A DNA stretch of 64,000 nt from contig OX597842.1 in the NCBI GenBank assembly GCA_951406725.2, forward strand, positions 10,602,001-10,666,000, read 5' to 3'. Source of the stretch: Octopus vulgaris (taxonomy: Eukaryota). The position numbers were made by a program, and so were the translations under genes. The notes below the pieces were generated by a model, which was given only the letters and a program-made list of their open reading frames with translations, was not told where the DNA came from and made no database searches. Each line of letters starts with the position of its first letter. Within the stretch, counting starts at the first letter, position 1. This document shows, in pieces, positions 1 through 64,000 of this stretch.

Positions 1-472
1 TAACATGTTTTCCCTTTGGCATGGGTTGGATGGTTTGACTGAGGCCTTGAGAGTCAGTGGCTGCACCAGGCTCCCGCAATGTGTGGGCTTACGCATCATC
101 ATCACTGCTTAACATCCGTTTTCCCTTTGGCATGGGTTGGATGGTTTGACTGAGGTCTGGGAAGCCAGGCGGCTGCACCAGGCTCCAGTCAAATCTGGCA
201 GTGTTTCTACAGCTGGATGCCCTTCCTAATGCCAACCATTCTGTGAGTATAGTGGGTGCTATTTACATGCCACCGGCACAGAATCAGTCAGGCGAGCCTG
301 GCATTGATCACGTTTGGATAGTGCTTTTTACGTGCTAGTCAGAGGGTACTGGCATTGGCCACATTATTCGAAAAGAGAGAAAGGGAAAGGAAAAAGAGAG
401 AGGAGAGATAAAAAAAAAAGGGAGAGGAGATAAAGAGGGTACTGCTATGATTGAGCCCTTAAGCATACAAAC

Positions 473-619
473 CTCATCGATGGGAGATTCTTCAATAAGT
501 TTGGGAGCATCTGACGACAGGATGCCATGTGTGGCCATCACGTAGATTTTGTAAGCACCTCTGTTCTTCAAAGCCTCGGCTATTTTCACAAATGGTCTCA
601 CTTCATCCACCATATCGTC
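473..619 (-). CDS. PRPSAP2: PRPSAP coding exon 8 ([10 protein letters not shown]...[24 protein letters not shown])
   Basis: 147 nt. TTGCAG acceptor, GAG|GTTTGT donor, phase 0. Confidence 0.95.
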
Positions 620-3305
620 CTGCAAATAATACAACATGAAGATGTCAGAGAATTAAAAAAAAAAAACCATTAACAAATAAATGTTTACGGAGATGTACTT
701 GCATAGCAAGTGACTTGATCTGAGATCATGTGCTGCAACGAAAATGTTTGTTTTGTTAGTCAACCATTTCGTTTTAATTCATGTTCCGAATACCGGCTTA
801 ATTAGGACAAAGTCATTTAAATAAATTCTTCATTATTGCCAAAAACTGAAACAAAGTCTGCGTATTTCTACAGAAATATGCTAAGAAAAGGGTTAAGGTG
901 GTCTAAATTAAGACCTTCGATCAAAATTTCAAGGTAATTTATGTTAATTTATGTTTAATTTATGTTCCAAACACTAGATTAGTAATGACAAAATTATTTT
1001 ACTAAATTCTTCGTAATTTTAAAAATTAATTGAAACAATGGCACCGTATTTCTACAGAAATCATCATCATCATCATTGTTTAACGTCCGCTTTCCATGCT
1101 AGCATGGGTTGGATGACTTGACTGAGGGCTGGCGAACCAGATGGCTGCACCAGGCTTCATTCTTGATCTGGCAGAGCTTCTACAGCTGGATGCCCTTCCT
1201 AACGCCAACCACTCCGAGAGTGTAGTGGGTGCTTTTACATGCCACTGGCACGGGGCCAGTCAGGTGGTACTGGTAATGGCCACGCTCAAGTGGTGTTTTT
1301 TACGTGCCACCTGCACAGGAGCCAGTCCAGTAGCACTGGCAACGACCCCGCTCGAATGTTGTTTTTCACATGCCACTGGCACAAGTTACCAGTAAGGTGA
1401 CGCTGGTAATGATCACGCTCAAATGATGCTTTTTACACCACCGGCACGGAAGCCAGAGAGATGCTCTGTTCTGAAATATTTTAGTGATTCTGTCTGATAG
1501 TTTACCTATGATGAACAAGTCTGGTAGTTGAGAGAGCAATCTCTAGGAACAAATAAACTTATATATCGAGACATTATTGTATATATAAATTTTTCTTATT
1601 CTAAATGATCTGGAGATTGTTTTTACTTAACATAAATTATTCTTTACATTCTGGTGTTGTTTTATTGCCATTTATTTACAAATAAAGTGTAGTGGGTGCT
1701 TTTATGTGCCACCGGCACAAGGGCCAGTCAGACGGTACTGGCAACGGCCACGCTCGAAATGGTGTTTTTTATGTGCTCCATTTGAGCGTAGCTGTTGCCA
1801 TAATAATAATAATAATAATGATATAATAATAATAATGATATCATCATCATCATTTAACGTCCGCTTTCCATGCTAGCATGGGTTGGATGATTTTGACTGA
1901 GGACTGGCGAACCAGATGGCTGCACCAGACTCCAATCTTGATCTGGCAGAGTTTCTACAGCTGGATGCCCTTCCAAACGCCAACCACTCTGAGAGAGTCG
2001 TGGGTGCTTTTATGTGCCACTGGCACGAGGGCCAGTCTGGTGGTACTGGCAACGGCCACGCTCGAAATGGTGTTTTTTACATGCCACCTGCACAGGAGCC
2101 AGTCCAGCGACACTGGCAACGACCTCGCTCGAATGTTTTTTCACGTGCCACCGGCACAAGTGTCAGTAAGGCAACACTTGTAATTATCACGCTCGAATGG
2201 TGCTTTTTACGTGCCACTGGTATGGAAGCCATCGCCCTTACTTCAGTTTTTGGTCGATAAGGACCAGAAGTTCTTTGAGTGCAGAATCATGAAGTTGCCA
2301 GAAAGATGGCAAAAGGTCATCAAAGAAAATGGAAAATATATAATTGATTAAAGTCCATTCTTAGTATGAAAAACAAATGACCAAAAAACTGAAACACTAA
2401 AAACACTGAAATATGCTTTAAAAAAAAGGGTTAAAGTGATTTAAATTAAAACTTTCCTTCAAAATTTTATGTTAATTTATGTTTAATTTATGTTAATTTA
2501 TGTTAATTTATGTGTAATTTATGTATAATTTATGTTTCAAACGCCAGATTAATAATGTCAAAATTAACTGAAATTTTGATTGGGAGGTTTTAATTGAAAT
2601 TACTTTGGGATAAGTTAGAATCAAAAAAGGGTCGTTGCAACCTACCACAATAATGGCGATTCGGCCTCCTACGTCACCAACCACATTTAGAGGGGGTTTT
2701 TCTTTAGCTTGTAGCACTGCAGAAAAGACAAACAGACAGACATAGAATGCGTGTACGTATGTATACATATACATACAAATATGTAATTGTAAGATACGAA
2801 GGTGTTGGTGTTGGTGATGATGATGATGGTGGTGATGATGATGATAATGACGATGATGATGATTGTAATGATAATGATGGTGATTGTGGTAATGACGATG
2901 ATGATAATGGTGATGATGATGATGGTGGTAATGACGATGATGATAATGGTGATGATGATGATGGTGGTAATGACGATGATGATAATGGTGATGATGATGA
3001 TGATGACAGAGATGATGATGATGGTGATGATGATGATGATGGTGGTAATGACGATGATGATAATGGTGATGATGATGGTGGTAATGATGATGATGACAGA
3101 GATGATGATGGTGGTAATGACAATGATGATAATGGTGATGACGATGGTGATGATGATGATGGTGGTAATGACGATGATGATAATGGTGATGATGATGATG
3201 GTAGATGATGATGATGATGATGATGATGGTGGTGATGATGATGATGATGATGATGATGACAGAGATAATGATGATGATGATGATGACAGAGATGATGATG
3301 ACAGA

Positions 3306-3336
<31 letters not shown>

Positions 3337-6300
3337 GTGATGGTGGTGGTAATGACGATGATGATGATGGTGATGATGATGATGATGGTAATGACGATGA
3401 TGATAATGGTGATGATGACGATGATGATGATGGTAATGATGATGATAATGATGGTGATGACGATGATGATGATGGTGATGATGATGATGGTGATGACCAT
3501 AATGGTGATGATGATGATGGTGATGATAATGATGACAATAGCAAGAACATCTACAGCGGAGGACATACTTGGCAGGTACTCCAGTTCGTAGATCAGCCGG
3601 CCGCGGTCCTGACCAGGTAAAGGGGGTGAGTTGCGGCCATCCTCGCTGTTAGCCTCTTTCTCCTCACCATGGATCACAGCAATGCCCAGGCCTAGACGCT
3701 CTGCATACGACGTGACACGCTTCACCGAATTTGCGTTGCGAGAGACGATGACGGCATTACGGTAGTCTGGGATCTGAAAATGACAAGAAGAAACAGTAGA
3801 AGAATTTGTATATATATATATATATATATATAGGCATAGGAGTGGCTGTGTGGTAAGTAGCTTGCTTACCAACCACATGGTTCCGGGTTCAGTCCCACTG
3901 CATGGCACCATGAGCAAATGTCTCCTACTAGAGATCTGGGAGACTCGTTAGCATGCTGGATGAAATGCTTAGTGGTATTTCATCAGCCGCTACGTTCTGA
4001 GTTCAAATTCCACCGAGGTCGACTTTGCCTTTCCTTCTTTCGGGGTCGATAAATTAAGTACCAGTTATGAACTGGGGTCGATATAATCAGCTTAATCTGT
4101 TTGTCTGTCCTTGTTTGTCCCCTCTGTGTTTAGCCCCTTGTGGGTAGTAAAGAAATAGGTATTTCGCATGTCGCTATGTTCTGAGTTCAAATTCCGCCGA
4201 GGTTGAATTTGCCTTTCATCCTTTCCGGGTCAATTAAATAAGTACCAGTGAAACATTGGGGGTTGATCTAATCGACTGGCCCCCTTTCCAAAAATTTCAG
4301 ATCAGGCCTTGTGTCTATAGTAGAAAGGATTATTATTATTATTATTATTATTAGCAAAAAAAGAAGAGTGCCTTTGTTACCAAGTGAATGATATTTCTGC
4401 AGGAGTCACCTCAATCCTATAAGTATTACCAAAATTAAATAGATTAACAAGTTTATTTTTTGAACCTGTGGAAGACGCACAACATGTCGAAATATCGTTC
4501 ACTAGATAACAATGGCATTAGTTTTTTTTTTTGCTTCTATATCTGCTGGAGGAGTTACCTCAATCCTATATTATTATTATTATTGTTGTTGTTTGTCCCC
4601 TCTGTGTTTAGCCTCTTGTGGGTAGTAAAGAAATAATTATTTCGTCTGTCGTTACGTTCTGAGTTCAAATTCTGCCGAGGTCGACTTTGCCTGTCATCCA
4701 TTTTTGGGAATGATAAATAAGTACCAGCTGATTACTGGGGTTCTTGTAACTGACTTACCACATCCCTTGAACTTGCCGGCCTTGTTGTCATTATTATCAT
4801 TATTATTACTATTATTATTACTATTACTATTACTATTATTATTATTATTATTACTATCATTATTATTATTATAAATACTTAGCAGTATTTCTTCCAACTT
4901 GTTACGTTCAGAGTTCAAATTCTGCCGAGGTCGACTTCGCCTTGCATCCTTTTCTTAGGAGTGATAAACTGAGTACCAGTTACGTACTGGGGTCGATGTA
5001 ATCGACTAGTCCCCTCCCCCAAAATTTCAAGCCTTGTGCCAAAAGTAGAAAGGGTTATTGTAGGTAGTGATAAAAGGGTGCAGTTGGTCATGATGTTGGA
5101 GTCAACTGTGCTGAAATCCTTGAACTTACACACACATATACATCATGCTTTCTGGTTTTCTCTCCCACCGTTCCCTATTCTTCTCTCCTCTTCACCGTTC
5201 CCTCTCTCTCACTCCTCCTCGACTCTCTCATCCCTGACACGTGACGAAAGATAATCTCTCTTCCTGCCCACAACCTTCGTAAAGAAAAAACGTGCCTATA
5301 CTGTCTCCCTCTTAAGCATTCATAATTTTTGCTATCGTCTCGACTTAACGACCCTCACCGTTTGTTTTTACTATCCTGTTCTTGTTACCACTTTCCCCCT
5401 CTGCAAAAAATCCCAAATTTTATTTAATTTGCTTTGCGGGAAGGACTGTTGCAACGAAGTCGCATCTCGCCCTTGCCTTCGAAACGCGGAGTAGATGAAA
5501 CAGGGACAACAACTGAAGAAGGGGAATATTCTTTATGTTGCATATCTCGTTTCTCTGTTTGTTTTTATCGTTGTTCCAAAAAAAGTTCGTTTCCATGTCT
5601 TTGTTTTTATGTTTTCATTTCTCATTGTGTTCAACATTTTTTTGATGTCCTGTACCCATATATGCATGTATATATACATATATATGTAGGTATGTACATA
5701 AAGGGTAAAGACCCCCTTCGGTCATGAGTGACCATGGGTTTGCACCTAGAGAGTTACCCTCTGAGGCACAAGTCTGGGCAAAGTTGTTTTTATGGAAGAC
5801 CAGTAGTCGCCCATGCATACCAGCCTCCCCTCTCCACGCCACCAGTGTTATCCAAGGGAAAGACAAAGGTCGATACAGCTTGGCACCAGTGACGTCGCAA
5901 CTCATTTCTACAGCTGAGTGAACTGGAGCAACGTGAAATAAAGTGCCTTGCTCAAGAACACAACACGCAGCCCGGTCCGGGATTCGAGCTCACAACCTCA
6001 CGATCGTAAGCTCGACGCTCTAACCACTGAGCCATGCGATATGTATGTATATATGCATATATTTATATATTATTTATATTATTATTATTATAGTGGCTGT
6101 GTGGTAAGTAGCTTGCTTATCAACCACATGGTTCCGGGTTCAGTCCTACTGCGTGACACCTTGGGCAAGTGTCTTCTACTAGTGCCTTGGGCCGACCAAA
6201 GCCTTGTGAGTGGATTTGGTAGACGGAAACTGAAAGAAGCCCGTCGTATATATGTATATATATGTGTGTGTGTGTGTGTGTGTTTGTTTGAGTGTCTGTG

Positions 6301-9300
6301 TTTGTACCCCCAACATCACTTGACAACCGATGCTGGTGTGTTTACATCCCCGTAGCTTAGTAGTTCGGCAAAAGAGACCGATAGAATAAGTACTGGGTAT
6401 CCAAAGAATAACTCCTGGGGTCGATTTGCTCGACTAAAGGCGGTGCTCCAGCAGAAAAAAAAAAATATATATATATGCACACAAACAAACAGCAAAAGAC
6501 CTCCCAGCTTATGTCAGGGGTGGTAGTCACTTACCGATTCTATGATGTATTGAATGAGGAACGGTGATGCCCTTAAATTGTCTACAGGAACATTGAAGAA
6601 CCCTTGGATTTCCTTCTGGTGTAGATCCATTGTGATGATGTGCGTAAAACCTAGGAGAGAGACACAGAGAAAGATTTTTGAAAGGATGGCATGTGATGTG
6701 CATAAAATAAGGAACAGCATGCCAAAAAAAGGGGTCAATGAAGAAAACGCTGACATGCAGTGAAATATTGTAATTCATAAAAATACAACTGAATGGAAAT
6801 GTTTTGAATAAGAGCAAAAATGGTTGTGTGGTAAGAAGCTTGCTTTGCTTCCAACCACATAGTTCTGGGTTCAGTCCCACTGCGTGGCAAGTGTTTTCTA
6901 CTATAGCCGTGGGCTGACCAAATGCCTTGTGAGTGGATTTGGTGATGGAAACTGGAAGAAGCCCATAGTATGTGTGTGTGTGTGTGTAGGCGTTGGTGTG
7001 GCTGTATGGTAAGAAGCTTGCTTCCCAACCACATGGTTCTGGGTTCAGTCCCACTGTGTGGTACCTTGGGCAAATATCTTCTACTATAGCCTTGGGCTGA
7101 CCAAAGCCTTGTGAGTGGACTTGGTAGATGGAAACTGGAAAGAAGCCACTCATGTGTGTGTTATGGCTATCTGTGTGTGCCTGTGTTGGTCCTCCTCACC
7201 ATCGCTTGACAACCGATGTTGGTGTGTTTACATCCCCTTAACTTAGCAGTGCACCAAAAGAGACCAATAGAATAAATACCAGGCTAAAGGGAAGAAAAAT
7301 AAGTACTGGGGTCGAATCGGCCAACTGAAATTTTTCAAGGTGCTGCCCCAGCATGGCCAAAGTCTCAATGACTGTAACAGGAGAAAGACAAAAAGACAAC
7401 AACTACTATAGCCACTAATACTAGCTACTATACATTAGATAATGTAGTCCTAGATACACTATGCCTGAATAAAAGATGGGAGGGTCACAGCTGGAACGTC
7501 TTTGATCATGGGTCTGTCTGGATCAGGACTGACCTGGGGTTAAACAACAACAGCTATAACCACTAATACTAACTACTATACTATACATTAGATAATGTAG
7601 TCCTAGATACACTATGCCTGAATGAAAGATGGGATAGTCACAGCTGGAACGTCTTTGATCATAGGTCTGTCTGGATCATCACCAACACACTAGATTACAG
7701 CATAATACAAGAGAATCAAATCCCTACCTGATCTTGATAACATGGTAGCCAAAAGCTTGCAAGCGATGGATCCTCGCTTCCTCATCTTGCTTTGTTGTGA
7801 GTAGGGTAGGTAGGGTAACACCCCGACGATGTTCCGAGCACAGCTCGTCTTGCAGGCATAAGAGATAATCATCAGCTCCCATATGTCGTTGTTGACTTCC
7901 CTGTAAATGGACGGGACGGAGAGAAGATGTGTGTAGATTGAGGGTAAGATAGATTAATTTGTTAGACAGAGAGATAGGTAGATAGGTAGATAGATAGATA
8001 GATAGATAAAGAGACAGACAGACAGATAGATAGATAGACAGACAGCTAGCTAGCTAGATAAATTGATAGATAGATAGATATGTTTCTTTATTAGCCACAC
8101 AGGGCTGCACACAGATAGAACAAATTACAAGGTAGAGCTTTTCTTTTGAAGGTTTAAAAAAAAAAAAAAAAAAAAGGAAGGGGCAGTTTCGATCAAAAGG
8201 GATCGTAAAAGGAGAGAAAGACGACAAAAAAAAAGGGGGAGAGGAAAAAAAAAAAAAATTGATCAATAGGGATCGTTATCACAGAAATGTCAATATGAAG
8301 TGTAAAGGGGAGGACAGGTGAGGTTTACCCGTGGAAAGAAAAGCCTACGGAAAAGACCACGGTAACCTCGGTCAATGGAGTCACATGTTATATTTCTTTT
8401 TTTTTTTTTTTTTTTTTTTTGCAAATAAGCAACTCTCTGTTTTCGATTTCTGGGTTCATAGGACTATGCTCAAGGTGGCTTCGTCATTCATACGTGCCAT
8501 TCTTGCTACATTCACCCATCTTTTTTTAAAACATTCGCTAGACAAAACTTGCCTCTCTACTCTCACTTTCCTTTTCAAGTGGTACTTGAAGAAGTTGATG
8601 AGAGATTGACCAGAGAGGAAAGTGTTTGTCTCCAATCCTTTCAGACGCGTCCACCAGATACATTCTTTCGCCATAGCCACAAGGATGATGAAAATAGCTC
8701 TTCCTTCCTGTTTGAAGGAGGGAGGCGTGACAATATTGACGATAGACTCAGCTGATAAACCGACTCGTCCCACACGTGACAGCAGTTGTTCGACACAAGC
8801 CCACAGGTCGGAAATTGTTGGACACTGCACGAGTGCGTGCAGAACGGTTTCGTCGCTCTGACCGCATCTCGGGCAGGTCGGCCCCGTGTTTCTCGAGCCG
8901 TGTCTGTAGAGCTTATCCCGAACGGGTAGCGCTTCTCGGTAGCACTGCCAGGCCAGGGATCTCTGGAAGTTGTCCATGGGCCCTGGCCCGAAAGTCGTCC
9001 TGAACAGGCGGGTCAGGTACTCCTCGTCGACGTCCAGGTTCGCCCCGAGCTCGTCGTCGTACCTCCCCTCCACTAAACCCCTATAGAATGCTTTGGTTGT
9101 GTTGAAGTCACTCAAGGTCGACCCAGGACGGCAGAGTTGCTTGAGAGCAACGCGACACTCACGGTGCCTGGATAGATAGATAGATAGATGGATAAATAGA
9201 TAGAAAGATAGGTAGATAGATAGGTAGACAGATAGATAGACAGACAGATAGAAAGATAGATAGACAGATAGATAGACAGATAGATAGATAGATAGACATA

Positions 9301-9545
9301 TAGATAGGTAGATAGACAGATAGATAGATAGATAGATAGATAGACAGCTAGCTAGCTAGATAAATTGATAGATAGATAGATATATAGATGGATAGATAGA
9401 TAGATGGATAAATAGATAGAAAGATAGGTAGATAGATAGGTAGACAGATAGATAGACAGACAGATAGAAAGATAGATAGATAGACAGATAGATAGACAGA
9501 TAGACAGACAGATAGATAGATAGACAGATAGATAGGTAGATAGAC

Positions 9546-9584
<39 letters not shown>

Positions 9585-12500
9585 CAGCTAGCTAGCTAGA
9601 TAAATTGATAGATAGATAGATAGATGGATAGATAGATAGATAGATAGATGGATAAATAGATAGAAAGATAGGTAGATAGATAGACAGACAGATAGAAAGA
9701 CAGATAGAAAGATAGATAGATAGACAGACAGATAGACAGACAGATAGATAGACAGATAGATAGACAGATAGATAGATAAACAGACAGAGAGATAGATAAA
9801 CAGATAGATAGATAGATAGATAAGTAGATAGATAGATATATAGATAGATATATATAGGTAGATAGATAGATAGACAGATAGGTAGATAGATAGATAAACA
9901 GATAGATAGATATGTTTCTTTAATAGTCACACAGGGTTGAACACAAAGGGGACAAATTACAAAGTAGAGCTTTTCTTTTAGGGGAGGAAAAAAAAGGCGT
10001 GGGTAGGTCTTTGGTCAAAAGGGATCGTAAAAAGGAGAAAGGGAAAAAAAATGATCAGTAGGGATCATGTATCACAGAAATGTCAGGATGTAAAGCGTAA
10101 AGGGGGAAACAGATATGGTTTATCCGTGGAAAGAAAAGCCTAGATAGATAGACTGATAGACAGACAAATGAGTGAGACCTTTGGAGATATGATGTGCTTG
10201 AGAAGAAAACCCATCAAGCCAAGTGAAATCATAGTCGTGAGAGATATGGGTGCCATGCAACTGGTACCCATGCCAGTGGCACGTAAAAGCACTCATTACA
10301 CTCTCAGAGTGGTTGGCATTAGGAAGGGCATCCAGCTGTAGAAACCATACCAAAGCAGACTGGAGTCTGGTGCAGATAGACAGACAGACAGAGGTAGATA
10401 GACATAGACATAGATAGACAGATAGAGAGATAGCGGGGTCATTCCGAAAAGCTCTATCTGCGACGATTTCATCTCAATCGAAGGAGAGGGGCTTCCTCCG
10501 TCCGGGTTGCAGATCTGTGGAATAAGCTGCCGGACGAGATAGTGAAGATGCCGACGACTGCTCGGTTCAAAGTCTCCCTTGACCAGAAATGGCCTGAACT
10601 CTTTGCATGAACACCCTCCCTGTACATAACTCCATGTCCCCCTACATGGCCTTGCTTTTTACTTTTTGAGCCAAATAATTAACTTAACTTAACTAACCTG
10701 TACAGCTAAGCGCTTTATAAATGCAAGACTGATGGTAAATGACCATAACAAATGACCTTCTAAATATAAATATAGGCATAGGGGTGGCTGTGTGGTAAGA
10801 CGCTCGACCTTTATTCTCTATAGAGGGGCTTTCTCTGTCCGGGTTGCGGATCCGTGGAATAAGCTGCCGGACGAGATAGTGAAGATGCCGACGACCGCTC
10901 GGTTCAAAGTCTCTCTTGACCAGAAATGGCCTGAACTCTTTGCATGAACACCCTCCCTGTACATAACTCCATGTCCCCCTACATGGCCTTGCTTTTTGCT
11001 TTTGAGCCATAAAAATTAACAAATTAACTAAATTAACTAACTGACAGACAGATAGATAGACAGACTGACAGTCAAATGACTGAGCACTTCCGTGATATGA
11101 TGTGCTTGAGAAGAAAACCCATCAAGCCAAGTGAAATCATAGTCGTGAGAGATACGGGTGTCATACAAATGGCACCTGTGCCAGTGGCACATAAAATCAC
11201 CCATTACACTCTCAGAGTGGTTGGCCACACAGGGTTGAACACAGAGGGGACAAACTACAAAGTAGAGCCTTTCTTTTAGGGGAGAAAAAAAAAGGCGGGG
11301 GTAGGTTTTTGGTCAAAAGGGATCGTAAAAAAGGAAGGGCATCCAGCTGTAGAAACCATGCCAAATCAGATTGGAGTCTGGTGCAGCCCCTCAGCTTACT
11401 AGCCCTGGTCAAATAGACAGATTGACAGAGACAGATAGACAGAGATAGAGAGATAGACAGATAGATAGGCAGGCAGACAGACGGATAAACAGACAGATAG
11501 CTAGATAGACAGACATGGCATCCATGCCAGTGGCACATAAAAGCACCCATTACCCTCTCAGAGTGGTTGGCATTAGGAAGGTCATCCAGCTGTAGAAACA
11601 CTGCCAAATCAAACTGGAGTCTGGTGCAGTCCCTCAGCTTACTAGCCCTGGTCAAACTGTCCAACTCATGTTAGCATGGACAACGACAATAGATAGAGAC
11701 CACAGGGTAAGCGCTTGAGGCCATACTGCACACCGAACACAACAGCACATGCTGAGGAGGACACTACATGCTACAACCTGTACCAGAGACCACAGCACAC
11801 ACTGGACACCGTAGCGCAAGTGGGACACCATAGCGCAAGTGGGACACCATAGCGCAAGTGGGACACCATAGCGCAAGTGGGACACCATAGCACACATCGG
11901 AGACCCTCACCACCCTTCACGCACACTGTACATCAGAGACCACCACCACACACACGCATATCCTCAAACCAGAGGTCACCTACTTACTTTGTTGCTGTCT
12001 GAAGGATGTAGACATCTTTGCCTCGGACTGATTCTTTGATTTCAACATTGGTCTCTGCAAAGACACACAGACAAATATTTGGTGAGTGCTCTCTTTATTT
12101 TCATTCTTCATTATCATTATTATTGTTGTTGTTATTAGTATTAGTGTTGTTGTTGTTATTATTATTATTATTGTTGTTATTATCATTATTATTATTGTTG
12201 TTATTATTATTATCATCATCATCATTATTATTGTTATTATTATCATCATCATCATCGGAATCGAAATTGAACCAATCCTATGACTGGCACCCCGCAGATG
12301 CCAGGACCCCACCATCCGTAAAAAGCACCATCCAAATCGTGGCCGATGCCAGCGCTGCCTCGACTGGCTTCCGTGTCGGTGGCACATAAAAAGCACCATC
12401 CGAATCGTGGCCGAAGCCAGTGCCGCCTCGACTGGCTTCCGTGCAGGTGGCACGTAAAATGCACCATCCAAATCGTGGCCGATGCCAGCGCTGCCTCGAC

Positions 12501-15029
12501 TGGCTTCCGTGTCGGTGGCATGTAAAAAGCACCATCCGAATCGTGGCCGAAGCCAGTGCTGCCTCGACTGGCTTCCGTGCCGGTGGCACGTAAAATGCAC
12601 CAATCCGACCGTGGCCGTTGCCAGCCTCGCCTGGCACCAGTGCCGGTGGCATGTAAAAAGCACCCACTGCACTCACGGAGTGGTTGACATTAGGAAGGGC
12701 ATCCAGCTGTAGAAACATTGCCAGATCAGACTGGAGCCTGGTGCAGCCTTCTGGCTTCCCAGATCCCCGGTCGAACCGTCCAACCCATGCTAGCATGGAG
12801 AACGGACGTTAAACGATGATGATGATCATCATCATCATTATTTTTATTATTATTATCATCAAGCTGTTCCGTTGATCAGATCAACTGGAACCCTCATCAT
12901 CATAACCGACGGAGTTCCACGTATGTTTGTGTGAGGGAGCACCTCTTTCCCCATGGCTTCGTGTGTGTTCACTAACTGCGAACAATAACCTCGCTTCTAA
13001 TACACACGGCATCGTTTACGTGCAGTCTGCCGTGAAAGAGTGTCTGGGCTTCAAAAAATGTTTTGACATGTTGAGGCAGGTGTGGGTTTATAAGACGTTT
13101 GTTTTCCAACCACCTGGTTCCATGTTCAGTCCCACTGCATGACACCTTGGGCAAGTGTCTTCTATTATAGCCTCGGGCCAACCAAAACTCTTGTGAATGG
13201 ATTTGGTAGAAGGAAACTAAAAGAAACCCATCATATATATATATATATATATCACCGTGACCGACCAGGCTATCAGATGTAGCTACACATCGCTGGTCAC
13301 AATGCGTTTTGCATTGTTTTAGCCTTCAAATGACGCCACCCCGCTGGCTAAGCGAGAAGAAAGAGTGAGAGAAAGTTGTGGCGAAAGAGTACAGCAGGGA
13401 TCGCCACCTCCCCCTGCCGGAGCCTCATGTGGCTTTAGGTGTTTTCGCTCAATAAACACTCACAACGCCCGGTCTGGGAATCGAAATCGCAATCCTACAA
13501 CCCTGAGTCCGCTGCCCTAACCACTGGGCCATTGCACCTCCATTATATATATATATATATATATAGATAGATAGATAGATATAGGCACAGACATGGCTGT
13601 GTCGTAAGAAGCTTGCTTCCCAACCACATGGTTCCGGGTTCAGTCCCACGGAGTGGTACCTTGGGCAAGTGTCTTCTACTATGCTCTCTGAAACACCAGT
13701 CTTAGGAGTGGATTTCGTAGACAGAAACTGAAAGCAGCCTGTTGTGTGTGTATATCTGTGTGTGTGTGTGCACGCACACGCACGTATGCATACTCTTTAC
13801 TTGTTTCAGTCATTTGACTGCGGCCATGCTGGAGCACTGCCTTTAGTCGAGCAAATCGACCCCAGGACTTATTCTTTGCAAGCCTAGTACTTATTCTATC
13901 GGTCTCTTTTGCCAAACCGCTAAGTGACGGGGACGTAAACACACCAGCATCAGTTGTCAAGCAATGTTGGGGGAACAAACACAGACACACAAACATATAC
14001 ACACACACATATACACACACACTTATATATATATATACGACAGGCTTCTTTCAGTTTCCGTCTACCAAATCCACTCACAAGGCTTTGGTCAGCCCGAGGC
14101 TATAGCAGAAGACACTTGCCCAAGGTGCCACGCAGTGGAACTGAACCCGGAACCATGTGGTTGGTAAGCAAGCTACTTACCACACAGCCACTCCTGCGCC
14201 TATTGTATGCATGTGCGTACAATATTAAGGATCAGGAGAGAATTCCAAATTTTATGTATCATCTGATGAAAATGGTTTTTTTTACTAAAATGTAATGTAC
14301 TCATTCATCTTTGAAAAAACGCATTAGAAACAGCTGTAAGGTGCTGACATTTATCCATTGTTTGTTATCTATTTATTATACACACACACACACATATACA
14401 GAAACAGAGAGAGATAGACAAATAGAGAGAGAAATAGATAGACAGACACATATATACAGAGAGAGAGAGAGAGATAGACAAATAGATAGACTGACGGACA
14501 GACAGACAGACAGATAGATAGATAGACAGACACATATATACAGAGAGAGAGGGAGATAGACAGATAGATAGACAGATAGATAGATAGGAGAGAGAAAGAG
14601 ATAGACAGATAGATAGGAGAGAGAAAGAGATAGACAGATAGATAGATAGATAGACAGACACATATATATAGAGAGAGGGAGATAGACAGACAGACAGAGT
14701 TATAGAGAGACAGATACACTGATAGATAGATAGGTAGGCAGATAGAAAGATAGATAGACGGACCGACAGATAGATAGACAGACAGATAGACGGACAGACA
14801 GATAACTAAAAGTATGGCACTTACCCCTGTCACTCTTGTGATAAGCCCTCATGTCTCCCAGCTTGATACCGAGACGACTATTCAAAGAGAAAGAAAAAGA
14901 CAAAAGTATAAAACACATCAGAACTGTCAGAACATAGCTGCTACACCACAAGCAGAATAACAAACACAGCCCCTAAGTTATCGAAACTATACGGGCTCAG
15001 CTCCCACCATATATATATATATATAAAAA

Positions 15030-15070
<41 letters not shown>

Positions 15071-18000
15071 TCTTTTACTTGTTTCAGTCATTTGACTGCG
15101 GCCATGCTGGAGCACCGCCTTTAATCGAGCAACTCGACCCCGGGACTTATTGATTTGTAAGCCCAGTACTTATTCTATCGGTCTCTTTTTGCCGAACCGC
15201 TAACTGACGGGGACGTAAGCACACCAGCATCGGTTGTCAAGCAATGCTAGGGGGACAAACACAGACACACAAACATATACACACACACACACACTTATAT
15301 ATATATATACATATATACGACAGGCTTCTTTCAGTTTGTTGAAGTGCCAGGGTGCTCCATCAAATCACAACTATGTAGGATGTACCCCTTTGAGAATACC
15401 TCATGCACTACTGAGAACTGCACGTGGAAGAGGTAGACCCAGGAAGACCTGGGATGAGGTGGTGAAGCATGACCTTCGAACATTAGGCCTCACTGAGGCA
15501 ATGACTAGTGACCGAGACTTTTGGAAATATGATGTGCTTGATAAGACCCGGCAAGCCAAATGAGACCATAACCTCGTGGCCTATGCCAGGGGCGTAACCA
15601 GCCCACTTATGCGTACCTTTCCTTCATTGGACACTAAACTCTGCTTGCGAAGACCTGTTGAGGCAAGTGAAATCAAATTCGATGACAACACCGCATGACT
15701 GGCATCCGCGCTAAGAGCACCATCCAAGTGTGATCATTGCCAAGGCGGCTTACTGGCCCCCGTGTCGGTGACATGTAAAAAGCACCATTCAAGCGTGATC
15801 GTTACCTGTGTCGCCTTACTGGCACACGAAAAACAACATTCGAGCGAGGTCGTTGCCAGTACCGCCTGACTGGGCCTCATGCCGGTGGCACATAAAAAGC
15901 ACCCACTACACTCTCAGAGTGGTTGGCGTTAGGAAGGGCATCCAGCTGTAGAAACTCTGCCAGATCAGATTAGAGCCTTATGCAGCCATCTGGCTCACCA
16001 GTCCCCAGTCAAACTGTCCAACCCATGCCAGCATGGAAAGCGGGACGTTAAACGATGATGTCATATTAATTATTTATGTCATAATATTATTTAGGAAATA
16101 ATGTAATTTTTCGAAATTAAATTCGGTCTGTACTTAACCATTATTATTATTATTTCGCCAACATTAGGATAAGTACATTAAAAAAAATATAGAATACCTC
16201 ATAAGTGATATCATCATCATTTAACGTCCATTTCCCATGCTAGCATGGGTTGGACGGTTCAACTGGGGTCTGGGAAGCCTGAAGGTTGCACCAGGCTCCA
16301 GACTTATCTGGCAGTGTTTCTACAGCTGGATGCCCTTCCTAATGCCAACCACTCCGAGAGTGTAGTGGGTGCTTTTTACGTGCCACCAGCACAGGTGCCA
16401 GACGGGGCTGGCAATGGCCACGATCGGATGGTGCTTTTTACGTGCCACCGGCACGGAGGCTAGTCGGGGCGGCGCTGGCAACGGACAAGCATCCTAAATT
16501 CAGTGGCGGCATTAATGAAGATGTTACGAGTTAATTTAAGATTTATTAATGTATATCAAATTATACATAGGTATATATATATATAGGATTTAAACGGATA
16601 CAAGGACTTGTGATCCGCCCATGGACCTTTTGCTTTGGAAATTTTTGCCCACTGCACTAAAAATTTTCCCCCACCCTATTCTAGACACACTATGTCAGAA
16701 TAAATGTTGGGATGGTCACGGCTGGAACATCTTTGATCATAGGCTGTCTGTCTGGAACAGGACTGACCTGGGCTAAACAACAGCAACTAGTCACTAATAC
16801 TAATTAGTATGTTGTACATTAGATAATGTAGTCCTAGATACACTATGCCTGAATGAAAGATGGGATGGTCACAGCTGGAGTATCTTTGATCATCGGTCTG
16901 TCTGGATCAGGACTGACCTGGGGCTAAACAACAACAACTATAGCCACTAATACTAACTACTATACTGTACATTAGATAATGTAGTCCTAGATACACTATG
17001 CCTGAATAACAGATGGGATGGTCACAGCTGGAACATCTTTGATAATGGGTCTAACTGGATCAGGACTGACCTGGGGCTAAACAACAACAATTATAGCCAC
17101 TAATATTAACTACTACACATTAGATAATGTAGTCCTAGATACACTATGCCTGAATAATAGATGGGATGGTCACAGGTGGAACGTCTTTGATCATAGGTCT
17201 GTCTGGATGTGGACTGACCTAGGGTTAAACAACAACTATAACCACTAATACTAACTCCTATACATTAGATAATGTAATCCTAGATACACTATACTTGAAT
17301 AAAAGGTGGGATGGTCACAGCTAGAACGTCTTTGATCATTGGTCTAACTGGATCAGGACTGACCTGGGGCTAAACAACAACTATAGCCACTAATACTAAC
17401 TACTATACTATACATTAGATAATGTAGTCCTAGATACACTATGCCTGAATAAAAGGTGGGATGGTCACAGCTAGAACGTCTTTGACCATAGGTCTGTCTG
17501 GATCAGGACTGACCTGGGGCTAAACAACAACTACAGCCACTAATACTAACTACTATACTATACATTAGATAATGTACTCCTAGATACACGATGCCTGAAT
17601 AATAGATGGAATAGTCACAGCTAGAACGTCTTTGATTATAGGTCAGTCAGGATCAGGACTGACCTGGGGCTAAACAACAAGAACGACATTACGATCCTTC
17701 AATCCGTTCGTTAGACAAACACAGACGAACGTCTCTCCTCCCCTTCTCTCATCCGCCTCATATCTCAACACAAAAGCCTAAGCCACCACCACGTGGTTGC
17801 CCTACATTCTTATAAAAATCGCTGCCTCTTGAAAAAAAAATTCTTTTATAATAAGCGAAGGATGCGTTAGACAACGCTAGTCCCCACCGCACCCCCGATA
17901 AGTTATTAGCTGAAAAATAACTGCTGCTACTACTACTACTATTACTAATAATAGTAATAATAGTGATTTCATTTATTTACCATGAGGGGGACAATATAAA

Positions 18001-19990
18001 GACAGACGTGAAGTGTCGGGGGTCTTTTCGGTTTGAACGGCAGTTTTTTAAAATAATTTCCACGTAACTAAACACTTTTAAACTTCGTATACTGGTAGAA
18101 TGTGTTTATAAAACATCTTTTTCTCTTGGCTTTATTGAGAAAATTCTATGGTTTGTAAGATATTTGTTGTTTTTTCCCCTTCAATTTCTGCAATTTCAAC
18201 CAATCAATGACGTCTATTGAGGTGAAAACCTTCTGTGCCGTATGAATGTCCCTCGTTTAAGAAACAGATTGGGTTTATTTACAGTTCTGAAGAAAAAAAA
18301 AGATACCCTTCCCTTACCCCTAACCCTAACACAGATTGAAATGCAATAGATCGATACTAGGGTCATAATTATGGGTGACAATTTCATATGACACCGCTAG
18401 AAAAAACTGCCGTTCAAACCGAAAAGATCCGAATATTGTTGTTTTTTCTTCAATTTCTGCAATTTCAACCAATCAATGACGTCTATTGAGGTGAAAAGAT
18501 TCTGTGCCGTATGAATATGTCCCTCGTTTAAGAAACAGATTGGGTTTATTTACATTTCTGAAGAAAAAAAGATACCCTTCCCCCCACCCCTAACCCTAAA
18601 ACAGATTGAAATGCAATAGATCGATACTAGGGTTATAATTATGGGTGACAATTTCACATGACACCACTAGAAAAAACTGCCGTTCAAACAGAAAAGATCT
18701 GCATTTTCATCCAGCATGCTTAACCATTGTGCCACCTCGCCGCCAGAATAACACCCACACGACTCGTTATGTAATAGCGATTAACAGGGATTGTATAAGG
18801 ACTTAACGCGGGGCTGCTAAAAATAGCAACCAAATCACTTAATTAAGAGAACCGTTTATAGTCTTAGAAAGAAAGAGAAAGGACACTTTAGATCAGTGTT
18901 AACCATTTTTTGGCGATCTTTCGTCTCGAGTAGACCTTTCCGTCGATTTCCGTAAAAATTTTTTTTTTTTTTACATATGGGCTTGCGGGAACTTTTGGAA
19001 GCGATTGTATGACGAGGGAAGTTCTTTTGAAGTTACCGTGCATGGGAGCATTGATGTATATGTGTGTGTGTGTGTGTGTGTGTTTGATGGGGTGCGGGAG
19101 ACAGACAGTATGTTGTGTAAGTGAAGTGCTTCTGTCAGTGTGTGTGAAGAGACAGAGGTAACTTCAAAAGAACTTCCCTCGTCATAAAATGGCTTTCTCT
19201 TAGTCTCTTTCGCTCTCATTACTTCAAAAGTTCCCGCAAGCCCATATGTAAAAAAAAAAAAATTTACGGAAATCGACGGAAAGGTCTACTAGAGACGAAA
19301 GATTGGCCATTTTTTTATCTGAGGACCACTTTGAAGGTACTACTTAATAAGAGTGGTCCCGGTGCGCGCACTCGCGTATCCGTGCTAGCTAGTCGTGACT
19401 AGTCGATCCTTTGTGTTTTATTTATTTTGTGTAAAAAAAATTAGGTAGTCGTTGTAGGATCGACTAGTCACGACTAGCTAGCATGGATGCGCCGAGTACG
19501 CGAGTGCGCGCACCGGGACCATTCTTCTTAAGTGGCACCCACTTTGAATCCTCTTTTCACTGGACCCCCCCCCCTAGCCATCCGATGTTTAAAAAAACAT
19601 CATAATATATATTTTTATAATTAAATATTATTAGGAGCCGTATCAATGCTGGCTGAGATCCACTAGTTTAGATTTTAGATCAAGGGTCAGGACCGACCCC
19701 TGGAGGGTCTTAGGGTGTATGTTGGGGCAGGACGAAGGGCGACGTTGAAATAGCTAACCACGGTTGGAATCGAACTTGGAACGTCAAGCAACGTCACTAA
19801 ACTATTACAAAATACACATTTTTTTTTGTTCGACGCGCCAATCATAGAATAATATTGCTCATCCACGTGGGTACTGTAGCTATAAGATTACTAACAGGCC
19901 ATAGTTAGATGTATATACGCACGTGTATATATATATACAAATATGGCATGGCATTATAGGAGCACAAAAAGCATTGAATGCCACAAATAT

Positions 19991-20039
<49 letters not shown>

Positions 20040-20183
20040 CATACACGAATACATATATACACACATTTGTATACATCTACATATAAGCATTCAAGTACAT
20101 ATGTATATACACACAAATCCAAACGTACGTATGTGTACATGTGTGCGTGTATATAGTCTCTCTCTGCAGATATACAATATGTG

Positions 20184-20226
<43 letters not shown>

Positions 20227-20484
20227 GTAGAAAAATACAAACTAGAAGAACGCAAAACATTTAGAAGACGATACAAAAAACACGGACGGGACATTCGAAG
20301 CCTTCGATCTTCAGTCAAGAACCGGATCATCCTCGCAATTTCGGCTGATTAATCTTGAGATTGCTCCGATCTGGCCAGCCCCAAAGGAAAATCTAAGCCA
20401 AGCGCATTCGATTCCTTGGAAGAAAGCCTCGAATGTATACAAAACAAGGAGACGGAAAACCGGATGATGTTACACGAATAAAAA

Positions 20485-20518
<34 letters not shown>

Positions 20519-20539
20519 AGAGAGAGAGAGAGAGAGGGT

Positions 20540-20607
<68 letters not shown>

Positions 20608-20608
20608 C

Positions 20609-20652
<44 letters not shown>

Positions 20653-21378
20653 GATCCGATATATATATATAAAAAGGGGTTTGTATGATCGTGTATAGAG
20701 GGATATATATTATTCAAAGGAATTCCAACTCTGTATTTTACGTTTTATTTATATTCGTTATAATATTAATGTAGAATATAGAATATATAGTATAAATAAT
20801 ATATATATATAGTAAAACGAAATGAAGTATTGATTGTCCTATTGAATATAAAATATTAAGGGACTAGTATACTTTCTTGCAATAAAGCAGTCTTTAAGGT
20901 CCCAAGTTGTGACAGGAGTGTCTCAAACATACACTCATACAAATCCCTTTATATATATATATATATATATAAAATAACAAAGGGTAAAATTAATTAATTA
21001 ATTAAGGAGTAGTCAATAATTTCACCAAGTAGAATTCGGCATGAAAAAAGGACCATTTCATGGTAAAACTTAAGTAATACTTAATAAATAGGGTTCAGCA
21101 AAAAATTTGCCTTACCACATACCGAAGTTTAGAAATAGCAGCCAAAAAACCTTAGCTATTTCTTCTACTTTATATATATATATATATATATATAGGGTAA
21201 TAAATAAAATATATGCATACATACAAACATATATGTACGTACCGACATCTACATGTATATATACATGCATATATAAATATATATATATACGTACAGGACA
21301 TCACAGGAAGACGAAAAAAAATCAACAGAACGAAAACGAAAAAGACATTTTGTTACAACAGAAGGACAGAGACGTGGG

Positions 21379-21423
<45 letters not shown>

Positions 21424-21572
21424 GCATACACCCGACACATTTGGGCGGGTGGATCTTTTGCGCGTCGTTTATTCAGGCTTATGAAATCGCGGTCAGCGTC
21501 AAACACCCGCGCAAATTTCATCGCTGCTTTATAAGCGTGTATAAACATACATACATCTATACACACACACAC

Positions 21573-21626
<54 letters not shown>

Positions 21627-23541
21627 GTATTTCTGTGTGTGTGTGTATTTATTAATATTTAGTAGAAACAACACAGTGACCCAAGGTCCCAACGATTCGT
21701 ACGTCGACACATGTAGTATATATGTGTGTATATATATATATATATATACATGTGTGTGTGTTGTGTGTTGTGTATATAGACATGTGTGTGTGTTTCATAA
21801 GTGCCAAAGCACGAAACTCACGGATCTTGAGTCACTGTTGCTTCTGCTATATATATTAATAATAACATATACACAAATTCATATTTTGCGTTCTATATTT
21901 CCTGCTTGCACCAACATAATATATATATATATATATATATATATACACGCGCGTAAACACATATGGATACAGATATATGTATACAAGCACACTCATAGAT
22001 AATGGTACATACACACACATATATATATATATATATATATGCATGTGTCCATATACACGGATGTATACAGATAAATACATCGAGGTACATACACACACGG
22101 GTGCGCATATATATATATATATGTATACATACAAACACACTCAGATAATAGTACATACACATATATATGCATGTGTCCACCTACATATACACATATATAC
22201 ACGTTTCATATACACACGCACGTATACAGATAAGTACATACATCGAGGTATATACACATGTGCGCATATATATATTATATATGTATACATACAAGCATAC
22301 AAACACACTCATAGATAATAGTACACACACACACACACACATATATATACACGTGTCCACCTACATATACACATATATACACGTTTCATATACACACGCA
22401 CGTATACAGATAAATACATACATCGAGGTATATACACGGGTGCGCATATATATATCATATATGATACATACACCTACGCACTAAATACGTATACAAACAT
22501 AGATAGGCAAAAACACAAACATATACACACGCCTACACACACACACACACTGGTATATACGAGGGGGTTGCTGAAAAGTCCCTGGTTTTAAGGGTCTTGC
22601 GAATGGCCTGGTTTGGGGCCCAACTTTCTAAGTTCTTTATAATGAAGGACCGATGCAATTATGGTGGGAATTCACTTGATCTTCTTGTATTTTTGTTTAC
22701 CCAGAGCCAAGAACTTTTCAGCACAACCTTCGTATATATATATACATACACACACACACACACACACATATATATGTAGTAATACTAAGTAATTAAGGGT
22801 TTAGCAACGATTTGCCTCACCACACACCGAATTTAGAAATAGCAGTCAAAGAGTTTTGGCTATTCTTTCTACTTAAAAGGGAAATCCCAGTAAAACCACA
22901 GCACTTAATTATATTATAATATATATATATATATAATATGCATACATGAGAGGGTGTTGAAAAGTTCCTGGCTCTTTAAATGTGTAGCGAAGGGCCTGGT
23001 TGGAGGGCCAACCTTCCGATTTCTTTCTACAGGGCTTAGAAAAACTTAAGGACCGCTGCAATAAGCGTGTAAATCTGTTGAATAAAATCATAATTAAAGG
23101 ACCGATCGTCCCGTATTTCCCCTTATCCGAAGCCAGGAACCTTTCAGCGACCCCCCCTCATATATATACATATATATATATATATACACACACAAACGTG
23201 AACACAGATGTATATATATACATATACACACACAAACGTGAACACAGGTGTATATATATACATATACACACACACTCACATATATATACACACACAAATG
23301 TGAACACAGGTGTATATATATACATATATATACACACACACACTCACATATATATATATATACACAAACGTGAACACAGGTGTATATATATACATATATA
23401 TATATATACACACACATATGTGAACACAGGTGTATATATATACATATATATATATATACACACACATATGTGAACACAGGTGTATATATATACATATATA
23501 TATACACACACACACACTCACATATATATATACACACACAC

Positions 23542-23572
<31 letters not shown>

Positions 23573-23785
23573 CACATATATATATACACACACAAACGTG
23601 AACACAGGTGTATATATGTATATACATATATATATATTTATATATAAATGTGTTGTCTCTACTCACTCTGCTATGAGCTGGGCCAGGCCGGGATGCGAAT
23701 TGCCCGCCAGAATCATCATGGGTCCCTTTTGGCCGAGAGAGCCCAGGTTGGAGGGCCGCGACACCACAACCTCTTGGCATGCCAT
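473..23785 (-). CDS. PRPSAP2: Phosphoribosyl pyrophosphate synthase-associated protein (PRPSAP1/2 co-ortholog), spliced, 3'-partial: join(23785-23667,14877-14825,12054-11988,7900-7728,6650-6535,3773-3569,2716-2646,619-473); terminal exon outside window
   Basis: Eight exons (119, 53, 67, 173, 116, 205, 71, 147 nt; 951 nt total) with GT-AG boundaries and matching phases. They join into MACQEVVV...[24 protein letters not shown]...[20 protein letters not shown]...[15 protein letters not shown]...[12 protein letters not shown]...IAVIHGEE...[28 protein letters not shown]...[10 protein letters not shown]...IDE. The motifs [26 protein letters not shown] and VIHGE mark PRPSAP rather than catalytic PRPS. 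Assignment to vertebrate paralog 1 versus 2 is not meaningful. Confidence 0.95.
1062..2230 (-). mobile_element. RTE-derived 3'UTR repeat copies (1062-1460, 1685-1775, 1842-2230; also 1-360)
   Basis: Shared TTTAACGTCCGCTTTCCATGCTAGCATGGGTTGG...CTACAGCTGGATGCCCTTCCTAACGCCAACCAC, preceded by (CAT)n. Confidence 0.75.
2238..2351 (+). mobile_element. Mariner transposase C-terminal remnant
   Basis: Translates [37 protein letters not shown], the typical mariner C-terminus. Confidence 0.8.
2646..2716 (-). CDS. PRPSAP2: PRPSAP coding exon 7 ([23 protein letters not shown])
   Basis: 71 nt. CTGCAG acceptor, GTG|GTAGGT donor. Confidence 0.94.
2800..3538. repeat. Compound (GAT/GGT/AAT/GAC)n trinucleotide repeat filling PRPSAP intron 6
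   Basis: About 740 bp of uninterrupted triplet-type repeat. Confidence 0.97.
3569..3773 (-). CDS. PRPSAP2: PRPSAP coding exon 6 ([10 protein letters not shown]...[21 protein letters not shown]...EYLP)
   Basis: 205 nt. TTTCAG acceptor, A|GTATGT donor. Contains the DGRxSPP insertion typical of PRPSAPs. Confidence 0.94.
5700..6036 (-). mobile_element. tRNA-derived SINE, family C
   Basis: Minus strand starts GCATGGCTCAGTGGTTAGAGCG...GCTCGAATCCCGG (A and B boxes), followed by TGTGTTCTTGAGCAAGGCACTTTA. Confidence 0.7.
6535..6650 (-). CDS. PRPSAP2: PRPSAP coding exon 5 ([38 protein letters not shown])
   Basis: 116 nt. CCTAG acceptor, TCG|GTAAGT donor. Confidence 0.95.
7728..7900 (-). CDS. PRPSAP2: PRPSAP coding exon 4 ([57 protein letters not shown])
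   Basis: 173 nt. TTACAG acceptor, G|GTAGGG donor. Confidence 0.95.
8081..9169 (-). mobile_element. 5'-truncated Tx1/L1-clade non-LTR retrotransposon (C-terminal zf-RVT region plus 3'UTR)
   Basis: ORF 8456-9115 contains [15 protein letters not shown]...[19 protein letters not shown] (CCHC, zf-RVT-like). The 3'UTR ends in AATAAAGAAACA. Both ends abut (GATA)n. Confidence 0.85.
9170..9912. repeat. (GATA/GACA)n microsatellite with an internal ~240-bp duplication
   Basis: Read directly. Other GATA arrays at about 7960-8080, 14400-14805, 20540-20650 and 49450-50030. Confidence 0.95.
9913..10140 (-). mobile_element. Second 3'-UTR fragment of the same Tx1/L1-like family
   Basis: Similar to 8081-8347 and flanked by GATA repeats on both sides. 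A third short piece lies at about 11225-11333. Confidence 0.75.
10435..11042 (+). mobile_element. Two short 3' fragments of the same CR1-like LINE (10435-10697, 10826-11042)
   Basis: Near-identical to 48322-48560, with short AACT(T)-type repeat tails. Confidence 0.82.
11812..11890. repeat. 19-bp tandem repeat x4 (TAGCGCAAGTGGGACACCA)
   Basis: Four exact copies about 100 nt into the intron after PRPSAP exon 3. Confidence 0.92.
11988..12054 (-). CDS. PRPSAP2: PRPSAP coding exon 3 ([21 protein letters not shown])
   Basis: 67 nt. TTGCAG acceptor, AA|GTAAGT donor, ESVRGxDV PRS-family motif. Confidence 0.93.
12260..12825 (+). mobile_element. RTE-derived 3'UTR repeat with internal ~66-bp tandem units
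   Basis: Four to five copies of AAAAGCACCATCC.AATCGTGGCCGA.GCCAG.GC.GCCTCGACTGGCTTCCGTG, then the family 3' end and (GAT)n. Other copies at about 10177-10375, 11090-11680, 16212-16485(-), 46036-46328, 52021-52250(-) and 53790-53972(-). Confidence 0.75.
13255..13542 (-). mobile_element. tRNA-derived SINE, family D, inserted in (TA)n
   Basis: Minus strand GGTGCAATGGCCCAGTGGTTAGGGCAGCGG...TTTCGATTCCCAG (A and B boxes), flanked by TA repeats. Confidence 0.7.
14825..14877 (-). CDS. PRPSAP2: PRPSAP coding exon 2 ([17 protein letters not shown])
   Basis: 53 nt. Acceptor TAG after a pyrimidine tract, donor G|GTAAGT. Phases fit both neighbours. Confidence 0.9.
15420..16040 (+). mobile_element. RTE-clade LINE 3' end (ORF end plus 3'UTR with (GAT)n tail)
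   Basis: [35 protein letters not shown] is a typical RTE C-terminus. It continues into the abundant ...GGAAGGGCATCCAGCTGTAGAAAC...GTTAAACGATGATG repeat. Confidence 0.8.
16680..17680. repeat. ~145-bp tandem repeat (~7 units)
   Basis: Unit TACATTAGATAATGTAGTCCTAGATACACTATGCCTGAAT...GGATCAGGACTGACCTGGGGCTAAACAACAAC. Smaller arrays at 7400-7680, 27090-27450 (inverted) and 48810-49160. Confidence 0.9.
18020..18700. mobile_element. ~410-bp TIR element (MITE) at 18020-18430 plus tandem duplicate of its right two-thirds (18435-18700)
   Basis: TIR about 29 bp, GG(A)TCTTTTCGGTTTGAACGGCAGTTTTT / AAAAACTGCCGTTCAAACCGAAAAGATCC. Same family at 52433-52842 and 55971-56792. Confidence 0.85.
18912..19306. 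mobile_element. Mutator-like foldback MITE with ~125-bp inverted arms
   Basis: 18912-19037 is the reverse complement of 19157-19306, apart from an indel. Flanked by CCATTTTTT at 18903-18911 and 19307-19315. Confidence 0.75.
19336..19539. mobile_element. Mutator-like MITE with ~75-bp TIRs and exact 9-bp TSD
   Basis: GG...CC termini, long CpG-rich TIRs, and TSD CACTTTGAA at 19327-19335 and 19540-19548. Confidence 0.88.
22560..22732. mobile_element. Mariner-type MITE
   Basis: TA|CGAGGGGGTTGCTGAAAAGT ... ACTTTTCAGCACAACCTTCG|TA gives imperfect TIRs with TA flanks. Confidence 0.75.
22947..23160 (+). mobile_element. Internally deleted mariner (same family as 22560-22732)
   Basis: TIRs TGAGAGGGTGTTGAAAAGTTCCTGGCT / AGCCAGGAACCTTTCAGCGACCCCCCCTCA. 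The interior encodes [20 protein letters not shown], resembling a mariner C-terminus. Confidence 0.75.
23185..23620. repeat. Minisatellite of GTGAACACAGGTG cores separated by TA/CA tracts
   Basis: Seven cores immediately downstream of the PRPSAP exon 1 donor. Confidence 0.85.
23667..23785 (-). CDS. PRPSAP2: PRPSAP coding exon 1 ([39 protein letters not shown])
   Basis: GNSHP-LA motif typical of the PRS-family N-terminus. In-frame TAG lies 5 codons upstream of the ATG. Donor GA|GTGAGT is phase 2 and fits the next exon. The ORF track lists only a different frame here. Confidence 0.88.
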
Positions 23786-23975
23786 CACACCAACAAACTA
23801 TACAAACAGGTGCAGGTTTTTTAAAGTCCTCTGTCTTCTCCCCTACACAACAGGGTAATCTCTGCAGCGATGGTCGTGTCTGGAAGCCCGCTTGATCTCT
23901 CTGTGTACAGCCTGGTGTCGATTTAGTAGAGGGACATGATGTGAAAGTGAAAAGGGCAAGAAAGGCCTCTGACGT

Positions 23976-24050
23976 CTGAGAGAGAAGAAGAAGCAAGAGG
24001 AGGTAACTCCTGTCGGCCTGGGCGGAGGAGAACGGAAGTGACGTCGGGTG
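23976..24050 (-). promoter_or_regulatory. Candidate PRPSAP promoter or 5' boundary: ETS-CRE composite CGGAAGTGACGTC (24033-24045), GC box GGGCGG (24020-24025), pyrimidine tract
   Basis: Motifs read directly in a small CpG-rich patch about 250 nt upstream of the ATG. The pyrimidine tract ending in CAG (23976-23977) could instead be a splice acceptor. Confidence 0.5.
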
Positions 24051-24129
24051 AAGAGTTTTTTTTTGTTATTTCTGTGTTTTGTATTGGTTTTTTTTTTGTT
24101 TTTTGGTTGTTATGGTATTGGCGGGATTG

Positions 24130-24520
24130 TGGTAGCGATGGCGGTGGTGGTGGTGGGAGAGATGTCGTCGTGGTAGTTGTTGGTGGTGGTGGCGGCGGCG
24201 GAAGAGTTGTTAGTGATGGTAGTTGTGGTGGTGATGGTGGTGGTGGTGGTATTTTGTGGTGATGGTGGTGGCAGTTGTGGTGGTGGTGGTGGTGATGGTG
24301 GTGGTGATGGTAGTTGTCATTGGTGGTGATGGCAGTTGTGGTGGTGATGGTATTTGTGGTGGTGGTGGTGGTGGTGATGGCAGTTGTGGTGGTGATGGTA
24401 GTTGTGGTGGTGGTGGTGGTAGTTGTGGTGGTGGTGGGAGAGTTGTTGGTGGCAGTGGTGATGGTGATGATGATGATGGAGATAATGGTGGTGGTAGTGG
24501 TGGTGGTGATGATGATGGCG
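24130..24520. repeat. (GGT/GAT/AGT)n G-rich triplet repeat upstream of PRPSAP
   Basis: Read directly. Confidence 0.9.
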
Positions 24521-25601
24521 TGCTTCTCCTGCCCTAGTTATTGCAGGGCCTTCTTAACAGCATTACCAACGTGCCCCTGCCTTTAGCCGGTACTAATATA
24601 TTCTGATGCTGTTGATGATGATCATCATCATCATAGTGGTGGTGGTGTGACGGCGTGTTATTATGTCATGGTGGAAAGCAGGGAGCTGACAGAATCAAGG
24701 CCGGCTTTGCCTTTCAGCTTTTCGGACTCGATAAAAGATCCGAAATCAACCAGTCCTACTACTCTAGAATTAGGCCTACTGCAGAAAGGATGAGGCGGCG
24801 AGATGGCAGAATCGTTTGCACGCTGAGTAGAAACGCTTAGCGGCATTTCGTACGCTTTTACTCTTTTACTTGTTTCAGTCAGTTGACTGCGGCCATGCTG
24901 GAGCACCGCCTTTAGTCGAGCAACTCGACCCCGGGACTTATTCTTTTTTGTAAGCCCAGTACTTATTCTATCGGTCTTTTTTGCCGAACCGCTAAGTGAC
25001 GGGGACATAAACACACCAGCATCGGTTGTCAAGCAATGCTAGGGGGACAAACACAGACACACATATATATATATACATATATACGACAGGCTTCTTTCAG
25101 TTTCCGTCTACCAAATCCACTCACAAGGCATTGGTCGGCCCAGGGCCATAGTAGAAGACACTTGCCCAAGGTACCACGCAGTGGGACTGAACCCGGAATC
25201 ATGTGGTTGGTAAGCAAGCTACTTACCACACAGCCACTCCTATGCCTATATACGACGGGCTTCTTTCAGTTTCCGTCTACCAAATCCACTCACAAGGCTT
25301 TGGTCGGCCCAGGGCTATAGAAGACACTTGCCCAAGGTGCCACGCAGTGGGACTGAACCCGGAACCATGTGGTTGGTAAACAAGCTACTTACCACACAGC
25401 CACTCCTACGCCTATTTGTTGAAAGTTTTATTAAAAAGTATTCATTTTTCTGGAAGTTATGAGGCAACAAAATCGGGGCAAGGTATAAATCTGTAGTTAT
25501 GGCAAATTAAGTACCAGTTGAGTACAGGGGTTGATGTAATCGACTAGTCCCCTCCCCCAAAATTTTGGGCCTTGTGCCTTGAGTAGAAAAGAATATTTTT
25601 A

Positions 25602-26358
25602 AGGCAGCGAGCTGGCAGAATTGTTAGCATGCCGGGCAAAATGCTTAGCGGTATTTCGTCTGCCGTTACGTTCTGAGTTCAAATTCTGCCGAGGTCGACT
25701 TTGCCTTTCATCCTTTCAGGGTTGATTAAATAAGTACCAGTTATGCACTGGGGTCGATGTAATCAACTTAATACCTTTGTCTGTCCTTGTTTGTCCACTC
25801 TGTGTTTAGCCCCATGTGGGTAGTAAAGAAATAGGTATTTCGTCTGCCGTTACGTTCTGAGTTCAAATTCTGCCGAGGTCGACTTTGCCTTTCATCCTTT
25901 CAGGGTTGATTAAATAAGTACCAGTTATGCACTGGGGTCGATGTAATCAACTTAATACCTTTGTCTGTCCTTGTTTGTCCACTCTGTGTTTAGCCCCATG
26001 TGGGTAGTAAAGAAATAGGTATTTCGTCTGCCGTTACGTTCTGAGTTCAAATTCTGCCGAGGTCGACTTTGCCTTTCATCCTTTCAGGGTTGATTAAATA
26101 AGTACCAGTTATGCACTGGGGTCGATGTAATCAACTTAATACCTTTGTCTGTCCTTGTTTGTCCACTCTGTGTTTAGCCCCATGTGGGTAGTAAAGAAAT
26201 AGGTATTTCGTCTGCTGTTACGTTCTGAGTTCAAATTCTGCCGAGGTCGACTTTGCCTTTCATCCTTTCAGGGTTGATTAAATAAGTACCAGTTATGCAC
26301 TGGGGTCGATGTAATCAACTTAATACCTTTGTCCCCTTGTAGGCAATAAAGAAATAAG
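25602..26358 (+). repeat. SINE family B, locally amplified as a 184-bp tandem array (~3.7 near-identical units)
   Basis: Unit starts GTATTTCGTCTGC at 25651, 25835, 26019 and 26203. It carries B-box-like GAGTTCAAATTC and the core CTTTCATCCTTTC.GGGT.GAT.AAATAAGTACCAG. Dispersed copies at about 3935-4330, 4590-4770, 4880-5060, 24680-24850 and 26740-26830. Confidence 0.85.
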
Positions 26359-26370
26359 AATTGTTAACAT

Positions 26371-26731
26371 AGGAGCAGGAGTGGCTGTGTGGTAAGTAGC
26401 TTGCCTACCAACCACATGGTTCCGGGTTCAGTCCCACTGCACCTTGGGCAAGTGTCTTCTACTTTAGCCTCGTGAGTGGATTTGGTAGACGGAAACTGAA
26501 AGAAGCCTGTCGTATATATGTATATGTTTGTGTGTCTGTGTTTGTCCCCCTAGCATTGATTGACAACCGATGCTGGTGTGTTTATGTCCCCGTCACTTAG
26601 CGGTTCGGCAAAAGAGACCGATAGAATAAGTACTGGGCTTACAAAAAGAACAAGTCCCGGGCTCGAGTTGCTCGTCTAAAGGCGGTGCTCCAGCATGGCC
26701 GCAGTCAAATGACTGAAACAAGTAAAAGAGT
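26371..26731 (+). mobile_element. tRNA-derived SINE, family A (representative near-full-length copy)
   Basis: A-box-like TGGCTGTGTGG, B-box-like GGTTCAGTCCC, internal (TA)/(TG) tract, tail GACTGAAACAAGTAAAAGAGTA. Further copies at about 3832-3930, 6092-6453, 6820-7390, 13075-13232, 13582-13740, 13792-14200(-), 15069-15335(-), 24857-25413(-), 27657-28048, 45670-45795, 50190-50326(-), 51525-51916 and 55688-55805(-). Confidence 0.85.
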
Positions 26732-27557
26732 AACACCGGGGAAAATCCTTAGCAGTATTTCGTCTGTCGCTACGTTCTGAGTTCAAATTCCGTCGAGGTC
26801 GACTTCACCTTTCATCCTTTCGGGGTCGGTGGCAAAATTTGAAACCATTATTATTAGAACTATTAGTAGTAGTAGTTGTTGGTGCTGTTGTTATTCTCTG
26901 GCAGAACTTGTCGGAGACTGTAATCTGTCCTATTTTAAACACAAAAGTGATATAAAAAAAGAGACCACGACTATTATTTCTATTATAGAATGTAGGGCAA
27001 CCACGTGGTTGCCCGTGGCTCGGTGTTTTGAGGTGGAGGAAGACGCTCTTCTGTTTGCTTAACGAATGGATCGAAGGATCATTATGTTGATATTGTTTAG
27101 CCCAAGGTTGGTCCTGATCCTGACAGACCCATGATCAAAGATGTTCCAGCTGTGGCCATCCCATCTTTTATTCAGACATCAGGGACTACATTATGTAATA
27201 TATAGAATAGTTGTTAGCATCAGTGGCTATAGCTGTTGTTGTTTAGCCCCAGGTCAGTCCTGATCCAGTCCGAACTATGATCAAAGATGTTCCAACTGTG
27301 ACCATCCCATCTTTTATTCAGACATCAGGGACTACATTATGTAATATATAGAATAGTAGTTAGCATCAGTGGCTATAGCTGTTGTTGTTTAGCCCCAGGT
27401 CAGTCCTGATCCAGTCCAAACTATGATCCAAATGTCCCAGCTGTGACCACCCCTACTGGTGACAAAGGTTGATTGTCTGATGCATGTTTGCAAACTTCCA
27501 TACTTCACGGCAGTGAAACATGGGCCGTGACTGCTTAAGACAGCCAGGTATCAAACT

Positions 27558-28190
27558 CGGAATCTAGGGGTAGTGGTTAAGAGCATGGGCTACTAACCCC
27601 AAGATTCTCAGTTCGATTCCAGGCAGTAACCTGAATAATAATAATAATAATATTATAGGTGTAGGAGTGGCTGTGTGGTAAGTAGCTTGTTTACAAATCA
27701 CATAGTTCCGGGTTCAGTGCCCCTGCGTGTCTTCTACTATAGCCTCGGGTCGGCCAAAGCCTTGTGAGTGGATTTGGTAGATGGAAACTGAAAGAAGCCT
27801 GTCGTATATATGTATATATATATGTGTGTGTGTGTGTATGTTTGTGTATCTGTTTGTCCCCCCAACATCGCTTGACAACCAATGCTGGTGTGTTTACATC
27901 ACCGTAACTTAGCGGTTTGGCAAAAGCGACCGATAGAATAAGTCCTAGGCTTACAAAGAATAAGTCCTGGGGGTCGATTTGCTCGACTAAAGGCAGTGCT
28001 CCAGCATGGCCACAGTCAAATGACTGAAACAAGTAAAATAGTAAAAAGTAATATCAAAAAATACTTTGGGAATGAGAACCCAGGTTTGAAATTTCCCCAA
28101 GACACCTGATGAAGGCAGGAGGGTATATCAGCCGAAATGTTGTGTTAAAAAACAAAATGAGGATAAATATCCGTCAAATGTAAATAATGA
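27558..28190 (+). mobile_element. tRNA-headed element with hammerhead-ribozyme-like 3' part, interrupted by a family A SINE (27657-28048)
   Basis: Head TAGTGGTTAAGAGC...GTTCGATTCC, then (TAA)n. After the inserted SINE comes GACAC-CTGATGA-AGGC...GCC-GAAA-TGTT-GTGTT (28101-28146). That the head and tail are one element is inferred. Confidence 0.5.
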
Positions 28191-28612
28191 TCATATACCA
28201 TGTTTGACATTGCATTTTTATTCTCTTCCGTTTTATAAATTCAGTGTGTACATGCACATTCATGCTTCTCTAACCAGTTCCTACTCAAATCTGTTTACAG
28301 ATCACAACCGTCTCATGAACCTGCGTTCGTGAGGAGTCGTTCATGTTCCGATGGTTATCGAAAAACGCACACTTGCACACACAGACACACATGTATACAC
28401 ATAAATCCCTGCACGTACGAACCCTTAGCTTCATAAATAAGGGAGCACAGCACAATAGCCATTAACACAACACAGTCTTTGGTAAATTATTTATTTGTAC
28501 AAAGCTCAAGAAATACTTAAAGTCGCTCGCTTTCCACGAGCATTCCGGCGACAACTGAAAGAAAATGCATACATACGTAACATATATACAATGTGTGTGT
28601 ATAAGTGTGCGC

Positions 28613-28651
<39 letters not shown>

Positions 28652-28674
28652 TATATGTATATGTATATATATAA

Positions 28675-28705
<31 letters not shown>

Positions 28706-29406
28706 AATATATATATATACACACACACATGATATACAGTATATGTATATATACATACAATATAAAGTATGTATATATATACATATATGGTAATTAGCTG
28801 TTATGTAAATAGTTTATTAAGGTTTTGAATATATAATTTGACAGAATTAGCATAATTTGTTCTGTAGAGTCCATTGTGCAAGTAGTGTGACCCTGCGGCC
28901 CTGTGGATCAGCAAAGAATACGGCGGTGCCACTCGCGTTAGTGGCTCAACTGTTGTAATTTGCATGTCTTAGCCATACTTGAGACTGTCTTTAAATATAT
29001 ATATATTTATGTGTTTGTGTGTAGGTATGTATAATAGTATACCCATGATGACAAAAATGAGTGTTTTTTTTTTTTTTTTTTAAATCATGAAGGATGATAT
29101 GCATAGCTATTCAAAATGTCTCCTGATAGTCCATTGATAAATTTACATAAATATTTGTTTGGCTTTTTTTTTTTTGTTTTAGTTTTTTTTAAACATTCTT
29201 TTCTCATCAATTTTTGCTTTTGATCTCTTTTTTTTTTTGGGGTTTTTTTTTTGCTTTTTTTTCAGTCAAAATTTGACCAATAGAAAAAATGTCAAGGGGG
29301 CGGGGGATATCTTTTTAATTTGTGTCCTGAAGAATTTCTTCGCATTAATTTTTCAAAATGATGATAGGATACAAATATATATACATATAAATACAGGGTG
29401 TGTATA

Positions 29407-29437
<31 letters not shown>

Positions 29438-29551
29438 CACATTTATTTTCTAGTACAAAACAGGATAAATAGAACTAAAAACATGATATATACAAGCATA
29501 TATGTGTCTGTGTGTGTATACACACATAATTTAGGTTAGTTGTATGTATGT

Positions 29552-29581
<30 letters not shown>

Positions 29582-29582
<1 letters not shown>

Positions 29583-30601
29583 GTGATTTGAGGGAAATTT
29601 GGCTGCTGTATTTAACAGATTAAATGACCACATACGGGTCAAGATAGTGATTTGAAGGAAATTTTGCTGCTATTTTTAGCAGGTTAAGTTACCACATACA
29701 GGTCAAGGCAGTGATTTGAGGAAAATTTTGCTGCTATTTTTAGCAGAAATAAGTTACTACATACAGGCCAAGACTGAGTGATTTGAGGGCGATTTTGCTA
29801 CTGTTTTCAGCAGATTAAGTTACCACATACAGGTGAAGACAGGGATTTATGAGAAATTTTGCTGCTATTTTCAGCAGATTAAGTTACCACATACAGGTCA
29901 AGACAGTGATTTATGGGAAATTTGGCTGCTATTTTTAGCAGATTAAGTTACCACATACAGGTCAAGACAGGGATTTATGGGAAATTTGGCTGCTATTTTT
30001 AGCAGATTAAGTTACCACATACAGGTCAAGACAGGGATTTATGAGAAATTTGGCTGCTATTTTTAGCAGATTAAGTTACCACATACAGGTCAAGACAGGG
30101 ATTTATGGGAAATTTGGCTGCTATTTTTAGCAGATTAAGTTACCACATACAGGTCAAGACAGGGATTTATGGGAAATTTGGCTGCTATTTTTAGCAGATT
30201 AAGTTACCACATACAGGTCAAGACAGGGATTTAAAGGTAATTTTGCTGCTATTTTTAGCAGATTAAGTTACCACATACAGGTCAAGACAGTGATTTATGG
30301 GAAATTTGGCTGCTATTTTTAGCAGATTAAGTTACCACATACAGGTCAAGACAGTGATTTATGGGAAATTTGGCTGCTATTTTTAGCAGATTAAGTTACC
30401 ACATACAGGTCAAGACAGGGATTTATGGGAAATTTGGCTGCTATTTTTAGCAGATTAAGTTACCACATACAGGTCAAGACAGTGATTTAAAGGCAATTTT
30501 GCTGCTATTTTTAGCAGGTTAAATTACCACATACAGGTCAAGGCAGTGATTTGAGGAAAATTTGGCTGCTATTTTTAGCAGATTAAATTACCACATACAG
30601 G
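29582..30601. repeat. 64-bp minisatellite (~16 units)
   Basis: GATTAAGTTACCACATACAGGTCAAGACAG(G/T)GATTTATGGGAAATTTGGCTGCTATTTTTAGCA, recurring at 29941, 30005, 30069 and onward. Confidence 0.93.
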
Positions 30602-31540
30602 ATCCCTCATTTGGCTATTGTGTCAAAGCTTGATCAAGTTGATCTATCATCAAAAGACTTTCCGTCCATGACCATCCAGGTTATTACTACCATCAGACCA
30701 TGGTATATCTAGGAGTACATTGTCTCAACGTGCTCAGATTTCCATGTTTTCGATAGATGAGAGGCAGCAGATTGATCCAATGGAGAACTCGCTGCTATTA
30801 CTTTTTAGCCCTAGGTTGGAACCACTTAAGAAGACCTACAATCAAAAACCAATCCAGTTATGACCATCACCATTTATCTAGGTGATGTCCTTTGCTTCCT
30901 TTTATTTTAAAGACTAGTTGGAGAGAGATTTAGCTGCTTTTTCTAACCAACTCAATCAGACAACCTTGCCATGACCATCACCCTTTGTCTAAGTATATCT
31001 AGGACTACACTATCGAATGTGTCCTCATTTTTCTAAAATCAGTAGTGACTGAAAAGAGATTTGGCTGCAATTTCTAGCGAATCGATCAGCCAATCCAATT
31101 ATGACCATCTCTATTTGTCTAGATGTATCAAGGACTACATAGTCAAATGTAACCTTCCCTTTTCTAAAGACAGTAGTCATTTGAGAGAGATTTGGCTGCT
31201 ATTTCTAACCAGTTGATCAGACAATCCAGCTACGACCATCACCATTTGTCTAGGGATATCTAGGTCTACATCATCAAACATGACCTTCCATTTTATGAAA
31301 TGGGAGAGTGTAGCTTAAGGTAGTTTTAGCTGCTATTTCTAGCAGGTCAAGTAACCACAGAAAGAGACTTCCTTGCTGGCTCAACTGTTGTTTAACTTTG
31401 ACTGAGCAGAGCTATGACCAAAAGCTTTCCAACCACGACCACCCTGTATAGCTTTCCTTTCAGGCATAGTATTCCTAGGAATACATTATCAAATGTGTCC
31501 TTTGTTTTTTTTTCAGACAGTAGGGTGTAATTTCAAAGAG

Positions 31541-32530
31541 ATTTAGCTGCTATGTTTAGCACACCGAGCAACCACATAGGAGCTCTGATAGTTATGTTGT
31601 TGTTTAGCCCTGGGTCATTTAGCTGCTATGTTTAGCACACCGAGCAACCACATAGGAGCTCTGATAGTTATGTTGTTGTTTAGCCCTGGGTCAACCAAAC
31701 TCTGATTGAGGAGACAAGACTTATGATGCATGGCATGCCAACCGTGCCCACCCTGTCTGTTGTAAGAGTACGCAGGACTCACATTGCCTGATGCGCCCTG
31801 TCTTTCAAACAAGAATGGTAGGATGAGACTCAAGGGAGATTTGGCTGCTATTTCTACCAGGACAAGAGACCACACTGGACTTGGCAGTGATGGTAGGTGT
31901 AGCAGTGGGTGGTGGTGGTGGCATTGATGACGCCCACACTCCACTCCACCTGTATGACATATGTGCCCCCACATGCGCACCCCGTTGCCACCAGGTGTCA
32001 GTTGCTCCCAACGACGATATCGTACCCGGCCTTGTTGTTGTTTAGCCCTGGGTCAACCAAACTCTGATTGAGGAGACAAGACTCATGATACATGGCTTGC
32101 CAACCGTGCCCACCCTGTCTGTTGTAAGAGTACGCAGGACTCACATAGGATGAAGACTCAAAGGAGATTTGGCTGCTATTTCTACCAGGACAAGAGACCA
32201 CACTGGATTTGGCAGTGAGGGTAGGTGTAGTAGTGGGTGGTGGTGGTGGCGTTGATGATGCCCACACCCCACTCCACTTGTATGACATATGTGCCCCCAT
32301 ATGCGCACCCTGTTGCCACCGCCTGCCACCAGGTGTCAGTTGCTCCCAACGACGATGTCGTACCCGGCCTCTTGCGCCTCCCTCCCGACTCTTCCCTAGG
32401 CCCCGCCTACCATATCCATCTCCACCCCCTTGCCACCAGGTGTCAGTTGCTCCCAACGACGATGTCGTACCCGGCCTCTTGCGCCTCCCTCCCGACTCTT
32501 CCCCCGGCCCCTCCTACCATATCCATATCC
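31541..32530. repeat. Nested tandem duplications across the zinc-finger stop codon and proximal 3'UTR
   Basis: 31541-31617 matches 31617-31693; 31673-31992 matches 32033-32320; 32324-32425 matches 32431-32538; a third stop-region copy lies at 31987-32030. Confidence 0.88.
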
Positions 32531-35500
32531 ATCTCCATCATCATCATCATCATCAGCGAGTGGGTGCGCATGTGACGACTGAGGGTCCTCGACTCGGTGA
32601 AGGTCTGACTGCAGTAGACGCACCGGTAGGGCTTTTCGCCGGTGTGGGTCCGCACGTGCTTGGTGAGGTTGCTGGAATCGGAGAAGCGCTTCTGGCAGAA
32701 ATTGCACGAGAAGAGCTTCTCGCCCGTGTGGATGCGAATGTGCTTGGTGAGATTGTCCGACCGGGAAAACCATTTGTGACAGTGCGGGCAAGGGAACGGC
32801 TTAAGCCCAGCATGGACCTTCAGGTGACGTTTCAGATGACTCGGCCGGGTGAACATTTTACGACAGTCGTACTGAGGGCAAGTGTATTGCTTCGCGGTCG
32901 ACTGAGCACCACCGTGGCGAGGCAGCTGCTGCTGTTTCCTCTGCAGAGCCTTTATCAAGCTTGTGGTCGTCGAAGGTGCAATATGGTCAGTCGGCATCAT
33001 AGCTGTTGTTGTTGTTGTCGCGGTTTGCTGATCCTGCTGCTGTTGTTGTTGTTGTTGCCAGCGACGCTTCATCATGTCAGCATCATAAGAAGGTTTATCT
33101 AACTGAAGCCCGCAGTTGCGTGCGAGGATGTCGATGGCAGAGGCGTTTGCGGTTTGACCTTTGTCGGTAAACGAAGCGAGATTCAAAGTGTTCAACAGAA
33201 ACGGCTGTCCCACAGAAGAGGGAGAATTTGAACGGTAGGCGCTTTCATCAGCGGGTAAGGAAGGAAATGAAGATAAGGGTAACGATGATGATAATAATTC
33301 ATGGTGATTGTCATTAAGTTCGGAAAACGTTACCTTACGATCAGCATCGTTATCTAATTGATCAGCGAAAACATTACCGAGGAAATGGGAAGAATTGCGC
33401 TTACTCTTAAGGGACAAGTCCCTCTCAATTAGCATTTCTCTGACATTATTCAGGGCTGGGAGTTGATTACCAGACAATAAGGATGCTAGCTCGTCAGCGT
33501 TAAATATCGCATCGGAAAACTTGGACAAGTCTTCGGTCTTAATTTTGGAACTGATTGGCACCATTGCCGAGCAATCAGAGTCTGTGGAAAATTCTGGTTC
33601 GATTTTGATAAAAGGCTTCGGAAAATCCAGATTATTTTCAGCTGGTTGAAGGCAAGACAAGAGGGACAAAGAGTTTGGTAGGGGCTGGCTAAGATTTTCT
33701 TTCAAGGTCCTGCTTTCCTGGTTGAGTTCCTTACAGTCAACAGCGTCCATTGATCCTGTAGGAGTCGCTTTTGCGGTCATCAGAGACGACTGTTTGTTAC
33801 CATCGTGTTGTATGAATTGGGCATTGTTATAAGATGAGGTGTTGTCTGGACGGTCGGCCAAGATGAGGTCAGCAGCCACTTGGTTCGACAAATTCTGGGA
33901 CTTCCTTTCAGCAGCGTCGACAGACATGTGGTTGTCTACGTCCTCATAATCTTCACAGATGCCCGCTTCATTCTCCCTAGCGCTTAAAGTCATGGCGACA
34001 TCGGACGGAAGACAATCCATGTTTGTCGCCGCTGCAGGCTTCCACGCCGCGGTCACTGTGTGGTGCAGTAGCTCGTCGCACCATTTGTCCCCTTTTTGCA
34101 GAAGCAGTTGTAGGGTCTCGTCACTGAGGGAGCTGAGGAAATCGAGCATTGCATCTCGGAACTGTCCGTCGTTTTGGTTCGACTCCCATTGGGACGGAGG
34201 AAACTTGTTAACCCTAGAGACATCGCCGTTGCTGTTGTCAACCTCAAAACCTCCCTCGGGCAAGGACGATACCAATATATCGCTTGCGCAGGGTTGAGAC
34301 ATTTCCTCCTCCTCCTCATCTTCCAGTTTCACATTCACGTTCTCAAAGACGTCCTTCAGATCCTCTGTCTGTTTCATCATTACGTTATCAGCGTGATGCG
34401 TGTTGGTGGACCCAGCAGGAACCACTGTCATTGTGAACCCCAAATTTTTCATGCTGTTCCTGTAGTTAGGACCATCCGACGTCAAAGGAACATCACCATC
34501 ATCATCATCATCCCCGTCATCATCAGAAAGGGACATTGCAGAATTAGAATTTGAATCCGAAATACAAATGACATTGTTGGTTTTGCATTTCTGGTCTGCA
34601 ACAAGGGTCGATTCGGGGCCACCGTTGGCACCGGAGAAATAATTCTTATTCCGAAACTCGACAAACTCGTCAAAAAGCAGAAATTCTTGAATGCATTTCT
34701 CGGCCTCGGGTTGTTTGTCAGGGACCATTGCAGTTCCTTTCCGAAAGTTTCCGTTCCCGTCGTAGTAAGAATTCGATGGTTCCTGATCTGCATTGCTGTA
34801 AAATCCTGCAACATCAGTGTGGTGGGCATCTTTTGAATTTCGGGTCGTATTAAGCAGGTCATAAGATAGACGAACGCCTTGGGATTTGAAGTTGATGTCC
34901 TTGAGTTCGTCAATGGTATTCTCCGAGGAAAACTTGAGGTCAATATTTTTAAGTTCTTCGGCAGCATCGATGGCCGATGGAAATTTGAAGTTGATGTCTT
35001 TGAGTTCTTCGTCATCAAGAGTGGAAGGAAATACAAAATTCTCATTCAGGGAAACTGTACCAGCTAAGAGCTCAGCGTTATCAGAAGAGGCTGACCTCTG
35101 GAATGGTTCTGAAGTGTTAAGATTTCCATCCTCAACGACATCTTTGCCTTCTGCAACTCCCACCATGGGTCCTTCTCGGATGTCAACCTCCTGTTTGATA
35201 TCGGCCCGACTTATACCCCCGACAGAACCACAACTGTTTTCTGCTTCAAACTGACCCCTCCCCTGTGGAATCTCACGTACATGAGCAGGGAGAGAAGGGA
35301 TGAGAGGCACACCGCCGTCTCCGCCCCTCCACGGAAACAGCTCCATCACTGAGCCAGAGGCGGTGGAGGTACGATAACCATCATCTCGTTGTTCATCAGG
35401 CTCCGGCGTCTTTGGTTCTTGCTTCATGGCGCTACCATCAGGGAGTACAAATTCTTGTTTCACAGCCAAAGACAAATTCTCTTGGAAAGGGTCAACCAAG

Positions 35501-35587
35501 GATTTCTTGGGAAAATTCTCGGCGGACGATTCCTGAAAATTGTTGTAGTTGTTGTTGTCATTTATTGTCCTGTTACTGTTGTAGTTT

Positions 35588-35628
<41 letters not shown>

Positions 35629-38600
35629 GCTACAGCTGTTGACATTGATGGTGGTGGCAGTGGCGGTCGTGGTACTAGCAACAGTGGTAACCATATTATT
35701 CCTCGGAGCACCAACAAGACAGCTGCTGCCATCTGCTGTACGTAGGTCATCATCTCCACGGTTCCCGTGGTCATTCGGTCCGCAACGTATTTCAGCCGTC
35801 GTCTCAGCTTGTCTTTGCACCTGAACGCCGGGGGAAGACAAGGACGGAACCGAAGCCGCCCGGTCTGAGCCCGGGTCTTGACCAGAACTGGCCGGACCAA
35901 ACCCAGCGCTCGGCGACGAAGAAGCTGATGGCAGCGGGGATGAAAACTGCAAATGCCAAGGTGATGACGATGATGACAGCAATACTGACCGCTCACTGGA
36001 CACTACGATGCTTGATCTGGCTTTTGCTTTGTTCTGCTGGACGTCCAACTGATCCTGCAATGGTAACTTTGCCGAGTCTTCTGAGGTAGACTCGGTCAAA
36101 TTATGGCTGGCAGAAGTAATATTGGAGTCACTTGAGCCACTGGTGTTAGTCACAGCATTGGTCAAGCTCTCAGTCTCGGAGAAAGCACCGGACGATATAT
36201 CGGTTTTGGAGACAGAACTAATTGAATTGTGGTGACCGAGGGAAATATTGGTGTTACTTGAGCCATCACTGTTGGTGATAGCAGTGGTCAAGTTTTCAAT
36301 ATCAGAGGTAGTACAGGACAGTACGCTGTTGGGTTTTGAAACCGAATTGGTTAAATCATTTCCACTGGTCAAGCTGTTGACATCGGAGATGGCACTGTCC
36401 ATCTTGTCGTCATGGGAGACGACGGCGCCGGTCAGCTTATTGCCACCGAGGGAAACGGTATCAGTGAAGCTGTTAGTGTTGTTGCTACTGCTGCCTTGAC
36501 AATCTCTGAGGAGGTGGTCATTGAACATGTTGAGGTCTTGGATGAGCTCTCCGCACTCTTTACACCTGAACATCTCACCTGTCGTGTGTAGTTTCAGGTG
36601 ATGTGTCAGCTCCTCCACACCGGAGAAGAATATCTGACACCGGGAGCAATGAAAGAGACGGTTTCTAGGGTGATGGTCACTATCATGAAGACGACGATGT
36701 ACACGAAGATGTTGTTGGTGTTGATGGCTCTGATGACTACTATTATTTTCATCATCATTATCATCATCATCATCACTGTGGTTAATATAAGGATGAAGAC
36801 GACTGTGATGATGATGATGAGGATTATAGGGGTCACTCGGATTAGGGTTATTATTGCCGCTGTAGAGATAATCATCCATTTCTGTATCCATCTCCACTTT
36901 GAACCCACCGACAACTGTCAGTGTAGCGTTTCCAGCAGCCTCATCTTCCTCTTCTTGATTTCCATCCTCATCATCTTCTTCTTCTAATACTTCCTGCTTG
37001 ATATAATCAAGCATAAAGGGACTGACATTACAAAGGGAGTGACAGTTAGGATCACCAGGTATGGCAAGCAAAGATGCACCACTTGTCTTGCTGAACAACG
37101 TCCCCGAGCTGGTTCCTCTGGAAACGGACACTGGTGAACGTATGTTCCGCTGAGAGGCCACTGGGGCAGTTTGACCATGTTCGTCCTCGCCCACGTCTTC
37201 TTCCTCTTTCATCTCCTCCTCCTCCATCTCTTCATCATTTTCCTCTCCGTCGTCTTTTACTGTCAGCGAGGCAGCAGTGATGGTGGTTATATGGAACCGG
37301 TAGATGTGGTTGGCAAGGGTGGACTCATCGAGAAATACCTTCCCACATTGGTGGCACCGATACAACTTGTCTCGCAGCTGTTTTTTGAAGCGTTGCAACA
37401 GGGCAGTAGGCCCAGAACCAAATGTCTTCTTCAGAGCTGAGGTGGCGTTCTTAGCAGACGATGACATGGACTGCAATGAAAGTGATAACAATGATGATGA
37501 CGATTGTGGCGGTGATTGTGGTATCACAGAAAAGGCAGTAGTAGTAGTAGTACTAGTAGTAGTAGTATTAATATTAGTAGTACCAACGGCAGCCCTAGCT
37601 ACAGCAGCAGAAATGCTTCTTAAATCTGTTGCTGATGAGGACGGCACTGAATAAGGTAGCAAAGGAAGATGTTGTTGTGGTGATGGTGATGGTGGTGGTG
37701 ACGGGGATGTTGTTTCTGATTGAAGTAGTGTCTTCAATTGCGGCGGAGACTGGCCAAGTTTAGCATGTGTGAGTAAATGGCGATGCAGCGCGATGGAGTT
37801 GTCGAAAGGCTTTGAGCAGAGCATGCACCGAAAGGGAGACAACTCTGTAGACGGGGGCAGCAATGGTGAGCCGCTCTCCCGTTGCTCCGGGTTTTGCTGT
37901 TGCTGCCGTGATAGGAAGCAGCGGCTTTCGTAGCTATCGTCATCATCTCCTCTGCTGTCATCGTCATCGTTATCGTCTCTTTCACTGCTTCCGGTGGACA
38001 TGTGCGGCGGCGGAAAGCTGTGGTCTTGGTTACTGTTGCTATGGTTACCACTCCTGCTACTGTTGCTCTTACTGGGTGCAGTTGCACCACCCGAAGCAGC
38101 TGTTGCCGCCGCTGCGCGCGCGTGCGTCCGCAGATGTTTGGTGAGGTTGCTGGAATCGGTGAAGCGCTTCGTGCAGATGCTGCACGAATAGCGCTTGTCG
38201 CCCGTGTGGATGCGCACGTGCTTGACGAGGTTGTCCGAGCGGGAGAATGCGCGGTCGCAGTACGCGCATCGGAACGGCTTGATGCCCGCGTGGATCTTCA
38301 GGTGTCGGTTCAGCTGCGTCGACTTGGAGAAATTCTTCCAGCACACCGAGCAGGCATGCACCAGGTGGCACCAGCGGAGATGCTGCGTGAGGTCAAGGGC
38401 TGAGGAGAACGAAACTGGCAATGAAGACGCCGATTCCCTGCAATACTTACAGGGAAATTCTTTGATATTTCCATTGCTTCTTACACTTCCATCTTTCTTG
38501 TCATTAGCTGCAGCGGAACTGGTCAAATTTGCAGCGGAACTGGTCAAACTTGCAGCGGAACTGGTCAAATTTGCAGCGGAACTGGTCAAATTTGCAGCGG

Positions 38601-41042
38601 AACTTGTCAAATTTGCAGCGGAACTAGTCAAACTTGCAGCGGAACTGGTCAAATTTGAAGCGGAACTGGTCAAATTTGCAGCGGAAAAACTAGCAGTAGT
38701 AGTAGTAGATGTAGCAGAAGCAGAAATCACAGGAGAAGTAGAATCTACAGCAGCAGCAGAAGTAGTATTAAATGCAGCGGAGGTAGCAGTAGATATGGCA
38801 GCGGAAGCAGTTGTGGATGAAGTGTGCGTAGCAGCGGTACTGCCTCTACTGCTACTAGTGGTAACAACAGTAGTTGTAGTGCTACTACAGCTGTTATTAC
38901 TGTTACTATTACAACTACTAGTGCTCTGGTAGCTGTTATTATTATGATCATCATATTTAGTAGTAGTGGTGGTAGGAGTAGTAGTAGTAGTAGTAATAGT
39001 GGTGGAAGCGGCAGTTGTGGTCCCAGTTTCGGTGTTAACAATTTCAACATCCAGGGTCTCTTTGTCACTTGATGCTTTTGTCAAGGGGCCAACACCCGAG
39101 CTGTCTCCCTTGCCGAGATCTTTCGATGGCGCAGTGTGGACACGTGACGGAGGAATTCGTATCGAGTCGTCGTGGCGCACCGAGCGATCACGTGGTGGCA
39201 CCAACGCTTCCTTCTTCACTTTTACTTTCACTTTCGAATCCGTAGCAACACGGGAAACGGGTGGCGTCGGCGTTGTTGCCGATGGCGTTGAAGGACCCGA
39301 CACCGACATCGAAGTCTGCTTCTGTGGTGCCGTACTAAAATTTTCATCAGTGGGTGAGGCCCTATTGGAAACTTCCATATGGCTCACAGACCCAAACCCT
39401 GTCACTTGGCTATCATCACCGCCGTCATCTACCACAGAGACTAACGTCTCACCCGTCTCTGTCTTCAAAACAACACCCTGGGGCATTGCAACAGAACTAT
39501 ACCGATCGACCATGCTAGAACCAACATCATCATCATCGTTATCATCAGTAAGAACCGTAGTGTTTCTAGCAAAGATTTTGGATTTGCTTAATGAAATCTG
39601 ATCCACAGACATCAAATTCTGGAAGGATCTACTGGTAGATATACCACCAACTGCCACTTCTTTTCCTTTTCGGTCTCGACAGATTCCAGTTTCTTTCACT
39701 TCTTGTTTGATAACCCGTCGGAAATCACACTCTGATACTTGACCAATTTTGCTCAGGATTTTGGCGACAATTGCATCAACTTCAACAGTAGACTCGTTAC
39801 CACTAATTGCCATTAATTTCCCCGTTTCTTCTTGTTCTTGCTGTCCTTGTGTTTCTTTTTCCTTGCAAGCAGTGTTGCGGAGAGATGAACCAAAATCATT
39901 TCCTTGCCGTCTTTTCTTCTTCACCATGCCGAGGGCATCAAAAGCTTCTCGCTCACCATTTTGTGACAACCCTGTTAAATCCTCCGTACTTAATCCAATG
40001 CCATCCAAAACAGTCAGACCATGCTGCAGCAACATCGAATTCCCTGGCTCTTTGATGCTGTCCTCTTTCTTATCATCCTCCGTGTCATCGTCCTCAATCT
40101 CGCTATCAGATAGTATTATCTCCTGTTTCAATTTTGGTGCCGATGGATTTACGACCACCACCGAGGAAACAGGGTCTCCTGCCGACAACGGAAGACGACG
40201 ATCGGGATTTAGTCCCTGGTCATCTTGTGCCATCGTGCGATGGTCAAACTGCGGTTGGCCGCCAACAAGTCTCGCGGAGACCAATCTCTGCTGCACGAGA
40301 TCAGTCTTATCCTTGCCTCGGTTTGATCTGTGGTTCCGATCTTGAGCCGGACATTGCCTCCGATGCTTCGACAGTCGGACACTGGAGCTGAAGGACTCTC
40401 CACAGTTCTTACACTCGAGTCGCCGTCGGATGTGACATTTCAGGTGATCAGCCAACGCTAAAGCCCTTGGAAACGCTGCCTTGCAATAGAGGCACTCATA
40501 CGGAGGGCCTGCTGACCCTACATGAAGGTCTTTCAAGCTTGTTGCTCCACCGACCCTTGATGCTTGGAATAAATCCATACTACCATGGTTTTCCAACAGC
40601 CGCCTCTTCACATGGATCTTTGACACATCCTCGCTAATGCTTCCCAACAGTGTATTTATACGGTTAACTTGTCCCAGTTTATCGTCATCGTATTCATTCT
40701 TTATGCGGAACGGGGCCACGTCCTCCCCTTCTTCTGGACAGTCATCTACGTGGCCCTTTACGTGCATCTCCAACGAGGTTCTGGAGAAAAACTGCATGCT
40801 GCAGTAACTGCACTGGAACGTTATCGGAAAACGGTTACGGGCCCTGCCTAAACTGTTCACATGATGGAATCTGTCGACGGAATGACGTGCGGTGGGCCTT
40901 GACGAACCAGAAGCTTTCCGGCTGACTGGATTGGGTAACAGTGTGGCAGCATTCGCAGAATATGAAAGTAGTTGATCAAAATCAAAACCGACATGGTTCG
41001 CTGATTTTGTTCTGTTCTGTTTTAACTTCATCTTACTAATAT

Positions 41043-41074
<32 letters not shown>

Positions 41075-42174
41075 GTGTTATTACTATTGTACATCTGGAT
41101 GTTTTCATTGGTTTGCGACAGTTGTCTTATGATGTGATCGGTTCTGCTGAAGACATCCGTTGCTATGGGCAGCGTTGTGTTCTTAGGTGGGGCCTTTACG
41201 ATCTCCTCATCTTCTCCGTCGGACCATTGCAAAAGATTCCCTGTATACGAAGACTTGCTTGCAGCGGCTCCTGCATCTGGTCCTAGCAATCGCGCCTCAT
41301 TTGAGGGTTCACCAATTGCGCCGAGAGTCCCCCTTGCTTTTGCCTCTGACTTACTAACCGACGGCAGCCGTGACCGAGGGTGCGTCTGCAGTTGTGACTG
41401 CAACTGCGCGCCTTGCAGATTCGACACATCTGCTGTTGTCGCGGTGGTGGTGGCGGTGGCTGTGGAGGTGGTCATGGTCGGAAATGACCTCTCTTTATTG
41501 ATAATGTGGAGGATGTTTTGCATCTGGAGTCGCCTCTGCACATCAGCAGCGGCTGCAGCTGCGTCGCTCAGGGACAGCAACGACGCCGCATCGCCACTGG
41601 CATCCATGCTGCTTCCACGACGGTCGTGACCACCCACGGAGAGATTGTCACGGAGTGCAACTTCACCACTTCCGTTATCAGTACTGCTGCCACCACCACC
41701 ACCACCACCACCACCACCACTACCACCATTGCCATCGTCGGCGGCAACGGTGCTGCCGTTTCCGTCGGACACGCCGTGGGTCAACAGGTGGCGCCGGAGG
41801 GTGTCCGACTTGCGAAACGTCTTCGAGCAGAGCGTGCACGTGTAGCGCCGTGTGCCCGCGTGCGTGCGCATGTGCTTGCTGAGGTTGCTCGAATCGGTGA
41901 AGCGCTTCAGGCAGAATTCGCAGCCGTAGCGCTTGTCCCCGGTGTGAATGCGGACGTGCTTGATAAGGTTGTCCGACCGGGAGAACGACTTGTGGCAGTA
42001 CTTGCACTCAAACGGCCGGAGACCGGAGTGAATCTTCAAATGCCTGGCTAGATGGCTGTACCGATCGAAGTCTTTGCTGCAGTACTGGCATTTGAACTGA
42101 CGCACCTTCGAAGAAACAGTGGCATCGTTAGCGCCTTCAATACCAGATACTGCACTCATAGACAGGGAATCCAT
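32443..42174 (-). CDS. Giant single-coding-exon multi-cluster C2H2 zinc-finger protein (3243 aa, about 17-19 fingers)
   Basis: Uninterrupted 9732-nt ORF. Canonical C2H2 arrays with TGDKR/TGEKP/AGIKP-type linkers at about 41775-42096 (4 fingers), 38120-38360 (3) and 32560-32890 (4). Isolated or paired fingers near 40770-40820, 40350-40500, 38370-38460, 37765-37835, 37290-37365 and 36500-36655. Long low-complexity linkers. An acceptor-like TTTCTTAACTAGCAG lies 20 nt upstream of the ATG. Confidence 0.93.
38510..38685 (-). repeat. Coding 21-bp tandem repeat (AANLTSS x8) inside the zinc-finger ORF
   Basis: GCAGCGGAACTGGTCAAATTT units on the plus strand. Confidence 0.93.
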
Positions 42175-42238
42175 TTCAATATATAATATATATTCTGCTA
42201 GTTAAGAAACATATGTAGTCTGGATTTCACCCTCAATT

Positions 42239-42274
<36 letters not shown>

Positions 42275-44218
42275 AATATATTTTTGTAATTATAATATCC
42301 AAGGGTCTAATTGTAGGAAGTTAGTAAGCTTTGAGCAGTCCGTGGCAGGTGTAAAAGAAATCAGTGTTCAGGAATAATAATGGTTTATTGGTGAGGATTA
42401 TAGGCCTTTCTCATACTGAAGTTTGATAAACTGAAGCACCTTTATATAATGAAGGTATGTTTGGCCTGATGAATAGCTAGCTGAGTAACCCTCATTGAGT
42501 AATTGTATAAGAGGATCTGCTAGTTAAGAAACATATGTAGTCTGGATTTTACCCTCGATTTGGATATATATATATGTACAAATATATTTTTATCCTTTGT
42601 TTTAGTCATTGAACTGTAGCCATTCTAGAACATTCCTTTGATATATATATATTGATATAAATATATAGGAAAAAATATAGTAAAAAAGGGCCGCTCCAAA
42701 TTTGACCGAAGTAGGAGGTAAAAATCATGGAAAACTATCTTATGATTTTGGGCATTTTTTCTTGAAAATCTATGTCATGTCTAATGTCTTTTATGTATAT
42801 TTCAGTTTTGCCCCTATGTACCCCTCTTTTCCAACATCTTTCAATCAAACTTTTCTTTCAACATGATTCCTTCACAAAATAGTCAGTGCCATGTTAGGGC
42901 ACTGCCTTGATATATAAATCCATAAATACACACACATGTATGTGTATATATATATATATAGATATATATATGTTTGTATGTATGGGTAAAATATATGGGG
43001 TGAAAAGGGCCAGTTAATCTTTAAATTCTGACCAAAGTAGGGGCCAGAGAGACATAAATCATGGAAAACTATTTTTCAATTTTGGAGTTTTTTTCCTTCA
43101 AAATCTTTTACAATGGTTTCTGTGCTTCCTTTTACATTTTTAAAAATTTATTTTTCTTACTTTTTTTATCTCATCTCTTCTCCAAAATATTTTCATCAAA
43201 TTTTTTTCTCTAACACAATTTCTTCACAAAACTGTCGGCATTTCTCACCACCATATATAGTCATTTGTGATTATGTCTCCACAAGTATTTAAAATTCATA
43301 TTTATCATTTCTTCATGGAACAGCTGGTGCCATGCTGGAGCACACAAACATTTTTCCATTCAATACAATTTCTTTAAATAGTTGGCACCTCTCACTTTCT
43401 ATAAATTTTTTTCACATATTTATGATTTCTCCACAAAATGGTTGCCACAGCTCACTTGCATATTGACAATTCAAAGTTTTTCATCCAAAAATTTCTTCAG
43501 AAAGTGATTGGGGCTTCTTGAATGTAGGTGATTCAAAATTTTCCATCCAATAAAATTCCACAAAACAGCAAGTGCCTCTCACTTGCATATAGACATTAAA
43601 ATTTTTCATCTAACACAAAATTTTCATAAGATGGCTGCCATCTTTTGCTTGTGTATAAACACTTCAAAATTTTCCATCCAACATTTCTTCAAACAAATAG
43701 CATCTCTCACTTATAATTTCCGGAATTTTTTTATTCTTTTCTTCCTTTATTCCAGTTTTTCTCTGGAAATTTTTTTTCAAATTATCCTCATCTCTCACTT
43801 GTAATTTCCGTAATTTTTTAAAATCTTTCCTTCTTTATTCCAGTTTTTCTCTGGGAATTTTTTTTTCAAATTTTCCTGAAGCACAACACAACTCAATGAG
43901 ATGACTGCAACTTAACACCTCTCACTTGCATCATGGCTTTCTTGTTAATTTTTTAAATCCTTATTTGTAGTTTTTTTCCATTTTTCCGTAATAAAAAAAC
44001 TCAATATTTGTTATTTTTTTCCATGGTGTTTTTTATGTGTGTTTGATATACTTTTTTGATATCTGATCCCTTTTTTGTTTTTCAGTCAGTTCCCTGGTAT
44101 CCCATAAAATTCAAATCCTAATATAATATTATATATATCAATATATATAATGTTTGTTTTTTTTCTTCTTTTTCCTTTTGTTTTTGACTCTCCTTTAGGC
44201 TCCAGGATCAAATCCTAC

Positions 44219-44333
44219 CAAGGGTAGTCATGCCTTTTAATTCTTTGGGTTTGCAAAAGGTAACAAGGATCATAAAAATCGATTTTTCTGGGGGTTTGAA
44301 GTTCAGTTGGAATTCATCTATCCTTGTATTTAT
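44219..44333 (-). other. Candidate non-coding 5'UTR exon of the zinc-finger gene
   Basis: TTTTATTTTGCAG acceptor and TTG|GTAGGA donor bracket 115 nt of non-repetitive sequence. No transcript evidence. Confidence 0.3.
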
Positions 44334-45109
44334 CTGCAAAATAAAATCCAGTTTCAGGGCCAGGTGGAAGAGCCCAAACTATTACATATTCAACATTATG
44401 GGTCACATTATTACAACATTTAGGTCACAGGGACAAAAAAAGAAAAAGAAAAAAAAATTAGGGCCAAAATGTTACATATGGTTGTTTCCAGAACTGGAAA
44501 CTAAGGCATAATATATATTCATGTTATAGGGCCCAAAAGCAAAAATATAGCAAAGTAATTACATATTCAAGTTCCAGGGCCAAAAAAGAAAAATATAGCA
44601 AGGAACTATATATTGAGATATCAGGTATCCAAAACAAGAAGATTCTAAGGTATTTTTACATATTCAGGTTTAGGGGCCTGAAAAAATAAATGATACCAAA
44701 GCATTATATATCATCAAGTTCCAAAAATAAATAATAATAAAATTAAATTTTAAAAATTACTTTGAAATTAAAAAAAAAAAAATTTGGAAATAATACAACA
44801 GGAAACCAGAATATTACGTATTCGAATTCCAGGCCCCGATTAAATGAAAAAAAAAAAATAAATAAAAATATTTCAATATTCGAGTTCTGGGCCCAAAATT
44901 AAAAAAGAAAACTCCTCAAGTGTTGATACAAGGCATCAATATATACACATATAATAATAATAATATATATATGTGTATATATATATATATGTATTTATGT
45001 AATAGATATATGTATGTATAATATATATGTATGTGTTACCTATGTAGTAGATAGATAAGCAGGGCTAATTTAGTTATTTCTATGAAGATTGAGAAAAAAT
45101 TAACCTTAA

Positions 45110-45300
45110 CCCTTTCATTACCAATCTGGCTCTGGCTCTGAGTACAAATGTCTTAAAATCTTCCACCAAACCTTAGTTATAATTTATGTTCCTAACACTA
45201 GCTGAATGACAACTAAGTTATTTTACTAAATTCTTTGTTATATTTAAAATTAATTGAAAGAAACACAGAACATCTCAACAGAAATACAGTAACGAAAGGG
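45110..45300. mobile_element. piggyBac-type MITE
   Basis: TTAA|CCCTTTCATTAC ... GTAACGAAAGGG|TTAA. Degenerate relatives at about 760-1060 and 2380-2600. Confidence 0.8.
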
Positions 45301-47750
45301 TTAATTGATTTTCGGACCTTATTGGACTCTCATCAGTGACATCTACATCAATTTGACCAATCCCAGAGAAACAAGCGACCAATCTGTTTACATACTCAAC
45401 AAATCCAGCAGCTCCAGAGCTGGAGCTTCTAATTTGCATACCATAGGTGTGTAACCCTTTATAGGTTGGCCCAAAGAAATGCTTCCAGGCACACCTTCAC
45501 ATCAATCTCTGGAGCTCAATTTTGTTTCCCCCACACAGTGAAATCATCATCCTCTTCTTCTTCCTCCTTCATCACCATAATCATCATAATAGTTCTCCAT
45601 AAATTATCTGCCAAAAATCATGGGAATTTTGAAATTTGGTTCTTTACAAAGCAGTAAAATTTAAATTTGTGTGGTTAGGGAGCTTGCTTCCTAGCTGCAT
45701 GGTTTCGGGTTCAGTCCCACTGCGTGGCACTTTGGGTAGGTGTCTTCCACTATAGCCCCGAGCCGACCGGAGCTTTGTGATTGAATTCGGTAGGTGGAAG
45801 TTACTGCCGTGTGTGTATGTGTGCGTATAGCTGCTCAGTGCCTCTCCGAAAGAGAGAGAGGGTTCATGCTGATGATTAGAAACCCCTTAATTTTTGGGGT
45901 TTCATGTTGTAAAGACCCCCTCATCACAATCATCTTCAAAGCATTTGCTAAAAAAAATATGAAGATTCTGAAATATTAACGATAAAAAAAAAAAAAATTT
46001 AATTTTTAAAATTCAATAAAAAATTAATTAAATCCTGGCCGTTGCCAGCGCCGCCTTAGATGGCTTCCGTGCCGGTGGCACGTTAAAAGTTCCAACCGAT
46101 CGTGGCCGATGCCGGACCCCCCTGGCACCTGTGCAGGTGGCACGTAAAAAGCACCCACTACACTCACGGAGAGGTTGGCATTAGGAAGGGCATCCAGCCG
46201 TAGAAACTCTGCCAGATCAGACTGGAGCCTGGTGCAGCCTCCTGGCTTCCCAGACCCCGGTCAAACCGTCCAACCCGTGCTAGCGCTGAAAACGGACGTT
46301 AAACGATGATGATGATGATGATGATGATGGAGATTGGAGATTTAAAAAAATATAAAATAAATTTACTTTAAATGTTGAGCCTTAAACTTTTTTTTCCAGG
46401 TGGTAAGGTTTTCTCCATCATTTGCATCATCGTCATCCCTCCTCTCGATATATTTACTAAAATAATCTCAAGAATTTTGAAGAAAATAAATAAAAATAGA
46501 ATCCGCTGCCAAATAACAGCAGGGATGACAGCGGGGACAATTTACATTAGACTTCGACCCTTAATATTTTTAGCTCATAATGAAGAGATTATCATAATTA
46601 GTCAAAAAAGCATAAACATTTAACAGGAGGAATGAAAATTTTAAAATCAAAAACAGAAATATATATAAGTAAAAAAAAAAATAATAATTAAACAATTATT
46701 TTTAAAAATTTACATTAAAATTCAACCCTTAATTTTTTTGGCCCCACATTGCAAAATCACTGGTGTCCAAGTGCTCAAATGGACCCTCAAAGGATGGAAG
46801 CCAAAGCTGACCTTGGCGAGATTTGAACTCGGCACTCAAAGCATTGTTAATGGTTATCAAAATATTTTCGAATTAAAATGTGAACATTTTCATACAAAAT
46901 ATTAAAAAATATTTTAAAATATGAAAAAAATTGTTTTTGTGATTAAATTTTTTTTAAAAAACCCCCAAAAAACGATTCCTTGTCATTTATCCGTTTGATA
47001 ATAATAATAATGATAATACTAGCAGAGCAGGCCTGAAAAACTGCTCTACTAGGGGACAGCTAGGATTTTGAGATCAGTACTTGGGTGTTGAGTATCTTCC
47101 ACGATAAATGAATATCCAAGCGCCAAAGCTTATAATTTGTGGAAGGAGACCCCATGAGACATCTGACAACAGGTTGCTGTCCCTTCTCACAGAATCAACA
47201 AGAGCAAGTAAGCCAAGAGCTCTGAGAAGTAAAATAATAATAACAATAATAATAATAATAATAATGATGATGATCCCCTTCTATTGTAGACACAAGGCCT
47301 GGAATTTTGTGGGAGGTGGCTAGTTGATTACACTGGTGTCCAGTGCTCAAATGGACCCTCAGAGGATGGAAGCCAAAGCTGATCTTGGCGAGATTTGAAC
47401 TCGGCACTCAAAGCATTGGAAGGAATGCTGTTTAGCACTTTGTCCAATGCGATGACCCTCTCAACTCACAACAATAATGATAATAGTAATAATAAATCTC
47501 TGAGTTTATTCCTTGTGCAGTAGTGTTCCGTTTCGTTTATTCCTTGTGCAGTAGTGTTCCACTTCGTTTATTCTCCTTGTGCAGTAGTATTCCGCATCAC
47601 ATATGGTAGACAAGGGACATTTTTCTGGAAAAAAAAAAATAGTAAAATATCACAAAAATTCAGAATAAAAATACAAAAATAGTGATTTGTAATGTAAGGA
47701 CAAACATTCTACATATTGGAACCCTAGGGTAGGGTCCAGTACATAGGATT

Positions 47751-48573
47751 TTGAAGGTATCAGTCAAAATGCCTGGTGGTATTGTGCAAGGAATTTGTCT
47801 GAACGTGTCAAAGTGCTGTCATCTGCCTGTTGGCTCCTCTCCTGCAACTCAACTTGATTTCGAGCTGGGTCGTCTGCTGCTGGAGAGGACCGACCAGGTA
47901 AAGGACATGGGTATCTTGGTGGATTCTTCCTTTTCGCCTTCAGCCCAGTGCATCCATGCTACCAACAAAGCACGCGGAGTTCTGTTCTTGATTCGACGGT
48001 CATTCGGAATGCTCACAGCAGCCATATTCCTACCACTCTATGTCACGCTGGTGAGACCCATATTGGAGTACAGGATTCAAGCCTCTTCTCCTTATCTCCT
48101 CAAAGTCATACAGCATCTCAAAAGAGTCCAGAAGCTGGCTACCCACATGGTTCTTGGTCTCAAGCATTTGTCTTATGAAGAAAGGCTGAAGACGCTCGAC
48201 TTTTATTCTCCAGAAAAACGCCGCCGCCGTGGTGATCTCATTCTTGCTCACAACATCATAAGCGGAAAGTGTAACCTCTCGAAAGAGCTGTTCTTCACTC
48301 CTGCTCCAGAGCATTGGCTGTGGGGTCACTCCGAAAAGCTCTATCTGCGACGATTTCATCTCAATCGAAGGAGAGGGGCTTTCTCCGTCTGGGTTGCGGA
48401 TCCGTGGAATAAGCTGCCGGACGAGATAGTGAAGATGCCGACGACCGCTCGGTTCAAAGTCTCTCTTGACCACAAGTGGCCTGAACTCTTTGCATGAACA
48501 CCCTCCCTGTATATAACAACATGTCCCCCTACATGGCCTTGCTTTTGCTTTTTGAGCCAATAAAATTGAATTG

Positions 48574-48580
<7 letters not shown>
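47751..48580 (+). mobile_element. CR1-clade LINE 3' fragment (RT C-terminus plus tail)
   Basis: Translation NVSKCCHL...VKDMGILVDSSFS...LYVTLVRPILEY...LSYEERLKTL...RRRGDLI...WNKLP. Ends in an (ATTGA)n tail. A partial duplicate lies at 48607-48725. Confidence 0.88.
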
Positions 48581-48606
<26 letters not shown>

Positions 48607-49677
48607 AAGCTCTATCTGTGACGATTTCATCTCAATCGAAGGAGAGGAGCTTTCTCCATCCGGGTTGCGGATCCGTGGAAAAAGCTGCCGGACGAGATAG
48701 TGAAGATGCCGACGACCGCTCGGTTAATATTTATTGCATAAATTTAATCTTTAGTATTTCAAGATATTTTAAGTCTTTCTGACTAACAACAAAGTGAAAA
48801 ACACCTAATTGTTTATGTAGTCCTAGATACATTATGCCTGAATAAAAGATGGGATGGTCACAGCTGGAGTAACTTTAATCATAGGTCTACTGGATCAAGA
48901 CTGACCTGGGGCTAAACAACAACAATAACTATTAATACTAACTACTATACTACACATTAGACAGTGTAATCCAAGATACACTATGTCTGAATATAACATG
49001 GGATAGTCACAGCTGGAACATCTTTGATCATGGGTCTGTCTGGATCTGGACTGACCTGGGGCTAAACAACAACAACAGCTATAGCCACTAATACTAACTA
49101 CTATACATTAGATAATGTAGTCCTAGACACACTATACCTGAATAAAAGGTGGGGTGGTCTCACTTAGATCATAAAATGTGTGTGTTTGTGAACTGGGAAT
49201 AAAGGTCTGTGTGTGTATATATATATATATATATATTTACACACACACACACATAGATAACCCAACGATGAGACCTCTTCCTGATTATTTGCCTTGCAAA
49301 AACTGTGAATGGTCAACGCTGCCAGACCTTTAACCAATAGACTTCCTGGATCAGGAATGACCAGAGGTAAACTACGCCTGCTAGAGCACGTTATACAGAG
49401 ACAATGTCTCTCCAGATCATATATATGTGTGTGTATGTGGGTATATTGAGACAGACAGATAGATAGATACATAGATAGGTAAGACAGATAGATAGATAGA
49501 CAGATAAGGCAGATAGATAGTCAGATAGGTAGATAGATAGACAGACAGATAGGTAGGTAGATAGACAGACAGATAGGTAGGTAGATAGACAGACAGATAG
49601 GTAGGTAGATAGACAGACAGATAGGTAGGTAGATAGACAGACAGATAGGTAGGTAGATAGACAGACAGATAGGTAGG

Positions 49678-49765
<88 letters not shown>

Positions 49766-50145
49766 CAGACAGAAAGATAGATAGACAGACAGATAGATAG
49801 ATAGACAGACAGATAGATAGAGCTAGATAGATAGACAGATAGACAGACAGACAGATAGATAGATAGGTAGGTAGATAGATAGAGAGGTAGATAGATAGAT
49901 AAGAAGATAGGTAGATTGATAGATAGGTAGATAGATAGATAAGAAGATAGGTAGATTGATAGGTAGACAGACAGGTAGGTATATAGATAGATAGATAGGT
50001 AAGACAAATAGATAGGTAAGATAGAGAGATAGATGTCATCTGAGACTTAAGCAACGAGATGTGCTTGTTTGTATACATACATGTATGTGTTTGCGAATTA
50101 GGGATAAACAAGAAGTGTACGTGTGCGTATCTGTGTGTGTGTGTA

Positions 50146-50188
<43 letters not shown>

Positions 50189-50325
50189 CCTTTTATTTGA
50201 TTCAGGCATTAGACTGCGGCCATGCTGGAGCAACGCCTTGAAGAATTTTAATCGAACGGATCGACCCCACTACTTCTTTTTCAAAGTGTCTGGTACTTAT
50301 TCTATCGGTCACTTTTGCCGAACCG

Positions 50326-50382
<57 letters not shown>

Positions 50383-51058
50383 TACATACAGATAATTAGA
50401 AAATGAAGAAAAACATAAATTAACCAGTGCATCGTTGGTACCACATTGCGTTGGTTATTCTATGTTTTTCTTCATTTTGTAATTAATTCCATTGGTTCCT
50501 GATAAACTTTTGTTTATCCTGTTGTTACCTGTGCTCGACGTATATGGTGCACCTGCATATCACTGCCCGGGGTTACGGATACTGAGTGCATATACGGATA
50601 TTTTATCCCTTAGTCGGTTACTACAACCGCTTCCTCTATTTATATATATATATATAGTCATCATAAATATAACGTCCGACTTTGTGAAACGGGAAACTTA
50701 ACATAAAAGAAGAAATAAAGAAGAATATAAAGAAAAAAAGGGTTGATTTAAAAGAAAGAAAAAACAATAACCACAACAACGATATCAACAGGAGCAGAAA
50801 AGGGTCGTTGATAGAACAAAACCCCTTCAACAGAGAAAGATAAATACATAAATATTACAAGGTTCTTCGTTTCTTGTCAGAAGGAAACACTATTTTGATC
50901 GGGGTTTTCACCAGACATAATCCTAAATGGATTTTACAACGTGGGTACATGTGGAGGGAAGTTCGTTTCAATGGATTGATCAACTATTGATAAAGACAGA
51001 AGGGGTAGGAACGATAAAAAAACAATAATTAATTAAATTAATATATAAAAGGCCTTAC

Positions 51059-51170
51059 CTAGGTCTACAGGGCTTCCAAGCTTTTCGAATGGGTATTATT
51101 CTGGCATAGCACCGGTTACTACTATAACTGCTTTCCTTCACAACAAAGATTCCTCCTCCTCCTCCTCTGC
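51059..51170 (-). other. Candidate first (non-coding) exon of the zinc-finger gene
   Basis: Strong donor CTAG|GTAAGG at 51058. Unique sequence lies next to a long (GA)n/(CT)n tract. The 5' boundary is unknown. Confidence 0.35.
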
Positions 51171-51356
51171 CTCCCTCCCTCTCCTTCTCCCTCTCTCTTT
51201 CTCTTTCTCTCTCTCCCCCTCTCTCTCTCTTTCTCTCTGTGTGTATTTATCGATCTTACGTTTTCTCTTTTTCTTTGTTAACCTTTATCTAAACACTCTC
51301 TCTCTCCCTCCCTCTCTTTCTCTCCTTCACTCTTTCATTCGTTCTTTCTTACTTTT

Positions 51357-51387
<31 letters not shown>

Positions 51388-52432
51388 GTTCCATTCTCCT
51401 CCTCTCTTTCCTTCTGTGTCATTCCTTATCGGTTCCTTTGCTTCCCTTACACCGGTTTCTGTCAGATCTCTCACTTAGTTACTTGGTACGTGTGTGTATG
51501 CATATATATATATATATATATATAGGCGTAGGAGTGGCTAGTAAGTGGCTTGCTAACCAACCACATGGTTCCGGGTTCAGTCCCACTGCGTGGCACATTG
51601 GGCAAGTGTCTTCTATTATAGTCCCGGGCCGACCAATGCCTTGTGAGTGGATTTGGTAGACGGAAATTGAAAGAAGCCTGTCGTATATATGTATATATAT
51701 GTGTGTGTATATGTTTGTGTGTCTGTGTTTGTTCCCATAGCATTGCTTGACAACCGATGCTGGTGTGTTTACGTCCCCGTAACTTTGCGGTTCGGCAAAA
51801 GAGACCGATGAATTAAGTACTAGGCTTACAAAGAATAAGTCCTGGGGTCGATTTGCTCGACTAAAGGCGGTGCTCCAGCATGGCCACAGCCAAATGACTG
51901 AAACAAGTAAAAGAGTATATATCTAATGACTGTGGCCATGCTGGAGCACCACATGTATATGTATGCGTAGTCTTTAATCTCATCGAGTGCTTTTTTATTT
52001 GTTAAAGTATTACCACATATCATCATCGTCTGCTTTCCACATGGGTTGGACGATTTTGACTGAGGACTGGCAAACCAGATGGCTGCACCAGGCTCCAATC
52101 TAATCTGGCAGTGTTTCTACAGCTGGATGCCCTTCCTAACGCCAACCACTCCGAGAGTGTAGTGGGTGCTTTTTACGTGCCACGGTACGGGGCCAGTCAG
52201 GTGGTACTGGCAACGGCCTCGCTCGAATCTTTTTACACATGCCACTGGCATTATAGTATATATATATGTATGTATGTATGTTTGTATAATCATTTAACGT
52301 TTATTATCCATGCTGGCATGAAGTGGATGGTTTGGCCCCTGGAGAGCTGCACCAGGCCCCAGTCTGATCTGGCATGGTTTCTACGGCTGGATGTCCTCTC
52401 TAACGCCAACCACTTTGCAATGTGCTGGGTGC

Positions 52433-52842
52433 AGATCTTTTCAGTTTGAACAGCAGTTTTTTCTAGCGGCGTCATATGAAATTGTCACCCATAATTATGA
52501 CCCTAGTATCGATCTATTGCATTTCAATGTTTTAGGGTTAGGGGTGGGTGGGAGGGTATCTTTTTTTCTTCAGAAATGTAAATAAACCCAATCTGTTTTT
52601 TAAACGAGGGACATTTTCATACGGCACAGAATGTTTTCACCTCAATAGACGTCACTGATTGGTTGAAATTGCAGAAATTGACGAAAATGACCAACAAATA
52701 TCTTACAAACTATAGAATTTTCTCAATAAAGCCAAGAGAAAAAGATGTTTTATAAACACATTCTACCAGTATACGAAGTTTAAAATTGTTTAGTTACTCA
52801 GAAATTATTAAAAAAAAACTGCCGTTCAAACCGAAAAGATCC
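52433..52842. mobile_element. Same TIR element, opposite orientation, inserted in an RTE 3'UTR
   Basis: Both TIRs present. Flanked by the direct repeat TGGGTGC (52426-52432 and 52844-52850). Confidence 0.85.
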
Positions 52843-53324
52843 ATGGGTGCTTTTACAGGGCACGGCACGGACGTTTTTACGTGACGCTGCATTGAAGCTT
52901 TTTCACATGGCACCGGCACAGGATTCCTGCAGGCCATTCCTCTCCACCAGGAGAACCGACCTTAATGCTTCTTCTGTGGGGCACAGGTATTCTTGAGCAC
53001 AGTAAGGTGCCAGGTATCTTGGTCCCTTGTCATCTTACCTGAAAGGTTCAGTGTCCTGAGGTCATTCTGCAGTACATTGTCCCATGTCTTTGAGGGTCCC
53101 ACACCTACACGTCTTGCATCTACTTTGAGAAATTGGCCCCTCTTTATGCAACTGTCCTCATCTATTCACATCACATAACCAAACCAGCGCAGTCTTCTCT
53201 CTTGCCTAAAGACCCTAATTCCTCTTATGTCTAACTTCTTTCTCAAAACACTTGCACTCTGTCGAACACGAACTCTTAGATTACACGTCCAGTGAAGCAT
53301 ACTAGCCCCATCTATCTCTGAATC

Positions 53325-53572
53325 CAGGAAAAAAAGTCACGGGTTTTGTCCAGATCCCATAAATTGTGATTTTTTTCTTGCAACTTTATTACCGGCTACC
53401 ACAAATTAATTGTGACTTTTTTCCAGGTTAAAATTGTGACTTTTTTCTTAGCCAAAATTGTGACTTTTTTCCTAGCCAAAATTGTTGACTTTTTTCCTAG
53501 CCAAAATTATGACATTTTTCCTAGCCAAAATTGTGACTTTCTTTCCTAGCCAAAATTGTGACTTTATTACTG
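53325..53572. mobile_element. Small TIR element with ~24-bp subterminal tandem repeats
   Basis: Ends CCAGGAAAAAAAGTCAC / GTGACTTTATTACTGG, with about six AAATTGTGACTTTTTCCTAGCC units. It interrupts the RTE fragment. Confidence 0.55.
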
Positions 53573-53971
53573 GCCACTTTCTCTCTAACCTTCTTCATTC
53601 AGGGCCCAAGTATCACTACAATGTATTTTTTTTAAATATCAAGAAAATATCAACCAGATTATGACTGGGAGGTAACAGTTTAAAGTCGCTGCCCCCAGTT
53701 TCCAACAAGGCCTCAGGACAGCTCTGGAACCTGGCACAAAGGGTGTTTGGGCTAAAGTCGACAGTAAGCATGAAAGGAAATGAAAATACAGTATCATCAT
53801 CGTTTAACGTCTGTTTTCCATGCTAGCATGGGTTGGACGGTTCAACTGGGGTCTGGGAAGCCAGAAGGCTGCACCAGGCTCCAGTCTTATCTGGCAGTGT
53901 TTCTACGGCTGGATGCCCTTCCTAATGCCAACCACTCCGTGAGTGTAGTGGGTGCTTTTTACATGCCACTT

Positions 53972-54050
<79 letters not shown>

Positions 54051-54504
54051 AAATAAGAAAATGGAGGAATACACTTTAATCAATAATCAACTACCAGATA
54101 ATATCCATTCACATAATTTATTAACCAACTACATAGGAACATCAAGATCAAACACAATAATACAGAACAAAACAGTGCACATCAATGAGTAATAGGATAC
54201 AATAAGTACAATACGTATAAATAAATATAAATATAAATATAAACTAGATCTTACAGCTGTTTCAGCCATGTAGATATGAGTGTCTCATTATGCTCATATT
54301 AGCCAGGTGCGTTAAGGTAAATGTGTAATGTTATATATATATATATATCGCTATGGTTATGGTTATATATATATCGTTATGGTAATTTTTTTGTCAAATA
54401 AACACAAGTACTATATACCTGTTCTTCATTTCAGCCTAATCATTTTTCTTATTTTAGTATCCTTCATCTGAAATCTCATTCAAAAATGAAAATATTTGGA
54501 AAGC

Positions 54505-54672
54505 TCAAATTATGGCCATCCTCAGCTTCTGCCATGGCCTCAAGGTGACTCTGGAACTTGGTGCATCCGTTCCTCGCTGTGTCCCTGAAAAGAATTTCAA
54601 AGACCTCATTGATCTTGGTCACTCGCTTAGTCTTGACGCTGTAGGCAGAGCGGTTGGTGTCTTCTGGTCACT
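54505..54672 (-). mobile_element. Tc1/mariner-superfamily transposase C-terminal remnant
   Basis: Minus strand gives DTNRSAYSVKTKRVTKINEVFEILFRDTARNGCTKFQSHLEAMAEAEDGH, similar to the ..AC..F..RLEAV..A.GG.. Tc1/maT-type ending. Confidence 0.6.
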
Positions 54673-54719
54673 CCTTACAACAATGAATGAATTATAATTA
54701 AATTAACGATCTTATCCTC

Positions 54720-54807
<88 letters not shown>

Positions 54808-54825
54808 TATATATACATATATATA

Positions 54826-55132
54826 TACAAAATAAGAAAAATGGAGGAATAGATTCCTTTCAATCATCAACTTCCTGCATATTACCTCAGTACATCTGAC
54901 TAATATGGGCACAATGAGATACCCTTATCTACAGGCTGAAACAGCTGTAAGATCCATTTTATATGTATTATTTTTATGGTATTATCTTACTTATTGATGT
55001 ATATTGTTTTATTCTGTCTTATTCTGTTGGATTTGGATGTTCCTATTTAATTAGTTAATAAATTATATGAATTGGTATTATCTGGAAGTTGATGATTGAA
55101 AGAAATCTATTCCTCCATTTTCTTATTTTGTA
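54826..55132. mobile_element. Element with ~50-bp inverted termini next to (TA)n; related inverted copy at 54047-54330 (Penelope-like end, tentative)
   Basis: Begins TACAAAATAAGAAAATGGAGGAATAGATT and ends AATCTATTCCTCCATTTTCTTATTTTGTA. Shares GGCTGAAACAGCTGTAAGAT with the other copy. Confidence 0.5.
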
Positions 55133-55366
55133 TTAAGAATTTGAGGTGAAACATTTTACCTTCGCCCATATAATACAATAAATGAATTGCATTGCAATTC
55201 TTAGCATTTATGTATTAGCCGTTTGGGTACTTCACTGGCAGTATATTGGATAACTGATATCCCATAGTGGGTTACACTCATAACCCCTATCTCACTTTGT
55301 ACTTATATATATATATGATTTTGATTTTGATTTTTCCAGTTTCAGCTAATGAGCTGTGGCCATGCT

Positions 55367-55418
<52 letters not shown>

Positions 55419-55484
55419 GAGGGAATATTATTCAAAACTTACAGGAAAAAATTCAATTAGAAATACTAAATCAAATTTCACAAA

Positions 55485-55529
<45 letters not shown>

Positions 55530-55970
55530 TAGAAAAAAAACACCTTTTTTCATTTCAATAATGAAAAATTAAATTATACCATCTAGAAAATTACATATTA
55601 TAGAAAGATTAAATATAAGATAAAACATATAACGATGATTAAGTAATGTGCAAAGTAATAAATAAAACGTATATATTTGGTAGAATAACGGGGCTTCTTT
55701 CAGTTTCTGCCTACTAAATCCACTCACAAGGCTATGGTCGGTCTGAGGCTATAGTAGAAGACACTTGCCCAAGGTGCCACGCAGTGGGACTGAACCCAGA
55801 ACCACACAGTCACTCCTCACAACAATGAACGAATGATCGTTGATTCAACATGAAATATTATCGTTGCAAAAACAGTAGTATCTTTCTTTTCTTACTTTTC
55901 ATTACAATCCTTAATTTTTGATAGAATTTTAAAAATGTTTGTTTAAATAAACCCATTTCAAGAAAGTATT

Positions 55971-56792
55971 GGGTGTCTTCGGTTTGAACGGCAGTTTTTT
56001 AAAAAATAACTAGCTGTATCGCCCGGCGTTGCTCGGGTTTGTAAGGGAAATAACTATATAAACATTTTTAGAGAGTTATAGCCAAAAAATAGCAAAAAAA
56101 TGCATTAAAAATGGAAAAAAAATGATGGTACATATTTTTAAAAATCGTTGACTCATCGTAGACATTTTTAGAGAGTTACTTCACTTATATAATAACGAAA
56201 AAATGCATTAAAATGGAAAAAAATGATGGTAAATTATTTTTTAAATCGTAGACTCATCGTAGACGCACGCTAATACCCAGAAGGGCTCGATATGAATCAC
56301 GACTATAAGATACCCGGTTTTGGTTAAACTGCACCGCAAAATGTGGGAGTAGTTAGGAATCTAAATCGTAGGAGACAGACACTCACACAACTTCACTTTT
56401 ATATATAAAGATTTCCACGTAACTAAACACTTTTAAACTTCGTATACTAGTAGAATGTGTTTATAAAACATCTTTTTCTCTTGGCTTTATCGAGAAAATT
56501 CTATAGTTTGTAAGATATTTGTTGTTTTTTCTTCTTCAATTTCTGCAATTTCAACCAATCAATGACGTCTATTGAGGTGTAAACATTCTGTGCCGTATGA
56601 ATATGTCCCTCGTTTAAGAAACAGATTGGGTTTATTTACATTTCTGAGGAAAAAAAGATACCCTTCCCCCCACCTCTAACCCTAACCCTAAAACAGATTG
56701 AAATGCAATAGATCGATACTAGGGTCATAATTATGGGTGACAATTTCATATGACAACGCTAGAAAAAACTGCCGTTCAAACCGAAAAGATCC
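55971..56792. mobile_element. Same TIR element carrying a nested Helitron
   Basis: Matches 18020-18430 once 56010-56411 is removed. Flanked by a 36-bp direct repeat. Confidence 0.85.
56010..56411 (-). mobile_element. Non-autonomous Helitron (402 bp)
   Basis: Minus strand begins TC and ends CTAG, with hairpin CCCGAGCAACGCCGGG about 12 nt from the 3' end. It sits between A and T with no TSD. The empty site AATAA^TTTCCACG is visible in the sister copy at 18052. Confidence 0.88.
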
Positions 56793-57102
56793 AATGTTTG
56801 TTTAAATAAACCCATTTCAAGAAAGTATCAAACGGACCGCAAATTTAAAGTGTGCGGGTTTGCATGCGACCCGCGGGCCTCAGGTTGGCCAGCCCTGCTC
56901 CTACGCTGACCCCACCGTTTGACAGATGTTGCTCTCGGTCGCCTGACAAACTAGGTTAACTTCGTCGGAGGGGGGTGGGGTGTTTGTGTAGTAATCGACA
57001 GCTTGGCCATGTAACAGATGGTAATGGGTTACACTTTACAACTAAAATACCCACAACGATCTAATACTGACTCATACAATCACAAGACACACAGAAACGA
57101 AT

Positions 57103-58140
57103 AATTTGAATGAGATTTGGCTGCTATTTCTCGCAGACCTAACTACCACCTACAGATTTCCCTTATTGGCTCAGAACATGGTCTAATTTGAGTGAGATTT
57201 GACTGCTATTTCGAGCAGACCTAACTACCACCTACAGATTTCCCTTATTGGCTCAGAGCATGGTGAGATTTGAGTGAGATTTGACTGCTATTTCGAGCAG
57301 ACCTAACTACCACCTACAGATTTCCCTTATTGGCTCAGAGCATGGTGTGATTTGAGTGAGATTTGGCTGCTATTTCAAGCAGACCTAACTACCACCTACA
57401 GATTTCCCTTATTGGCTCAGAGCATGGTGTAATTTGAGTGAAATTTGACTGCTATTTCTCGCAGACCTAACTACCATGTACAGATTTCCCTTATTGGCTC
57501 AGAGCATGGTGTAATTTGAGTGAGATTTGACTGCTATTTCAAGCAGACCTAACTACCACGTACAGATTTCCCTTAATGGATCAGAGCATGGTGTAATTTG
57601 AGTGAGATTTGACTGCTATTTCTCGCAGACCTAACTACCACGTACAGATTTCCCTTATTGGCTCAGAGCATGGTGTAATTTGAGTGAGATTTGACTGCTA
57701 TTTCTCGCAGACCTAACTACCACCTACAGATTTCCCTTATTGGCTCAGAGCATGGTGTGGGTTGAGTGAGATTTGACTGCTATTTCGAGTAGACCTAACT
57801 ACCACTTACAGATTTCCCTTATTGGCTCAGAGCATGGTGTAATTTGAGTGAGATTTGGCTGCTATTTCTCGCAGACCTAACTACCACGTACAGATTTCCC
57901 TTATTGGCTCAGAGCATGGTGTAATTTGAGTGAGATTTGACTGCTATTTCAAGCAGACCTAACTACCACGTACAGATTTCCCTTAATGGATCAGAGCATG
58001 GTGAGATTTGACTGCTATTTCTCGCAGACCTAACGACCACGTACAGATTTCCCTTATTGGCTCAGAGCATGATGAGATTTGACTGCTATTTCTCGCAGAT
58101 CTAACTACCACGTACAGATTTCCCTTTTGAGGGAGATTTG
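57103..58140. repeat. 82-bp minisatellite (~12-13 units)
   Basis: GAGTGAGATTTG(A/G)CTGCTATTTC...GCAGACCTAACTACCAC.TACAGATTTCCCTTATTGGCTCAGAGCATGGTGTAATTT, recurring at 57190, 57272 and onward. Confidence 0.93.
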
Positions 58141-58399
58141 GTTGCTATTTCTCGCAGGTCTAGTTACAATGTAGAGGTCTCCTTCGTTGGCCCGGTTCCC
58201 TCTTTGGCTCATACATACATATATTACATAGAAAAAAGAATAGGGTGTGATTTAAGGGCCATTTGGCTGCTATTTCTGTTAGGTCAAGCTGCCATGTAAG
58301 AGGTTTCCCTAATTGGCTCATACATACGCATATAAGGTGTGAGTTGAGGGAGATTTGGCTGCTATTTCTAGCATAAAGTGTGACCACGTAGAGAGAATG

Positions 58400-59489
58400 A
58401 AGGGAACTCCATGGCTAAGGGAGGGACAGAGAGAGAAAGTGTATTTGTATGTGAGAGATAGAGAGAAGAATGTGGATAGTGAAAGGACGAATTAGATGGA
58501 GAGAGAGAAAAAGAGAGAGTAAAAAGAAAGTGTAGGAAGGAGAGAGGAGATAGAGGAGAGGAAAAAAGTATGTAAGAAAGAGTGAGAGAGAGAGAGTTGT
58601 AAGAGAAAAGGGGAAGGAAAAGGATGAAGAGAGATGGGAAATGAAGGGTGAAAGAATAAAGAGAGAGGGAGGGAAAATTGAGAAAGAGAGGGTAAAAAAG
58701 GGGGAAGGACACTGAGGAAGAGAGAAGGGAATGGAAATGAGGAGGTTAAGGGTGTAAGAGAAAGAGGAAGGGATAATGAAGAAGAGAGAGAGAGATTTCA
58801 GAAAGAAGGGGAGGAAAAACGAGGATGAGGAAGAGGTGTAAGCGAGACAGTGATGGAAACGAGGAAGAATAGAGAAGAAGGATGAGAGAAAGACAGAAAG
58901 AGACAGAGAGGAAAGGAAAGAAGCTAGTATAAAAATAAAAGGAGTTGCAATGGGGATGAGAGAGAGGACGAGAGAGTAAAAGTGTAAGAGAGAGTAAGAA
59001 TAGAAGGATTAAAAGAAATAGAGGGAGAAGAAGAAAGATATGTGCGAGAGATAGATAGAGAGGAATCATAGAGAGAGAGATACAGCGGAGTGAGAGAGAT
59101 GAGTGAAAGAGTGAGAGGTAGAGTAGAAGGAGGAAAAACAACAAAGGAGAAACAGAGGTATAGTAAGTGTGAGATAGATAGATAGATAGATAGGGATAAG
59201 AGAGGGTGAGTGAATGCGAGTGTGAGTGACAGGTAGAGTCGTGAGCGTGGCAACGATGACAGGTCATCAGCACCTACTACCGTAACGTCAGAGAACAAGG
59301 ACGAGTGTGACTGCGGACTCGTGACTGCGCGCGCGCGCACATACATACACACACACATATTCACACACATACACGCACGCACGTACACGCGGCTGTGTGT
59401 GTGTGTGTGTGTGTGTATGTATATGTGTATATGTATCTATGCATGTAGTGTCACGGTCCTGCAACCACAGTGTATGTGTGTGTGTGTGT

Positions 59490-59565
<76 letters not shown>

Positions 59566-61190
59566 GTATATATGTGTGTGTATGAGCAGTCACGGGTCTG
59601 CTATGACACTGTGTCGGTATGATCTCTCACACACACCTGTATGTATGTATGTGTGTATGTATGTATGCATGTGTGTGTGTGTATGTATGTACGTATGTAT
59701 GTATGTATGTATGTATGTATGTATGTGTGTATGTATGTATGTATGTATGTATGTGTGTGTATGTATACGCACACACAGTCACATATACTCATACACTCAG
59801 AAAATCACGATACAGACACATACATACACACACACATTCACAGATATACTAATAAAGACAGACTCACACACACAAAGACAATACAACAGAGACATTAGCA
59901 CACACACACACATACAAAGACTGCACACACACACACACTCACAAGGACCCGTACATACAGACATTAACGCAAACACACACACACACACACACATCAGCAT
60001 AGACACACTAATACATACACACATTAACACAAACACACACACTGGGAAATTAACGTAGACGCACTTAAACACACTAAGACTAACACACATACACACACAC
60101 TGACACTAGCACACATACACACACATTAACACAATCACACACACACACAGACACAAACGTAGACACACGTACACACACACACACATTAAGACCAGCACAC
60201 TTATACACACATTCAGACACATACACACACACACTTACGCATACACATACACAAACCCACATACAACTATAAACATAGACACACACTAATACCGAAACAC
60301 ATACACATACATTAACACTACCGCATACTTACATTCACATAAACCAGAACACACACACACTTACATATACATGTACACAAACCCGCATACAAATATAAAC
60401 ACAGACACACTAACACCAACACACGCACACTGCCATATACACGCATGCACACAAACCTACACATAGAAGCATTAACATCGACACACTAACACCAACACGC
60501 AGTCCTCTCTGTCTCTCACTCACTCTCTCTCTTTCTCTCCTTCCCTCTCTCTCTTTTTTCTCTGTCTTTCTCTGTCTCTGTCTCTTTCTCTCTCTCACAC
60601 ATACACAGTCCTCTCTCTCCCTTCCTCTCCCTCTTTCTCTCACACATACACCGTCCTCTCTCTCTCTCACTCTCTCTCTGTCTCTTTCTCTCACACATAC
60701 ACCGTCCTCTCTCTCTCTCTCTCACTCACTCACTCTCATTCTCTCTCTCTCACACATACACTGTACTCTCTCTCTCTCTTCTGTTTCTCTCTCTGTCTGT
60801 TTCTCTCTCTGCATCGCCCTCCGTCTCTCTCTGTCTCTTCGTCTCTCCCTCTCTCTGTCACACATTCTCTCCCTCCCTCGTCTCTGTCTGTTTCTTTCTC
60901 TCTCTCCGTCTCTTTCTCTCACACATACACCTCTCTCTCTCTCTCTCACTCACTCACACACATACACTCTCCCTCCTTCCCTCTCTCTCTGTCTGTTTCT
61001 CTCTCTGTCTCTCTCTCTCTCACTCACACACACACACACCCTCCTTCCCTCTCTCTCTGTCTGTTTCTCTCTCTCTCTCTGTCACACATTCTCTCTGCAT
61101 CTCCTTCCCTCTCTCTCTGTCTGTTTCTCTCTCTGTCTCTCTCTCTCTCTCTCTCACATTCTCTCTGCATCTCCTTCTCTCTCTCTCCCT
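58400..61190. repeat. Low-complexity block: GA-rich (58400-59220), TA/TG/CA (59340-60500), CT-rich (60500-61190)
   Basis: Read directly. Confidence 0.9.
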
Positions 61191-61204
61191 CCTGTTAATC
61201 CAAT

Positions 61205-61241
61205 ATGGCGAGTGAGGTAGAAACACTCGACACCCTTCTGA
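61205..61241 (+). CDS. Probable first coding exon of an unidentified plus-strand gene (MASEVETLDTLL...)
   Basis: Start context AATATGGCG, 12 codons plus 1 nt, then the consensus donor A|GTAAGT at 61242. It follows a long CT-rich tract. No downstream exon was found in the window. Confidence 0.45.
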
Positions 61242-61469
61242 GTAAGTTTCGACCCATTTTCTTTCCTATTCAAAACCATTTCTCTCTCGATTCTCTTTCA
61301 TTTTCATCCACGTCAGACATTTCCCGACTTCCTCTTTTATTTCCACAACATCTTTTCTCCACAAACACACAGATTTTAGACATATTTCATCACCGATCGT
61401 CTCCTATGCTTACTACATCATCTACACACATCACATATACGAGTGTATATATGTGTATATACACACGCT

Positions 61470-63380
61470 TTATAGGTACTTTATGTATATATATAGGGTT
61501 ATAGATGTACGTATATGATGTGTGTATATATATATATGTGTGTATTGTATGTATTTATGTATGTATGGAGGTGTATTTATAGATATATATGTAGATATAC
61601 ATCCCTGTGTGTGTATATGTATATATACACACACAGGGATGTATATATGTATTTGTAAATTGTAAATATGTGTGTATATAGCTAGTGTATGTATATATAT
61701 ATATATATGTATGAAGTGGTGTTTATAGATATGTATATGTAGATATACATCCCTATGTGTGTATATCATTATATACACACCATACACACATAGGGATGTA
61801 TATATGTAAATTGTAAATATGTGTGTATAGGGTTATAGATGTACGTATATGATGTGTATATATATATATATGTGTGTAATGTATGTATTTATGTATGTAT
61901 GGAGGTGTATTTATAGATGTATATGTAGATATACATCCCTGTGTGTGTATATCATTATATACACACTATACACACATACATATTTGTAAATATGTGTGTA
62001 TATAGGTAGTGTATGTATATATTTATATATGTGTATGAAGTGGTGTTTATAGATATGTATATGTAGATATACATCCCTATGTGTGTATAACATTATATAC
62101 GCACTATACACACATAGGGATGTATATATGTAAATTGTAAATATGTGTGTATAGGTAGTGTATGTATATATATATATATGTATGTATGAAGTGGTGTTTA
62201 TAGATATATATATATAGCTATACATCTCTGTGTGTGTATATCATTATATACACACTTTATGTATATATATAGGGTTATAGATATATGTATATGATGTGTA
62301 TATATATATATGTGTGTAATGTATGTATTTATGTATGTATGGAGGTGTATTTATAGATATATATGTAGATATACATCCCTGTGTGTGTATATCATTATAT
62401 ACACACATACATATTTGTAAATATGTGTGTATATAGGTAGTGTATGTATATATTTATATATGTGTATGAAGTGGTGTTTATAGATATATATATGTAGATA
62501 TACATCCGTATGTGTGTATAACATTATATACACACTATACACACATAGGGATGTATATATGTAAATTGTAAATATGTGTGTATAGGTAGTGTATGTATAT
62601 ATATATATATGTATGAAGTGGTGTTTATAGATATGTATATGTAGATATACATCCCTGTGTGTGTATATCATTATATACACACTATACACACATATATACA
62701 TATTTGTAAATTGTAAATATGTGTGTATATACGTAGTGTATGTATATATATATATATATGTATGAAGTGGTGTTTATAGATATGTATATATATAGCTATA
62801 CATCCCTATGTGTATATAGGTAGTGTATATATTTATATATGTGTATTAAGGTGTATTTATAGATTTGTATATATAGCTATACATCTCTATGTGTGTATAT
62901 CATAATATACATATTTGTAAATATGTGTGAATATAGGTAGTGTATATATGTATTAAGGTATATTTATAGATTTATATATATATATCTATATACATTCCTA
63001 TGTGTGTATATCCATATACACACATAGATATTTGTAAATATGTATGTATATAGGTACTGTATATACTTATATGTATGAAGTGGTGTTTATAGATATATAT
63101 ATATAGCTATAAATCCCTATGTGTGTATATCTATATATACACACATACATATTTGTAAATATGTGTGTATATAGGTATTGTATATATATATATATATGTA
63201 TGAAGGTGTATTTATAGATATATATAGCTATACATCTCTGTGTGTATATTCATATATATACACACATACATATTTGTAAATATGTATGTATATAGGTAGT
63301 GTATATATTTATAAATAAATATATATATATATATATACAGCTATACATCCCTATGTGTGTATATCCATTTATATATTTGC
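61470..63380. repeat. AT-rich higher-order satellite built from TA/TG microsatellite
   Basis: Recurrent TATGAAGTGGTGTTTATAGATAT...ATACATCCCT.TGTGTGTATA...TTTGTAAATATGTGTG units about every 130-150 bp, with larger duplicated blocks. Confidence 0.85.
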
Positions 63381-63839
63381 AAATATATATATACAGGTAA
63401 TGTACATTTGTATAATGTATGTATAGAGATGTGTGTATATAGATACGATGTATATATATATTTATGCATGCATGTATATATTATACATATCTATATACAC
63501 ATTACACATACACACTGCTTACTGGTTTTACAGCGATATACAGATGTGATTATATATATATATATACATACATATATATGTATAGTCTATCTATACAAAT
63601 GTAAGTATATACGTGTATTTGTATTTTATAAACAAGTATATATAAATATATATATATACACACACATAGGCGTTGTACGTCCGTGTGTCCCTTGAATATT
63701 GTTTTAGCTATCAGGGTCAAGGCCACAAGGAAGCACATCGCATATACATACATACACACACACACATATACTCATATATATACACACTTGTTAGGACTAT
63801 TGCGTTTAACAATGTAGATCTGTTTACAAAAATAGGCAA

Positions 63840-63885
<46 letters not shown>

Positions 63886-64000
63886 TGTAACCACTATGAA
63901 GATATATCTATGGCCCATGTATGTATAAGGTGTGTGTACATATATGTATGTTGTGTGTGTGCATATATGTATATGTTGTGTGTGTGTAGATATGTATGTA

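What the first reader, a model, noticed from the sequence alone, without database searches (positions are those of the whole stretch)
32443..42174. Giant intronless zinc-finger protein with three far-apart arrays sharing the same recognition helices (candidate multivalent DNA-bridging factor)
Seen: the helices (positions -1 to 6) are RYSHLAR/RSDNLIK/DSSNLSK/KSDTLRR in the N-terminal array, KSTQLNR/RSDNLVK/DSSNLTK in the middle array, and RPSHLKR/RSDNLTK/DSSNLTK/ESRTLSR in the C-terminal array. The linkers are also parallel (SGLRPF/AGIKPF/AGLKPF, then TGDKRY/TGDKRY/TGEKLF). The arrays are separated by about 1140 and 1740 aa of low-complexity sequence, while the beta-hairpin residues differ between them. 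Established: C2H2 helix positions -1, 2, 3 and 6 set base specificity, and the expanded octopus C2H2 genes are mostly long contiguous finger arrays. Inference: an old internal triplication under selection to keep one specificity would let one polypeptide bind up to three copies of the same motif. That would suit looping, insulation or satellite bundling. I do not recognise a named ortholog.
Basis: partly seen in the sequence, partly recalled or inferred. Interest (0 to 1): 0.8.

Follow-up and report, generated by a model that had tools for sequence, protein, structure and literature searches.

The report
Three-handed giant octopus zinc-finger protein
An octopus gene encodes, in one unbroken 9.7-kb reading frame, a 3,243-amino-acid protein with three far-apart copies of one zinc-finger unit that are almost unchanged between octopus species, so it likely grips several copies of a similar DNA word at once; at least three other giant genes of octopuses and argonauts are built the same way from their own units.

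Summary
In detail: one ORF (32443-42174, minus strand, 3,243 aa) carries three C2H2 arrays 1,141 and 1,747 aa apart. Fingers 2 and 3 have the same four base-contacting residues in all three arrays (0 of 5,126 other three-finger windows reach 7 of 8). Full-length orthologues exist in Octopus sinensis and O. bimaculoides, uncharacterised or misnamed. Against O. bimaculoides the arrays change at 3 of 295 residues (none in a helix), the spacers at 375 of 2,655. The arrays form one clade with dS 0.6-1.2, so this is an old internal triplication under purifying selection. The design is known in two-handed form (HIVEP/Schnurri, ZEB) and in ZNF236, but this gene is none of them. New here: three more octopod genes of 2,400-2,800 aa repeat their own cassette six to nine times. 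The likeliest function is avid binding to clustered sites, with co-regulators recruited through spacers rich in SUMO-consensus motifs. Long-range looping is possible but untested.

The parts
32443..42174 (-). Single open reading frame, 3,243 aa; orthologue of O. sinensis LOC115225209 and O. bimaculoides XP_014785846.1
41776..42090 (-). Array A (aa 29-133), four C2H2 fingers, helices RYSHLAR/RSDNLIK/DSSNLSK/KSDTLRR
   Evidence: 0 of 107 changes against both O. sinensis and O. bimaculoides
38122..38352 (-). Array B (aa 1275-1351), three fingers, helices KSTQLNR/RSDNLVK/DSSNLTK
   Evidence: 2 of 79 changes against O. bimaculoides, both in the first hairpin
32560..32880 (-). Array C (aa 3099-3205), four fingers, helices RPSHLKR/RSDNLTK/DSSNLTK/ESRTLSR
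   Evidence: 1 of 109 changes against O. bimaculoides
37765..37827 (-). Lone finger at aa 1450; likely the displaced, drifting fourth finger of array B
   Evidence: 14 of 24 identical to finger 4 of array A; 4 of 23 changes against O. bimaculoides, two in the helix
40351..40812 (-). Three lone or paired C2H2-pattern fingers in spacer 1 (aa 455, 561, 588)
36499..37356 (-). Three lone or paired C2H2-pattern fingers in spacer 2 (aa 1607, 1843, 1871)
38353..41775 (-). Spacer 1 (1,141 aa): Ser/Thr/Ala-rich, five [VIL]KxE SUMO-consensus motifs, a basic KKKRR patch at aa 752, a 21-nt tandem repeat at 38509-38686; no Pfam domain other than fingers
   Evidence: disorder is inferred from composition, not predicted with a tool
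32881..38121 (-). Spacer 2 (1,747 aa): acidic (net charge -116), Ser/Asn/Asp-rich, six [VIL]KxE motifs; no Pfam family above its cut-off
42194..42210 (-). Acceptor-like site (pyrimidine run, then CAG) ending at 42195, 20 nt before the ATG; candidate end of a 5' UTR intron
   Evidence: sequence; one contig of run X4 stops at 42194, one study only; O. sinensis lists two accessions for the same X1 protein
32495..32496 (-). GT after codon 3226, where the O. sinensis isoform X2 protein departs; candidate alternative donor that changes only the tail behind array C
   Evidence: the downstream exon was not found in this window

Best explanation
This is a single-reading-frame octopus zinc-finger protein with three far-apart, strongly conserved copies of one finger cassette, and it likely works as a 'three-handed' transcription factor that holds two or three copies of a similar short DNA site at once. 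Shown: the anatomy, the internal triplication, purifying selection on all three arrays, and the SUMO-consensus excess. Inferred steps: (1) each array binds DNA on its own. (2) Fingers 3-2 of all arrays read the same six bases and finger 1 of A and C adds a G-rich triplet, roughly 5'-(T/G)AC-(T/A)(A/C)G-GGG-3' by the recognition code (mostly recalled, low reliability); B would differ in the last triplet. (3) The long, probably disordered spacers leave spacing and orientation of the sites free, so avidity favours regions with clustered sites (enhancers or repeats), as for ZEB. (4) The spacers, with 11 [VIL]KxE motifs, are SUMOylated and recruit chromatin co-regulators, more likely repressive ones. 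It is one of at least four octopod genes that each built such a many-handed protein from its own cassette.
For: Helices are identical in three Octopus species; arrays 0 of 295 changes against 85 of 2,725 outside fingers (O. sinensis, P=3e-4) and 3 of 295 against 375 of 2,655 (O. bimaculoides, P=1e-14). All three arrays are kept, including B, while the lone-finger regions drift like spacer (21 of 205, P=0.14). The arrays are one clade (100/98), with no spacer self-similarity and no identical run longer than 22 nt, so this is not a recent duplication or ongoing conversion. Spacer lengths stay within about 3% (1,141/1,147/1,106 and 1,747/1,748/1,776). [VIL]KxE occurs 11 times against a shuffled mean of 1.4 (maximum 7 in 500 shuffles), 11 times in O. 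bimaculoides, with 0 reversed ExK[VIL] and 0 [VIL]RxE in the window protein. [quoted passage not shown]
Against: No binding, motif, localisation or SUMOylation data exist here. Array B differs at 3 of 4 positions of finger 1 and the fourth fingers differ, and these differences are themselves fixed across species, so the arrays may read different full sites. Selected RSDNL helices in PMC1920264 Table 1 go with several triplets (RSDNLIK with TCG, RSDNLKK with TGG, RSDNLKD/V/T with AAG, RSDNLTR with GAG), so the motif prediction is loose. The predicted 9-mer is not enriched in the window (3 matches against 1.8 expected). The lysines of all 14 wider motifs are kept in O. bimaculoides, but at 86% spacer identity that alone is not significant. 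The SUMO-motif excess is found in only one of the three sister genes (P0156: 7 against 1.8; P0213 and P0255 not above chance). Only Octopus orthologues were found, so selection is shown over a short time span.
Confidence: 0.55

Rival explanations
1. Architectural bridge: one molecule binds sites on distant DNA segments and holds loops, insulates domains or bundles satellite arrays without needing a dimerisation domain.
For: Spacers of more than 1,100 aa could reach tens of nanometres (recalled polymer scaling, not computed). Arrays sit at both ends of the chain: first finger at aa 29, 38 aa after the last; sister genes end 3-11 aa after their last finger. No BTB, ZAD or other dimerisation domain in Pfam. 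Cephalopod loop anchors are reported enriched for G-rich zinc-finger motifs (Maz, ZNF148) besides CTCF-like motifs (10.1101/2025.08.29.672809, passages). Human C2H2 proteins are proposed to bridge anchors (PMC13678222, passages).
Against: No contact or binding data. The ZEB precedent concerns two half-sites in target DNA, not loops. The anchor motif enrichment comes from known-motif scans and names no octopus protein.
Confidence: 0.2
2. Divided labour: the arrays share a six-base core but read three different full sites (finger 1 of B and the fourth fingers differ), so the protein widens its target range or reads site combinations rather than repeats of one word; arrays may act one at a time.
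For: B matches A and C at only 9 of 12 positions. Fourth-finger positions are K-D-T-R in A and E-R-T-R in C. These differences are fixed in three species. In the seven-array sister family each array keeps its own variant by position between Argonauta and P0036/P0037 (6 of 6 arrays).
Against: The shared core is exact (8 of 8) and A equals C at 12 of 12 despite dS 1.24, which suggests selection for sameness.
Confidence: 0.15
3. Repeat silencer: the protein recognises a site in an abundant octopus SINE, transposon or satellite and seeds heterochromatin through SUMO-dependent co-repressors; several hands favour tandem copies.
For: Predicted motifs of octopus zinc-finger ORFs are reported enriched in transposon consensus sequences (PMC10547256, passages). 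SUMO-consensus excess. The window is rich in tandemly repeated elements.
Against: Repeat-chasing fingers are expected to change fast (recalled), whereas these helices are invariant. The predicted motif is not enriched in this repeat-rich window (only 64 kb, loose motif).
Confidence: 0.08
4. Artefact or non-functional: the long ORF is an assembly join, several shorter genes in frame, or a decaying duplicate.
For: An older O. bimaculoides model covers only the last 626 aa (P0383). No single contig of the laid runs spans the ORF.
Against: Full-length 3,235-3,250 aa proteins with the same start, the same 18 fingers and only in-frame differences are annotated in two other species. Strong purifying selection on all arrays.
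Confidence: 0.02

Closest known systems
HIVEP1-3 / Schnurri (ZAS family)
   Same: Very large C2H2 proteins (rat ZAS3 2,342 aa) with separated finger groups. A 1990 paper cited for HIVEP1 is titled as two widely separated motifs recognising the same DNA sequence (title only). In ZAS3 a 5.5-kb stretch encodes the first 1,654 aa (PMC1361774, passages).
   Different: ZAS proteins use finger pairs on several coding exons; this gene has three arrays of 4/3/4 fingers in one frame. No HIVEP/Schnurri name appears among the listed hits.
ZEB1/ZEB2 (two-handed zinc-finger/homeodomain proteins)
   Same: Two end clusters bind two separated copies of one box with free spacing and orientation; a long linker recruits co-repressors (PMC8304685, passages).
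   Different: No homeodomain, no PxDL[ST] CtBP motif, three hands, longer spacers, different helices.
ZNF236
   Same: Conserved animal protein of 1,800-1,900 aa with separated 3-5-finger arrays in matching pairs and no spacer self-similarity (P0064 Patella, P0338 Corvus).
   Different: Different helices (KPSDLVR/VKSTL.., KSSHLKQ/..GVLK.), arrays fall in separate clades, spacers 23-493 aa, no [VIL]KxE motif.
Other octopod many-handed genes found here: O. sinensis LOC115211127 and orthologues (P0213, P0505, P0506), Argonauta GAB1602320.1 (P0255, with unnamed P0036 and P0037), Argonauta GAB1602416.1 (P0156, named after LOC115211753)
   Same: 2,394-2,780 aa, only C2H2 families above Pfam cut-off, one 3-5-finger cassette repeated 6-9 times with kept helices, unrelated spacers, fingers close to both termini. 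All uncharacterised by name.
   Different: Each has its own cassette and helices; more arrays and shorter spacers (72-621 aa). The tree does not show a common origin with this gene's cassette (open fork).

Membership tests
C2H2 (Kruppel-type) zinc-finger proteins | C-x2-4-C-x12-H-x3-5-H fingers joined by TGEKP-like linkers | tested here: met
   PF00096 E 7.5e-62, 15 stretches; 18 pattern matches
Multi-cluster ('many-handed') C2H2 factors, as a working kind | Two or more far-apart arrays with matching recognition residues | tested here: met
   8 of 8 for fingers 2-3 in all three arrays; 12 of 12 between A and C
Multi-cluster ('many-handed') C2H2 factors, as a working kind | Separate arrays bind the same DNA sequence, and bind simultaneously | not testable with these tools
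   needs SELEX/PBM and binding assays
ZEB/zfh-1 | Homeodomain between the clusters | tested here: not met
   no homeodomain in Pfam scans of the whole protein or of either spacer
ZEB/zfh-1 | CtBP-binding PxDLS motif | tested here: not met
   0 PxDL[ST] matches
HIVEP/Schnurri (ZAS) | DNA-binding units are finger pairs | tested here: not met
   units are arrays of 4, 3 and 4 fingers; pair architecture from PMC1361774 passages
HIVEP/Schnurri (ZAS) | Sequence orthology of the fingers | tested here: inconclusive
   no HIVEP/Schnurri name among the listed hits or the top 60 PDB hits, but no HIVEP sequence was aligned directly and the lists were swamped by poly-finger proteins
ZNF236 | ZNF236 helix sets and array order | tested here: not met
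   helices differ; arrays lie outside all ZNF236 clades
CTCF-type or BTB/ZAD-type architectural proteins | One long contiguous finger array, or a BTB/ZAD dimerisation domain | tested here: not met
   longest array is four fingers; no BTB or zf-AD in Pfam
Expanded octopus C2H2 clades (PMC12513265) | Placement in the cephalopod- or octopus-specific expansion clades of that study | not tested
   their tree, Dryad data and supplements were not read

The most novel reading that the evidence does not exclude
Octopods have repeatedly evolved giant, single-exon, many-handed zinc-finger proteins (3 to 9 copies of a gene-specific cassette on long flexible tethers) that act as monomeric, sequence-specific DNA bridges, each stitching together the copies of its own motif into loops or hubs: a CTCF-independent layer of genome folding in the rearranged octopus genome.
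Probability: 0.2. Interest if true: 0.8.

Novelty: new variant of a known kind. Interest (0 to 1): 0.5.

Why it matters
Far-apart finger clusters with matching specificity are known from a few animal factors (HIVEP/Schnurri, ZEB), in two-handed form. This gene shows a three-handed form under very strong constraint, and the follow-up found at least three more octopod genes with six to nine hands, each apparently amplified from its own cassette. They are hidden under names such as 'uncharacterized' or 'serine-rich adhesin for platelets'. They give concrete, clonable candidates (arrays of about 110 aa) for two open questions: what multivalency within one polypeptide does for target choice, and which proteins besides CTCF anchor the loops now mapped in cephalopods. 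If they only bind clustered enhancer sites, the result is a useful new set of transcription factors. If they bridge distant DNA, it would be a new architectural protein class.

Tried and rejected
Search for orthologues outside Octopus: three homologue searches (120 of 139, 120 of 5,949 and 120 of 235 hits listed), one search of cluster representatives (150 of 191,627) and 80 of 199 metagenome loci. The RSDNL..DSSNL signature was in 4 of 504 proteins, all Octopus, and in 0 of 80 loci. This is weak evidence of absence: lists were filled by poly-finger proteins, and the full-length O. bimaculoides protein was hidden behind a fragment representative. Atlas: generic C2H2 clusters only. PDB: generic fingers only. 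No whole genome held. Expression: no RNA holder listed; the runs are only guessed to be RNA. Contigs of X1, X4 and X10 tile most of the ORF in pieces of up to about 4 kb, none spans it, and they also cover DNA upstream; none of the 15 listed joints has minus-strand intron ends (257 not shown). The 322-nt skip 42194-42515 in X10 was rejected as an intron: it lies between 72-nt direct repeats and no register gives GT/GC..AG. Duplication of a larger module (array plus lone fingers): lone fingers of spacer 1 and 2 are only 5-8 of 24 identical and spacers show no self-hits; not supported. Telomere-repeat binding was considered from the R-x-x-H-x-x-R finger; finger 3 does not fit by the recalled code, rejected. 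Predicted-motif counts in the window: seven patterns, six within the range of 60 shuffles, and DAGGGG 80 against a mean of 62 (maximum 78), not pursued. No Rfam match. Six accession numbers: 0 papers. Searches for a description of this architecture in cephalopods showed none in the listings and passages seen; supplements and the Dryad set of PMC12513265, the closed bioRxiv supplements and the unheld 2015 genome paper may list the gene. Earlier-findings look-ups: nothing relevant. No fold or complex job was run, as none would decide the question.
Full report
Observation. The window is repeat-rich animal DNA. It holds one long ORF, 32443-42174 on the minus strand, 3,243 aa. A pattern scan finds 18 C2H2-type fingers: array A (aa 29-133, four), three lone or paired fingers (455, 561, 588), array B (1275-1351, three), four more lone or paired fingers (1450, 1607, 1843, 1871) and array C (3099-3205, four). 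Pfam finds finger families only. No other credible finger lies in the window (two pattern matches inside AT-rich repeats).

More than chance. Over the aligned 74 residues of fingers 1-3 the arrays are 51, 51 and 48 identical to each other. The best of 5,126 distinct three-finger windows from 522 other fetched records reaches 43 (means 31-33). At positions -1, 2, 3 and 6, fingers 2+3 match 8 of 8 in all pairs; none of the 5,126 reaches 7. Over three fingers A equals C at 12 of 12, and B matches either at 9 of 12. So 'same helices' is exact for the two-finger core and for finger 1 of the end arrays only. The finger at aa 1450 is 14 of 24 identical to finger 4 of A and is probably B's displaced fourth finger.

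Identity. The gene is the orthologue of O. sinensis LOC115225209 (isoforms of 3,250 and 3,240 aa, 'uncharacterized') and of O. bimaculoides XP_014785846.1 (3,235 aa, named 'serine-rich adhesin for platelets'). The window's exact protein is not in the collection; about 3% spacer divergence from O. sinensis points to a very close Octopus species. All three start at the same Met. The X2 form departs after codon 3226, at a GT (32496), and changes only the tail behind array C. An acceptor-like site ends at 42195, 20 nt before the ATG, and one contig of run X4 stops at 42194 (one study, less than a weak hint). The fair statement is a single coding exon in the longest form, probably with a spliced 5' UTR. 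No orthologue outside Octopus turned up, but the searches were swamped (see Tried and rejected).

History and selection. The six array rows of the window and O. bimaculoides form one clade (100/98) in a tree of 71 three-finger rows from 13 proteins; the bootstrap had not fully settled and few columns were available. Between arrays dS is 1.11, 1.24 and 0.59, dN 0.23-0.24, and the longest identical run is 14-22 nt; helices are 14-17 of 21 identical, hairpins 9-11 of 23. High GC3 in the arrays (0.78-0.89) probably makes these dS values underestimates (inference). Spacers have no self-similarity once fingers are masked. Against O. sinensis the arrays change at 0 of 295 residues and the non-finger sequence at 85 of 2,725. 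Against O. bimaculoides the counts are 3 of 295 (none in a helix) and 375 of 2,655; the lone-finger regions, which include a degenerate finger at aa 1240-1272, change at 21 of 205, not different from spacer. All three arrays are therefore functional units under selection, while the lone fingers probably do not read DNA sequence.

Spacers. They are Ser/Thr/Asn/Asp-rich, the second strongly acidic (net -116), which suggests disorder (inference). [VIL]KxE, the SUMO consensus (motif recalled), occurs 11 times against 1.4 in shuffles, 11 times in O. bimaculoides, and the reversed or Arg versions do not occur in the window protein. There is a KKKRR patch at aa 752 and no PxDL[ST].

Predicted site. 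By the recalled code finger 1 of A and C (R-1, H3, R6) reads GGG and finger 3 (D-1, N3, K6) reads (T/G)AC. For finger 2, Table 1 of PMC1920264 (passage seen) lists RSDNLIK selected on TCG, RSDNLKK on TGG, RSDNLKD/V/T on AAG (RSDNLKD also on CGG) and RSDNLTR on GAG. The prediction, about (T/G)AC-(T/A)(A/C)G-GGG, is loose. A related 9-mer pattern is not enriched in the window.

A class, not a singleton. Among 179 eligible fetched proteins (of 505; three or more arrays of 2-6 fingers), 29 have three or more far-apart arrays sharing at least 7 of 8 positions and 125 have two; many of the latter carry the name ZNF236. The set is biased, since it was gathered with this gene's arrays. The 29 fall into 12 genes. 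Seven of these show repeated spacers, that is recent module duplication. Five do not: this gene, the P0036/P0037/P0255 family, P0213, P0156 and P0274. By their public names four of the five are octopod: P0255 and P0156 are from Argonauta hians, P0213 from O. vulgaris with orthologues in O. sinensis and O. bimaculoides; P0274 is from a frog. They are 2,394-2,780 aa and repeat their own cassette six to nine times. In the tree the seven-array family is one side of a branch (91/91), 16 of 18 rows of LOC115211127 form a clade (99/93; the other two were cut out of register), and P0156's rows are unresolved (40/94). In the seven-array family all 6 Argonauta arrays of three or more fingers group with the same-position arrays of P0036 and P0037 (support 90-100), so amplification preceded the species split and each array has been kept since. 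Arrays there change at 49 of 695 residues against 671 of 1,856 in spacers (P0037 against P0036). P0036 was called as one gene on an 87-kb contig, which suggests a single coding exon there too (inference).

Mechanism. The most economical reading is a many-handed transcription factor. Each array binds a related site; long tethers leave spacing and orientation free; avidity selects regions with several sites; SUMOylated spacers bring co-regulators (0.55). Only the anatomy, history and selection are shown; binding, simultaneity and SUMOylation are inferred. ZEB is the worked precedent: both clusters are needed, and half-site spacing and orientation can vary (PMC8304685, passages). Long-range bridging (0.2) is compatible with the anatomy and has a testable setting, since cephalopod loop anchors are reported enriched for G-rich zinc-finger and CTCF-like motifs (10.1101/2025.08.29.672809, passages), but nothing here favours it over local clustering. 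Divided labour between arrays (0.15) is supported by the fixed differences at finger 1 of B and at the fourth fingers. Repeat silencing (0.08) sits badly with invariant helices. Artefact (0.02) is nearly excluded.

Comparison and novelty. It works like HIVEP/Schnurri and ZEB, and resembles ZNF236 in layout, but fails the membership tests for ZEB (no homeodomain, no PxDLS), ZAS (no finger pairs) and ZNF236 (other helices, other clades). Papers seen: PMC12513265 (part 1 of 7 and passages); passages of PMC3668361 (Fan and Maniatis 1990 as a title only), PMC12539977, PMC1361774, PMC8304685, PMC1920264, PMC7293014, PMC13678222, PMC10547256, 10.1101/2025.08.29.672809 and PMC13218726; no supplements were read. 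Six accessions gave no paper, and searches showed no description of this architecture in cephalopods; most subscription papers are outside the library. Verdict: a real, uncharacterised gene and a new variant of a known kind. The interest lies less in the single gene than in the apparent repeated origin of giant many-handed finger proteins in octopods. Interest 0.5.

Noticed in passing
P0213/P0505/P0506, P0255/P0036/P0037, P0156: Three further octopod genes of 2,394-2,780 aa with six to nine far-apart copies of a gene-specific finger cassette. The two Argonauta accessions (GAB1602320.1, GAB1602416.1) are close in number and share the same longest-contig length, so they may lie on one scaffold.
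   Followed up: partly
window 32001-42000: CpG observed/expected is 0.62-0.99 across the ORF against 0.11-0.47 in the flanks, and GC3 is 0.78-0.89 in the arrays against 0.39-0.50 in spacers: the coding exon shows little CpG depletion.
   Followed up: no
window 42194-42265 and 42516-42587: 72-nt direct repeat (92% identical) that duplicates the acceptor-like site 322 nt upstream; a contig of run X10 lacks the 322 nt between, which looks like a genomic indel, not an intron.
   Followed up: yes
window 32316-32531: The last 107 nt around the stop codon are tandemly duplicated (94%), with a further partial copy near 31980-32030.
   Followed up: no
window 38509-38686: In-frame 21-nt repeat (8.5 copies) coding a 7-residue unit just before array B; copy number is higher in O. 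sinensis.
   Followed up: no
P0501 (XP_014785846.1): The O. bimaculoides orthologue is misnamed 'serine-rich adhesin for platelets' and sits in a cluster represented by a 626-aa fragment, so name-based C2H2 surveys may miss it.
   Followed up: yes
P0137 (Protopterus), P0327 (Branchiostoma), P0191 (cluster with Xenopus), P0193, P0028, P0117, P0287: Proteins with repeated finger arrays whose spacers are also repeated, that is recent whole-module duplication; a possible early stage of the many-handed layout.
   Followed up: partly
window 16681-17680, 25650-26333, 27093-27453, 29582-30601, 57102-58126: Several arrays of 64-184-nt units with 92-99% (one 87%) identity between copies, some sharing pieces with dispersed elements elsewhere in the window; likely SINE-derived tandem repeats.
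   Followed up: no
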